A stretch of 64,000 nucleotides of DNA from Takakia lepidozioides (taxonomy: Eukaryota; Plantae; Bryophyta): assembly GCA_030704615.1 (NCBI GenBank), contig CM060733.1, positions 18,910,001 through 18,974,000 on the forward strand. The letters are read 5' to 3'. Below, piece by piece: positions 1 through 64,000 of the stretch. Position numbers and translations under genes: made by a program. The notes below the pieces were generated by a model. That model worked only from the letters and a program-made list of their open reading frames with translations. It made no database searches and was not told where the DNA came from. How positions within the stretch are numbered: the first letter of the stretch is position 1; the number at the start of each line of letters is the position of its first letter.

Positions 1-160
1 ACTCTGCAGCATGCATTCCTGCATGCAAGAAGACCTGAGTTGGGGTGGCTAGTGTGAGAATTACATGTTGACCAGCTGGGCAGCACAAGCATGGCAGGTG
101 CAGTTGTAGTTTGTGAACTGGTAGATTGCTATTTGCTATGATGGTCCTTGAGAAGGCTGA

Positions 161-685
<525 letters not shown>

Positions 686-1033
686 TGGTCTAACATAGTT
701 TCTAGTGTTTAGATCGTCGTCTTCTCATTTTATAGCTGGCAACCTCTATCTCAAGCTGCCTGCACGCCATTCTTGTTCCACTGTTTTGGTAAACCATTCC
801 ACCTTTACGAGTTGTAACAAAATTGCGAGGTTGACAACTTTGCTGGTGATCAGTTGCCAACAATTTAGAGAGGGTTAAAGGCTCTACATTGATCGTAGCA
901 TGGCCATTCATCTGGCAAAGCCATTATGTAAATTTCTCAAATTGTCAAGATGTGGCCTTTTTACGGCAATAACATGCGAAATCGGTTGGGCTATGAAGCA
1001 AATGCTCGCCATCACTTCTGGGACTTGGGCGCT

Positions 1034-2447
1034 TTAAGTCCTATCTTTTTGAGCCAGTTCAAGAGGATTGCTAAAAGTACTTGGAGGCCAGTGATGGGCA
1101 TACCTAAGGTTGTGGTGACTGAATTGAATACTCAGGCCCCAGAACAGCATGCTCAACTTACCCAGCAGGAAGAGAGGCCAAGGAATGCAATGGTAGTTCT
1201 TGACCTTGTAGAGATCAATTTTATGCATCTGTTGTCAGACATTTTGTAGGGTGTTGGCATTTCTACTGCCTCATCGATGTTGCCACCCGCATTTCGGCGA
1301 TCTCTCAAACTTAAGTTTGCACTCACTTTGGTGCTCTCACTTCTGTGCTGGAGGAAGTAACAGACTAGAGAGACTCTCTCTTAGCCCCCTCCTTCGGAAA
1401 TCAGTGTCTTAACTGATCCAGTTTCAAAACTAGTGCTGCATATCAACAACCTGGTTTTCCCCCGAGTCCAATTCTTCCCCTCAACTCTATATCTATGACG
1501 AAACGCCCAGCGCCTTGAAGCGTTTTGCAATTCGTGTTCTTTTCATAAGAAACGAAGGAATTCGCATCTGAATCTCGCAAGCCACGCATCCGTGTATTTC
1601 AGGCTGCAAAATCTGCATGTCTTACCTCACAAAATAGCATGTGCAGCATTCTTGTAAACTTCAACATCTCCATAACCCTGAGAGAATGAACAGACCATGA
1701 AGCAGCGTTCACACAAGCGCGAAAGACTAATAAAACACACTCTACATCTCAGTGCCAGGCCACACGCTCCTACCACCGTTCAGCTCATGCCTTCCGCTTG
1801 AAAGCTCTAGTAAACCTCCTCCTCAACCCTTGCCCACTCTACAGCGCGGAGGTGCAGTTCCATAGAGATAACTAGCGCTATCTACTCGAAACTCCAGTCA
1901 AGGAACTGTTTTTTATCAACGGTGGTGGATATCATGTTGGGAGTTGCTGGAGTGAAGATGCCCCCAAATCAAATTCACTTCCACTGAACTGCAGGCTTAC
2001 TCCACTGATCTCGTGTAGAAGAAGTTTAACTTCCAAACTAGCAGATCGCTGGTTGACAGACATGGTTCCAATTTGAGTCCGCTTAGTAAAAAGTTATGTG
2101 GAATTCGTCATGAGTGAGCTCTCAGTTTCCCCCTCTTGGCGGCCATATGAAACCCTGATGGTATGTCAACGTGCTTTGCCTGGACAGTGTGAGGCTTCCA
2201 ATGCACTAGATTCATTAGTCGTTTTCATACTGTAACATGACCGTCAGAGAGGAAGAAAGGCTATAAACTATAACAGATGCCTTCTCCTTCCTGTGCCCCC
2301 CTTGCACACTACCACAACTGCTGCCCTCTCATCATACTGTGTAAATAAACTCGAAACGTTAGTGCCATCGCAAATATCCTTGTTCGAATACATGGTTGCT
2401 TCTTTATCAAATAAAATGGTGGACGAGGGTCTTACACTCAGTGGATC
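1034..2447 (-). pseudogene. Cryptic 7-exon gene relic (3' part of an unidentified protein) with two in-frame stops
   Basis: Exons 2447-2436, 2336-2281, 2154-2001, 1838-1791, 1677-1626, 1204-1162, 1103-1034 join with consistent phase (four GT-AG, two GC-AG introns): DPLSYDERAAVVVVCKGGTGRRRVSYGRQEGETESSLMTNST*LFTKRTQIGTMSVNQRSASLEVKLLLHEISGSGQGLRRRFTRAFKRKGYGDVEVYKNAAHAIL*GQELPLHSLASLPAGYAHHWPPSTFSNPLELAQKDRT*. Confidence 0.6.
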
Positions 2448-2614
2448 CTACTCCACAGACTATCAAACATTTGAATAAGGTCACAGTTCACTCGAGCACA
2501 TATATACACTTTCGTGTGACCATCTCAATCTTAGTTATAAACAGAATGTGCATGCGGCGAAGCCACAAACATCTACCAACAGCTGTACCTAACTTGGGAT
2601 GTACATGTACGGCC

Positions 2615-3190
2615 CTACTTCTCTGGATTTGCGAGTTTACTGGCAATGGCAGAATGGTACATCCCGTCATGCCATGTCTCAGAGGCTCTCATTTTCTTCC
2701 TCAGCAGCCGAGCTTTATCAGCCGTAAACTTAACAGGCGTCCTGCTAAATGTCGAAATATTCTTCAAGGGCACCTCCTGCTGCACTCCAACAGCAAGTTC
2801 AGGCAATGAGTTCACCTCAGAGCCGATCACTGGGCGTTGCCTCTGCTTCAGAGCTGATCCCACGACATTGTGGTGTACTTCATTCAGGTTCTCGTTACTG
2901 GGAAGAACGTCCAACCAATCTTCAGCTGGCAGGTTGAAAAGGGGACCCCACCAACGAGATCTGTACTTCACGCTACTACTCTGGATCATAGTCACCACCC
3001 CCTCCTGACTGAGCAATGTGCTCTTCCCAGTCTCCACCTTCTGACTTGTGCTCGAGGATATGAGAGGGCTTTGTTGGCAAACAATTGTGATCCTCGCCAC
3101 CTTCCGATGCGGAAAGCAGCTCTCAGATGTTGACCCATGTGTCCCGACAGAGATACGACTCGCAAACAGCTTGCTGGTGAGAGCGGCCAT
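2615..3190 (-). CDS. Small plant protein of unknown function, At3g15630/At1g52720-like, possibly plastid-targeted
   Basis: 191 aa with S/R-rich N-terminus, WWGPLF motif and C-terminal FTADKARLLRKKMRASETWHDGMYHSAIASKLA, matching the recalled family motif FTEEKAKQLRRK...FHDVMYHSAIASRLA. Likely 5'UTR intron at ~3255-3381. Confidence 0.8.
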   Translation of the reverse strand: MAALTSKLFASRISVGTHGSTSESCFPHRKVARITIVCQQSPLISSSTSQKVETGKSTLLSQEGVVTMIQSSSVKYRSRWWGPLFNLPAEDWLDVLPSNENLNEVHHNVVGSALKQRQRPVIGSEVNSLPELAVGVQQEVPLKNISTFSRTPVKFTADKARLLRKKMRASETWHDGMYHSAIASKLANPEK

Positions 3191-3469
3191 TGCCCACGAC
3201 CAAGAAGCTCCAATATCGCAGCCTCCCTAATAGAACTTCCAAGTTATTCTTCACCTGCGATCGATCAAAGATTCCAAACATCCGCAGCGAAAGTAGAAGT
3301 CCTTCACTAGTGAGCTGCAAGAGAAAAAGCTCGAGCTTTGAGCTCAGAGATCATCCGATCACAACAAGTACGAATGCTCACAGACAGCCGACACACACAA
3401 ACACGAGAGCAGCAACGGAAACAAAGAGAGTGGAGCAGACGGCGAGCATGCATGCTGCTTTATGCAATT

Positions 3470-3850
3470 TCCTCGTGCACGTGGCAGCCCGCTGGCCGGC
3501 CCATCTCCGGTCCATGCGGCGACGGGCCGGTCAGCGTGACACTGGTGACCGGCTATATCCAGTTTCCAGTCCACACCAAGCGCCGGTGTGCAAGCACGGT
3601 GCTCCGCTCTACGTCGGGCTTGGCTGAATCCCATATGCCGGGGCGTTCGGCCCCGTTTGGATGAACAACGGCGGCACGGGTGAAAAGCCCGGACCCACGC
3701 CGGGCCGGGCGGGCGGGCCAGCGGGGCCTGTGGACCGTTGCTTTCCGTTCACGTGCTGCAGCCCTGTGACCGCGTACACCGGTGCCGCGGCTCCCAACGC
3801 GTGTGCAGCCGCCTTCAGCCACCGGCGATTGGCGGTTGCGAGCCGCAGGA
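3470..3850 (-). promoter_or_regulatory. GC-rich promoter region with G-boxes
   Basis: CpG-rich island upstream of the 2615-3190 gene; CACGTG at 3478-3483 and 3750-3755. Confidence 0.4.
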
Positions 3851-4169
3851 TCTTCTCCTTTATACTCTTTGTGTGTATTTTTCATTCTTCTTCTTTTTTC
3901 TTTTTTCTTTTTCTTAAGGAAAGGGGACAGAGGCCCTTTTAATCAAATTAAAAATTAATAACGGTTCACATAAGGTGGAAAAAATAACCACCAGAGGCTA
4001 AGTGAGGGGAAGCTTTTCCGCAGCCCCTTTTTTTTTTCTTTTGAGTGTTATTCCCCTTTTTTTTGTTTTTGAAAGGGAAACACCTGGGAGCGACAGCTCA
4101 CAAATCAGGCCCCTTTGTAGTGAGAGGAGAAAATAACCTCTTTCACAGTAACCTCGCCCTGAAGGCTTT

Positions 4170-4263
4170 TCGCAGGGAAGGGGGAGAAGAGGGTACCTAC
4201 ACCGGTCAAGTAGAAGGATTTGACCCCAGAATCATCTGGGTGGCACTCACCAACTGAGCTACT
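4170..4263 (-). mobile_element. tRNA-derived SINE head
   Basis: Minus strand has A-box TAGCTCAGTTGG and B-box-like GGTCAAATCC; close copy at 44083-44181. Confidence 0.6.
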
Positions 4264-5819
4264 TTTTTCTTTTCTTTTTAATTAATAAACTGAGCTACTG
4301 ACTGTTGGTTATTCTATTAATACTGTTGGATAATATACTTAGCGTGTTTTATCCGTATGTGGAGACAGGCTTTCTGTTTATGGGAAGGAGCCGGAAGTCA
4401 TACAAGGGAATACATCAAAGTCACTAACGACTTGCTTCAACACCGGTTTTCTTCTCCATGTTTCTCTCGCCCTTGCTTGAATTGGAAGTGTGGATGTGGA
4501 TGGCAGTATTTTTTGTCTGAAATCGAAGGATGTTTGGATATGTGACATGTGGGCGTTCTATTTCGGCCACAATTTAGAAGACTCTATGCGATAGCGATCA
4601 TACGTGTCGTGTTATCTACTAATCAAGTGGCCAAATGATGTGTAACTTAAACTTTGTTTGATTTTGGAGTTCTTCTTCTCAGAAACAACATGGTGGGCAG
4701 CACTGGGGTCCACTACCAACCCCAGCAAATTTTTCTTCTTCTAGAAGCATGAGTTGAGCTACAATCCATTGCAGTGGATCCCTAATTTCGTATTCTTCGC
4801 TCTCCAAGCACCTTCCTAGGAGCTTGGATATCGTGGAATTATAGGATATGCGGCACCATAAGAAAACTTGTGAATATCCTGGCGGTGCCCGGCCTACATT
4901 AAGCACAGCCAAATAATTAGGCATAAAAAATATGTCCCAATGTATAACTAATGGGAAATATATATAAGATAGTTTTGAACAATTGGAGTGCATATAAAAT
5001 AGTTTTACATCTTGCTGGTCCTGCGCACCAATTCAGATCTGGCACATAAAGTGACATGCCAGTAAAATGAAATACGGAAGGATGCAAAGCCATCCACCTT
5101 AACAATTACCACTGCTCCATCCGGTCAAGTCCCTCCTCCCCTTCCCCACCCGCTGCCCCTTCCACACTATCGCCATAGTGTTGACCAAGTCCATTGTTTT
5201 GCTCCTTTTGTCAGAGTGCTCCTTTCACCTCATAGTATAGCCATAGTGCTCAGCAAGGCCTCTCTTCTGCTCCATCTGCCGGAGTGCCGCTAGGCCTTGC
5301 CCCTCCTTGTCCCTCCTTGTCCTCCTAGGCTCTCTCTCACACCACTTTCCCCAAGTACCCATTGGTGGCAATTAAGGCACCATCCTGCACTCCAGAGCCT
5401 TCAAGAACCTTCGCGTTGCCACTTTAAAGGACGTGCAATAGCCATGTGGGCCCCATGCAAACAGCAAGGCTAATTCAGACTGCCCTAGATGTCTTGGCCT
5501 TTGCTTATTTTATTGGCCCAGCCCTCAAGCAGAGACTACGCAATTGGTTTCTCCCGCTTGTTACCGGACCAACTTTTTGAGGGACCAATGTTTTTTTTGG
5601 ATGGTTGTCATCCATTATCACATCCATTTTGGAACGTGGCATGAAGTTTTTTGTTTTTAGGGTACCTAGTTTAGTTCCAGACCAAATGAGGACTGATAAT
5701 TTTGAATAGTTTAGTTTAGCTTGCTTCCCTTTCCTCCCTCCCTTGTTCTTTCCCAGGTTTAGGGGTTTTTCTATCGTATGTTCAAATACCTCAAGTTTCA
5801 TGTAAATAAAGCTGTACAG

Positions 5820-6229
5820 GTTTACATCATTGATGAGGATTTGGAAGTGAATATGGCAGGCACACGGCTACTTGGTGAGGGTCCAGGGGTGCCTTGCGAC
5901 AATCAGGAACTGAGCTACGAGGGCCCGCTGCTCCAAAAGAGTGGGATCTACAAGTATTATGGGAGCCTAGCCGGTGTGTTTGGGCATTGGACCAAGGGAT
6001 AGCCACAGCGAGGTTATGGAACTCATCTCTCACTCCAAATTTATGTGTACGAGGTGGATGAGATTGATGGTCTGAAAGAGCTTCTTGGAGGCTGTGACCA
6101 CACCATCAACCCAAGCGCTAAGCAAAGTGTAGCTTTCAACCCGGATGTCGCCTTCAAGGATTTGTGAATGGTTCCTGGACCAGCACTAAGAACTTTGTGG
6201 CTCTGCCCATATACAAGTTAGGCCAGTGA
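5820..6229 (+). pseudogene. Degenerate terminal exon of an unidentified protein
   Basis: After a CAG acceptor: VYIIDEDLEVNMAG...GHWTKG*PQRGYGTHLSLQIYVYEVDEIDGLKELLGGCDHTINPSAKQSVAFNPDVAFK, frameshift, FVNGSWTSTKNFVALPIYKLGQ*. Coding-like composition with one stop and one frameshift. Confidence 0.4.
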
Positions 6230-6559
6230 TAAACTAGATCCCTTTCAGCTTAAGTCACAACATGTGATACACCTGGTGTTGTAAATCCACCTACCGGGAA
6301 ACACATTTGGCCTCCCTCCCTCTAACCAGGTTTATTTTCCTCTCTTAGTTTTGTACATCTCTTTTTGACTTTGTTCCTTTCTGGACTCTTTCGCTAGCTG
6401 CCTGCATGTCGTCTATGTATTTCTCTTATTCTTCTTAGGTTTCATGAATTTCCACAATATATCCTATAGAGAGAAAAGAGCAAGTGAACTCCGTTTGTTA
6501 TAATTTTGTTTCAGCATACTTTGGTTAAAACTTTTTCTTGGTTGGGACGGTGGGATGCC

Positions 6560-6717
6560 ATGGGAGAGCAGGCTAAAATCTACAATTTATTTCTGGACTC
6601 AAGTTTCGCACCTTGGATAAGGAAAATGTGCACTTCTTTTTTGTGCCCTCATACGTGAAATGTGTTCGGATGAAGGGTGGCCTCACCGACTCTGAGATCA
6701 GTGACACATATTTGAAG
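6560..6717 (+). pseudogene. Isolated exostosin (GT47, At1g21480-like) exon
   Basis: KFRTLDKENVHFFFVPSYVKCVRMKGGLTDSEISDTYLK followed by GTGAGC donor; frameshifted upstream part; no neighbouring exons seen. Confidence 0.75.
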
Positions 6718-6922
6718 GTGAGCTTGGAAATGTTGTTTGCCTGGTTGCACACCATTGGACTAGATACAATCCGAGAGAAAATGTACTCATAAGGCGTTGT
6801 TTGCCATCAAGAATGTACTCATGAGATGTTGTTTACTGTAGCCTTGTGGCCATAGAGGCTCCCAGTTTGGGTGGAACAACGGGGAACAAACATTCACTTT
6901 GTGAGGGGTTTAAGTATCTTAG

Positions 6923-7043
6923 GGAAAATATGTTTGTTGGCATGTGAAGAATAAGAAGCGCTGCTATGTGAAGTTCACTGAGTGGTTGATCTCGCGAATG
7001 TGGTGCCCACCTTGTCCCGCTAGTGAGGCGTATGAGCAAGCAT
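6923..7043 (+). pseudogene. Isolated degenerate exon, unidentified
   Basis: Flanked by TAG and GTACGT; ENMFVGHVKNKKRCYVKFT...PPCPASEAYEQA. Confidence 0.3.
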
Positions 7044-8841
7044 GTACGTATGTCTCTTTGTTTGTTTTTTTTCTGTGCTTCTTTATTGGGTTTTGGGTCA
7101 CACATATGAAAGACTCGAACATAAATTATAGCATACATGTTTATCTTACAAGGGAGTTTAATCAATTATTCTACACCAGTTCCTTGCTAATAATGTAGTC
7201 CTTAAACTGAAAGTTTCATTTTAGTGTTGATCCAAAGTGCTTCTTGACTAACTTGATTGATCTAAGTTCAAGTTCTTGCCATAAGCCATAAGCAATTTAT
7301 CATCAGCTATAAGCAATCGGCTATCAGCAAGGGTCACTTGGTATTTGCCGAAGTGACAAAGCAAAAGCTTCATCAGCTCATCAATGATTACATATTAAAC
7401 TTTAATTATCAATTTTTGAGCTGCGATTTGTCTAATAGAACATTATTAATATTGTAATAATATAATTATACATAAACCATGGTTTCAATAATGAATCATA
7501 AACATTGTGTTAGTTTCTCAGAATTATTTTATATGTAGCGTAATAAATTTACTCTTTTAGTTTTTCAATATAATTGTTTTTTGAAAAATAAAATGTGTTC
7601 ATTAATATTTTGGCAACGTCAACATTTAATGGATCTGAAGTCAAAGAGATTTTATGCCCAAGTTTTTATTTGAGCTAATTTTGCTCAAAATTGGCTTAAG
7701 TTAGTTTTAAGTAGCAATGATTCAAGTCAAAGTACCAAAATAGCAATTGAAGATAATTAAGTTGAGCATCCAATTATGCTATAGTTATCTCAGCTAATTT
7801 TGCTCAATTAGCTTCAATTAGCAGTGACTCAAGTAAGAATATTTGTATAGCAAGTGGACATAACTCAACAATTTCTTTTTACTTTTTTCATAATATTTTA
7901 GATGTATTATATTTTATATACAATAAAGCACCAAGATTTCGCCCAACAATTTTATAGGATATTTTAATATCAACCTTTATAAACCTAACAATGAATCTAA
8001 TCATTCATGACAAATCACTATTTCCATCTTCCATTTCTGGCATCTTACAATGTTCAAAGAATCTGCGATAACTATAATTTTCAATTAGATATATCAAGTG
8101 AGGTAGTTTGTTTGTTTTGTTTTGTAGCGTCGTTGAGATCTCCCAAACCGTAAGGCCCCGTCCGTGGTCTTGATACTGCTTGAAAACCCTCACCGAGGCG
8201 GTTTCATAATTTTTGGATTTGGGCCCAATGGGAGATATTGAATTTCAAGTATTTTTTGTCACTGAAAAATTCATGAAAAGTAGCAGATTGGGTTTGTCTC
8301 TAATATATAAATGGCAGTAGATTATGTCCTCAAAAGTAGAGGCCACATTACTATGGATTATTGCAACCACACAACAATGTTTGTCTAGATTAGAAGAAGC
8401 ATATTGGATCGACCACAATTTCCCTAACATTTAATCTCCTGAATTATTTGGTCAATCATTTCACAACCAATTCATAACTATGCGAGGGCATGGCTCGCAT
8501 GTAACCATGCATTTGTTTTTTGAACGATTGGGGTACATATTCGGTTTAGATGCCCCGCTCACAATTAGACTCAATTTTTCTCCCAATCCAAGTGTTATGC
8601 CTTGGTAGTAACAAAAAGTAAACACTGTAGCATAGGGATGTAACTCTATAATAAAGGTTTCTGGTTTAGGATTAGAGGTTTAGAGGTGTAGGGTTTTAAA
8701 AATAACATTTACGTATGTAAGTTCATAGGGCCCACCCTCGAAAGGGGCAGCAGCCGCAAGGCAAAGTGGCTCGGCAATACCACACTCTTGAAAGCGGCAC
8801 TCAATTTCAGACCCTCCTATTGGTTTAAGGGAGCGTAGTGT

Positions 8842-9190
8842 GCCGCTCTGCCTACCACACTAGCGGCTGCTGCCAGCGGAGAGGCGCTCTGCCTACATGC
8901 CATATTACGATGAAATACGGATTTCCAGGCAGTGTCCCTTGGAAATCCACAATTTTACGAAGCCATTTTGTCATGACGCGATTCTCCCGCCACTGCGAAG
9001 CTGGTCTCTCCAACCCCGTAGTGCGATGGTCTCTCCTACCGATTTTTTTGCCGTTGGGCTTATGCTATAGTGTGGTAGCTTATTCATTGCCGCTTGGTGA
9101 CATGGACCTATATCATCCACAACAATCCCTAGCCTCCAACGTACACGTTAGTGCCGTTGATGTGCCGCTAGTGTGGTACGGCTACGCGGC
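8842..9190. mobile_element. MITE-like inverted-repeat element
   Basis: Perfect 15-bp inverted repeat TACCACACTAGCGGC (8853-8867 / 9164-9178) with imperfect outward extension; TSD not resolved. Confidence 0.45.
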
Positions 9191-9470
9191 TTTGCCTGGA
9201 GTCACATCTTCTAATATTTATGCATGTATGATTTCACCAAGGTCCACACATTCTTTTAAAAGCACAAAGAGTTTAAGACAATAATGAAGTGATTACTAAA
9301 TGTAGGACGTTCGTAGAATGTGAGCACAAAAAACGGCAATAGGGTACCAATGTTTCCAAGGAGATAGAATATGAGGGATGGACATAAGGTTCTTAAGTTA
9401 TATGCAAATAGGGGAAAAAAAAAAACAAAAAAACAAATTAAAACTCTATTACTATATATTTACAAGTTTT

Positions 9471-10477
9471 TTTTTTTTTTTAAGGAAGGGGGCAGAGGCC
9501 CTTTCAAATTAAATAAAAGAGTTTTCACAAAAGGTGGAAAAAATACCCACCGGGGAGGTCGTAAAGGCTCACTGAGGGGGAACTTCCCCAAGACCATAGC
9601 AAACTAATTATACTAAGCAGAGGGAAGCAGACTGTGATGTGGCAAGAAGACTAAGTGAGATGGAGAGGGAACAGATACCTTAAAAGGGAGAAGAAACAGG
9701 TGCCTAGAAACCCTGCATATAAGCATACACTAAGGCCTGAGCTCCTGTATAGAGAGCCAACTATTGCCTGTTCGTAATAAACCTAATAGCCAGCCAACCA
9801 TGTCTATTCGAGAAAACATTACAGAGGGCCAACCAAACAATGTCTGTACTCAGAGCTTGCCTTGAAGCAAGTAGGAAATAGAACCGAATGCCAGAAGATG
9901 TGAACTAGAACCGTAGCTGGTTCTGAATTTAGTAACTCTAGTTTTCTTATGCCTCCAATTGAAGTCATCATCTTCACCATCACCAGGGGACATCCCAAGC
10001 AATGGGAGTGGTGACTTGCCAATTGAACTGTATACTGGGAAGACTGGTGCCGAGAAAGTTGTTTTTGCCCTAGGACTACTCAAAATCATTGGGGAGCTTC
10101 CTCCCGCGTTATTCTGAAGATTTGGAAATAGCTGCAACCAACATGGCCCATGCTTTTCTTCCCTCACCTGATATATGCAAAACAGGATGGACTTGCCCTT
10201 GGGGGGTTTCCCCTCGTAAAGAAAAGCACATCTAGCCTTCCAAAGGTTCCACAATGTATGAGCCCTACGATGGGTCCAGACTGGGCAAACATGAAGCATC
10301 TGACTAGGTAGCAATTTCAACAACAGCAGAGGGGGGGGATCCCAATTGCAGTAAAATTTCAGCATGCTCTCCAGACCCTGGTGGACAGCGGGCAATCTGC
10401 CAGGCAATGCTCAATTGACTTTGGTAGTTGGGCCAAACATAGGCTGCTGGAAGGATTATTGAGTTCCAAATTCCATC
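9471..10477 (-). mobile_element. 5'-truncated L1-like LINE
   Basis: Poly(T) on + at ~9467-9481; ORF2 C-terminal motif LWNLWKARCAFLYEG; imperfect TSD TATTTACAAGTTTT (9457-9470) / TATTTATAAATTTT (10478-10491). Same 3' tail at ~3915-4000 and ~44225-44290. Confidence 0.75.
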
Positions 10478-11649
10478 TATTTATAAATTTTGTATCTTGC
10501 AAATGAATAACACGATACAGAAAACAAACTCACAAATACCAACACCATCCAAAACACCCGTAATCAGATAATTAATGGAATAAATGGTACACCAAAGGTT
10601 TTGCCAACGAAATAAATCAAAACAAATCAAGATTTTTGAAGATTATATGAAAGAAAATTGGATGACATTATTGTTGACAAGATCTCAGGTTGATTTATTT
10701 TGCTAGCAAAACTTTACGCGATCGTGCAATTGGTCATTATCCAATAGTTTCGTGGGCAAAACAAAATGAACTGTGACTACTTTTGCACTTTAGGGACTGC
10801 TACGAGTGACAACATCACATGATAGAAAACACAACAATTAATCATTGGGCACGATTTAAGGAATTAGCCTGACAAAAAATTCCCCAAGCCCCAGTTGCGT
10901 GGCTTGTGCTGACGTGAACGGACAGTTTGAAAAGTTTTAGGTTGAGAACATTTTCATTTCGCATAAGTATCTTTCAGAAATATTCTTGGAATTTTTGGTA
11001 TATCCTCTTGTGCGTCACATGCCAACCAACCTCTAAATGTAGCATTCATTTTACTAATATGACACACGATAAGTCTTGCTAATAAAAATAATGATTGATA
11101 GTTATTTTATTTTATTTTATTTTTAGTTGTTTGTCTTCTACAAGAGCTTGCAATTCAGATAGAACTGTTTTGAGTGCTTGAAAAGTCTTGCTATCCAAAG
11201 CCATTGAATGGTTGTCACTATGGTGAATGAAATAATAGATGGATGGATGGAATAACACATATCCAGGATCATTAAGTGAATGAGGGAGTAGAAATCATGT
11301 AGCATGTAACATATAACGGTTTTTTTTGTAAAATTTGTAAAAAGATTGAATAGCGGATAGAGCAAAATAACAAGTATAAGGTAACATTTGTCCAAATCTG
11401 ATTGTAGTTAATGCACCTCCATAACTAAAATAGAGTAGTTTGACATATTACATAGCCTGTTGGATAGCGTGAGCATACCACAATATTCACCGGGCATAAT
11501 CACCATTGTTGAAAATCACCAATTGAATCACAACATGGTAATATCATCCTATGTGGATCAGGGGTGATTGAATGGGGTGACTTTTATCACCAAAGAATTA
11601 TTTCTATATTTTACATATTAAATTATTAAAAATAAATATGCAATGTTTA

Positions 11650-13205
11650 TATTAGTACACGACAAAATTGGTTGTAGTTTTGTGAATTGTGTAACCAAGT
11701 GTATCCCTTTTTTCCATAGCGTGACAGGGCTGATTGATGTGGCCTTGCCCCACAAGAGCTTCCCGGTATTGCAGTTAAAGCTCCTCACAGCTGTAAGGCG
11801 GCTTCCTTATCGATACACATCCACGCGGCAAACATCGTTTTGGACAGTTGTCGCACCACCTCGCAAGTAGTTTTGTTTCCCCCACTCTCTCTCAGGGGGG
11901 CTAGCTTGATGTTCAATGATGGTGTTTGATGTCTGGGAAGAAATCACATGAACATAAATAATGATTTCCAAATAGTATGTTGATTATGGAGAATCGGTTA
12001 TCATTCTAGGTTTCTCCATTAGTTATGTTGTTCTTTAAGGACAGGGAGGGTCTGTGTGCAAAGAGAAGTTTGACGTTGGAGACATACTAAGAAGATTGTC
12101 AATTACTCGTTGAGCATGTAGCAAAAATCTCGACATTGGAGAATTTTGGGCTTGGTACCTACAAGCCAAGATGGACTGTATGCAGGAGCACGTCAGAGAC
12201 CGAGCATGGACCGGCCTCCTCCCAAACCATCTTCCGGATTTACACCATGCAAAAATCTGGCCAACAACTTCTTGTCAAATGTTGGTGGCGCCCACGCTGC
12301 ATTAGTGACAACTACAGCCCCCTGTTTCGGTCTATCCTTTTCCCTCTGCATGCTGTAGCGCTAACCTTGCCCTAAAACCAAACAAGCGTTTGGCAGGTCG
12401 TGCTAGTGTGTTAAGTGATAGTCATCGATCATGGAGATCACCAAAAGTAAGCTCCATATCCCTCTGGATCCTCAATGAATGTAAAGCCCAAAGCTCCATA
12501 TCTCCTCAAGATAAATGGCCTTCCATTTCTTCATATAGATATGACCTGCCGTAACCACATTCTCCGGCAACAAAGTCCAGTCATTGAACAAAGAAGCTTG
12601 TCTTCCTCCTTCTGACTCCCAACATATTAAAATCGCATTCCGCCTGTAGTTCGAGGATTGCTTTGAGGTGCCAGTAGGAAGGAATTGACACCTGGGGAAC
12701 ATGTCATGGGTCATCCTCATCGTGTCATGGGTCGTCTTCACATATCATACACAAGCTTCAGCTTTTGGTCCATATTGTCGTCCATCAACTTTGAAATATC
12801 TGCAAGATCCGGTTCAAACAATGAAATCAAACTTAGATTCACAAACAATGAAACAAAATAGTAACTACAAAGGAAAGTGAAAACATATTGAATTAAATCT
12901 CTAAATTATGGTGTGAACATACCTTTGGGTTGGACTGCCAGTTCTGGAACCACCACCTCCCTCTTCTCCTCTAGCAATCTTCGCTTGGCCCTGATAGCTA
13001 CCGTAAGGCCAATTTGCTCACCCACCAAAAGATCCAAGTGGTAATTTTCGATCATGGATTTGATTACAAAATCCACGTCCTCTTCTGTCATGTTGATTTG
13101 ATTCAACGTCCTCAATGTAAAGCCCACATGTGCCATGACTACCGCAGTTGACGGTTGGACCCTACAGTCCTCGAACAGCTCATCAAGATAAGTTAACATT
13201 GTCAT
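11650..13205 (-). pseudogene. LFY: LEAFY/FLORICAULA-derived locus: open SAM exon, disrupted DNA-binding domain
   Basis: Exon 13205-12923 LDELFEDCRVQPSTAVVMAHVGFTLRTL..MTEEDVDFVIKSMIENYHLDLLVGEQIGLTVAIRAKRRLLEE matches the LFY SAM domain. Exon 2 (12799-12088) holds DRPKQGAVVVT (~DRPREHPFIVT) and QCR/FLLHAQRVI (~QCREFLLQVQTI). Intron 12087-11933. Exon 3 holds CIDKEAALQL/RSF (~CLDEEASNALRRAF). Stops and frameshifts after the SAM exon. Confidence 0.8.
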
Positions 13206-15447
13206 GACTACTGGAACACAGAGAAGGTAAGACAGATTCATAGAAGCTCAATACACAATAACTCATTCCACGATGTAGCCATGACTAAGGTTTATTCCAC
13301 AATACCTTCAAATATCTGTGGTATAGCTATGAAACCCATACATGACTAAACTATGTACGTGCAGAGGTGCAGCCTAACATGAGGGCAAGAATGTAATGAA
13401 ATCTCACTATCTAGTAGAAAGTAGTCAATGCATAATGATCAAGACAAAAAAAATGTTACGGAAGCAAACCAGGCTTTTACTACCTAAAGAACCACAGTCT
13501 TTTGCGATGCACTGGTCTATCTACACATCGTAGAAACCCCGTCAGGATACATGCACTCCACCGTAGGCAACAGTAGGCCGTGATCGGGAAAAGCAGGCGA
13601 AACAGAAATTCAGAAGTCCTAAACACACTAGTGCCACGTAGAACTATGTGCTGTATTCTAACATCTCGGGAACAAACCCTCATGTAACTATTCTACTGTT
13701 TCATATATCTGTAACAGAATGTAGGTGCAGATTAAAGTCTGTTGCAGATACTCAAATCCACTGAATGTAGTTTCATTGCATCTAAACTATTTGTGTTGCA
13801 AACTTAAAACAAAAAAATATCACATATGAATCCAACAATGCACGAGTGCAATCACAATACAAGAAAAAACCGAGATCCCACACTACGTCAGTTGTTGCAA
13901 ATCATGAAGCCAAGTTCCAAATGAATTCTCGATGTGACGTCCCGTTAAATATACGTGAAATACGTGAAATGATTGAAGGCAGCTACGTGTATTTATTGCT
14001 AATCCATCATACCCCTTGTGTGACTCAAAATCGCAAGTGTCTTGCGGTGTTTCCAAAATGGACAACCAAGTTCCCTTCTATCTATCTTTGCAGGATTTGG
14101 AATTCAAACCACATATATGCTGATGGTATGTAGGCTGCACAATATGGGGGCCCAGCTTGCACACAAACGCACTCGCATCGCAAACACAGTGGCATAGTTC
14201 CAAATTCATCTGAGCTCAGTGCAAGGCTACATACTGCAATCAACTGCACATTTGTAGGATTCCTAAAAAACATCATTTTTGAAGTCGCCAAGCCTGCGGT
14301 CTACGAGTGCGATTTGCGAAAAATGGACTTTGCGATTTGTGATATGCGATTTGCGATTTGCACAAGTATTTGCTCTGAGTTGGTGAATCTCATCCATGCA
14401 TTATTCAAAGACATTTGCGACATCATGTACAATGTATTATTGCCCCTTTCATGAGCATGAGCCCCACTCCCAATTTTGTTCATTTCTTCAATTCATATAT
14501 GCAGTTTTCCTCGTGTGTATTTCTCCCTTGTGCGGGTTATTCTTGGGTTTGTTGGAAAATTGTTCTATTAGACAATGCAGCCATTGTAGGCTAGTACAAC
14601 TCCAGTGTTTCTCTCCATATGGACTCTTGTAAGAATGTGTTTGCAAGTGGAGGAAAAATGGTATCTGTGAGCGAAAATGGGCGTTGATATCATTGAGCTT
14701 TTGCAGTTTACATCGTATGCTACAAATCTCCATGTAAATGAGCTATGAGATTGTTTGAAACTTTAACAAATGATTGGTTGCAACCTTGGATACTACCACA
14801 CTTGTACTTGTTGGCTTTATTTAGCATTTGAAGGAATTCCCTCCACAACTAGAATATGGAGCTAAGGAAATATATCCTAGCCAGTGACTGAAGCTCAATC
14901 TAAGCAACTGGTAAGTTTGGTCACAGTTTGGTGAACTACAATTCAGACTTTGACCCTCTTATCCTTGTACCTAAAACAAAGGGTTTGCTTCTTCCCCAAC
15001 AGGGTTGTTTTATTTTCCACTAGTATCCTACTTGCGAAAACACTAGTAGAAGATGGCTCATCTCAAGAGGGACCAAATTATTCCTTGAAGCCCTCAATCT
15101 TCGGCTTTGCTCAAGTTTCTCAGGAGTAGGTAGGAAGATAATGTCCGGTCAAAATTTTAAAACCTTGATTTCGTAAATTACAGCAATTTTCCACCCAAGT
15201 GGTACTCATCTTGAACTCACCCACTGGGCGTTTAGGGGTTAATATAGCTAGTCAAGGACTTTTTTACTTCGTCAGGCTTCAAATTTGGTGAACGAGCTTT
15301 TGAGTTCCATGTCTTGGACACTAGAAAAGCATCTGAATTCTTATAAACAGGCCCTGGAATTCACCTGGAATTCCTATAATCAATCTCATCTCATTGTCAA
15401 ATAACGATGAGGACTCTCCTCTATCTACACATCCACCACTTTAGTGA

Positions 15448-15528
15448 GAGAAGACTCCGGCCGAAGCCGGCATAACTAAGAGCCACTTCGCCTCACGGCT
15501 ACTGCCCCCTTTCGGGGGTGGGCCCTAT
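15448..15528 (-). mobile_element. 81-bp retroposed structured element with 14-bp TSD
   Basis: TSD CACCACTTTAGTGA at 15434-15447 and 15529-15542; related copies at ~8726-8772, ~34516-34590 and ~44320-44386. Confidence 0.75.
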
Positions 15529-15848
15529 CACCACTTTAGTGACACTACTTGAAACATGGATTGTAAAATGGCATACTGATGCAATGTGGTACATAAATCA
15601 AATCTGGTAAGACAATAGTGAACAAAATTTAACCTCCTATTGCAATCAAGAATCAGTGGCCCCATTGCTTGAATTTGTGGCTTGGATGGATGCCTGGCAA
15701 CTGAGAGTATATATTCTTCCTTGCGAATGTTGGCTTGCCTTAGCCTTCCAGCCATTGATGGAACTGATATCATCCCCGAGTTTTTATTGCAAAGTCTAGA
15801 TTTGTTTTTTCTTGTGTTTATGGATGAAAGGGCATACTATGAAGACTA

Positions 15849-16603
15849 GGGTAGAGGCACCGTTCATGGCGCATGTGCCTATTCGAGGATTTTGGCGAGC
15901 CCCTAGTGGCGCTCAAAAGTGCAAGAAAGTATGCCCATTTTTGGAACGTGTCAGGGTGGGGTGCGCCATGATAGGCCAGCAAGCTTAAGAGGAATGAACT
16001 ACACTACACCATTCATGAAATCACTTTACACTCAAATTATCCTAGGTATATGAACTTTACTGGAAATTGTTCCAAACTACAAAATGCTGGGGCTCATCAA
16101 GAGCTTTCCAATGGTATCTTTATTTCCTAAAATGGTTAAAGTCCAACTTACCAAATGAGCAATATATCTTGTGCGCCATGATGGCCCACTTGCTTTACCC
16201 TTAAATTGCTATAGGTAGATGTCCTCAAATGAAAATTGCTCCAACTACAAAAAAATGGGCCACATTAAGCGCTTTCCAAAAAAAAAAAGAAAAAAAGAAA
16301 AAAAGTGCTTTCCAATGGTATTTTTGGATTTTATTTTGGTTACCATCTTAGTTAGAAAAGATATTAATGAGATATGAATGAGTCATGATTGGAACAAGGT
16401 GCGCCACAGGCTGACATTGACATTCTCTACTTCCATCCACTTTTAATAGCAGATAAAGTCAGAATCTCGTTTAACTTTCAACTAATAAAAGTTGTGTTAT
16501 CTTAAGAGCTTTCTGTTAAGGTATTACATGATCTCATAGGTTAAAAGCACAAAAAGTTATTAAATTTACCCATTTTCCTACGCCGTGAAGAGTGCTTCTA
16601 CCC
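15849..16603. mobile_element. Non-autonomous Tc1/mariner-pogo-type MITE
   Basis: TA on both sides; imperfect 25-bp TIRs GGGTAGAGGCACCGTTCATGGCGCA vs GGGTAGAAGCACTCTTCACGGCGTA (reverse complement); internal direct repeats. Confidence 0.7.
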
Positions 16604-16939
16604 TATGGTTTCTTGTAAGCACATGGTTCAATATCACTGGACAAAAGGGGAGGGCTCTTCCTTTCTGTGGAGAAAAATGTCTCAGATGATATGGTGTTGT
16701 TGGTAGTCTGTGTCTGAGACCCATGTATTCATGATAATAAAGTCCAACTCAGGGCCGGGTTGGAAATCACTCAGAATTACAGCACCAATAATCATTCTTG
16801 CTGGTAGTGCAGATGCTAAGTTGTTGAAGGTTGAATCAGTACCTGTAATTTTCCAATTTTTTTCTTGGTTCAAATGCTTGTTTATGCTTCTGATGACTGC
16901 TTGGATCTGCAACTGTGTAAGGGAGATACAATCCCAAGG

Positions 16940-17370
16940 AATGCAACAGAGGATGATCAAATTTCTCATTTTCTCATCTTCCATTACACTTGTATGGCAA
17001 ACCAAACTCAAATCCAATTTTCTGCAATTCAGGCATGCATTAGCATCCTCACAGTAATAAACTTCCACCGATAGGGACAGATGGCACATAGACTACTGCT
17101 TGATTGGAGCCATACAGGCAAGGGGAAAGTAACCGCAGTCATGAGCTGTAATGTTGAGCTCAATGGGCTGGGCATCGATGCATAGAAATGTCGAGGCATG
17201 GCTTGTGAGATTAAGGCATGCCGTGAAACATCCTTTGCATCTCGGAGCAATTGTCGTGCATGCCCTCTGACATCTTGGAAGCACCTCTTCGAACTTTTAC
17301 GGCTTAAGCGTTTGTTGACGGATGAGTAGCCATCACAACAGCCAATACTTCGTGTGCTGTGAAAAGCTGT
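16940..17370 (-). pseudogene. Possible relic of a SOQ1/NHLRC2-like C-terminal domain
   Basis: KRLSRKSS, then in another frame FLCIDAQPIELNI...KQ*SMCHLSLSVEVYYCEDANACL, resembling recalled SOQ1 KRLRKRAS...FVVDVEPENAV...CKVYYCKEDEVCL. Confidence 0.3.
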
Positions 17371-17761
17371 TACAATGTGGCTAGTCCTCACTAAAATCAG
17401 ATCTGTTGGAATGGATCACAAAATCATGAATCATGTCAAGGCTTTTGTCCTCCAGGGACTTGAGTCCAGCTCCCTGCCAAGATCAGCTAGGAGAATCAGA
17501 TGGGGCTTTTGGAAATTTGATGGGCATCAGGAGCACAAAGTTCAAAGAGTATTATGCTGGCCAGCATTAGTGAGAAATCCAAAGATCTGCAGAATTTTGT
17601 GGCAATCATGTCTGCCATGTCAGCCTTCAGGCAAACTAACACAAGATCTCACTACCAGCCTTGATGCATCGTTGACCCAGCAGTGCAGACACAAGAGAAG
17701 GTGAACGAGAGATACGACAATACACACATGGACAACCAGGAAGCCAGCAGAACTTGACTAC

Positions 17762-20080
17762 CTACCTTAATTCCGCTTTTCTGATAAGGACATAGATGGC
17801 AACACGAGTGCTTTGATAGTCGGGATGACAGTCTGTTTCCAGCACTCTTCCTAAAACAAAGTGCTTCAATGCGCATCTGAAGAAACACTCCAGTACTGCA
17901 TCTGCCATAAATGCATACCCAGAACATTGTGAATCCTCATTGCCTGTTTTGGTATCAAAGCCACATTTCTCACTCCTTGTATTGATATTTAAATCTCTGA
18001 CCTTGTACTGCAAGGTATTATGCGGTCTGTACATTGACTAATACTCATTTTAGAATTTGATTATTGCACTGCGCAAAACATGCTAACAACAAGTGTTCTG
18101 ATTCCAGGTTGCAATGGGATGTTAATACAAGACAACGTCACAGACAAACCAGACTTCATTCGGAACTTGAGAATCCTAAATTTGCTAGACACGCCTAAAA
18201 AAGGTCCACAAACCTCAGAACGCAAAAGGGGTGCTGACTATTCACAACACTAAATCTTAGGAAGTGAAAGTGATGAGCCTAAGAGCAAGTTATTCATCCA
18301 TTTTCCAAAAATCAGCACCTTCAAAATTTATGGCCATTTGAACAGGAAAAGGAAAGGAAGGCCAAAACAATGTACCATTGCGGAGCTCTCCTGCAAGTAA
18401 CACAGTAGTGTGGAAGCCACAAAGACCTTGTAGCGTGTCCAGGAGATGTGGCACAACCTCTTCACTGTAAACCACATCAGATGCCACCACTGCCAACCCC
18501 ATCACATCCACCCAAACTGTTACTTCGGATCTGCCTGAGGTAGCGCAGTAAGCAGCTGCATTAAATGTCTAAATTGTGCGTCTTTGGCGTCAATTAGTTC
18601 TTTAAGGGTGGCTAGCATTTAATGAGCTTGAGAGAACTATGATTGATACGTAACTGACAGTTTCAACTCAATAAAATGTCAATCGAGATGATCTAGAGCA
18701 AAACCAACAAGGTGAACTTCAGAGTGAAAAACACACACATTGGTGGATATCAATAAGCAAAAAAAGGCAATCCTCCCAAGACTGTTAAAACAAAGACAAG
18801 AACGAACCAAAATCTGGAAGAGGCTCTACAAAGTCCTTGTCAAGGTTATCGCCCCATGTTAGCTCCCGCACACATGCGCTACCGCACCTTGACAAAGAGC
18901 GTATGTTTTCGTCTACGTTCTTTTGAAGTAACCGTAAGCGATCCGGTAGATCAGTCAATATCACATGTGCCCCTAGCAATGCAGCCACACACCTGATCCA
19001 TCCCCACTCTTTCCAAGGTCAATAAGAACAAGAGTTTTTTAGTTAACTAGTCACCTAACTTTCAACATCTGAAATGCAAAGTTTCCCTCAATCGGAAGTT
19101 GAAACTATCAAGTCTAAAAAGGACAACTGCCTTTGACAAGATGTGTTACTGCCAATCCCATGGGTGTTGCTACCAGCAAACTGAACAACACGCAATATTG
19201 GTCAAAGGATTCCTATGGAGATATGAGTAGAAGCTGTATAGTCCACATCTCCCTGTAGCATTACAGCCCACACTCTTTGCAAAATAGTCCACACATTCAA
19301 TTTTCACTTCTGATACTGCTGCGACAATCTCAATCCACCCAGAGTACAAGAGAGGGGATAAAAAGTACCCTACAAGACCACATCCGGCTCCCAATTCGAT
19401 GCATTTTTTGCCTTGTATTTTCAAACCATGTTTGTCTGCTGCATGCTCCAGAATCTTGGCTAAAACAACTCCACTGTCCCACATAACTCCACCAGTAACC
19501 CCTGGCGTGGCCTGTTCATCGTGCAAGGCCAGATCTCACCACAGCCTCCCATCTCTCAAAGTCTTCCCATTTACTGAAATTTCCCAACCCAAATGTCGTA
19601 GGCCTGGATTGCATTTGATTCCATGTAATGAGGATATAGAGGATATATGAAAACCCACAGACAAAGAAGCTACTTACATGCCTCCGTCATACTGCTGAAC
19701 TTTATCTAACTTTCCATGACCCCTTGACGATCCAATTTACACCATACTAAGATCCAATTGATATGAAACACATGTACAGGTTCTAAAAAACCCACATACC
19801 ATCATCCCAGCTGCAAATTGGGAGTTTGGAAAAGGAGGGAACAAACCAAAGATGATGGAGACTGCATGATGTCAAGCTGCTGGCCACATGCATCCAGGTG
19901 CAAATGCACCGATGTGTGAAGCACAAACGCATTCTGGCGAGCTGAAGTGGGTTGTCGGAAAGCCCACAGCAGCATAGTTTCTTCAGCTCCATCTTCGACC
20001 AAGCGCACGGGTGCCTGAAACGCACCCAATTGCACCATCACCCCATCCCCATCATCCTCACGCTCAATTTCTTCGGCCAT
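17762..20080 (-). CDS. METTL21-like protein N-lysine methyltransferase (At1g73320-like), 5 exons
   Basis: Exons 20080-19847, 19511-19369, 18992-18808, 18489-18376, 17901-17762. Motifs TPGVTGGVMWDSG, ELGAGCG, LTDLP, ELTWG, ASDVVY. Confidence 0.9.
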
Positions 20081-20348
20081 GCCTCTTGCACTCGTCCAAA
20101 GTTCAAAGCTTCGCTTCTTCCGTATTGTCCACTCACATATAACCATGGTTAGGTTAACGCTGTCGTGAGATTAGGGTTTCCGTGGCGCCGTCAGAGCGTC
20201 TCCGGAAGCCTTCTTGTGTTCCTCGCTGCCACAATTGCGTTCTTTTTCGCTCTGGGCTCTTGCGCATCGATTGTCTCTGCTTCTCTTGTCGAGTGAGAGT
20301 GAGCAGGAAGAGAGAGAGAGAGAGCCCTTGCGACACCGAACTGCAAGG
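20081..20348. promoter_or_regulatory. Bidirectional promoter between METTL21-like and RPS29
   Basis: 268 bp between divergent ATGs; telo-box TTAGGGTTT at ~20171-20179 and a GA repeat at ~20308-20324. Confidence 0.6.
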
Positions 20349-21264
20349 ATGGGTCATGCAGCAGTGTGGAACTCTCATCCCAAAAAGTTCGGGCCTGGTT
20401 CTCGCACCTGGTATGATCTCTTTGTTTCTCTTTCTCCCCTTCCCCCACCCCATCTCTATCCCTCTCTCTCCGGTTGCTTGTGTACCCATCTTGTGCAGTG
20501 AAATGCTGGTATTGTTTTGATGAATGGCCTCATGTGACTGCTACTTGTCAAGGAGAATCTGCTAGGGAAACATCGGTGTGGCTTTACTTCGATTTTCCCT
20601 TTTAAGTTTTGGAATCTGAAGATTGAGCTATAAGGCGTCATATGGGTTTCCCGTTAGGACATTGAACTCATGTATATTGAACCTGCCGTGGCCTCTGTTG
20701 AGGTACGTGTTTATTAGCTTGGTTCTCCGACTATCGCTTAAGCTAGTGTTTCCTGCGCGGACCTGGAAATAATTGGTTCTTGACTAAGTAGACTTTAGAG
20801 CCAATTAGCTGGTGCGCATGTGCGAGTGTGTCTCTCATATTGGATTTGATTCTGAGACTTGTGCTGGGGCCTGGCCGTGCAGCCGGGTGTGCGGGAATGG
20901 CCATGGCCTGATCCGCAAGTATGGTATCAACACATGCCGGCAGTGTTTTCGCATCTACTCCAAGGACATCGGCTTTGTGAAGGTATCTTGCCCCACTTCT
21001 CTCTCGGGTTTTCGACACTGCACAATGAGTGTCTGTCTGAAAACTGCACCCCATACATGTTCTCTACTTCTGTACATTAAGAGGCAATACAGAATTTCGA
21101 ATTAGACTGCGAGTTTTGTGAACTTACATATCACCGTTCTTTCCTGCTCCATGAAGGCGTTTGTGCGCACTTATGTCAAGGTCAGACAGAAGGAAGCTAT
21201 ATGTCGATGTCTGAACCCTGTCTAATTGTTTCTGGTGCTGCTGATGTCTTTACAGTACCGGTAA
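20349..21264 (+). CDS. RPS29: 40S ribosomal protein S29 (uS14), 3 exons, 56 aa
   Basis: Exons 20349-20410, 20883-20982, 21256-21264: [56 protein letters not shown]. Confidence 0.95.
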
Positions 21265-22392
21265 TCGTTTTGAAGATTCAGGCTGTCAACGGGTTGGATG
21301 TGAATTTGCATTATGGACCAGATCATACTGAGGCTTGAAGCATGGCCACTTGAGGGCCTGCGCATATGGCTTTTTCTGAATGTTCAATCCCAGAGTTGGA
21401 ATTTTTGATATAGGAGAAAATAAAAGTGAGTCCTGTTCAATGCTGAGAGTTAAGTTGGTTGTACATTCTTGTGGGTATTACTGTGTCGATGTTATTCTGT
21501 GCAATATTGTATCTTTTGGGCAGAATTGGATATTATTAGCTGCATTTGCAATGGGAATATACTGTACTGTCTGCATGCCAAGGGTATTGTATAGAATTTT
21601 GTGTACTCGGCTTTCTTGCATGTACATGTTCTCTCCTGTCAGCAGTTTACCCCGCGATTACCTTGTACACATGGAATCTCCACTTTTACTCCGGAGGGAT
21701 GTGGGGGTGTGGAAAAGCTAGGGTTCAGTAGATCTGACTCGGCATTGATTCCTCATCTTTTTCACTTCATCATTGATTTGGCAGCACTAAATGTTTAAAA
21801 CAGATGCCTTACTGATTGTCACATCACAAAAATCTTCAATGGTGCTGGGGATAGGCCCAGCTATCTGTGCCTTGGACACCATGGGTTGCTGAAGAATTCA
21901 GTTGGCATTAGTATTGTGTAGTATTGCGGTAGTATTGTAGTCATTTCTGACCTGTTGAGAATCTCTTCCGCTAAGAACCTTAGAAAGAACTGACATGGCT
22001 GGTCATAAATTTGAAGATTCCCTGTCTGTACATATCTCTCAAAACTCTGCGTACTCTCAACAGCTCACCACTTCCCACTCGAGCTAAGTCTCCAGCAGGC
22101 CTGCTGGTAGTAATGAAATGACTTAAGCCCCACTCCTCTTGTTGACCAATTTGAGGTAATTTTAATCTGATTCTGGCAGTTAATTGTCAGAGAAGTGAAT
22201 AACTGAATGCCATGGCAAACCAACAGGTTGCTCCAACTGTGTTCTGCCTCAGATTATTCCATTGCACTCCCACGCTAGTTGATTCTGGAAATGCAGGTAG
22301 CAGCACTTCTTCCCAACAGGCCTGTAACACCTTGGAAAACCTTGGAAAACCTCTCTTCACATGTGCATAACAATCAAATGCACTCAGGTACC

Positions 22393-24718
22393 TCAAGTTG
22401 TGACAGTCCTCTCAACAAGGAAAACGTTGCCCTTGTCATCTCGACCCACTCTGAGCATCTCATCCACATATCTAAGCTGAAGTTAAGGTTGTGCGTAGAC
22501 ATTCATAGAGCCCATCTATTTACCATGACACCAAAACAGTAAGATGAAGGATACGTGATTTCCAGCCAGCCTTCTGGATTAAAGATACTCAAGAGCACAT
22601 CGTAGTTCTTCCGAAACAAGCTCAGCAGCTGTTCCACCATGGCAATTTCATGGATTAGCATAGGAAAAACCAAGCTATCTTTCTCTAAATGGCAAAAGAT
22701 ATGGAGAGACCTACCTGTTCTGGTACGATGGATGACTTCTCGAAGTGTATATTGACACGCTGCACTCACACCCAACATGAGTAAGAGACTTGCCTCACAC
22801 CCATATGACATACACAGTCACTCTTCCTAGTTACATTGCACAGAACTTGTATGCAAAGCCACCTCAGATATTCAAGCAACACCCTAGGGGAAAATTCTAG
22901 TTAAGTCTGTGATTTCAGCATGAACTTCTACTCTGAGAATTAGTACGAACCGTAGGGGAAGCAATGGTGTAAGAAGCTTCAATTGTGAAAGAGCCTGTAA
23001 GCGCGCGAAGTCCCACCACACTAAACCCAACTTTGTTCACAGCCGTCTTCTGCTCTTAGGAGGTTCAAAGCGATAGTCAACACTTGGCAGATTCTTGTGG
23101 ATTACAGTCAAGACAAAAGGCCTTTATTCTAAATGCAATTGTCTGACTGGCTCAACAACCAGAACAATAACGACAAACAACACCTCTAGAACAAATTACC
23201 AGGCTCAGATAAGCCATTTCTATGCACAGAGACACAACAGAGTGAAGGAAGGGCCCCGAGGAGAGGAGAACCATGAACTAACCTGATCGACATCAATGAC
23301 TTGCAAAAAGTCCTCCAATTTGATGAAATCCCTCAGCCCCAACTTTGTCCTCTTGGAACCCAATATAGAAATGGTGCTATACAGAAGTTTCCACTCACCT
23401 TTCACCTGGAACACTTTCGCTGGTCAAGCTTCATTCACCATCTTTTCCACAACTACATAATACAAAAAGTTACAAAGACACCAAATTGCAAAGACTTACA
23501 ACTCCTACTTGTCAGTCAAATGTGATAGAAGCACAGATAGCAAGCTGCCTGTTGCTACCTTGTCCAAATTATCAGTGGGCCTAGGATATGGATTTGACGC
23601 CTCAAGCAGCTGGAGCAGCCTCTCCACTTCAGCCTTGTGTGCTGCCTGGACCCCAAAGATGCCCCTGTTCAAGCCTGCACACATCAAGTATCACCACTTC
23701 AGCGCTGACTCAGCAACCACCTCAACAGCACGGCCTGCCTTTGGGACCTGCTGTAACCACTAGTGGATCTTACCAAACTCAAGCTCTGGGGTGTAGAGCA
23801 GTCCCCAGCAGGATATAACTATCCGCTACATGCAGAGGGCAGGGGAGACATAAAAGAGAGAGAGACGTTGGGAGGTAGTTTGAGGAAGAGGACAAGTTTG
23901 CAAACATTCTAAGTCTTACTTGCATAACCCTCACAATACCACTCACCTCTTGGAGCCAACAACCAGCTAACACCATGCTCATCAAGCTTTACCACCCCAT
24001 GTTGCAAACCACCGGAAGGAATTCCTTAGAAATGATGCTGCAAGTTGGAATTGTACTGACTTCTGTCAGACAATGATTCATGTTTCAAAGGCTGGACGGA
24101 GAATAAGAAATTGAGCCAGAAGTAGCTCCAAATGCATTGAACTGTGGCTTCCATATTTGTTGCCAACAATCTGCTCATCGGCTGTCTATATGATGGTTTC
24201 TATTGCTTACACATGTACTGGCTTGATATATAGAATTTCATATCTCAAGTCAGGTATGCTTTAACTGCGTTGTGGATTCTCTGCTTATCCCACGACCTGC
24301 ATTTGAGCATTCGATAGTCATTCTGAACAAAGGTTTGTGAGGCTACTACACCTTCAACAGCCGCCAGCAATGCGCCTTTCACGTCATCAATGCCTGCAAA
24401 CTCTCTGCTGCTACTCTCAAGGTTGGCTGCCTGAACAGCCCCCTGCATGGTCAGTGAGCTCTCTGAATCGCTGAGCCCATTGCATATCCACCTTCGAAAT
24501 CCTCTCCAGCTCAGCTCCTTTCTTACAGAAAATGCAGAGTCCTTGAACCTGCATCGCTCACCTAGCCGTATTCCATAATGTCGTAGTCCCCCATACACTC
24601 TCCTTCCTGTCGGAAACTCATTGATGTGCTTATGAATATCTTGATGGAAACTTCGACTCCTTTGTATCCATAAAGAGCTAAACGGGCGAGCCAAAGCCAG
24701 TGAGAAGGAGGTCGCCAT
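22393..24718 (-). CDS. FBN5: Plastid fibrillin FBN5, 7 exons
   Basis: Exons 24718-24352, 23674-23559, 23405-23283, 23049-22951, 22759-22715, 22628-22555, 22471-22393. Motifs [59 protein letters not shown]. Confidence 0.9.
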
Positions 24719-25468
24719 GTCTGCCCACCTTCCCAAGGTCTTTCTGGGCACCAGCCCTTCAAGTTTGAATATCCTAAGACGGAAAAAATTCTCTAGCGAC
24801 AATAGGCAGCCGCAACTGTAGAGACCAGCAAATGAAAACCAGGAAAATATCTCCACTACTCGGCCGTTACAAGCGCATCAGCGTTGTAACGAGCTGAAAC
24901 TTTCTGCATACGGGGTTACTAATGACCCATTCATGCCCCCGCATCCTAAGCCATCCATAGCTTGCACCAGTGAGGACAAGAGACGCATCCAACATCGTGT
25001 CTTTCGACCTCATCTTTCAAATTATGCAAGCCCATTGCTCTGCGTCCAACACACCACAGCTGGGTCATGAAGATCTTTGCCTTCGACTGTCAGCCACCAA
25101 AGAACTCTAAGCTATGAATGTGATACAATCTGTAGCAGACAGACAACTTGCTTACACCTACTACCACTTCCGTTGTAGTTGAAGTCTGAAACAGAAGTTG
25201 ATATGAGCATTGAGAGCGTGTAACCCACTAACCAATCGGTCGTAGGCAGCAAGAACCCTCTTATCCAAAAGGGGCATTTTTGGACCCATAGTAACTAAGA
25301 GCTACCGAAATATTATTCTCCTTTTCTTACAAAGCTTTGGACAAATAGACCTCCGCTACCCCCATAGTGAGTGCTCTTGGTCTGAAGCTCATCAGCTGAA
25401 GGAAGGCTTGAAGCTCTGAGACATATCATCAGATCTTGAGAGCCAGAAAAGTGCTAGTTTGGGAATCC

Positions 25469-31115
<5,647 letters not shown>

Positions 31116-32527
31116 ATCAAAAGAAGAATTTGCGTATGAGTTTCAGCTGACGGGAGGAAAGCACCAGCGGTTAAGGTCAAGCACAAGCAACTTCTTTATT
31201 GTGAGGCACCAGATAGTGGTGAGAAAAGGTGGTTGGGGTCAATTTGTGGGAAGAGATGGCAAAAACATTTACTCAGGGATCTCTTTGGATGGCACAGGGC
31301 AGCTGACCAGTAGGCAGAGTCTAGATAAAAGGTAGTCATTGTGAAGTGATTTCATGCAGACCTGCAATTTAGATTGTACTTGTTCCAATTGTGAAACTTC
31401 CACAGCCAGTTTATTTCAAAATCGGATAATGTGCACACCAGCTGGGCTGTTTTGATTCCAGACCCCAGCTACCTGGCGATTCCGGGTACCTGGGACCGGA
31501 TCCGAACCGGAACCACGGCTCCTAGCAGGACAACGATCCTTTTGGGTTGATGGTCAGTCAAATCCTCAATGGGTTATGACACAAGGTCAAGGACAATGTA
31601 GTGAGGGCACCTTCTTCTTCGACCTATTTCAGCCTGTTTTGCCCTCTCATCAGACTCGGCCCTGACAAGTTACTGCCGATATGGCAGCAGGTAAGTATCC
31701 AAAAACAGATAACAGAGATGAGGAGAAGCTTTGGAATGAACACTTTTCCGACCCCAGTCAATGGTGGGACAATGTAGACAAAAAGGTGAATGCCTGTTGG
31801 ACTACAAAGAGAAGCAGATGCAATTCAGAATTGGAACTATTGTAATAAGTAGGGTTAGGGTGTTTGCTGGAAGAACTTCACGCCATCAGTGTCAGCTGCT
31901 AGCAGCAAGATGTATTCATGATTTGTACACAGGCAGGGATAGCTGAAGGACTAGGGATAGAGGTCCAGATTCATCCAAGAGGGCCGGATTTCAAACACAA
32001 GATTACTTCCGATTCCCTGTGGATCAATAGCTACAAGAAATCTGCGTGGGTAGATGGTTAACTGGAAACAGCAGTGGTTTCTTAGACCTTTTGTGGGTCT
32101 TGCTAACTAAGGTAAGGTCTCTGCAGGTAGCCCGCTGTACACTTTGGTTCCAAATTGAGGGCGATGGACTACTAAACTATGCTGGAAGTTGACTATCTCG
32201 GAATATTGAAGATCTGGAGAGTATTCCCACATCTTGCCCATAAAAACGCCACTCATGTCATTCACTAGTTAGGTACTTCACAAGGTGAAGCTTATTGATC
32301 GCCCAAAGCAGAGCTGGATTACGAAGAATAGAAGGGGGGCACTCACTTTTTTGTACTAAGCCTTGGAACATATTACCATCGAAAAATACCAATTAAACAT
32401 AGACTGAAAGATTGAAATGTATTGGCATTGCTTGTCATGAGTTGACATATTCTTATATGTCCTGGTTTTCACGTATTGACTTGTTTGATGCCCTAGGATG
32501 AAACCTTCAAAATGATGGATTTCGCAG

Positions 32528-32686
32528 CTCCACTTTTGTTGATTCAAGCGGCTGTGCCACGCATGGCTGCTCAAGGGAAGGGGTGTAATTGCCAATGTGG
32601 GCAGCATTGGTGCATACACTATTGGTCCTTGGGGTGGCATCTACTCCAGCTCGAAAGCAGTTGCATTCCTTGAGTGATGCACTTCG
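32528..32686 (+). pseudogene. Short-chain dehydrogenase/reductase pseudo-exon (At5g10050/AYR1-like)
   Basis: LIQAAVPRMAAQGK/GVIANVGSIGAYTIGPWGGIYSSSKA/LHSLSDALR with YxxxK motif; two frameshifts; donor mutated to ATAAGT. Confidence 0.8.
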
Positions 32687-33719
32687 ATAAGTACATGAGA
32701 AGAAACAATAGCAGTCCGAAATTGCTCCATTCCAACAATTGCATGTTGTCTAACACCAGATCCGTCCTTCCCCTCCTTCCACTGGGGAGAGAGAGAGAAG
32801 AGACAGAGAGAAAGAAAGGAATAAAACTCATAACGTCTCTATCATGTATCTAGCTTTCAACTTCAAAATGGTAGAATGCTTGAGATAGCTCCATGGAATT
32901 GATCTAGCCACTAAGGTCAGTTTTCTGGCTTTTAGAATCTCAAATGGTGTGAAGTCAATTCTTACTTCTCTCCAGTCCTGTGTCGTACCAAATATCTGAC
33001 GGTCTTTAGATGTGTATCATGTGTCATTTCTGTTTTTGTTTGTCTACCTACACATGCTGCAAAAATGGGATATTATATTCTGTGTTGGGGTGGGGGAGGT
33101 CGATGAGGCAGGTTTATTCAACTAAGGGAGGACTACAAGACAACCAAGATTGCGAGTAGATTCACCTCATTGGTTCAGTGATGGATCACTGAAACATCAA
33201 CTGCATTTTTACCACATTGTTGTTGTGGGAGTTGGCTCTACGGCTTTCTCCTCTCTATCTGGCTACACAGAGTGACCACACTACAAATCTTATGTGCGTT
33301 TTTATATAAGCCAAGTGTTTGGACTGGTTTAGCCATGGTTCTTGAGCTCACTATCATAACCAGCATTCCACCAGGTAACAACTGTCTCTCTGAGTTTATA
33401 GATTCGAGTGTCAACTCCTATAGTGACCTCACGAGGTCTTGAGCTAGATATGTGGCTCTTTATATAATGGTGAATCACTGCTTCAATCCTGGCATGGGCA
33501 AGCACAAGTCTTTGACCATACAACCATATGGAATCCAGTCCTAGGGCAAGAACCTGCTTGTAGTGGACACTAACAGCATGGTAAAACAGCATCTACAGCT
33601 GTAGATGTATAGCCATATCTGAGGTTGTCGACTGGACTTACATGTACTCATCAAACTCCATAGGTTAGTGTGTCAATGTTGATTAATGGTGAGGTGTTAG
33701 CTGTGTTGTAAAGTCCTAT

Positions 33720-34590
33720 GTTCCATCTATACCCCTCTTCCCATCATCATCACCCGGACCGCAACCTCATTGCCACCATTGTTCAAAAGGCCATTTCCAT
33801 AAACCACCCATTTCCTCAAAGTCCGCTTACACACTAGCATTCATGGTAATGAAGAAGTAAACCTACTCGCCCAACTCGGCGTCTCCCAACCCACAGTTGA
33901 ACCCACAAATGACCCTATCCATATCGCCCACACCCACCCCTTCTGGTTCATACACCCCGTTCCGGATCCCCTTGCACCTAGACTAGTCCGAAACCTTATG
34001 ACCACTCTGACCAGAGAAGCAAATAAACAAGTTGCAGCCTCCATCCGTCATACCAAACATCCAAAAATGGACTCAATCCAATGTACTGCACCATAAACTC
34101 TCAAATCATTTCTGGCTAACCAAAGCTACCGCTGACGCATAAATCCGACGAACACTCAAATTCCGGTATGCCCAATACATGGGCCACCAGCGCAAACATA
34201 TCTTCTGGTCACATTTTGCCACGGTCGTTACCCAAATGACTCGATCTTAGAAAAACGTCAAAAATATGTCCCGCTTATCCTTGCAATCCGAAGGCGTGGC
34301 TGGAAAACCGGCCCGCTAACCGTCATCTCGTCAGTACTCGAGGCGATATTCGTAATGCCAGTATCAATGACATACACGATACCTTCAAAATTCCAATTCC
34401 TCCCATCCACAAGAGCTTCAAAGAAATTCATATCACAGCACTCCATTCACTCACAGCTCACCACCTCCTCTATTCTCAACGGTCAACTGGTGTCCCACAG
34501 GAAACTTTTCTTTTATAGGGCCTACCCCCGAAAAGGGCCCGTAGCCGCAAGGCGAAGTGGCTCTTAGTTTGGGCCGGAGTCTTCTTTCTC
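33720..34590 (+). mobile_element. Degenerate LINE 3' end carrying the structured tail motif
   Basis: LKFRYAQYMGHQRKHIFW-like ORF2 remnant near 34150-34210, followed by the GGGCC...GTGGCTC tail. Confidence 0.5.
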
Positions 34591-36148
34591 TTCCATCTGT
34601 AATGCAAATGTTCTCCGAGCACGTGTAGCGAGTTTTCCCTTATCTATTGATATGCAGCTCGTATTCACTTTATAGAGGAGGAGATGAACCTCACATCAAT
34701 TAGCACGCAACAACACACTTCACAATGATGTACTAAAACACGCTTCCATCTTTGCAGCTTAGAGGAATTATTTTCCATTTGTGACAGTTGTTCAATTGGA
34801 AGTACCAATGAGAGGTTCCGCGGCTTTTGAACGCTTGGCAGCCCCTGACCTTTAACATGTCCTGCTAGATGTTTTCGCCTAGACCTTCCAGCTTTGCTAG
34901 TTGACCATCTGCCCGCAGCAGCTCTCTTCGTACTCCAGTGCCCATGAGAGTGACACACTCCGTCCCTGCCTTCTTCAGCATGTTGAAGGTAACTGTGCCT
35001 GATCCAACCTGCAATCTCTCTGCAACATATGAACAGGGTTTTTGTGCTATTTGCTTGTTTGCTACTGTTACTCCCAGTCTTGCGACCAATGGTCTAACAA
35101 ACTTTCTTGGGCAAAACTCTGACGATACTTGTCTGGTATTTGCGAGGTACTTTCTACAACAGGGTTGGACTCTCCCATACATACAACAACATAGTTGAGC
35201 AAACGCCCCATTGAGCAAACACCCCGTTGTCCCATCCGTGCTAAAATGCCGGATTTTCACCTCCATTGTATTGTTTACACCTACTAGAACCATTATCTGC
35301 CTGTTGTATCAGGATAGCTACCTCGGGGGCCTCCCAACGAGTTTCACCAATTCGCCATAAGGACTCATCTCTGCCCATTGATGTCTCAAAGGGTCAAGTA
35401 TTTTGTGTCTGGGTGGCCTCTTCAGGTGATTTTAATCAACACCCGGTCCTCTACCCTGGCTACTTCATGATTTGATGCAAGTGATGACCCTTGTGCATGA
35501 CCGAAGAGCTCAACCCCTTGTCAAATTTGGAATAGATTCATGAAAAGAATGTATATGGCTGCAATGTACCTAGTTCGCGCTTGGAAGGCCTTCCATATTA
35601 TAGTCGTTCTCAGGGCTCCAGAATTCAAAGTACTCCTGGATCAGGTACTTTGAAATTTCATTTCACTGCAAAGGCAGCGTGAAAGAATGGAATCTTACAT
35701 GATTTTCATAGCTGGTCAGAAGGGCTCAGAATTCATCATCCCAAACCTGTGCTCCCTCTATATTTTCTTGCCCCTCATTACGGAGAAACGAAATAGCAGG
35801 CCCTCCCCTTGTCCTCTCCACCATTACCAATCCACATACTTGAAACAAGATGATAAGGAAATGTCACTACACTCACCAGAAGAAACACCACAGTCCACAA
35901 CAAGCACCTTATATTGCTGCCTATAGTCCAGAAAAATTCAGCTGTCTTGGAAGTCCTGTCTGCGCATCATGTACCCAGCGCTGTTATCAACAAAACACTA
36001 CTTTGGTAGTCATCCCCACATTTAAATGAACAATAAGCAAATGTTGATGTAAATCAAAAATGCAGAATGATGGCCTTTTCCTAACCCAGGCCTCTGACCT
36101 AATCCTGATGATGCATGTTGACCTTTATGCTAAGGCTCAGTAACACGT

Positions 36149-36191
36149 TCTTAGAGACATGGCTCTTAGAGACATGGCTCTTAGAGACATG
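36149..36191 (+). repeat. 15-bp tandem repeat x~3
   Basis: TCTTAGAGACATGGC repeated. Confidence 0.9.
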
Positions 36192-36754
36192 ATCGCTCAT
36201 ATCATTCATCTAAAATCTTCACACATAACACAATTCACTTGGCTTGTATTGGGACACTGCACCAACACCAACATCATCGCAACAAAACAGATTGTCACCT
36301 ACACCAGCTACCCTTGAAGAGGCTTGGGCACAATCAATCATCCTTGATATTCATAAACCCTCCCGTGAAGCCAGCTCCGTTGCAGTTCCCAGGTTTCCTT
36401 TCACTGGACGTCAAAGAAACTATATCTTTATCTTCCTTTTAAGGGAAAAAAAAGAAAAATATCTGACCTTACCACTACCAAATCTGTAAGTTCTTACATT
36501 GTTCTTCATTTTCATTATTATTATTTTTTAAAGAAGAGGAGCAGACAGCAGACGCCCATAAAACTTTACAAAAAGGTGAAAAGGTCCAAAAAGAACAAGG
36601 GATTGAAGACAGGAGATCATCGAAATCTGGACAAGTACCATAAGATCATATCCCTCTTTTATACTTTTACATTGTTCCTAATGTTCGCATAGTATATATT
36701 TCCAATAAAAAGAATGATTGTTCCGAATTTGTCGCCAGTACTAACGCGCACATC

Positions 36755-36905
36755 GGCTGGTAGCTCAGCTGATAGGTGCACAGTGTGTCGCCCTGGTGAT
36801 GCAGGGTTCAATCCTGCTGCCCTGCCCAGTGTGTGGGATTGTTCGCGACGGTATGTCTGGGCGTTGATCGTCCCCATTAGGTCTCATGGCCCATAAATAA
36901 AAGGG
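36755..36905 (+). mobile_element. tRNA-derived SINE
   Basis: A-box TAGCTCAGCTGA at 36761-36772, B-box GGTTCAATCC at 36805-36814, A-rich end. Confidence 0.6.
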
Positions 36906-38063
36906 GTTAATTTTTTCCCCCTCCTCAAGTGCCTGAATTGTGGGCTGTCACCCCCAGGTTTCCTTTTTATTTTATTTTATTTTTTAAATTACCTAGTTCG
37001 GAATCAGTTTTTTATTTTTCCGAAGATACCATTATAATTGTTTAGTTAATTACAAAACCGAAACCACTGATATTTTCCAACAAATGACTGTGACCAGAAC
37101 CATCCTGATGTTCGAAGAACCCAAACCAAAAGTGGGAGGCGGAGGTTCTTTAAATAAGCAACAAGCACCCAACAACCTTGGCCTGGGTCGGGAAGATGAC
37201 TGCCATCTTTCCAGATCTGCTCTTTCAAACCATTATTTCCACTGTCCAAAATCCAACACAGTATACATTTGACTGACAAAGCCAATGCTAGGATTGGGCA
37301 ATTTGAATCACCTAATATCCTGCTTGCCTGCACCAGGCATTTCTCTGATAAACAAGACACCTCTTGCATGGAGGCCTGGGAGGAAAGGGTCCTTTTGTCC
37401 GGTTGTCCACTGACGGGTGGATGATGGAAAAGAGATGGTCCTGGACTTCTGAGTGTAACTAAGAGGTCTACATGAAAGCACATAATGCCACGAAAACATT
37501 GTTTCAGTTTCTTGCCTGTCCACCCTGTTAAGATAAGAGCACTGCCTTATCATACAAATATCGTATTAATTGAACAAGACGTGAACTTTCTAAGTAAAGC
37601 TACTGGTTTTTTGGCAGTTTCCCCGGTAAGTACCTGCATCACCCTCAAGACAATGACTCAGGTGTTGAATCTCCCTTTGTGGCAAGTGATGGTCAAATCA
37701 GATGCGAGTACTTCACACATTGCATGTGTAATTACACTCACATCAAAATTTGCTTGAAGAGAAAGGTGCAAAGGCCATGGGTGATGGAAATGGGACCGAC
37801 TGTATGCTTGCATACATACTTGAAGAATTGAATCACCCCCAAGAACTATTAGGATACATGGTAGAGCCAGACAGAGGACAAGCTCCCAAATTCCAGCCGA
37901 AAAGGATGATTCTACAAGCTCCCGACAACACTGCTATCTTTCCAAACTACCAACATATGGATCTAGCATCATGCAGCAAATCGTATCCAATTTCAATCAT
38001 GAGATTCCAAACCATACAATAAGAACACATCACTCCATAATTAGATTATGGATGTTCACCAGA

Positions 38064-41000
38064 TCAGTTGCTTGCGGCCTTTGACCTCTTCTCTTCTTCC
38101 AACTTTGCCTTGATGAGGGAGTAGCCAGCAACACCAGCAATGGCAATTGCAGTACCAATGCCAGTCTGAGTAGAAATTTTATTGCCTGCGGTGACAAGCA
38201 TCATATTCAAAAGATTGATCAAGATCAAGTAATCTCCTCACCCCTGCGTTCATGGATAAACTTACCTTTAATGTACATAATCACTAAGCAAATCACTTCC
38301 AATTTTCTCTCACGGGTGGCCGAACAAAATGGCCTACTTGGAGGCACTTCTGAAATTGGCAACTCACATGCCCTATAAGAGACTAGTACAATTGTGCCAA
38401 CAAAGTGAAAACCCCACCTTAGGCAGTTTGATGCTACACTTAAGCTGAACAACAACAAAGCTGAGAGGAAGACACACAAAACATGATGCCTACCCTGATG
38501 AAGGAAGATAAAGGAGTCCTACAATGTAAATACAAAAGAATCCATATGACAATCTACTGGACCCTAAGCTGTAGCCAACATTATAGCACACAAATGATTG
38601 ATGAACCAAACACTGGAGGATTTATCTGTATAAGTGTCAAGTTAAACCCTGAAATCAAGAGTGATTTTAGGATAAAAATAAAGATGAGACAATATGCGTG
38701 ACGAGCGCAAAAGAGAAAAAACCTACAGAACAACAAATGGAGAGTCCATTGCAGAGTACAAGACAAGAATAAGTGAAAGATGGTACAACTTACCAAATAC
38801 AATAATTGAAAAGCCAATGACAAACACCCGCTTCAGAACGTTACCAACAGCATGGGTAAGTGGTGCTACTCTCTCCAACGTGTTGTTAGCAAGCTGCAAT
38901 GCCAATCAAAAGACATGCAGTCAAAAGAGGTTAACTTGGATATGTTCGACACTCTCAGTGAAATGTCCTGTCTGCTAGGCCACAGCAAAGCTTGCACTGA
39001 CATAGAACCATGGCTTTAGTGCAAGCACCTGTGAAGCCTGTTAATTGCACATTGTGGCAGAGGCCTATTGTGAACGGGTGGCTTGTTGGATTTTTTATCC
39101 TCTGTCTTATTGGCATCAAGGAGGATTTGCAAGGTTTCACACATAAAACGAGCAAGGTCGCCACATATACATCACTCCATTACAAGAGTGCAGCTGTCAA
39201 TCAAAGACCATTAGGCTTCAACAGCAGGCACGTGATGAAGATTGGCTCAATATGCATACCTGATTATAAAGATGATAAAACATGCCAACCCAGAAGAGGT
39301 CTGTCACAAATTTGTTCAAGCCAACCTTGGCTATCCCATCAGCAAACCCAGACTGCAAGAGTTGTGGGCCCTCAATCTGCACAAAGTAGGGTAAGGAATA
39401 AGACACAGTTCATAGAATTCTTGGGCAACCAGTCTGTAACTTGGAAAAATGTAGCAACCCTGCCAAGTACAGAAAGATACTTGAGACAAAGCCTGATTAA
39501 CATCACTTTGATCCTTCAATTGTGCTTGTTATAAAGCAGGGGAAGGCTCACATCCACACCAAGCCTGCTTAGAACTTTAAAATTGCACAATTTATTATTC
39601 CAGCCTGCCTTTATTCCAATGTCTTGTAAGCTACACCTATTTGCAAACTGAGGTACAACAAGAAAATGATCATTTCATAAATCCAATAAGCTGATTCTTT
39701 TGCATATGAAGGTGCCAATCTCAGTTCCAGACATTAAAATTAGAAAGAAACTCACCAAAATGGCAGGAGGAATGCAGAAAAGCAACGAGAGTATTGAGAT
39801 GTACGCATACACATTGGTGCTGTCCATCCCCGTCTACACACCACCAAGTACTTTTTGTCAATTTGCAGTAGAACTGTTTATGGGCCAACTATAGATAGGG
39901 CACTACATTGTGGTAAAGCAAGAGACAGAAAAAGCCGCTCTCAATATTGGTTCAATAGATTTGAGATAAGGTATACGTGGTTAACCTCAGTCCCTGATAA
40001 TAGTAAATACTATGCTGGCAAACTCCACCTAGCGTGCAGAGAACTCCTATTTGTCAAGCACCCCTCCAAACTGCATACCATATCAAGTTTCCTCACCTTG
40101 ACATCCATGTCCCTCAAGGGATGATACCTTTCCACTGAAGATCTCACAAAGAATTATCTCTAGTTTTTGTTCACAAAAAGAAACAAACAAACAAACTTCA
40201 TGATGCATTGTTCTCAGAAAGACAGCACCCTGCTACATACCATAGCCTTCTTTGAGTAGATGTTTCTGTACGTGAAAGCCACATTTGCAGTCATGGCACT
40301 TATAAAACCCTTCCAGTTGAATGATAGCTCAGTCATCGATGCCATTGAGACACCTATGAGGGAAAGAACAGTCTTATTAGAATCCAGAATCATTGTCCAT
40401 TTGAGTGTTCCAAATACATTATCACCAAACATAAAGTGCCCAAGTCAGAGCTTCAGCATCTCTCGGAAAAACTAGCATGCATAACTTAACGTGTTTCAAC
40501 TCCAATAATGGAGCAATAAGAAAGAGTCACATTCCAGAAAAATATGTTTAGATTCACATGCACGATCATACTATTAGAAGAACAGAAAGTTTCGAAGTAT
40601 TCCAAGAGACTTCCCTTCAAAACAGAACAGAAACACAGACGTGAGCACAATGCAGGAAAAAGTATCACAGGTGCTGACAGCCGGTAAGCTCAAAAGCCTT
40701 AACTCACCGAAGACAATGGGTGCCAAAGACAGCCAAAGGGTGGGAGGAATGCTTTGTCCCAGAATAAATTGAGAGGCCGCCGCATTGAAGAAAGGCTCCA
40801 ATGCTGTGGGCACCAAGAAAGAAACAGGCAGTTAAAGGTGGTCAATTCAAGCCCATTGCAAATGCGATTCCAGCTTTTTGCATAGAAGAAGTCCTGCTTG
40901 AGAGCAAGCATGTACAACTAAGCTCAAAATTCTGTAGATAATGAGTATGAACATAATTGGATAAGTACTGCACACGGCGACAGACTAGATACATAAACAG

Positions 41001-43626
41001 TACTTTCCACATTTTAAACTACCAAAATCATATCGATTCTAGTTAGAATTAACCTTGTGCACTCTGCAATCAACATGAGTGTGAGGCAAGTGCTGTAGAA
41101 GCCATTTGACCACACTAACCTTTGATTGTATGGGTGAAGGAAACCGCAACTGCTGCAAATGAGACATTGGTCATTACATGTCCCAACGCATGGCAAAAGG
41201 ATACTGGCAGCAGCAGCAGCAAGAGCTCCTTGTCAATCGGCTGCAGTGGATCTCATCATTGACAATGACACACACAGAATCACAGCCTTGAAAAGAATGA
41301 GGTGAACTTGTCCTCAGAAAACTCTGACAGAAGACGGCAAACAAGAACCAAAATCAAGAGGTGTACATAGGCTTGCACACGATGCGGTCGTTGTTCATGA
41401 CATGCATGTATGATACTGAATAGTTATTGTGCCACTACATCATGTCAGTGTTATTTTATTTCAAGAGAGGTGTCCATAAGTGGGACATCATGGAGAGGTT
41501 CTCAAGCATTATAAGCCCTTAAGACCATTCCACCATACCCTAATGGCAAACCCCTCTGTAAAAAGTTGACAAGCCCACTTGAGGTTTGCCAAAAGGCTGA
41601 GTTCTTACTAGGACGCATGCAAGTCAACGAAAACAGCCCAACAGAAGATATGAGGGCTAGATATAAATACACCAGCCAATCTGGCTGATACATAAGCTTT
41701 AGAAGGTCCCCATTGTTGTTAGGAAAGGCACAGATGTTACTTACGGCCCGTTTAGGAGTCCCCAGTGCCCAGCAGATAGCACAATACACCACACCAACCA
41801 ACAGGTGTATGACAGAAACAAAACTGCAACCACAGCCACAGAAATGGAGTTCTCTGCTGAGAAATTGAAGAACAGGTGCAAACCAATCATGTTTAGCTTC
41901 AATAGCACAAGAAGAAGCACACTAGATATTGAGGCACTGGCAACAAAATGTAGTCTGCAAAAAAAGCCTTCATAGGTTAGGTGAAAATGTACACCAGCCA
42001 CTTGCAAACTTTATGTGGAACATAAGGTGAGTCTCAATATTTTGCCAACCCTACCTCCCCTAAGTAAATGACAGACTCAAGTACATAAATGTAAAACCTG
42101 CACAAGTTGCATGGACAGCAATCTCTAACAAACAATCAATGGCATCTACATTACTCCAACTTCCATAACCTTGTGATAAATCCCAAGTGTGTATGCAACC
42201 GAGAATTGGAAATAAACTTACTAGGGATATGGAAAATAATTGTAGATTTTCTTGTTCAAGATGTTGAAAATGACATTCAAGAAGTACCTGTAGCAGAGAT
42301 CACAAGATACAGGTCCGTTAGGTGTCTCTAGCTTATCCAGATCTCTGTGAACCTGATATCACAAGAACTGCTCTTATCTATGTGCAGCACATTTTATGAG
42401 AAAACCTAATGTTATCAATTAATTCAACAACCCACTCAACAAAATCCTCAACTCCTGTTGGAGAAAGAAACTTGATGCCGTGACCGAACTTTCAAGGAAG
42501 ACATAACTAAGATATGATCCCCGCCCTAAACTGCCAATCTCCTTGACATTGAGAGAGGATGGATTTTGATCGAGGAGAATACTAAGGCTGTATCACCTGA
42601 GGAGGTGATTTGACCGAAATGCAAAGAAGTATCGATCTATTGTCTCAAGCCCGTAACAAGTGAAAAACAAACTAATCAGAAGAGTCAACTAGCCATATCC
42701 AGAGTCCCAAAAGCTAACCAACTTCAACTACTAACTTCCGACCCCGTCATCAACTATCAGCACTGATCATTTAAACCAGCCAATCACCTTATCACAAAGA
42801 AATATGCTTATAAAATTGAAATGTTAGACTTACCAATTGAAAAAGAAGAATCCAGTCACCAAGGAAGGGTACTTAGCGGAGAAAGATTCGACAGGACCAG
42901 AACTCTTTGCAACTCTGCACATAGCCAAGAATCTTCCGAATGACCGGGACGCCGCATCCAGCTACAAATATTTCTCAAACATTCACCTCCAGTCACAACT
43001 ACACAGCAACTGTACATCTTCTCTATGCGCATGCGAAGTCTCCTACAATATCATGCATAATTTCAGGTACAATTGAATATACGAAGCTCCTTCTTGCACC
43101 AACGAGTATCCTTCGTCAAACAGAAGCAGTCTGGGAGCCATATGATCCATTCGCCTGGAGCGAATCGTAGAGAACCAAGAAGACATTGTCTTCACTCTGA
43201 CAAGATGTGCAAATCCAAATCCAATCAAAGAATGCAAGTATGTGTCTGAAGTTACTCGGGCACTGGAGCTCCCTCAGCATCGGAAGCTGCGGCCATGCAG
43301 ACAGGAGATGTAACCTGCTTAACTGCCGGGCCATTCAGGCTCCTCTTCAAAGGGACAAAAGGAAGGTCCCGCACAGTAACAGGCTTGGCAAGAAACGATG
43401 ATTGAAACGCTGGAAGCTTCACACTGATCTGGCTTGGTTTCCTCAAGCCCTGCATTCCATGTGCTTCCGCGGCCAGCAACGATCTTGCCTTCAAACCACA
43501 TGCCCGCGGCACACTCCATGAGCTACGACCTCTGATTGCTCCAAATCCTATCTGGGACTCCAAAACTCGCTCACTTGCCATCGATGAGGACACCCCCGCA
43601 CAGGGCACAGACGCAAGCGCAGCCAT
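38064..43626 (-). CDS. TPT: Chloroplast triose-phosphate/phosphate translocator, 11 exons
   Basis: Exons 43626-43256, 42914-42834, 42287-42222, 41823-41745, 41240-41120, 40803-40708, 40353-40241, 39833-39756, 39376-39260, 38893-38794, 38185-38064. Motifs [46 protein letters not shown]. Confidence 0.96.
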
Positions 43627-44082
43627 CGCACGCAAGCTTCAGGAATCCCAAGCTTCAGGAATCCCTGACAATTGCTCGCAGATCGTGAGCCGAGTGACGA
43701 GAGTCCTGCTCCGCACACGCATCCCCAAGCCTATATCGCATCTTCCCCACCTTCCGGGTCCGCGCACCCGCATTGCACCGGCCCGCTGTCGTCCTAGGGC
43801 AGCCTTGGAAAATTTTCCCAACACCAGCGTTGAAATTTGGCGATCTGCCCGTTGATTTTGGCACTGTGGGATAGAAAAACAAGTTTGGGCAATACTAAAA
43901 GGACCAATGGCAAGCCCCCTTCCAGGATGATGGGTCACCTCCACAAGTTTGGATGGTGGTAACAAGTAACAACCTCATCTTTTTCTACTATCTTGAAGGG
44001 TGAAATAGTATTTATAAGGAACTCCCCATAGCCACCCCTCACAAAACAGGGCCCTTAATTCTAGTGAAGAGGTGCCAAGTCT

Positions 44083-44181
44083 AAGGGAAGGGGGAGAAGA
44101 TGATACACACCCGACAAAGTAGTAGGATTTGAGCCCAGAATCACCTGGGTGGCACTTAGTGCTGTATCCAACTGAGCTACC
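44083..44181 (-). mobile_element. tRNA-derived SINE head
   Basis: TAGCTCAGTTGG...GGCTCAAATCC on the minus strand; homologous to 4170-4263. Confidence 0.6.
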
Positions 44182-46755
44182 TACTCAGATAGTGATCCAA
44201 GGCTACCACTTTTTCTTATTTATTTTGGTAAAAGGGGACTCCACCCCATAGAAAAGGTGGAAAAAATAACCACCATGAGGCCCGCACTCAAGCTACCCTT
44301 GAACATAAGTAAGGGAATAGAGAGAAGACTTCGGCCAGAGCCTGCCTAACTAAGAGCCACTTCACTTGCGGCTACTACCCCCTTTGTAAGGGAACATATA
44401 GGAGGATGGCGGAGAGCTCCGCTGGCCCAGAATGTGGATGAGACTTAACCGTTTATGAGCCTCCTTTCCTTCTGTCCCCTCCCCTCGGTTTTTCGTTTCT
44501 CCTTCTAGCGAAGGCCTTTTCTCTCTGTATTGTTGTTTTCCTTCATCCGTTGTGTCTCATGAACAATTTGTGGTTCGCTTCTTCATCTCATTCCTCCGTT
44601 GCTTCTGATGAAGGGTCTTGTGATTCATCTCTTCATCATCTTATTTTCTTCCTCTCGTTCATTCATATCCTCCTCTCTAAATTTAGGTTAGGGCTCTCCT
44701 CCTGGTGGCGGCCCTGCAGGCGTGCTGATTCATGTTCTTCATGACTCTACGAATATTTGTCGGCGCTCTAATCTCTATGGCGCCTTGCCGGTCTTTCTTC
44801 GAACGTCGTGTTGCATTGTGGAAGGGTGTTTCCTTCTTTAATTCTGGCACCTTGATGATGTTGTCCCATCCGCCTCCTGCCCCACCGAGTAACTATCTTC
44901 GTTCTCTCCCGGAGATAGTGCTCATTTTGGTGCCTTTGTCGGCTCCATCCTGCCCAACCATCATGACATTTCTGATCCCCTTAGTTTTGACAACAGCGGA
45001 GGTCCCTAAGACGGCTATAGAGACAATGGTCTACCACGCACTGTGGTTGCCTGAAGCGGCAAGGATCCCGAAATCTATCAAACTCCCCTCCCTTGATGGC
45101 CTTCATTTCTGTTGTCGCTCAAGAAGATGTGCTCTCTATTGATTGCCACCACTGCCACCGTGAAGGGCACATGAAAGCTGATTGCCCATAGGTCCATAAA
45201 AAGGGTCAATTCAGATGTTCTCGCTTCTCACAAACTTGGTAATGTTGATATTAATAGTCGGAAAGATGTGTAGGTGGCTGGTAAGGAATAGGCTCAATTC
45301 CTCACCCTTTGAACAACCGCATGCTCAGGTTGGACTAAAGCGCAATTAATCACATTTTCCTTTGTATTTTTCAAAAAATAGATTGAGGAGACGGCAAAAA
45401 CACATCATTAATTGCCACTTTACAACCCATTATAATATTTCATTTTAATGTACTATTTCGAGCACTTCATTTAAAGCAGTAAAGCAGTGGTTGCGCCAAC
45501 TTCCGCAATCGCAATTGCCACTGGGTTGCAGTATTTATTGACACATATAGTTAAGAAGCTATGAAAAGACTTGAAAAGTATATTCTATCCAATGTATATT
45601 CCAAATTTGAATTTTATAATAAGGTAAATCAAATTTATGATTTTTCAATCTAGGATATGTAAATTTGCATCAATTGTTTTTTAAAGGCCTGACATAGGCC
45701 AGATATATTGGTAATGAGGAAAACATAACCTCACATGAGAAAGGGGACACCGCCCCGTAACAAAAAAAAAAAACTATTATTTTAATGGACATGGGATAGA
45801 GGCCCTGGAAATTTTTATTTTTTTTAAAGACACATAAAAGACAAATAAAGTACTAAGGATTTAAAACCTAATTACTTTTTTTTTTTTCAAATGTTTCAAA
45901 GTTAATGGTTTAAGGTTATTTTCTACGTATTCCCGTTCATGTTCGTCTTATGTTCATTTCTTGCTTCCACATTTTAGTCATTCTTTCACTTGCACATTCT
46001 CGAAAGGTCATGGCTACAAGTTCTAGTTCAAGTGCTAGCATCCATATACAAAGGGCCAATCCAATTGACATTCTAGTCAATAGGCATTTTAGCGAGTATG
46101 CTTATTTTAAATGGAAACATAGTGGCAAGAGAGTGCGAGATGGGAAGAGAATTGTTGTAGTGCACAGATAGGTTCCAAAAGGTGTGACAAAAGATGAGGG
46201 TTAGCAAGAAGATTTGGAGTGGAACAAGTTCAAGCTATTTCATGAGTTTATAGAGGAGATGAGAATCATAAGAGATAATATGCCCAACAGCATCACAATC
46301 ACCTATTTGAGTTTGTAGAGAGTTGGATGCGCCACCGACATTCCAGTTCAACAGAAAAAACACCTTGCATCGGGGAGAAGCCCAAAGGAATCAACTTGGC
46401 ACAGTGATACAAAGATCATGGTTTGGAGTGGCCCGTGAAGTTGATCACCATTTCCCAAACCTCACAGATGCATATCTAGTTGAAGTGCTTGGATTAGGAT
46501 TAGAGTTATTATTTAAATTGCATAATCTAATAGGATAAGTCTTTATTTGTAGGTCTAGAACACCAATAATAATAATAATATTTGACGCCTCCCGACGCAA
46601 GCGTAAATTATGGTGTCTCTTCACCCCGAAAGGGTTATTGTCTTTCGTTAGGAAAGTGGACACCTTTGTGACACACCTTTGTGACACCAATCGGTGGAGT
46701 GAAATCAATAGTATGTAGACTCAAAAAATAGGTTTTCAGAAACAAATCTCAACAA

Positions 46756-46959
46756 ATGAGAGGTCAATGGACTGATGATGCTCTTGAAGAAGCAATGGAT
46801 GCAGTGGAATCTGGCAACATCAACATGAGAGGAGCTAGTCGTCATTGGCACATTCCAGTAAGTTCATTGGCTGACCACTTAAATGGAAGAACAAAACAAA
46901 GGAAGATTGGGCCTAAAGGTGTGCTTACAGCAGATGAAGAAAAACAACTGGTAGATTGA
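46756..46959 (+). mobile_element. Truncated pogo/Tigger (CENP-B-type) transposase N-terminal HTH
   Basis: RGQWTDDALEEAMDAVESGNINMRGASRHWHIPVSSLADHLNG...GPKGVLTADEEKQLVD* (HTH_psq pattern); no DDE domain seen. Confidence 0.75.
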
Positions 46960-48079
46960 TGAAATGGACAGTAACAACTGCTGGAGTCAATATCTTGTCC
47001 ACAAGACAAAAAAGTCAGACCATACGTACCAGGAGGTGGAAAGAACTAACCAAAGGGCTATTGCTCGCAAGTGTGATAGTGTTTTGCCATTTGTAGAGGT
47101 AATTGCTAGGATTCAGGAACAATGGAGAGATAATAAAAAGGGATTTCTCACTGCATCAACTAATACTATGCCTTGAGAAAGAAAAATGGTTTGCTAGGAC
47201 ACAACCAACACATACCTTAGTAGTGATCTTGCACTTGTAGCTTGTAAGTTGGAAACGCCAGAGCTTAGAATAGAAGAAACACAATCTTTCCACCTACGTC
47301 TGTACCTACATGCCAAGCAAGAACGAGGGGGAAGGAATGGAGTGGTATTATACACAGCAAAACCAAAAAATGGTGGCCAAGAGTATCTTGGCATGCGTTG
47401 ACAGTCCTTGTGAAAGCACCTGAAGAATATGACCAAGAAGCTGATGACGATTGACGCGATGTCTTAATTGTGACAACAACAACACGACTGCTGAAGTCTA
47501 TTTTTCTCTCGAGATCCAAGTTGAGAAGCAGCAGACCTGAAAACATTAGATTAGACATCGATGAAGTTAAAACACGGCTGAGACATAAGTTGCTCATAGT
47601 TTCTTAGACGCTAGTTTCTTTGTCACCAACTAATACATACCTTTACGACCTCTGGCCTCTCTGGCCTCTCAAGCTGAACCTAAAAAAGATGTTTGAAATA
47701 ACAAACTATCTAGATGTCGATACAACAATACGTCATGTACACCGAGATATGACAGAAATGTGAAATGTGATAGGGCGCAGTTGCATACCTCACCACTTGT
47801 ACTCTAACCTCTCCTCTCTAAGACTGCATTTCTCTCGCATTTCCACGAAGTAAACTTGAAAATGATGCTTCAGTGAGTAAAACGCCTCTTCATATTTCAA
47901 CGCATTAACATGAAAGAAAAGAAGGTGAGGCGTTAGTGACAAAATGTCAAGGCATAGTATTAGTTAATATATGATATTAGTCATACGTTGCAGCTAACCC
48001 CCCGATCTGACCTCGACTTCATCACGTCGGGAGCTTAAGGGGGGGAGAGAAAGAGAGAGTTCCTTCTCTCCTGAACCTT

Positions 48080-48495
48080 TTTGAAAAAGGCAAAGAAATC
48101 CATGGTGACGTCCTAAGAGCTGGAATTGTATCAGATGTCATTCTGAACCCTACCTTGGTGGACATGTAATTCAAAAGCGGGTGCAACAAGGTGATTTAAC
48201 TAGATGTAGTGGCTGAACGAGATGTGGTGTTGTGGAACGTGATGAATGCATGATATGCACAGGAGGGGTGCGGGATGAAGGCTTTGGCATAGAGACCTAT
48301 GAGCAAATGATGCGGGGAGGGTTGAAGTTGGACTAGATTATGTTCGTTTGTGTTTATAATGCATGAATAACCATGCAAGAGCCCTCGAAAAAAGCAAAGA
48401 GTTCCATGGTGATGTTGTCAAAGCTAGGGTCATATCAGATGTCATTCTGAACAGTACCCACGTCAACATGTATGTCAAATGTGGGAGCAACGAGA
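48080..48495 (+). pseudogene. PLS-class PPR gene fragment
   Basis: GKEIHGDVLRAGIVSDV..TLVDM, ERDVVLWNVM, SKEFHGDVVKA..NMYVKCGS, with stops and frameshifts. Confidence 0.8.
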
Positions 48496-49598
48496 TCTGT
48501 TATTATTATTATTGTTTTTTTTCTTTTTGTTTGCCTCTCTCTCTCCCTACTTAGGCCAAGGAAGACGGGGGAGGGAGGGAGAGAGCAGCAGCAGCAGTTG
48601 CTGCACACAAATCACCCCCATTTTTTTCGTTTAATTTCTTCTTGTTTTGGTTTAAGTGGCAATAGCAGCGGCAACATCACAATTGATAGAACAAGGCACC
48701 TTCCTCAACACATTTCAGCCTATCAATGGAAAATAAATTTTATATTAATTTTTACTTGTCACACAAGTTTTTTTGAATTTTTTTGAAATCTGATCTATAA
48801 ATTGTCCATAATTTTGTATTAAAAATTAGACATAAATAAAAGGTTTACTGGCTCTGCCTTCCTAAGGCAAGACTACGCAATGGGTTTCAGCTGCTTTAGC
48901 ACCGATACTTTCGATTAGACTTCCAATTCGATTGAGACAGTTGTCAAGAGAATATTCCGTCTTTTAATGAATGACATCCGTTCAACTTCTTGTGCATGCC
49001 ATAAATGAAAGTCCATTGGATATTACCGTGCGTGCCACCTGGGTGATTCAGGGCTCAAATCCTATTACCTTGATATTTAGACTAATTATGTGATCTTCCA
49101 AATTTTTACTACCTATTCATAATTACTATATGGCAGGGCTTGCATGAATTCCATGCATTTATTATATTCACTGAATGAACACATGAATACATACAACAGG
49201 GTGTAGTTATTCATTAATTATATTTTTTATATAAATATTGTAGGGGTTTTAACAATTTTCTTAAAATATGTATACATATGATAAATTCATGAATTAAGCT
49301 ATATACATGGGTATTGTTTATTGGCTGATGCACGCACGTGATATGGTCTTTTTATGAAGAGTGCACCGCCCAGGCTCATATTATAGTTCTCAACAATAAT
49401 CAATAACAAATAATTACCATCTCCAACTATGCAACTCTAATTTGATGCATAGTACCTGCCTTTATGAACTTGATGACAAGCAATTAAGTTCAATTCAACT
49501 CAAAGGGTTCTGCACCTCTTCTTTTTTTCAAAAATATTTTAAAGAAAAAATGTTAAGCCAACAAAAATGGTATCAATAGAAGCATAATACTAATGTGT

Positions 49599-52500
49599 TG
49601 TCACGGATATAGCCCAAAGGAACTTACTACGCATAAATACCAAAAGTTACTAAATTACCATGTTACCAAAAGTTACCGTGATCTACCATGATTTACCATT
49701 AGTTACCAAGTTACCGGGAGTTTATCAAATTATCAGGAGTAACTTGGGAAACTGCTCAGGAAGTTTCCTTGGAAGAAACTCTCCATCAAGATACCTCTTT
49801 TGTTTAAAGAAACTTCTCCATCAAGAAACCTCATAGTAGCCAATATATATAGGAGGCGAGGTTGGACACCCTTCAGTCTCGCCAACACCAGTTCAAACTA
49901 TTCTTGTTTTCAGTTCCCAGTACTTTAGCCCAGTTTCCAGTATCTGGTACTCCAGTCCAGTTTCTAGCATTCTAATATTCAAGTCGTATTCCAATATCTT
50001 GTACTCTTGTTCATTGTTATAAAGATCATCTTGATTCTTATTTACTCATCGTGCATTCGGCTACGCCGACTTGGACTTCTTGTCTAGTCTTGTACCTCTA
50101 GTCTGATCTCTTGTTTGTGTTCAATCATGTTCTCGTCCTTGACAGTTTGGCGAGACTAAAGTTTGTTCCTTAGTTAGTTAAGATGGAATTGACAAAGACT
50201 TTGCGAAGCAACACAATTTAACGCTCTTAAGAAAGAAATTATCGGCCCCTGTTGAAGTCATCGATGAACGACCGTTAGCATCAGGAAATATTGACCATGA
50301 AACTCGAATACAATGTTATGTCTTTCGGTCTTACAAATGCTCCAGCAATTTTTCAACACATGATGAATGACATATTTCGAGAATTTTTAGATGACTTTAT
50401 AATCATCTATTTGGACAATATTTTGACATTTTCACATAATGAAGAAGAAAATGATCGTCATGTACGCCTTGTCCTTGATAAATTGAGGGAAAAAAAGACT
50501 ATATGTCAAGTTGGAAAAATATCTTTTCCTCAATCTGAAGTCGAATTTTTGGGCTACATTATTTCCGACAAATGAGTCTTTATGGATCAGAAGAAAATAC
50601 AAACAATCATCGAGTGAATTAAACCAACTTCGGTCCGAGATGTACAATGTTTTCTAGGATTTGCAAATTTCTATAGAATCTTTATCAATGACTACTCCAA
50701 AATTGTTGCACCATTGACACGACACAGGGAAGGAAAAATTTATATAAGACGAGAAGGCTGACCAAACATTTAAAAAGCTGAAGCAAGCATTTACAACAGC
50801 TCCAATATTGGTACATGCAGACCCATCTAAACCATTATTTTTAGAAGCAGATGCATCGGACTTTGCACTTGGCGCGGTACTCTCCCAATACGGTACAGAT
50901 GGCCAACTTCACCTTGTTGGTTCTCGTTCTCGCAAATTTTCCGCTACGGAGATCAATTATGAAATCCATGAGAAAGAACTTCTAGCGATTATCGATGTTT
51001 TTGAGGAGTGACGTCATCTATTGGAGGGAGCTAAACATCAGGTCATTATCTATACCGATCACAAAAACCTCGAGTATTTTATGAGTGCTCGTGTTTTGAA
51101 TCGACGTAAAGCCAGATGGGGTATGTTACTAGCAAGATTTAATTTTGTTATTATCTATCGCCCCAGACATCTTCAAGGGAAACCCGATGCTCTTTCTCGA
51201 CGATCATATCTTGCGCCGAAACAAGGGGAGACAGCTTTCGACCAACAAAAATCCATCATCTTGAAACCAACAAATCTCCAATTGAATATGTTATCCATGT
51301 CCACCTATGACGATGCAGAGATCATAAAGGAGATTCAGGAAGCACTGAAGAGCGACCAATTTGCTACGACACTACGCAGTCAACTAAATCGACCTCGAGA
51401 TAACCCACAAGTTAAAAACGACTTCGAATTCAAAGATGATTTACTTTATTTCAAGGGAATTCTTTATGTACCTCCAGGACCTACACGACTTCGAATTCTT
51501 CAAACATATCATGATCTTCCGGCTGCATGACATTTCGGCTTCAACAACACATTTCATTCCATGTAATAAGACGGTTACCGGCGAAGAAATTGCAATACTC
51601 TTCCTCAATAATATCTACCGCATTCATGAACTCTTGAAGGACATCGTATCTGATCGAGGACCACAGTTCATATTAAATTTTTGGAGGGGATTATTTCACA
51701 TATTGGATACTAAGATCAACCTCTCTACAGCAAATCATCCACAGACTGATGATCAAACCGAACGTGTAAACTAGATTTTGGAGCAGTATCTTCGCTGTAC
51801 AATAAATTATCATCAAGACAATTGGACGGACCTTCTGTCATTGGCTGAGTTTGCCTACAACAACTCTATGCATTCTTCGACCAAACAAACTCCATTTTTC
51901 TCCAATTATGGTCATCATTCTTGAGCAAACCCTTTCCACATGAAGACTGTTGAAAGTCATGCTGCAGAAAACCTTGTTACGATTCACAAGGAGCTTACAT
52001 TCCACTTCGTAGAAACTCAAAAACAATACAAGGAGTATGCAGATAAACGTCGTCAACTCCAACCCCAGTTCAAGGTCGGAGATCGTGTGTGGCTTCTTCG
52101 ACGGGATATACAAACCTCGCGACCATCAAGGAAATTGGATTACCAACGTCTGGGACCATTCAAACTTATTCGACAAAATAAATCCGGTCAGTTTTCGGCT
52201 TGAACTCCCACAAAGTATGCACATCCATCCAGTCTTTCATGTTTCATTGTATCATCCATCGAATATTCTAGGGAGAGTCTCCGTACCACCTCCACCAATC
52301 GAAGTCAATCAGGAAATTGAGTATGAAGTCGACGAAGTCCTAGAGTCTCGCATCAAGTATAAATGTCTTGAGTATTTCGTATATTGAAAAGGCTACGACA
52401 TCAGCGAACGAACGTGGGAACCTTCATCCAACCTCGCCAATGCATCTGACAAAGTCCAAGAGTTTCATCAACGATATCCAGCTAAGCCCTGAGCTCCACG

Positions 52501-53654
52501 TCAATAAGACGTCACAACGATGATGTCAGCCAAGTTAGCTTCAAGGTGAAGACTCCACATTCAGTGTACTTGATACACGCTAATAAAGAAGGATCATCAC
52601 ACATCAATATATAGCTACACTTCCAGCACTCTTGCATCTTGTATTGACAGCATGGAGTCACAGGAACCAGATCCATTGGAGCTGTCATTTACCCAACTAC
52701 CAGATCAGTCGTTCCGACTCTCACGACCTTCAACATCACGCCGACGCTCTCGAGACGATGGACCACCAATGCGACGCGTACTTCTTCGTCTGGACCCCGT
52801 ACGACGACAAGTGGAGCCTACTCGAAGTCTGTTAATTATGTTGGAGGTTGAGGCTTCGAACCCAGAGGGCAACGAAATCGTTTGAAGACAGTTTTGAGAA
52901 TCAGAATACTCAAATCATTGCGTGTTCCTAAGTTCAAGATGTTGGACACTATCGATGGTTGCAAGGACCTGTAAATCATTTGAGTCAAGATCGAAGAGTC
53001 GAATACTTGACAAGTACCATTCGTCGGATTTTGGATTTTCTCCAACTCTAAGCAAGACCAAGATTTTACCGCTCCTCGAGGAACTCGGCGCTAGTGGAGG
53101 GGGTGATGTCACGGACATAACCCAGAGGAACTTACTAGGAGTAAATACCAGAAGTTACCAAGTTATCATGTTACCAAAAATTACCGTGATCTATCATGAT
53201 TTATCATTATTTACCGGGAGTTTACCAAATTATCAAGAGTAACTTGGGAAACTGCTCAGGAAGCTTCCTTGGAAGAAATTTCTCCATCAACATACCTCAT
53301 TTGTTTAAGGAAACTTCCCCATCAAGAAACCTTTGTTTAACCTTGGAAACTTCTCCATCAAGAAACCTCCTAGTAGCCAGTATATATATGAGGCGAGACT
53401 GGACACTCTTCAGTCTCGCCAACACCAGTTCAAGCTACTCTTATTTCCAGTTCCCAGTACTCCAATCCAGTTTCCAACATTCCAGTATTCAAGTCATGTT
53501 CCAATATCTTGTACTCTTGTTCATTGTTATAAAGATCGTCTTGATTCCTATTTACTCATCGTGCATTCGGCCACGCCAACTTTGACTTCTTGTCTAGTCT
53601 TGTGCTTCTAGTCTGATCTCTTGTTTGTGTTCAGTCCTGTTCTCGTCCTTGACA
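49599..53654 (+). mobile_element. Ty3/gypsy chromovirus (Tcn1/Tf1-like), internally deleted
   Basis: LTRs 49599-50144 and 53107-53654 (TG...CA), TSD TGTGT, PPT before 53107. Protease scrap, RT (YLDNIL), RNase H (DASD, YTDHKNL), integrase (SDRGPQF) and chromodomain (YEVDEVLESR); many stops. Confidence 0.95.
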
Positions 53655-54780
53655 TGTGTCATCACTCTTATCCATAAGAAAAATGATCAGGACAACCTTT
53701 CTAATTACAGACCAATCCCTTTTCTGGACTCCTCTTACAAAATAATTGCTTTAAGGCCCTTGCGATTCGCTTACAGCCCCAGCTAGCCAAGCTTGTCCGT
53801 CCTAAACAGACTGATTTTCTGAAGCATAGGATGATCCTAGACAATATCCTACTGGCTAATGAGGCCCTACACCTTGGCTATGCTCATGCTTGACTTTGAG
53901 AAAGCTTTTGACAATATAAATTGGGAATACCTTCTAAGTGCACTCAATACGACGGAAATCAATGGTAATTTCCAATGTTGGGCGGTTATTTACTCGTCTC
54001 TAATAACAATTGGTTATCTATCCGGTTATATATATAACCGCAAGAGATGAAAAATTGAAATAACCGGTCCCGTTAGGAACCGGCAGAGTGTAGGCATACA
54101 AGTAACCGGTCCCAATAGTAACCGGCGGAGGCCAACATTTTAGAAATTGATGTAGACAACCGGTTGGGTGTTTTTTAAGTGGACGGTTATGAATATATAT
54201 ATTGGGTCTAATAACCTAAGGTTATGAGTGGCGGTTCTGAGGTGTGTCCTTGGCTAAATTCATGAATGGGCTTGCGAGGGCTTCATATATTGAAGCACAT
54301 TGAAACATTATGATAGGACATTGTATTTTTTGAAATCCCCATTGATGAGCCCACTTCATTTAGTAATTCCAGATGCATGTGTCATATATCTAAAATATAT
54401 CTGAAAGCCAGCTGTATTGTACAGGCTTGAAAATCTATTTATGATTGATAGAAGTTTCAGCTATAATTTCATATTATTTTTTAAATAAATAAATAAATAT
54501 ACATAATCGGTTAACCCTCAGTTATAGCAAAAATGATAACCAGATTTATGGATACCCGGCTGAAAAAACATATCACTCTTAACCGCAACCGGCAGGTTAT
54601 TAGAAAGTCAATAAATCGAAGTAACCGGCCGACAAGGTTCTTTCAATAGAGTTCCAATGTAACCGCAACCACATGTTAGCAAAAAATATAAATAACCGCC
54701 CAACATTGGTAATTTCCTCAAATGGATACAAATACTGCTTTCATCTGCCTCCAACAAGGCTTTACTCATCTCTTGAATGT
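53655..54780 (+). mobile_element. LINE RT fragment interrupted by the LTR element and a hAT MITE
   Basis: ITLIHKKND..SNYRPI...LDFEKAFDNINW; reading resumes after 54716 (LKWIQIL). Confidence 0.75.
53973..54708. mobile_element. Non-autonomous hAT element
   Basis: Perfect 19-bp TIR CAATGTTGGGCGGTTATTT; 8-bp TSD GTAATTTC (53965-53972 / 54709-54716); subterminal TAACCG repeats. Confidence 0.9.
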
Positions 54781-55576
54781 GTCATCCTTGGAAAACAAAT
54801 CTTCATATAGGGAGAATGGTTGTTTGGAAAAGTTTCTTGTTGTAAACATGTGTGGTTATGAATTCAATTGGTTGTCGGATCCCATGTTTATCGAGGTTTC
54901 TTGTCATCTTTTCCCAGAGCAAAAGTATTCCATTCAATCGGTTCTCTTCGAATGAATTAGGTATCCTCTACTCTAAATCTATATGGAATCCATATCAAAA
55001 TAATAGCTTGGGAATTGAGTTTTTTCTGGAATGGAGCTTGTTCTACTCAGATTAAGTCTAATCAACGTATATGTATATTGCATTTTCGATGTGATCACTG
55101 TCAGGACAACAAATGTATGTTATAGAGAAGATCTAAAATATTTAATATAGAAACCTATTGTGAGAATATAATTTACACAAACATAATTGTGACCTATAGG
55201 TTTATAATATCAAAAATGTGTATAATAAATTTGTCATATTAAAGTTTCGCAGAAAAATGTCGCATACATAACATGTTTGGATGTGACTCTAATGTGAACT
55301 TCGCTTTAAATATCTGCTCGTAGTTCTTGTTGCCTTATTCATTTGTTGTGATTCGTGCTCATTTGAGCATAGTTTTATACAATTTAAAGTTAGTCTTCTT
55401 ATTTCTGTTGCATGAGCATAGACACCGTTTGCTATGGAATATTCTTTGGATATCTTAAATTTACTCGTTATATTCTACTTGTTCATGAGCATGCTCACCC
55501 ACTACACAACCTCTAAAAGTAGTCTTTAGGGGGTCATAATTTGACTCTAGAAATTATACGTAGGTGGGGACTTTAA

Positions 55577-56572
55577 CCCTTAAGTTTCCAAGCCCTTTTT
55601 GGACTTTTTACCAATTTTGGGTACCCAGCTGCAGTAAATTGCCCCTAGAAACTTACCAAAAATCATCCAGAGATTCCAGCCTTATAACAGTGGGCCCAGC
55701 TCATTTATGCATGACATACCAAAAAATGAGCCAAGTCCACCGTGTAAATTGTGAGATTATAATGGTGGCCCGGACCTCAAATATCGGGTCCCAAAGAAAA
55801 AGTGAGAAAGAAATTGGTTTGACCAAATCAAAACCTAGCTTTATCCAATTTTGCTTGCCCCAAGACCCACCATTTCCAAATCAATAGTGGAGTGGCTATG
55901 ACCCCACTAAATTGCAGGGCCAACTGATTTTTTCACCTATGGTTGTTTTGCATGCAATTACATAGGGGTTGAAATCTCAAAATTGACAAGAGAAAATGTG
56001 CCTCCAAATTAAGTACTTTTAAAAAAAAAAGCCAATGGTGGATGTGTGTATGTAATGCTCAACAAAATTGCTAATTTTCTGCAAAACAAATGGCCTTTGG
56101 AGTGCAATCTAAATTCTGATGCCTACTAGCATTTCAAGCGAAGCTTTGGCAGTATTTTCCGACGGAATATACTCTATTATGGAGGCCACATTTTGGCCGT
56201 CTCCCCTTACCCTTTATATTGCAGCGGCTGGCCCGCGGAGAGCCCTGCGTTTCATCCTGTCAAACCCGTCCCAAAAATAAAGGCCATTGGGTGGGCTGCC
56301 GGCACGCCCTAAACATGTTTTGGGCTTGTTTACCTGCCACGTTAGTGGTCAACAGGCCCTTTTCAGGCCCAAAACGTGATAAATTATCTAAGATATTTTA
56401 TGTAGGTCGTAGTTTTTAAAAAAATAAAATAAAAAATCTGTTTGCATCATACTCGGGACAAATCCCTTGTCATTAAAGCTTCAGGAGTGGCCCCATCAGA
56501 TTAGATCTGCAAATTTTAGGTTGAACTGAAAATTCAAAGTGACCTGATTTAGGTCGCTTGGGAACTTAAGGG
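55577..56572. mobile_element. piggyBac-like non-autonomous element
   Basis: TTAA on both sides (55573-55576, 56573-56576); TIR CCCTTAAGTTTCCAAGC, 16/17 identical. Confidence 0.75.
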
Positions 56573-56616
56573 TTAAAAGTGAATGAGGATAGTTGGCATT
56601 GAATTTATCCAAATAT

Positions 56617-59491
56617 TGTCACATTAAAGCCCTTCTTATACTGTTACTATTTATGGCTTGCTTAAGCCCATAATTGACCTTTGCTAATCTAATGCTCATA
56701 TGACATTCATGATGCTAATGAATGATGTTTTGAGGCCTTTCATGGGAAAAATTGTGGTTGATTTTATTGATGACATATTGATCTACAGTAAAACAGTCGA
56801 GGAACATGTGGTTCATCTCCGTCAAGTTCTAACAACCTTACGCAGGGTTACACTGTATGCTAATCCAAACAAGTGTAAGTTGTTCAAATTTGAGGTGGAG
56901 TAATTTAGGACACATTGTGTCAGTGGGTGGTGTCAAGATGGATCCTAAGAAGGTAACTGTCATACTCAGATGGCCTAGACCACTTGATGTGGTATCGTTG
57001 CAGTCATTTTAGAGTTTTTCTGGTTTGGGAAGTATGTCAAGAACTACTCACGAATTACAGCTCCGCTTACTGATTTGTTACAAGGTAGCAAGTTGTACGA
57101 GTGGACTGCGTTACAACAAGAAGGTTTTGATATCTTAAAACATGTTGTAGCTACAACACCTGTATTAAAGATTGTAGATCTACAAAAGCCTTTTGTGTTG
57201 GAAATGGACGCTAGTCGCATTGCTGTTGGAGCGGTCCTAAGTCAGGAGGGTCGGCCAGTTGCTTTTGAGAATCGAAAGCTTAGTCTAGCTCAACAGAGAT
57301 ACCCCACACATGAGCAAGAGTTGTATGCTACTATACATGCATTAAAAGTTTGGAGGCACTACTTGTATGGGGCAGTGTTTACGGTCTATATGGATCATAA
57401 GACACTTACCTATTTATTAACCAACTTGATCTCAAGGGACGTCAAGCTCGATGGACTGAATTGATGCAGGAATTCCACATGGAGTTTCGGTACCGAAGAG
57501 GTAAAGATAATGTGGTAGCTGATGCATTATCTCGTATTATGTATCAGATGGCTTTTACAATAATAGACAACTCTCTCCTAGCGGAGATAATAGAAGCTCA
57601 CAGAGAGGATGGCATATCCTAAGAGTGTGGGAAAGGGTTAACCAAGACAATATTGCGCAGAGTGATGGATCAGTTTCATCTGAGTCCACCACTAAAGTCC
57701 ACACATACACCATTGAGGATGTTTTGGTGAAACGGAAAGACAAAGTTTGCATTCCAAGTTCAAGAGAACTTCGAAAGAAGATTCTTACAGAATATCATGT
57801 CAGTCCTTGTGCAGGACATCCATGGGTTGAGAAAACTTGTGAGTTAGTGCGACGCCACTTTTGGTGGCCTAAGCTCAAGGCAGACGTGCAAGAGTATGTG
57901 ACACATTGTTTCAGGTGTCAGACCTCACTAAAGTAGAACACCTGAAGTCTCCATGATTGTTACATTCGTTAGAAATCTCCACCAGGTCGGTGGGAAAACA
58001 TTTCCATGGATTTTATGACTGATTTGCCTATGACACAACATGGAAAAAATGCAACTCTAGTGGTTGTAGACAGATTGTCCAAGATGGCTCATTTTATTCC
58101 TACTAAGAAGGCTGTGGGAGCTCCTAAAGTAGCGGAGTTGTTTGTTCAACATGTGTTTCGTCTGCATGGATTATCTAAGTCCATAGTATCAGACAGAGAT
58201 CCTAGATTTACTAGTCATTTCTGGACAACCGCGTTAAGACATTAGATACAAAGCTAAACATGAGCAGTGGAGATCATCCACAAAGTGATGGACAAACTGG
58301 GAGAATAAATCAGGTTCTAGAAGATATGTTGCGGGCCTATGTAAGTGACAGACCAACCTCATGGGAGAAGTATTTGCCATTGTTAGAATTTGCATACAAT
58401 GACAAAAAACATGCTTCAACCTGTAGGGACAAGTCCATTTGAGCTAGTATATGGATATAGACCCACGAACCCAATTATGATTGGATTTCCACATAATGTA
58501 CCTAGTGCAGCAAAGTTTGTAACTCAGATGCAAGTGCACCTAGCAAGTGCAAGGTTGCATATCCGTAAGGCCTCAGATCGGGCTAAGATCTGAGGATCAG
58601 GGAATTTAAGGTGGGGGACAAAATGTTCCTACTGATACCATCATCTTCACCTCTCCTCGATATTGTGGACCTTGGTTGATTGTGAAATGCATATAAGCTA
58701 GAGCTTCCAGAGTCATATAAGATACATCCAATGTTTCATGTTAGTAAGCTCGAGAGATACTTACATGATGGGGATAATTTGGTAGAAGGAACTATACTTT
58801 TACAGGAAGGGTCGGAGAGTGACCAACATGGATCTTGACGAATTGCGTAGTATCTCATCAAGGAGTGTTTGGTTCCATGGCACGAGCTTCTTTTGACTAA
58901 CGCTATGTGTGAGTCTGAGCAGACACTGAGACAGAGATACCCAGACTTTGTCATTGAGGACAATGACTAAGCTTCGAAGGGGTAGAGAATGTCACAGCCA
59001 AGATTAGCAAAGGTCAATTATGGGCTTAAGCAAGCCATAAATAGTAAAAGTATAAGAAGGGCTTTAAGCAAAGCCCTATATAATAAAAATATATATATAG
59101 ACAAAGTCAAGATTGGCAAAAGTCTAAAAGAAGGCTAGAGCCAAGTAAAGCAAAAAATAAGCTTTAAGAGCATGAAGGGATCATATCAGGAATAGCTACA
59201 ACCTGGATATCTTAAGAGCAAGGAGGTGAGACCTCAAAGAATACTTAAAGGGGATCTGGTGTTTAGTCTAGGAAGGAGATTACATAGAGAACAAAAGGAC
59301 AAGTAGTCAGAGAGCGTGACGATCATATGTGGAACTACTCTGAGTCTTGAGAGAGCAAGACAGTCTTAGCACCAAGAGGGATCATGTACTCTTTAGCAAG
59401 CATGTAAGAGATGTCTTTGAGGTTGGGAGGTTATCTTGCTCATAGGTGGCTTAGTTGTAAAGCACTTTCCATAAGAGGTTTGATCATTACA
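56617..59491 (+). mobile_element. Rearranged 5'-truncated Ty3/gypsy chromovirus
   Basis: RT (FIDDIL), RNase H, integrase (SDRDPRF), chromodomain relic, PPT and 3' LTR 58990-59491. Left end carries an inverted 67-bp LTR segment. Confidence 0.85.
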
Positions 59492-61203
59492 AATATTGTC
59501 ATCACAGATAGTAGGGTTTAGGGTATATGCTCCTACATACGATATGGAAATTTGTTTGGGTATCTACAGCTGAAACCATGTAAATTTTTAGTTTCGCGTT
59601 GGGAAATTGTATCTTAAAAACGTAGTAGTTTCAGGGGTGAGAGTTTCCTCTTGACAAATTATCCATAGGACGTGAGAACCTTAAAGGTCATTTGAAGTCT
59701 CACCGCCCATTCTCGAGCCTATATTGGAAAGGGCCTAATATCGTGTGATGATGTGAGAAAATCCCACGCCGATAGGGTAACATGTTTATCATGTATAGGG
59801 GTTACTTGTTTTTTATGTGTTGCGATTAGTGCCTAGGTGAGCAATTGAAAACAGTTTCACATAATTTTTAATTTCTCAAATTTTCGTTTCGCTATGGAAT
59901 ATTCCTGATGTGTCTTGGGAATATTTGAATTATGCCCTTCTCCTCACGTGAGCTACCCAACCAACCTCACAGAATTTATGTCTTTCACGCAACGCCTCAT
60001 GTCATGGTACCCTACAAGGTAATTTTCAGGTCTTCCTCATTTCTTTTTCTTTTCCCTCACTTTACTATTATGATTTTCGATCATAATAGATAATTTTTGT
60101 TTTTTTCTTAATTTTTGCAAACAGGGGACAAAGGCCCTGAAATTATCATAAACCTAAAATTTTCCAATCATATTTTTGGGTTAAAGTAACAAATTCGTTA
60201 GCTGGCATGTATTACTAATTGCCATTGCATCTCTTACTAGCAAGCCCCTTTCCAATATGCCTATAGTGGGCTAACCCACAAAGTTTTGGTTCCCATGCAT
60301 GGGAACTAGAAACAAGATGCACATTTTTTTTTGTTTCGAAATGGTACACATCACAGGGCTTTCCTTTGACTGAGTCAAGCCTTGTGAATCAAATATCACC
60401 ATTCTAAGTTAGAGTGAGAAACTTGGAAGGATATGTCCCTCCATTTGCATTCCACACTGGAGTACAGTATGCAGAGTACACACTGCAGTGAGCAGCATCT
60501 TACTTGTGAAAAACACACACTTTTGAAAGACAAGTGTGGGGAGCTGTTTGAACAGCTTGAATGCATAATGTTGAAAAGATATGAGAGAAGCTTTGGGGGT
60601 AATGTGTGGGAGAAGCTTAGGAGAGAAGTGAGTGCTTTGTTTATAGGGAGAGACCCAATAGTTTGTGGGACACAAGTTATGTGAGAAGGATGGGCTGGTA
60701 AGAAAAATGGCAGACGTGCAACAGGCTGGATGTTTCCTGCCGTCGACAACACGATGTGGATCTGGCACGGGATGATCACCGACCTGCCAATGGGTGCGAG
60801 GTCGGTGGGCTTGGGATGTTTCGAATGCTTGAGAGTGATGAAGAGGCAGGAACAAATAACATGGGACACAGTTGGGCAGGCAGCATATCTGGCACCTAAG
60901 TGGTAGCCGGCCTGCAAAGGCAACGGTCTTATTTGAGCCTGCGATCCCAACGGATGGGCGTGTCAGCTTTGCCTATATTACCTCAAAGTAGCGCTAGATT
61001 GATGCATTCTTTCCTACATACCCCCGCTGCAGCTGCCTGACCCGTAACCATTCTCGCAGATTACTGCAGATGCATCACCGTCAGTCAAGTGAAGCGCGAA
61101 GTTGTAGCAGCTGGTGAATTTGCATATAAGCGGTGCTCTTCAGATTCGATGTCCTGCTAGCTGAGGAGTACAACTACCGGTTGTTCTGCTTTGGGACAGT
61201 GCT

Positions 61204-62910
61204 ATGGGTGGCGCAGCGATCTCAACCGCGAAGATGACTTCATTTCTGGTGGCCTTGCTGCTGGCTTCCACATCGGGTAGGCCTGGATTCCTTGATATAC
61301 TACGGTATCAGCAATCTAGCATCCTTCACTCGGTATTTGACATCGTACTGAGCAGTTGGAGCTTGATCTACTACTATTGTAGAGTCAATTATGTAAGACG
61401 GTTTTCGGAACTTTACATCAGAGTAATCCATTTCTTTGACGTCGGAATACTAAGTCCACTGAGTGCCTGGGGAAAGACGGTACTGTACTAACTGAAGTCT
61501 GATGCGATAGCCATTTCCTCCAAGTTGTGAAGGGGTCTTATTTGGCTGGATAGCGAGAGAATCTCTCATAGCCCGGTGGTTGTGGAACGTCTCGAGTCTC
61601 CTCGTGCAAGTGGTTAAAGTCTGTCTGCCCCCTCGCTCTTTCTGGGCACTAATATCTGAGCTTCTTCCCAGCATTCGATAAACAGGTGGGAAGCAAGTTC
61701 CCACTGTAATTGAACATCCTTTGACAGGCCACTCGTGAGCAATTCCGAAACTTTCAATGCGAGATGGTGAACTGTCAAACATCACAAGAAGATATGAAAG
61801 TCTGACTGAGTGTGGATGGGATTTTCTGAATGTTGGAACTGGCCTGACAGGCGTCTCAGCAACTACCTTCACCTTCCTCAATGCATGTGCATTCACTGTG
61901 TGGGTGGGAACACAACCCAATGGGGGTCTCCCTCTTCTAGCTGCTGGCGGATTCGCACTGGCTCCTGGTCAAACAAGTGCTGTGGGGGCACAGCCTGGCT
62001 GGGGAGGACGATTCTGGGGCCGCACTCTTTGCAACTTTGGAGCAACTGGTTGTATGACAGGAGATTGCGGGGGAGTTCTGGAGTGTGGTGGTGCAGGAGG
62101 AAATCCCCCTGCTACATTGGCTGAGTTCACTCTTAATGGAGCAAACGGTGATGATTTTTACGACATTAGCTTAGTCGATGGCTACAACTTACCTCTCAGT
62201 ATAACACCCAGTGGAGGAAGTGGCATGTGTGGTTCTCCTGGTTGCACTAGCAATCTCAATACCCGGTGTCCAAGCGGGTTGGAGGTGTGTCTGCCCTGTA
62301 CTTTCTCTTATTGATATTCCAAGGTTGAAGGGGGACTGGGTGGTGAGAGTTGCATTCCTTCATGGCATTGCATGGCACCTCATTGTGCTTCAGACAAAAT
62401 CCCTACTGCATTGTCAAATATTGTCAATGGTAGCTCTAAGGTGCATAGTGTCAGATTGAGGCAATAGTACTTCTACAGAGATCTACCTAAGTTATCCCAC
62501 AAGGGGATGTTCTTCCACCCACAGCTATCTGGTTTGACAGTTGTCTTCAGAAGAAGCCCAAGGATTGTTGATTGTTCCCCTCAAGTTGGATTCCTATCTA
62601 AATCTCTAGATGGACTTTGAATGTTTGCTGTGTAGCAATTCCAAGGTGCCAATTATTCTGTTTATTTGTGCAGGTTAAAGCTGGTGGCCAGGTGGTAGCC
62701 TGCAAGAGTGCCTGCAGTGCTTATGGTTCATCACAGTATTGCTGTACGGGACCAAACAGCACACCTTCTACCTGTCCCCCCAACCAATATTCACGTGTTT
62801 TCAAAGCAGCTTGCCCTACTGCATACAGCTATGCCTATGACGATGCGAGCAGCACTTTCACCTGCTCAGGGGCCAATTATGCCATAACCTTTTGCCCAAA
62901 TGGTACCTAA
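61204..62910 (+). CDS. Thaumatin-like protein (PR-5), 3 exons, 247 aa
   Basis: Exons 61204-61276, 61851-62284, 62674-62910. Signal peptide, [48 protein letters not shown]. Confidence 0.95.
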
Positions 62911-63916
62911 CTCAATACGATTGCACTATATTCTTTCCAGTCTGCATTGGTCAACCGTATCGACCGTTTACGAATATATGGTTTTAGAATATTATTATAC
63001 ATGACCCCCAAAATTGTGGGGTGTTAGACTCAAGGGTATCTCTGAATTGGATATTAAGAGCAACGAAAGCATAGTGTTTGAAGCATGTCTTGTAGTGGCG
63101 ACAGACAGACTGGCTCCAGAGTCAGAAGGATCATTGGCTAACTAGTTTTCATTATCCTAGAACTAGTTAAAGCTGGACTCTAGGATGGTTGGAGTTGGAG
63201 ATTACTGATTTCATTTCAGTTTCAAAGCAGAACTGAAAAGATCTCCAAGGGGTAGAGTTTTAGAACTTGCAGATACGTATTTTGTCTACTTAAGGCAAAT
63301 GTTTCCAAGAGTACTTTTACTATTATCCAAGATCCCTTGGGTTTCCTAAGTATAGTCATGGCCAAACTGGTTACCACTGGTCGTGAATCTGCACCAGTGG
63401 GGTGTCTGTTTGTAGTCCCAATTGTAGTTCGAATTGAATTGTAGGTCCTGTAATCGAGTTTGGGATTCTGTACCATACCTGAATCTGCAAATGTGTTGAG
63501 GGACAAGCACACATGAACTGTTCACACATGAACTACAGAACCAAATAAGTGCTTGATTTCCCTCATTGATGAGGAGCGTGGTGTGTTGGTTGGAGTGAGG
63601 TGTAGCAGTAACCAAGTGTAGGATTCTGTTGTTAGTCTGCAAAATGGGCTGAAGCATTTCCAATGATGGGACCCGATAGAGAGAGGAAGTTGAACTAATC
63701 AGAGAGAGCTGGGAAGTTGAGTTGGGTTGGAGCTGGGAATTCATCAACTAGCGCACAGTGTAGATCTACAGGGATGTGAAGTCTGTAGATGGATGACAAC
63801 TGGGTTCTCCATGCAACAAACATGACCTCATATTATAGTGACATGCTTAGGGTGAAGGAGGGAGAGAGAGAGCTAGGGAAGCAAGTGCAGACACCACCTG
63901 GTTCTGGTATCGGGCC

Positions 63917-64000
63917 ATGGCAGACGAGAAGGCAGCGGCGTTATCCGCTGCTGCTGCGAAAGCTGCTGACTCCGGAGCACCCACCATCTTCGACAAGATT
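63917..64000 (+). CDS. Histidine-triad nucleotide-binding protein (HINT), N-terminus, runs off window
   Basis: MADEKAAALSAAAAKAADSGAPTIFDKI carries the HINT PTIFDKI motif. Confidence 0.8.
   Translation, partial: MADEKAAALSAAAAKAADSGAPTIFDKI

What the first reader, a model, noticed from the sequence alone, without database searches (positions are those of the whole stretch)
11650..13205. LEAFY-derived locus that could encode a SAM-only microProtein
Seen: a 94-codon open exon with LFY SAM residues (LFE, GFT, M..E..D, DLLVGE, AIRA.RR). A canonical GT-AG splice (intron 12922-12800) gives a 114-aa product ending KLVYDM* at 12738. Downstream, DBD motifs remain in LFY's exon order but are broken by stops and frameshifts. 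Known: LFY is usually single- or low-copy, and its SAM domain drives oligomerisation. Inference: asymmetric decay suggests either a retained SAM-only modulator or dominant-negative of LFY, or a fossil of LFY duplicate loss.
Basis: partly seen in the sequence, partly recalled or inferred. Interest (0 to 1): 0.85.

Follow-up and report, generated by a model that had tools for sequence, protein, structure and literature searches.

The report
Stray LEAFY SAM-domain gene fragment, moss
A moss genome carries a stray partial copy of the developmental regulator gene LEAFY that still reads as an open oligomerisation (SAM) domain. It changes at a rate not told apart from unconstrained DNA and has no RNA support, so it is most likely an ordinary gene-fragment pseudogene rather than a new regulator.

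Summary
The core observation holds. Minus-strand ORF 13241-12909 encodes a real LEAFY SAM domain (Pfam SAM_LFY, E 2e-20; the predicted fold matches PDB 4UDE).

The claimed DNA-binding-domain relics are not there. Five methods found none. One of them, a frameshift-tolerant alignment, did find a different relic: a second, badly decayed partial SAM copy at 12521-12412. Part of the supposed relic zone (11747-12210) has another copy elsewhere in the genome.

The closest relatives are intact three-exon type-II moss LFY genes (82% nucleotide identity, 70% amino-acid identity). These genes evolve at omega about 0.02. The window copy's branch has omega 0.43-0.52, or 0.96 by a conservative count. That is far above background (p about 1e-8) and not different from 1.

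An open frame this size survives by chance with probability about 0.15-0.3. Two probable RNA runs show no contig on it.

Verdict: a DNA-level partial duplicate of LFY exon 1, probably non-functional. A SAM-only microProtein is not excluded, but nothing supports it.

The scan also noted LEAFY-type SAM domains at two other places in this genome. I did not check those notes.

The parts
12909..13241 (-). Open reading frame of 111 codons. ATG at 13241, further in-frame ATGs at 13205 and 13199, in-frame stop upstream at 13250-13248, TAA stop at 12908-12906.
12957..13187 (-). Copy 1: the LFY SAM-domain coding homology (ORF residues 19-95). It is 82% nucleotide and 70-72% amino-acid identical to the type-II moss LFY on L006.
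   Evidence: Pfam SAM_LFY E 2.1e-20; tblastn; blastn 81% over 225 nt, E 5e-54; AF2 model matches 4UDE with TM 0.88
13098..13103 (-). In-frame 6-nt insertion (Asn-Gln) inside the mid-loop surface, between T75 and E83 (Arabidopsis LFY numbering). None of the 16 other LFY SAM domains compared, from algae to angiosperms, has it.
12914..12923 (-). End of exon 1 (phase 1) and donor G|GTATGTTCA, identical to the intron-1 donor of the intact LFY on L006. This is the last demonstrable LFY homology.
12800..12922 (-). Its length is like LFY intron 1 of L006 (119 nt), but homology of the core is not significant, and the splice is unverified.
   Evidence: 84 of 500 shuffles reach the observed score; no RNA
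12738..12799 (-). No homology to LFY exon 2 or to any Pfam family.
12412..12521 (-). Relic 2: a decayed partial copy of the SAM exon (QPST..GFT..EEYHL) with at least 3 frameshifts and in-frame stops. It may run on to about 12330.
   Evidence: DNA local alignment, 0 of 300 shuffles reach it; direct repeat D2; frameshift-aware protein alignment scores 52 against a null maximum of 37, 0/300 and 0/328; alignment A2
11747..12210 (.). It has another copy elsewhere in the genome at about 82% identity and has no LFY homology.
   Evidence: read laying, run X1, record 4 and the joint 11800>11885; no LFY hits
13402..13700 (.). Multi-copy repeat just upstream of the ORF. This is the only place in the stretch where the probable RNA runs gave a contig, and that contig is under 90% alike, so it comes from another copy.
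   Evidence: summed depth up to 916 against about 75; X5 and X6 contigs at 13534-13699 with 13 changed letters and 9 gaps

Best explanation
This is a DNA-level partial duplicate of a type-II moss LEAFY gene. About 0.3 kb was copied, running from the first codon of the SAM domain (L-K/D-E-L-F) to the intron-1 donor. It sits in a repeat-rich intergenic stretch, about 4.5 kb downstream of a lysine-methyltransferase gene on the same strand.

A second partial copy of the same exon lies about 0.65 kb further downstream and is already broken by frameshifts and stops.

The first copy has lost the very strong constraint that holds real LFY SAM domains. It has 21 amino-acid replacements, three of them at positions at least 90% conserved among the other 16 LFY proteins compared (two of these invariant), plus a 2-residue insertion in the oligomerisation surface. 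Its reading frame is still open because the piece is short and only moderately diverged.

Shown here: its identity, its extent, the lack of DBD exons, the relaxed rate, and the absence of contigs in the available probable RNA runs. Inferred: that it is not expressed and has no function, and the way it was duplicated. The duplication was not retroposition, because the exon-intron junction is kept. Ectopic repair or capture by a mobile element are both possible.
For: Identity and extent.

No DBD by five methods. The frameshift-aware method did detect relic 2, so it has the power to find a decayed relic.

The relatives L001, L006, L007 and L009 carry intact genes with SAM_LFY followed by two C_LFY_FLO ORFs.

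Codon branch model: background omega is 0.024 and the window branch is 0.43-0.52. Omega_fg = omega_bg is rejected at p 1.4e-8. Omega_fg = 1 is not rejected (p 0.06 and 0.30).

Changes specific to the window copy are 19 nonsynonymous to 6 synonymous codons, NG86 ratio 0.96. The N:S ratio is no different from the neutral expectation, and P(no stop by chance) is 0.16-0.26 for 111 codons.

The replacements are no more conservative than random ones (p 0.28). They do not significantly avoid conserved columns (3 of 19 against 18 of 56, p 0.24).

The probable RNA runs X5 and X6 have no contig on 11400-13533. No SAM-only orthologue with the copy's derived features is in the protein collections.
Against: The frame is open over 111 codons. 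The only clear indel in the aligned core is in frame, and the shorter exon-1 tail also keeps the frame.

Four of the five named interface residues (T72, T75, R112, R116) are kept and E83 became D. The donor site is intact and an AG acceptor gives an in-frame continuation.

The point estimate of omega (about 0.45) is below 1, and under one topology p = 0.06.

Copy 1 is far less decayed than relic 2 beside it. That could mean constraint on copy 1, or simply that relic 2 is older.

The RNA sample is thin: two small runs that are RNA only by a guess, kept as contigs. Moss LFY itself is expressed in few cells.

First-reader notes report LFY-type SAM domains joined to other genes elsewhere in this genome, so the domain may have a life outside LFY here.
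Confidence: 0.68

Rival explanations
1. SAM-only microProtein. The ORF is transcribed and yields a 111-aa protein (unspliced) or a 114-aa protein that is little more than an LFY-type SAM domain. This protein joins the head-to-tail LFY oligomer through one or both surfaces and caps or dilutes it, lowering LFY's cooperative DNA binding.
For: The ORF is open and the SAM fold is complete and predicted with moderate confidence (pLDDT 72, core 79-86; TM 0.88 to 4UDE). T72, T75, R112 and R116 are kept (residues as named in PMC4844672). Either splicing outcome gives a SAM-only product. The omega point estimate is below 1. Copy 1 is far better kept than relic 2.
Against: Neutrality is not rejected by any of five tests. 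The otherwise invariant K108 became T, E83 became D, and the near-invariant G57 became R. A unique 2-residue insertion lies in the mid-loop surface. There is no RNA contig and no orthologue in the databases. The upstream sequence is a repeat with no recognisable promoter evidence.
Confidence: 0.1
2. Exon of a larger chimeric gene. The SAM piece has been recruited, by exon shuffling, into a transcript with other exons. A pyrimidine tract followed by AG lies at about 13212, just upstream of the homology, and would give a phase-1 entry. This would parallel the trihelix-SAM and SAM-F-box/kelch arrangements noted elsewhere in this genome.
For: The sequence ...cttaccttctctgtgttccag| lies directly before the domain, and a conserved donor follows it. 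First-reader notes s1-460420 and s1-476759 report such fusions in the same genome; they are unchecked.
Against: No Pfam domain or long conserved ORF lies on the minus strand between 13250 and 17700 or between 9000 and 12900. The upstream methyltransferase gene appears, from my reading of its last ORF piece, to end near 17765. There is no RNA support, and the rate is near neutral.
Confidence: 0.1
3. A whole LFY duplicate landed here, the SAM exon was kept by selection, and the DBD exons decayed in place beyond recognition.
For: The order of features is exon 1, donor, a possible intron of LFY-like length (123 against 119 nt), then an AG acceptor. A permissive chained alignment of exon 3 gave a marginal score, reached by 2 of 100 shuffles and 4 of 94 other segments.
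Against: Copy 1 differs from L006 by only 16-18% at the nucleotide level while evolving near neutrally. DBD exons of the same age should therefore be about 80% identical to L006's and easy to find, yet nothing was found. The method finds the much more decayed relic 2. The marginal exon-3 path is a chain of 3- to 11-residue scraps, and it crosses 11885-12210, a segment with a paralogue elsewhere that is not LFY. Strict settings give scores at the null mean.
Confidence: 0.07

Closest known systems
LEAFY/FLORICAULA N-terminal SAM oligomerisation domain (Pfam PF01698; Ginkgo LFY-SAM structure 4UDE; Sayou et al. 2016, PMC4844672)
   Same: Clear sequence membership (72.9 bits). The predicted five-helix fold superposes on 4UDE at 1.5 A. 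T72, T75, R112 and R116 are kept. The nearest relatives are type-II moss LFY genes, with D312 and C345 read off the L006 exon-3 translation; the residue-to-type rule is from my own knowledge.
   Different: It stands alone, with no C_LFY_FLO DNA-binding domain. It has a 2-residue insertion in the mid-loop surface. K108 became T, E83 became D and G57 became R. Its omega is 20-40 times higher than in real LFY genes.
Duplicate-gene fragments and unprocessed partial pseudogenes, including fragments carried by Pack-MULE or Helitron-type elements in plants (general knowledge, not tested against a library)
   Same: It is a short (about 0.3 kb) piece of one exon plus the first bases of the intron, set among repeats, with a second broken copy beside it, a near-neutral rate and no transcript evidence.
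   Different: No terminal inverted repeats, target-site duplication or Helitron ends were found around it. The piece itself is single-copy at 80% or more in the DNA run.
Plant trans-microProteins such as LITTLE ZIPPER and miP1a/b (reviews PMC9638782, PMC5381583)
   Same: On paper it has the right architecture: a protein under 20 kDa made only of the interaction domain of a larger transcription factor, encoded at a separate locus.
   Different: Known microProteins are expressed, conserved and shown to bind their targets, and none of that is shown here. The 2022 review does not mention LFY.

Membership tests
SAM_LFY domain (PF01698) | Profile match above Pfam's gathering score | tested here: met
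   72.9 bits against a cut-off of 25.2, E 2.1e-20, profile positions 3-79 of 80
SAM_LFY domain (PF01698) | Five-helix SAM fold like Ginkgo LFY-SAM | tested here: met
   AF2 model with pLDDT 72 and helices at 9-22, 30-38, 43-48, 53-66 and 73-96. Foldseek to 4ude_A: TM 0.88, rmsd 1.5 A. This is a prediction only.
SAM_LFY domain (PF01698) | Mid-loop and end-helix contact residues T72, T75, E83, R112, R116 (PMC4844672) | tested here: inconclusive
   T72, T75, R112 and R116 are identical and E83 became D, but a unique Asn-Gln insertion lies between T75 and E83
SAM_LFY domain (PF01698) | Forms head-to-tail oligomers | not testable with these tools
   Complex prediction gave no verdict. It needs SEC-MALLS or yeast two-hybrid.
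LEAFY/FLORICAULA transcription factor gene | C-terminal DNA-binding domain (PF17538) downstream of the SAM domain | tested here: not met
   No hit by Pfam, tblastn, a local HMM, blastn/nhmmer or frameshift-aware alignment
LEAFY/FLORICAULA transcription factor gene | Three-exon structure with conserved intron positions | tested here: not met
   Only the exon-1 donor is conserved. Homology of exon 2 and of the intron core is not significant. The relatives have all three exons.
LEAFY/FLORICAULA transcription factor gene | Strong purifying selection | tested here: not met
   Background omega is 0.024 and this branch is 0.43-0.52, or 0.96 by the conservative count
microProtein (trans type) | Small single-domain ORF related to the interaction domain of a larger regulator | tested here: met
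   A 111-aa ORF (or the 114-aa spliced model), SAM domain only
microProtein (trans type) | Transcribed and translated | tested here: inconclusive
   No contig on the ORF in two probable RNA runs of the species. The runs are small, kept as contigs, and RNA only by a guess.
microProtein (trans type) | Binds the parent factor | tested here: inconclusive
   Complex prediction gave no verdict, so it counts neither for nor against
microProtein (trans type) | Kept by selection, or conserved in relatives | tested here: not met
   Neutrality is not rejected. No like copy is in the public protein collections, though the species' own assembly seems not to be in them.
Processed (retro) pseudogene | Lacks introns and intron borders | tested here: not met
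   The exon-1/intron-1 junction and 9 intron bases are kept
Gene fragment captured by a DNA transposon (Pack-MULE or Helitron type) | Terminal repeats or typical ends around the fragment, and other copies of the carrier | tested here: inconclusive
   No flanking inverted repeat of 14 nt or more that brackets the piece sensibly. The flanks are repeated in the genome, but the SAM piece is single-copy at 80% or more.

The most novel reading that the evidence does not exclude
In this moss the LEAFY SAM exon has escaped its gene and is being reused. This locus would encode an expressed SAM-only protein that plugs into LFY oligomers, and sister copies elsewhere in the genome would be joined to a trihelix DNA-binding domain and to an F-box/kelch protein. 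That would be the first LFY-derived microProtein and the first case of the LFY SAM domain outside LFY.
Probability: 0.08. Interest if true: 0.75.

Novelty: new member of a known kind. Interest (0 to 1): 0.22.

Why it matters
LFY is famous for staying single- or low-copy, and its SAM domain is known only inside LFY. A SAM-only product kept by selection would be a new layer of control over a master developmental regulator.

The evidence here points the other way. This is a young, partial, nearly neutrally evolving fragment. It is useful mainly as a datable record of LFY duplication and loss in mosses, and as a warning that the 'DBD relics' seen by eye were not real.

The one thread worth pulling is genome-wide. 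Three or four separate notes of LFY-type SAM domains in one genome would be unusual if they hold up.

Tried and rejected
1. Complex prediction with the L006 LFY SAM domain (P0035 residues 15-100) against the window ORF (residues 13-111) gave no verdict. The score was 0.01 and the controls were not run. It is no evidence either way.

2. Weak tblastn hits of SAM regions at 16805-17065, 24377-24586, 37259-37543 and 43903-44181 were not supported by the local SAM HMM. Pfam also found nothing for 16685-17092. I treat all four as chance.

3. Frameshift-aware alignment of the DBD. Three full-length DBDs scored within the null. L006 exon 2 scored at the null mean. Exon 3 was marginal only under permissive chaining, along an incoherent path. 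Rejected.

5. I looked for terminal repeats or tandem structure around the fragment and for RNA families. Nothing useful was found.

6. A third protein search, with the Psilotum LFY SAM region, to look for SAM fusions found only the query itself.

7. The species could not be named. The best thaumatin hits are Physcomitrium, Sphagnum and Ceratodon at about 70%, which says only that it is a moss not in the named collections.

8. The species' own intact LFY could not be retrieved with these tools. All rate estimates therefore use LFY genes of related mosses from metagenome and Logan contigs.

9. Its two exons were searched apart by reference.

Full report
WHAT IS THERE

On the minus strand the frame is open from 13247 to 12909. 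In-frame ATG codons lie at 13241, 13205 and 13199, and the stop is TAA at 12908-12906. Its translation matches Pfam SAM_LFY at 72.9 bits (cut-off 25.2, E 2.1e-20) over nearly the whole profile. It matches a local LFY-SAM HMM at 2.6e-27, and it is the only such match in the 64 kb. It also matches the Ginkgo LFY-SAM crystal structure 4UDE at 1.3e-14.

An AlphaFold2 model built on alignment A1 has five helices, pLDDT 72 (core 79-86), and superposes on 4UDE at TM 0.88 and 1.5 A.

The exon ends in phase 1 at 12923. GT lies at 12922-12921 and AG at 12801-12800. The reading continues for 20 codons to TGA at 12738.

WHERE IT COMES FROM

An exhaustive HMMER search found only 30 related cluster representatives. 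All are LFY proteins or LFY exon-1 fragments, apart from one spurious LapA-domain match (P0028). None of the 20 scanned against Pfam carries another domain beside SAM_LFY and C_LFY_FLO.

The closest relatives (P0035, P0036, P0037, P0001) lie on metagenome or Logan contigs. Each of these contigs carries a SAM_LFY ORF followed by one or two C_LFY_FLO ORFs; on L001, L006, L007 and L009 these form an intact three-exon LFY gene. Their DNA-binding exons read KMRDY and GAWCQAC. By my own knowledge of the LFY literature, D312 and C345 mark the type-II class found in mosses.

A thaumatin gene in the window hits moss proteins best, at about 70%. The genome is therefore a moss that is absent from the named collections.

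At the DNA level copy 1 is 81% identical to L006 over 225 nt (E 5e-54) and 72% identical to L001. Homology begins abruptly at the first SAM codon, near 13187. It runs through the exon-1 donor, where G|GTATGTTCA is identical to L006. Beyond the donor, neither the intron core nor exon 2 shows significant similarity. Because the exon-intron border is kept, this is not a retrocopy.

THE CLAIMED DBD RELICS

I looked for them in five ways:
- Pfam on every ORF piece.
- tblastn with 34 LFY proteins, several full length, against the window.
- A DBD HMM built from 15 sequences, run against all 2152 stop-to-stop pieces.
- blastn (word size 7) and nhmmer with the whole L006 and L001 genes.
- A frameshift- and jump-tolerant dynamic-programming alignment, with shuffled DNA and other window segments as nulls.

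None gave a signal in 10500-12900. One permissive setting reached 65 for exon 3, against a null of 48-50 (sd 7). Two of 100 shuffles and 4 of 94 other segments matched that score. The path is a chain of 3- to 11-residue scraps.

The method has power. With the SAM protein as query it found a different relic at 12521-12412, scoring 52 against a null maximum of 37 (0/300 shuffles, 0/328 other segments).

That relic 2 is a second partial copy of the SAM exon, reading RPFILRRYGALGFTF / SLRI / QRDMELTF / LVISMIDDYHL, with at least three frameshifts. The DNA evidence agrees.

The intact LFY genes of related mosses do not match that segment.

Copy 1 differs from L006 by only 16-18%. DBD exons duplicated with it should still be about 80% identical to L006's and would be easy to find. 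They were either never copied or have been deleted.

IS COPY 1 UNDER SELECTION?

- Among the intact moss LFY genes the SAM exon is almost frozen. Pairwise dN/dS is 0.00-0.04, and L006 and L009 have identical proteins at dS 0.39.
- Copy 1 against L006 gives dN 0.149, dS 0.445.
- A two-ratio codon model that I wrote (GY94-type, F3x4, 6 sequences, 75 codons) gives background omega 0.024 and window-branch omega 0.43 or 0.52, under two topologies. Equal omegas are rejected at p 1.4e-8. Omega = 1 is not rejected (p 0.058 and 0.30).
- I also counted only states seen in no functional LFY. This count undercounts synonymous changes. It gives 19 nonsynonymous and 6 synonymous codons, ratio 0.96.
- The N:S split does not differ from the neutral expectation (p 1.0 and 0.08). 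With 27-45 random substitutions per 225 nt, a frame of 111 codons stays free of stops with probability 0.14-0.26.
- The replacements are no more conservative than random ones (mean BLOSUM62 0.05 against -0.19, p 0.28).
- The replacements do not significantly avoid the 19 columns conserved in at least 90% of the other 16 LFYs (3 of 19 changed against 18 of 56, p 0.24).
- The three conserved positions hit are G57 (to R), the interface residue E83 (to D) and K108 (to T). The last two are invariant in the other 16 sequences. A unique Asn-Gln insertion (13103-13098) sits in the mid-loop surface between T75 and E83.

Against this, T72, T75, R112 and R116 are kept, the indels are in frame, and copy 1 is much better preserved than relic 2.

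Relic 2 shares synonymous states with copy 1 (GGC, TTT, TTG). It keeps the LFY state at several sites where copy 1 has nonsynonymous changes. The simplest reading is that the shared states belong to the species' own LFY, and that copy 1's amino-acid changes came after it was copied. If so, the true post-duplication omega is higher than 0.45. Relic 2's greater decay may reflect greater age rather than constraint on copy 1. The data cannot separate these two readings.

EXPRESSION

The index search found the stretch only in four DNA runs of one sample, which may be the source of the assembly. It found none of its words in two probable RNA runs of the same species label.

I laid those runs on 11400-13700 at 80% likeness. 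That gave no contig on the ORF, the putative intron, the second exon or relic 2. The only contig, under 90% alike, lies at 13534-13699 and belongs to another copy of an upstream repeat. The runs are small, kept as contigs, and 'RNA' is a guess, so this is weak negative evidence.

CONTEXT

Upstream on the same strand, Methyltransf_16 matches lie at 19535-18293, and from my reading of a further ORF piece the gene seems to end near 17765. A ribosomal protein S29 exon lies on the plus strand at 20809-21102. No Pfam domain or long ORF links the SAM exon to a neighbour. No terminal repeats bracket it.

VERDICT

The SAM exon is real and LFY-derived. The DBD relics are not supported. The locus is best read as a partial, unprocessed duplicate of LFY exon 1, with a second broken copy beside it, evolving at a rate not distinguishable from neutral.

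The microProtein idea remains possible, at about 0.1.

Other first-stage notes place LFY-type SAM domains next to a trihelix domain, an F-box/kelch protein and perhaps a Replitron-like element elsewhere in this genome. I could not read those loci. If they are real, the spread of this exon through the genome would be the more interesting story.

Noticed in passing
same genome, outside the window (notes s1-460420, s1-476759, s1-479681): First-stage notes report LEAFY-type SAM domains joined to a trihelix domain and to an F-box/kelch protein, and a 'SAM-domain gene' next to a Replitron HUH endonuclease. Together with this locus that makes three or four stray LFY-type SAM copies in one moss genome. 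This hints at repeated copying of that exon, perhaps by a mobile element.
   Followed up: no
window 12412-12521 (minus), perhaps to about 12330: A second, frameshifted partial copy of the LFY SAM exon lies about 0.65 kb downstream of the open one.
   Followed up: yes
window 13402-13700: A multi-copy repeat with summed contig depth up to about 916, against about 75 for single-copy DNA. Diverged copies appear in the two probable RNA runs. The element was not identified (no Rfam or Pfam match).
   Followed up: partly
window 11747-12210: A segment of about 460 nt with one other copy in the genome at about 82% identity, on a 4.35-kb contig at single-copy depth, with an 84-nt gap at 11800-11885. Its origin is unknown.
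   Followed up: partly
window 17765-19535 (minus) and 20809-21102 (plus): A multi-exon Methyltransf_16 (protein-lysine methyltransferase) gene and a ribosomal protein S29 exon. Both look like ordinary neighbours.
   Followed up: partly
window 200-685 (plus), 61757-62314 (plus), 51021-51530 (plus): A GAPDH C-terminal domain exon, a thaumatin-family exon (best hits are moss proteins at about 70%), and a reverse-transcriptase RNase H fragment.
   Followed up: partly
L006:16720-18066: The 222-kb contig carrying the closest intact LFY also has a MULE transposase ORF about 6 kb downstream of the gene.
   Followed up: no
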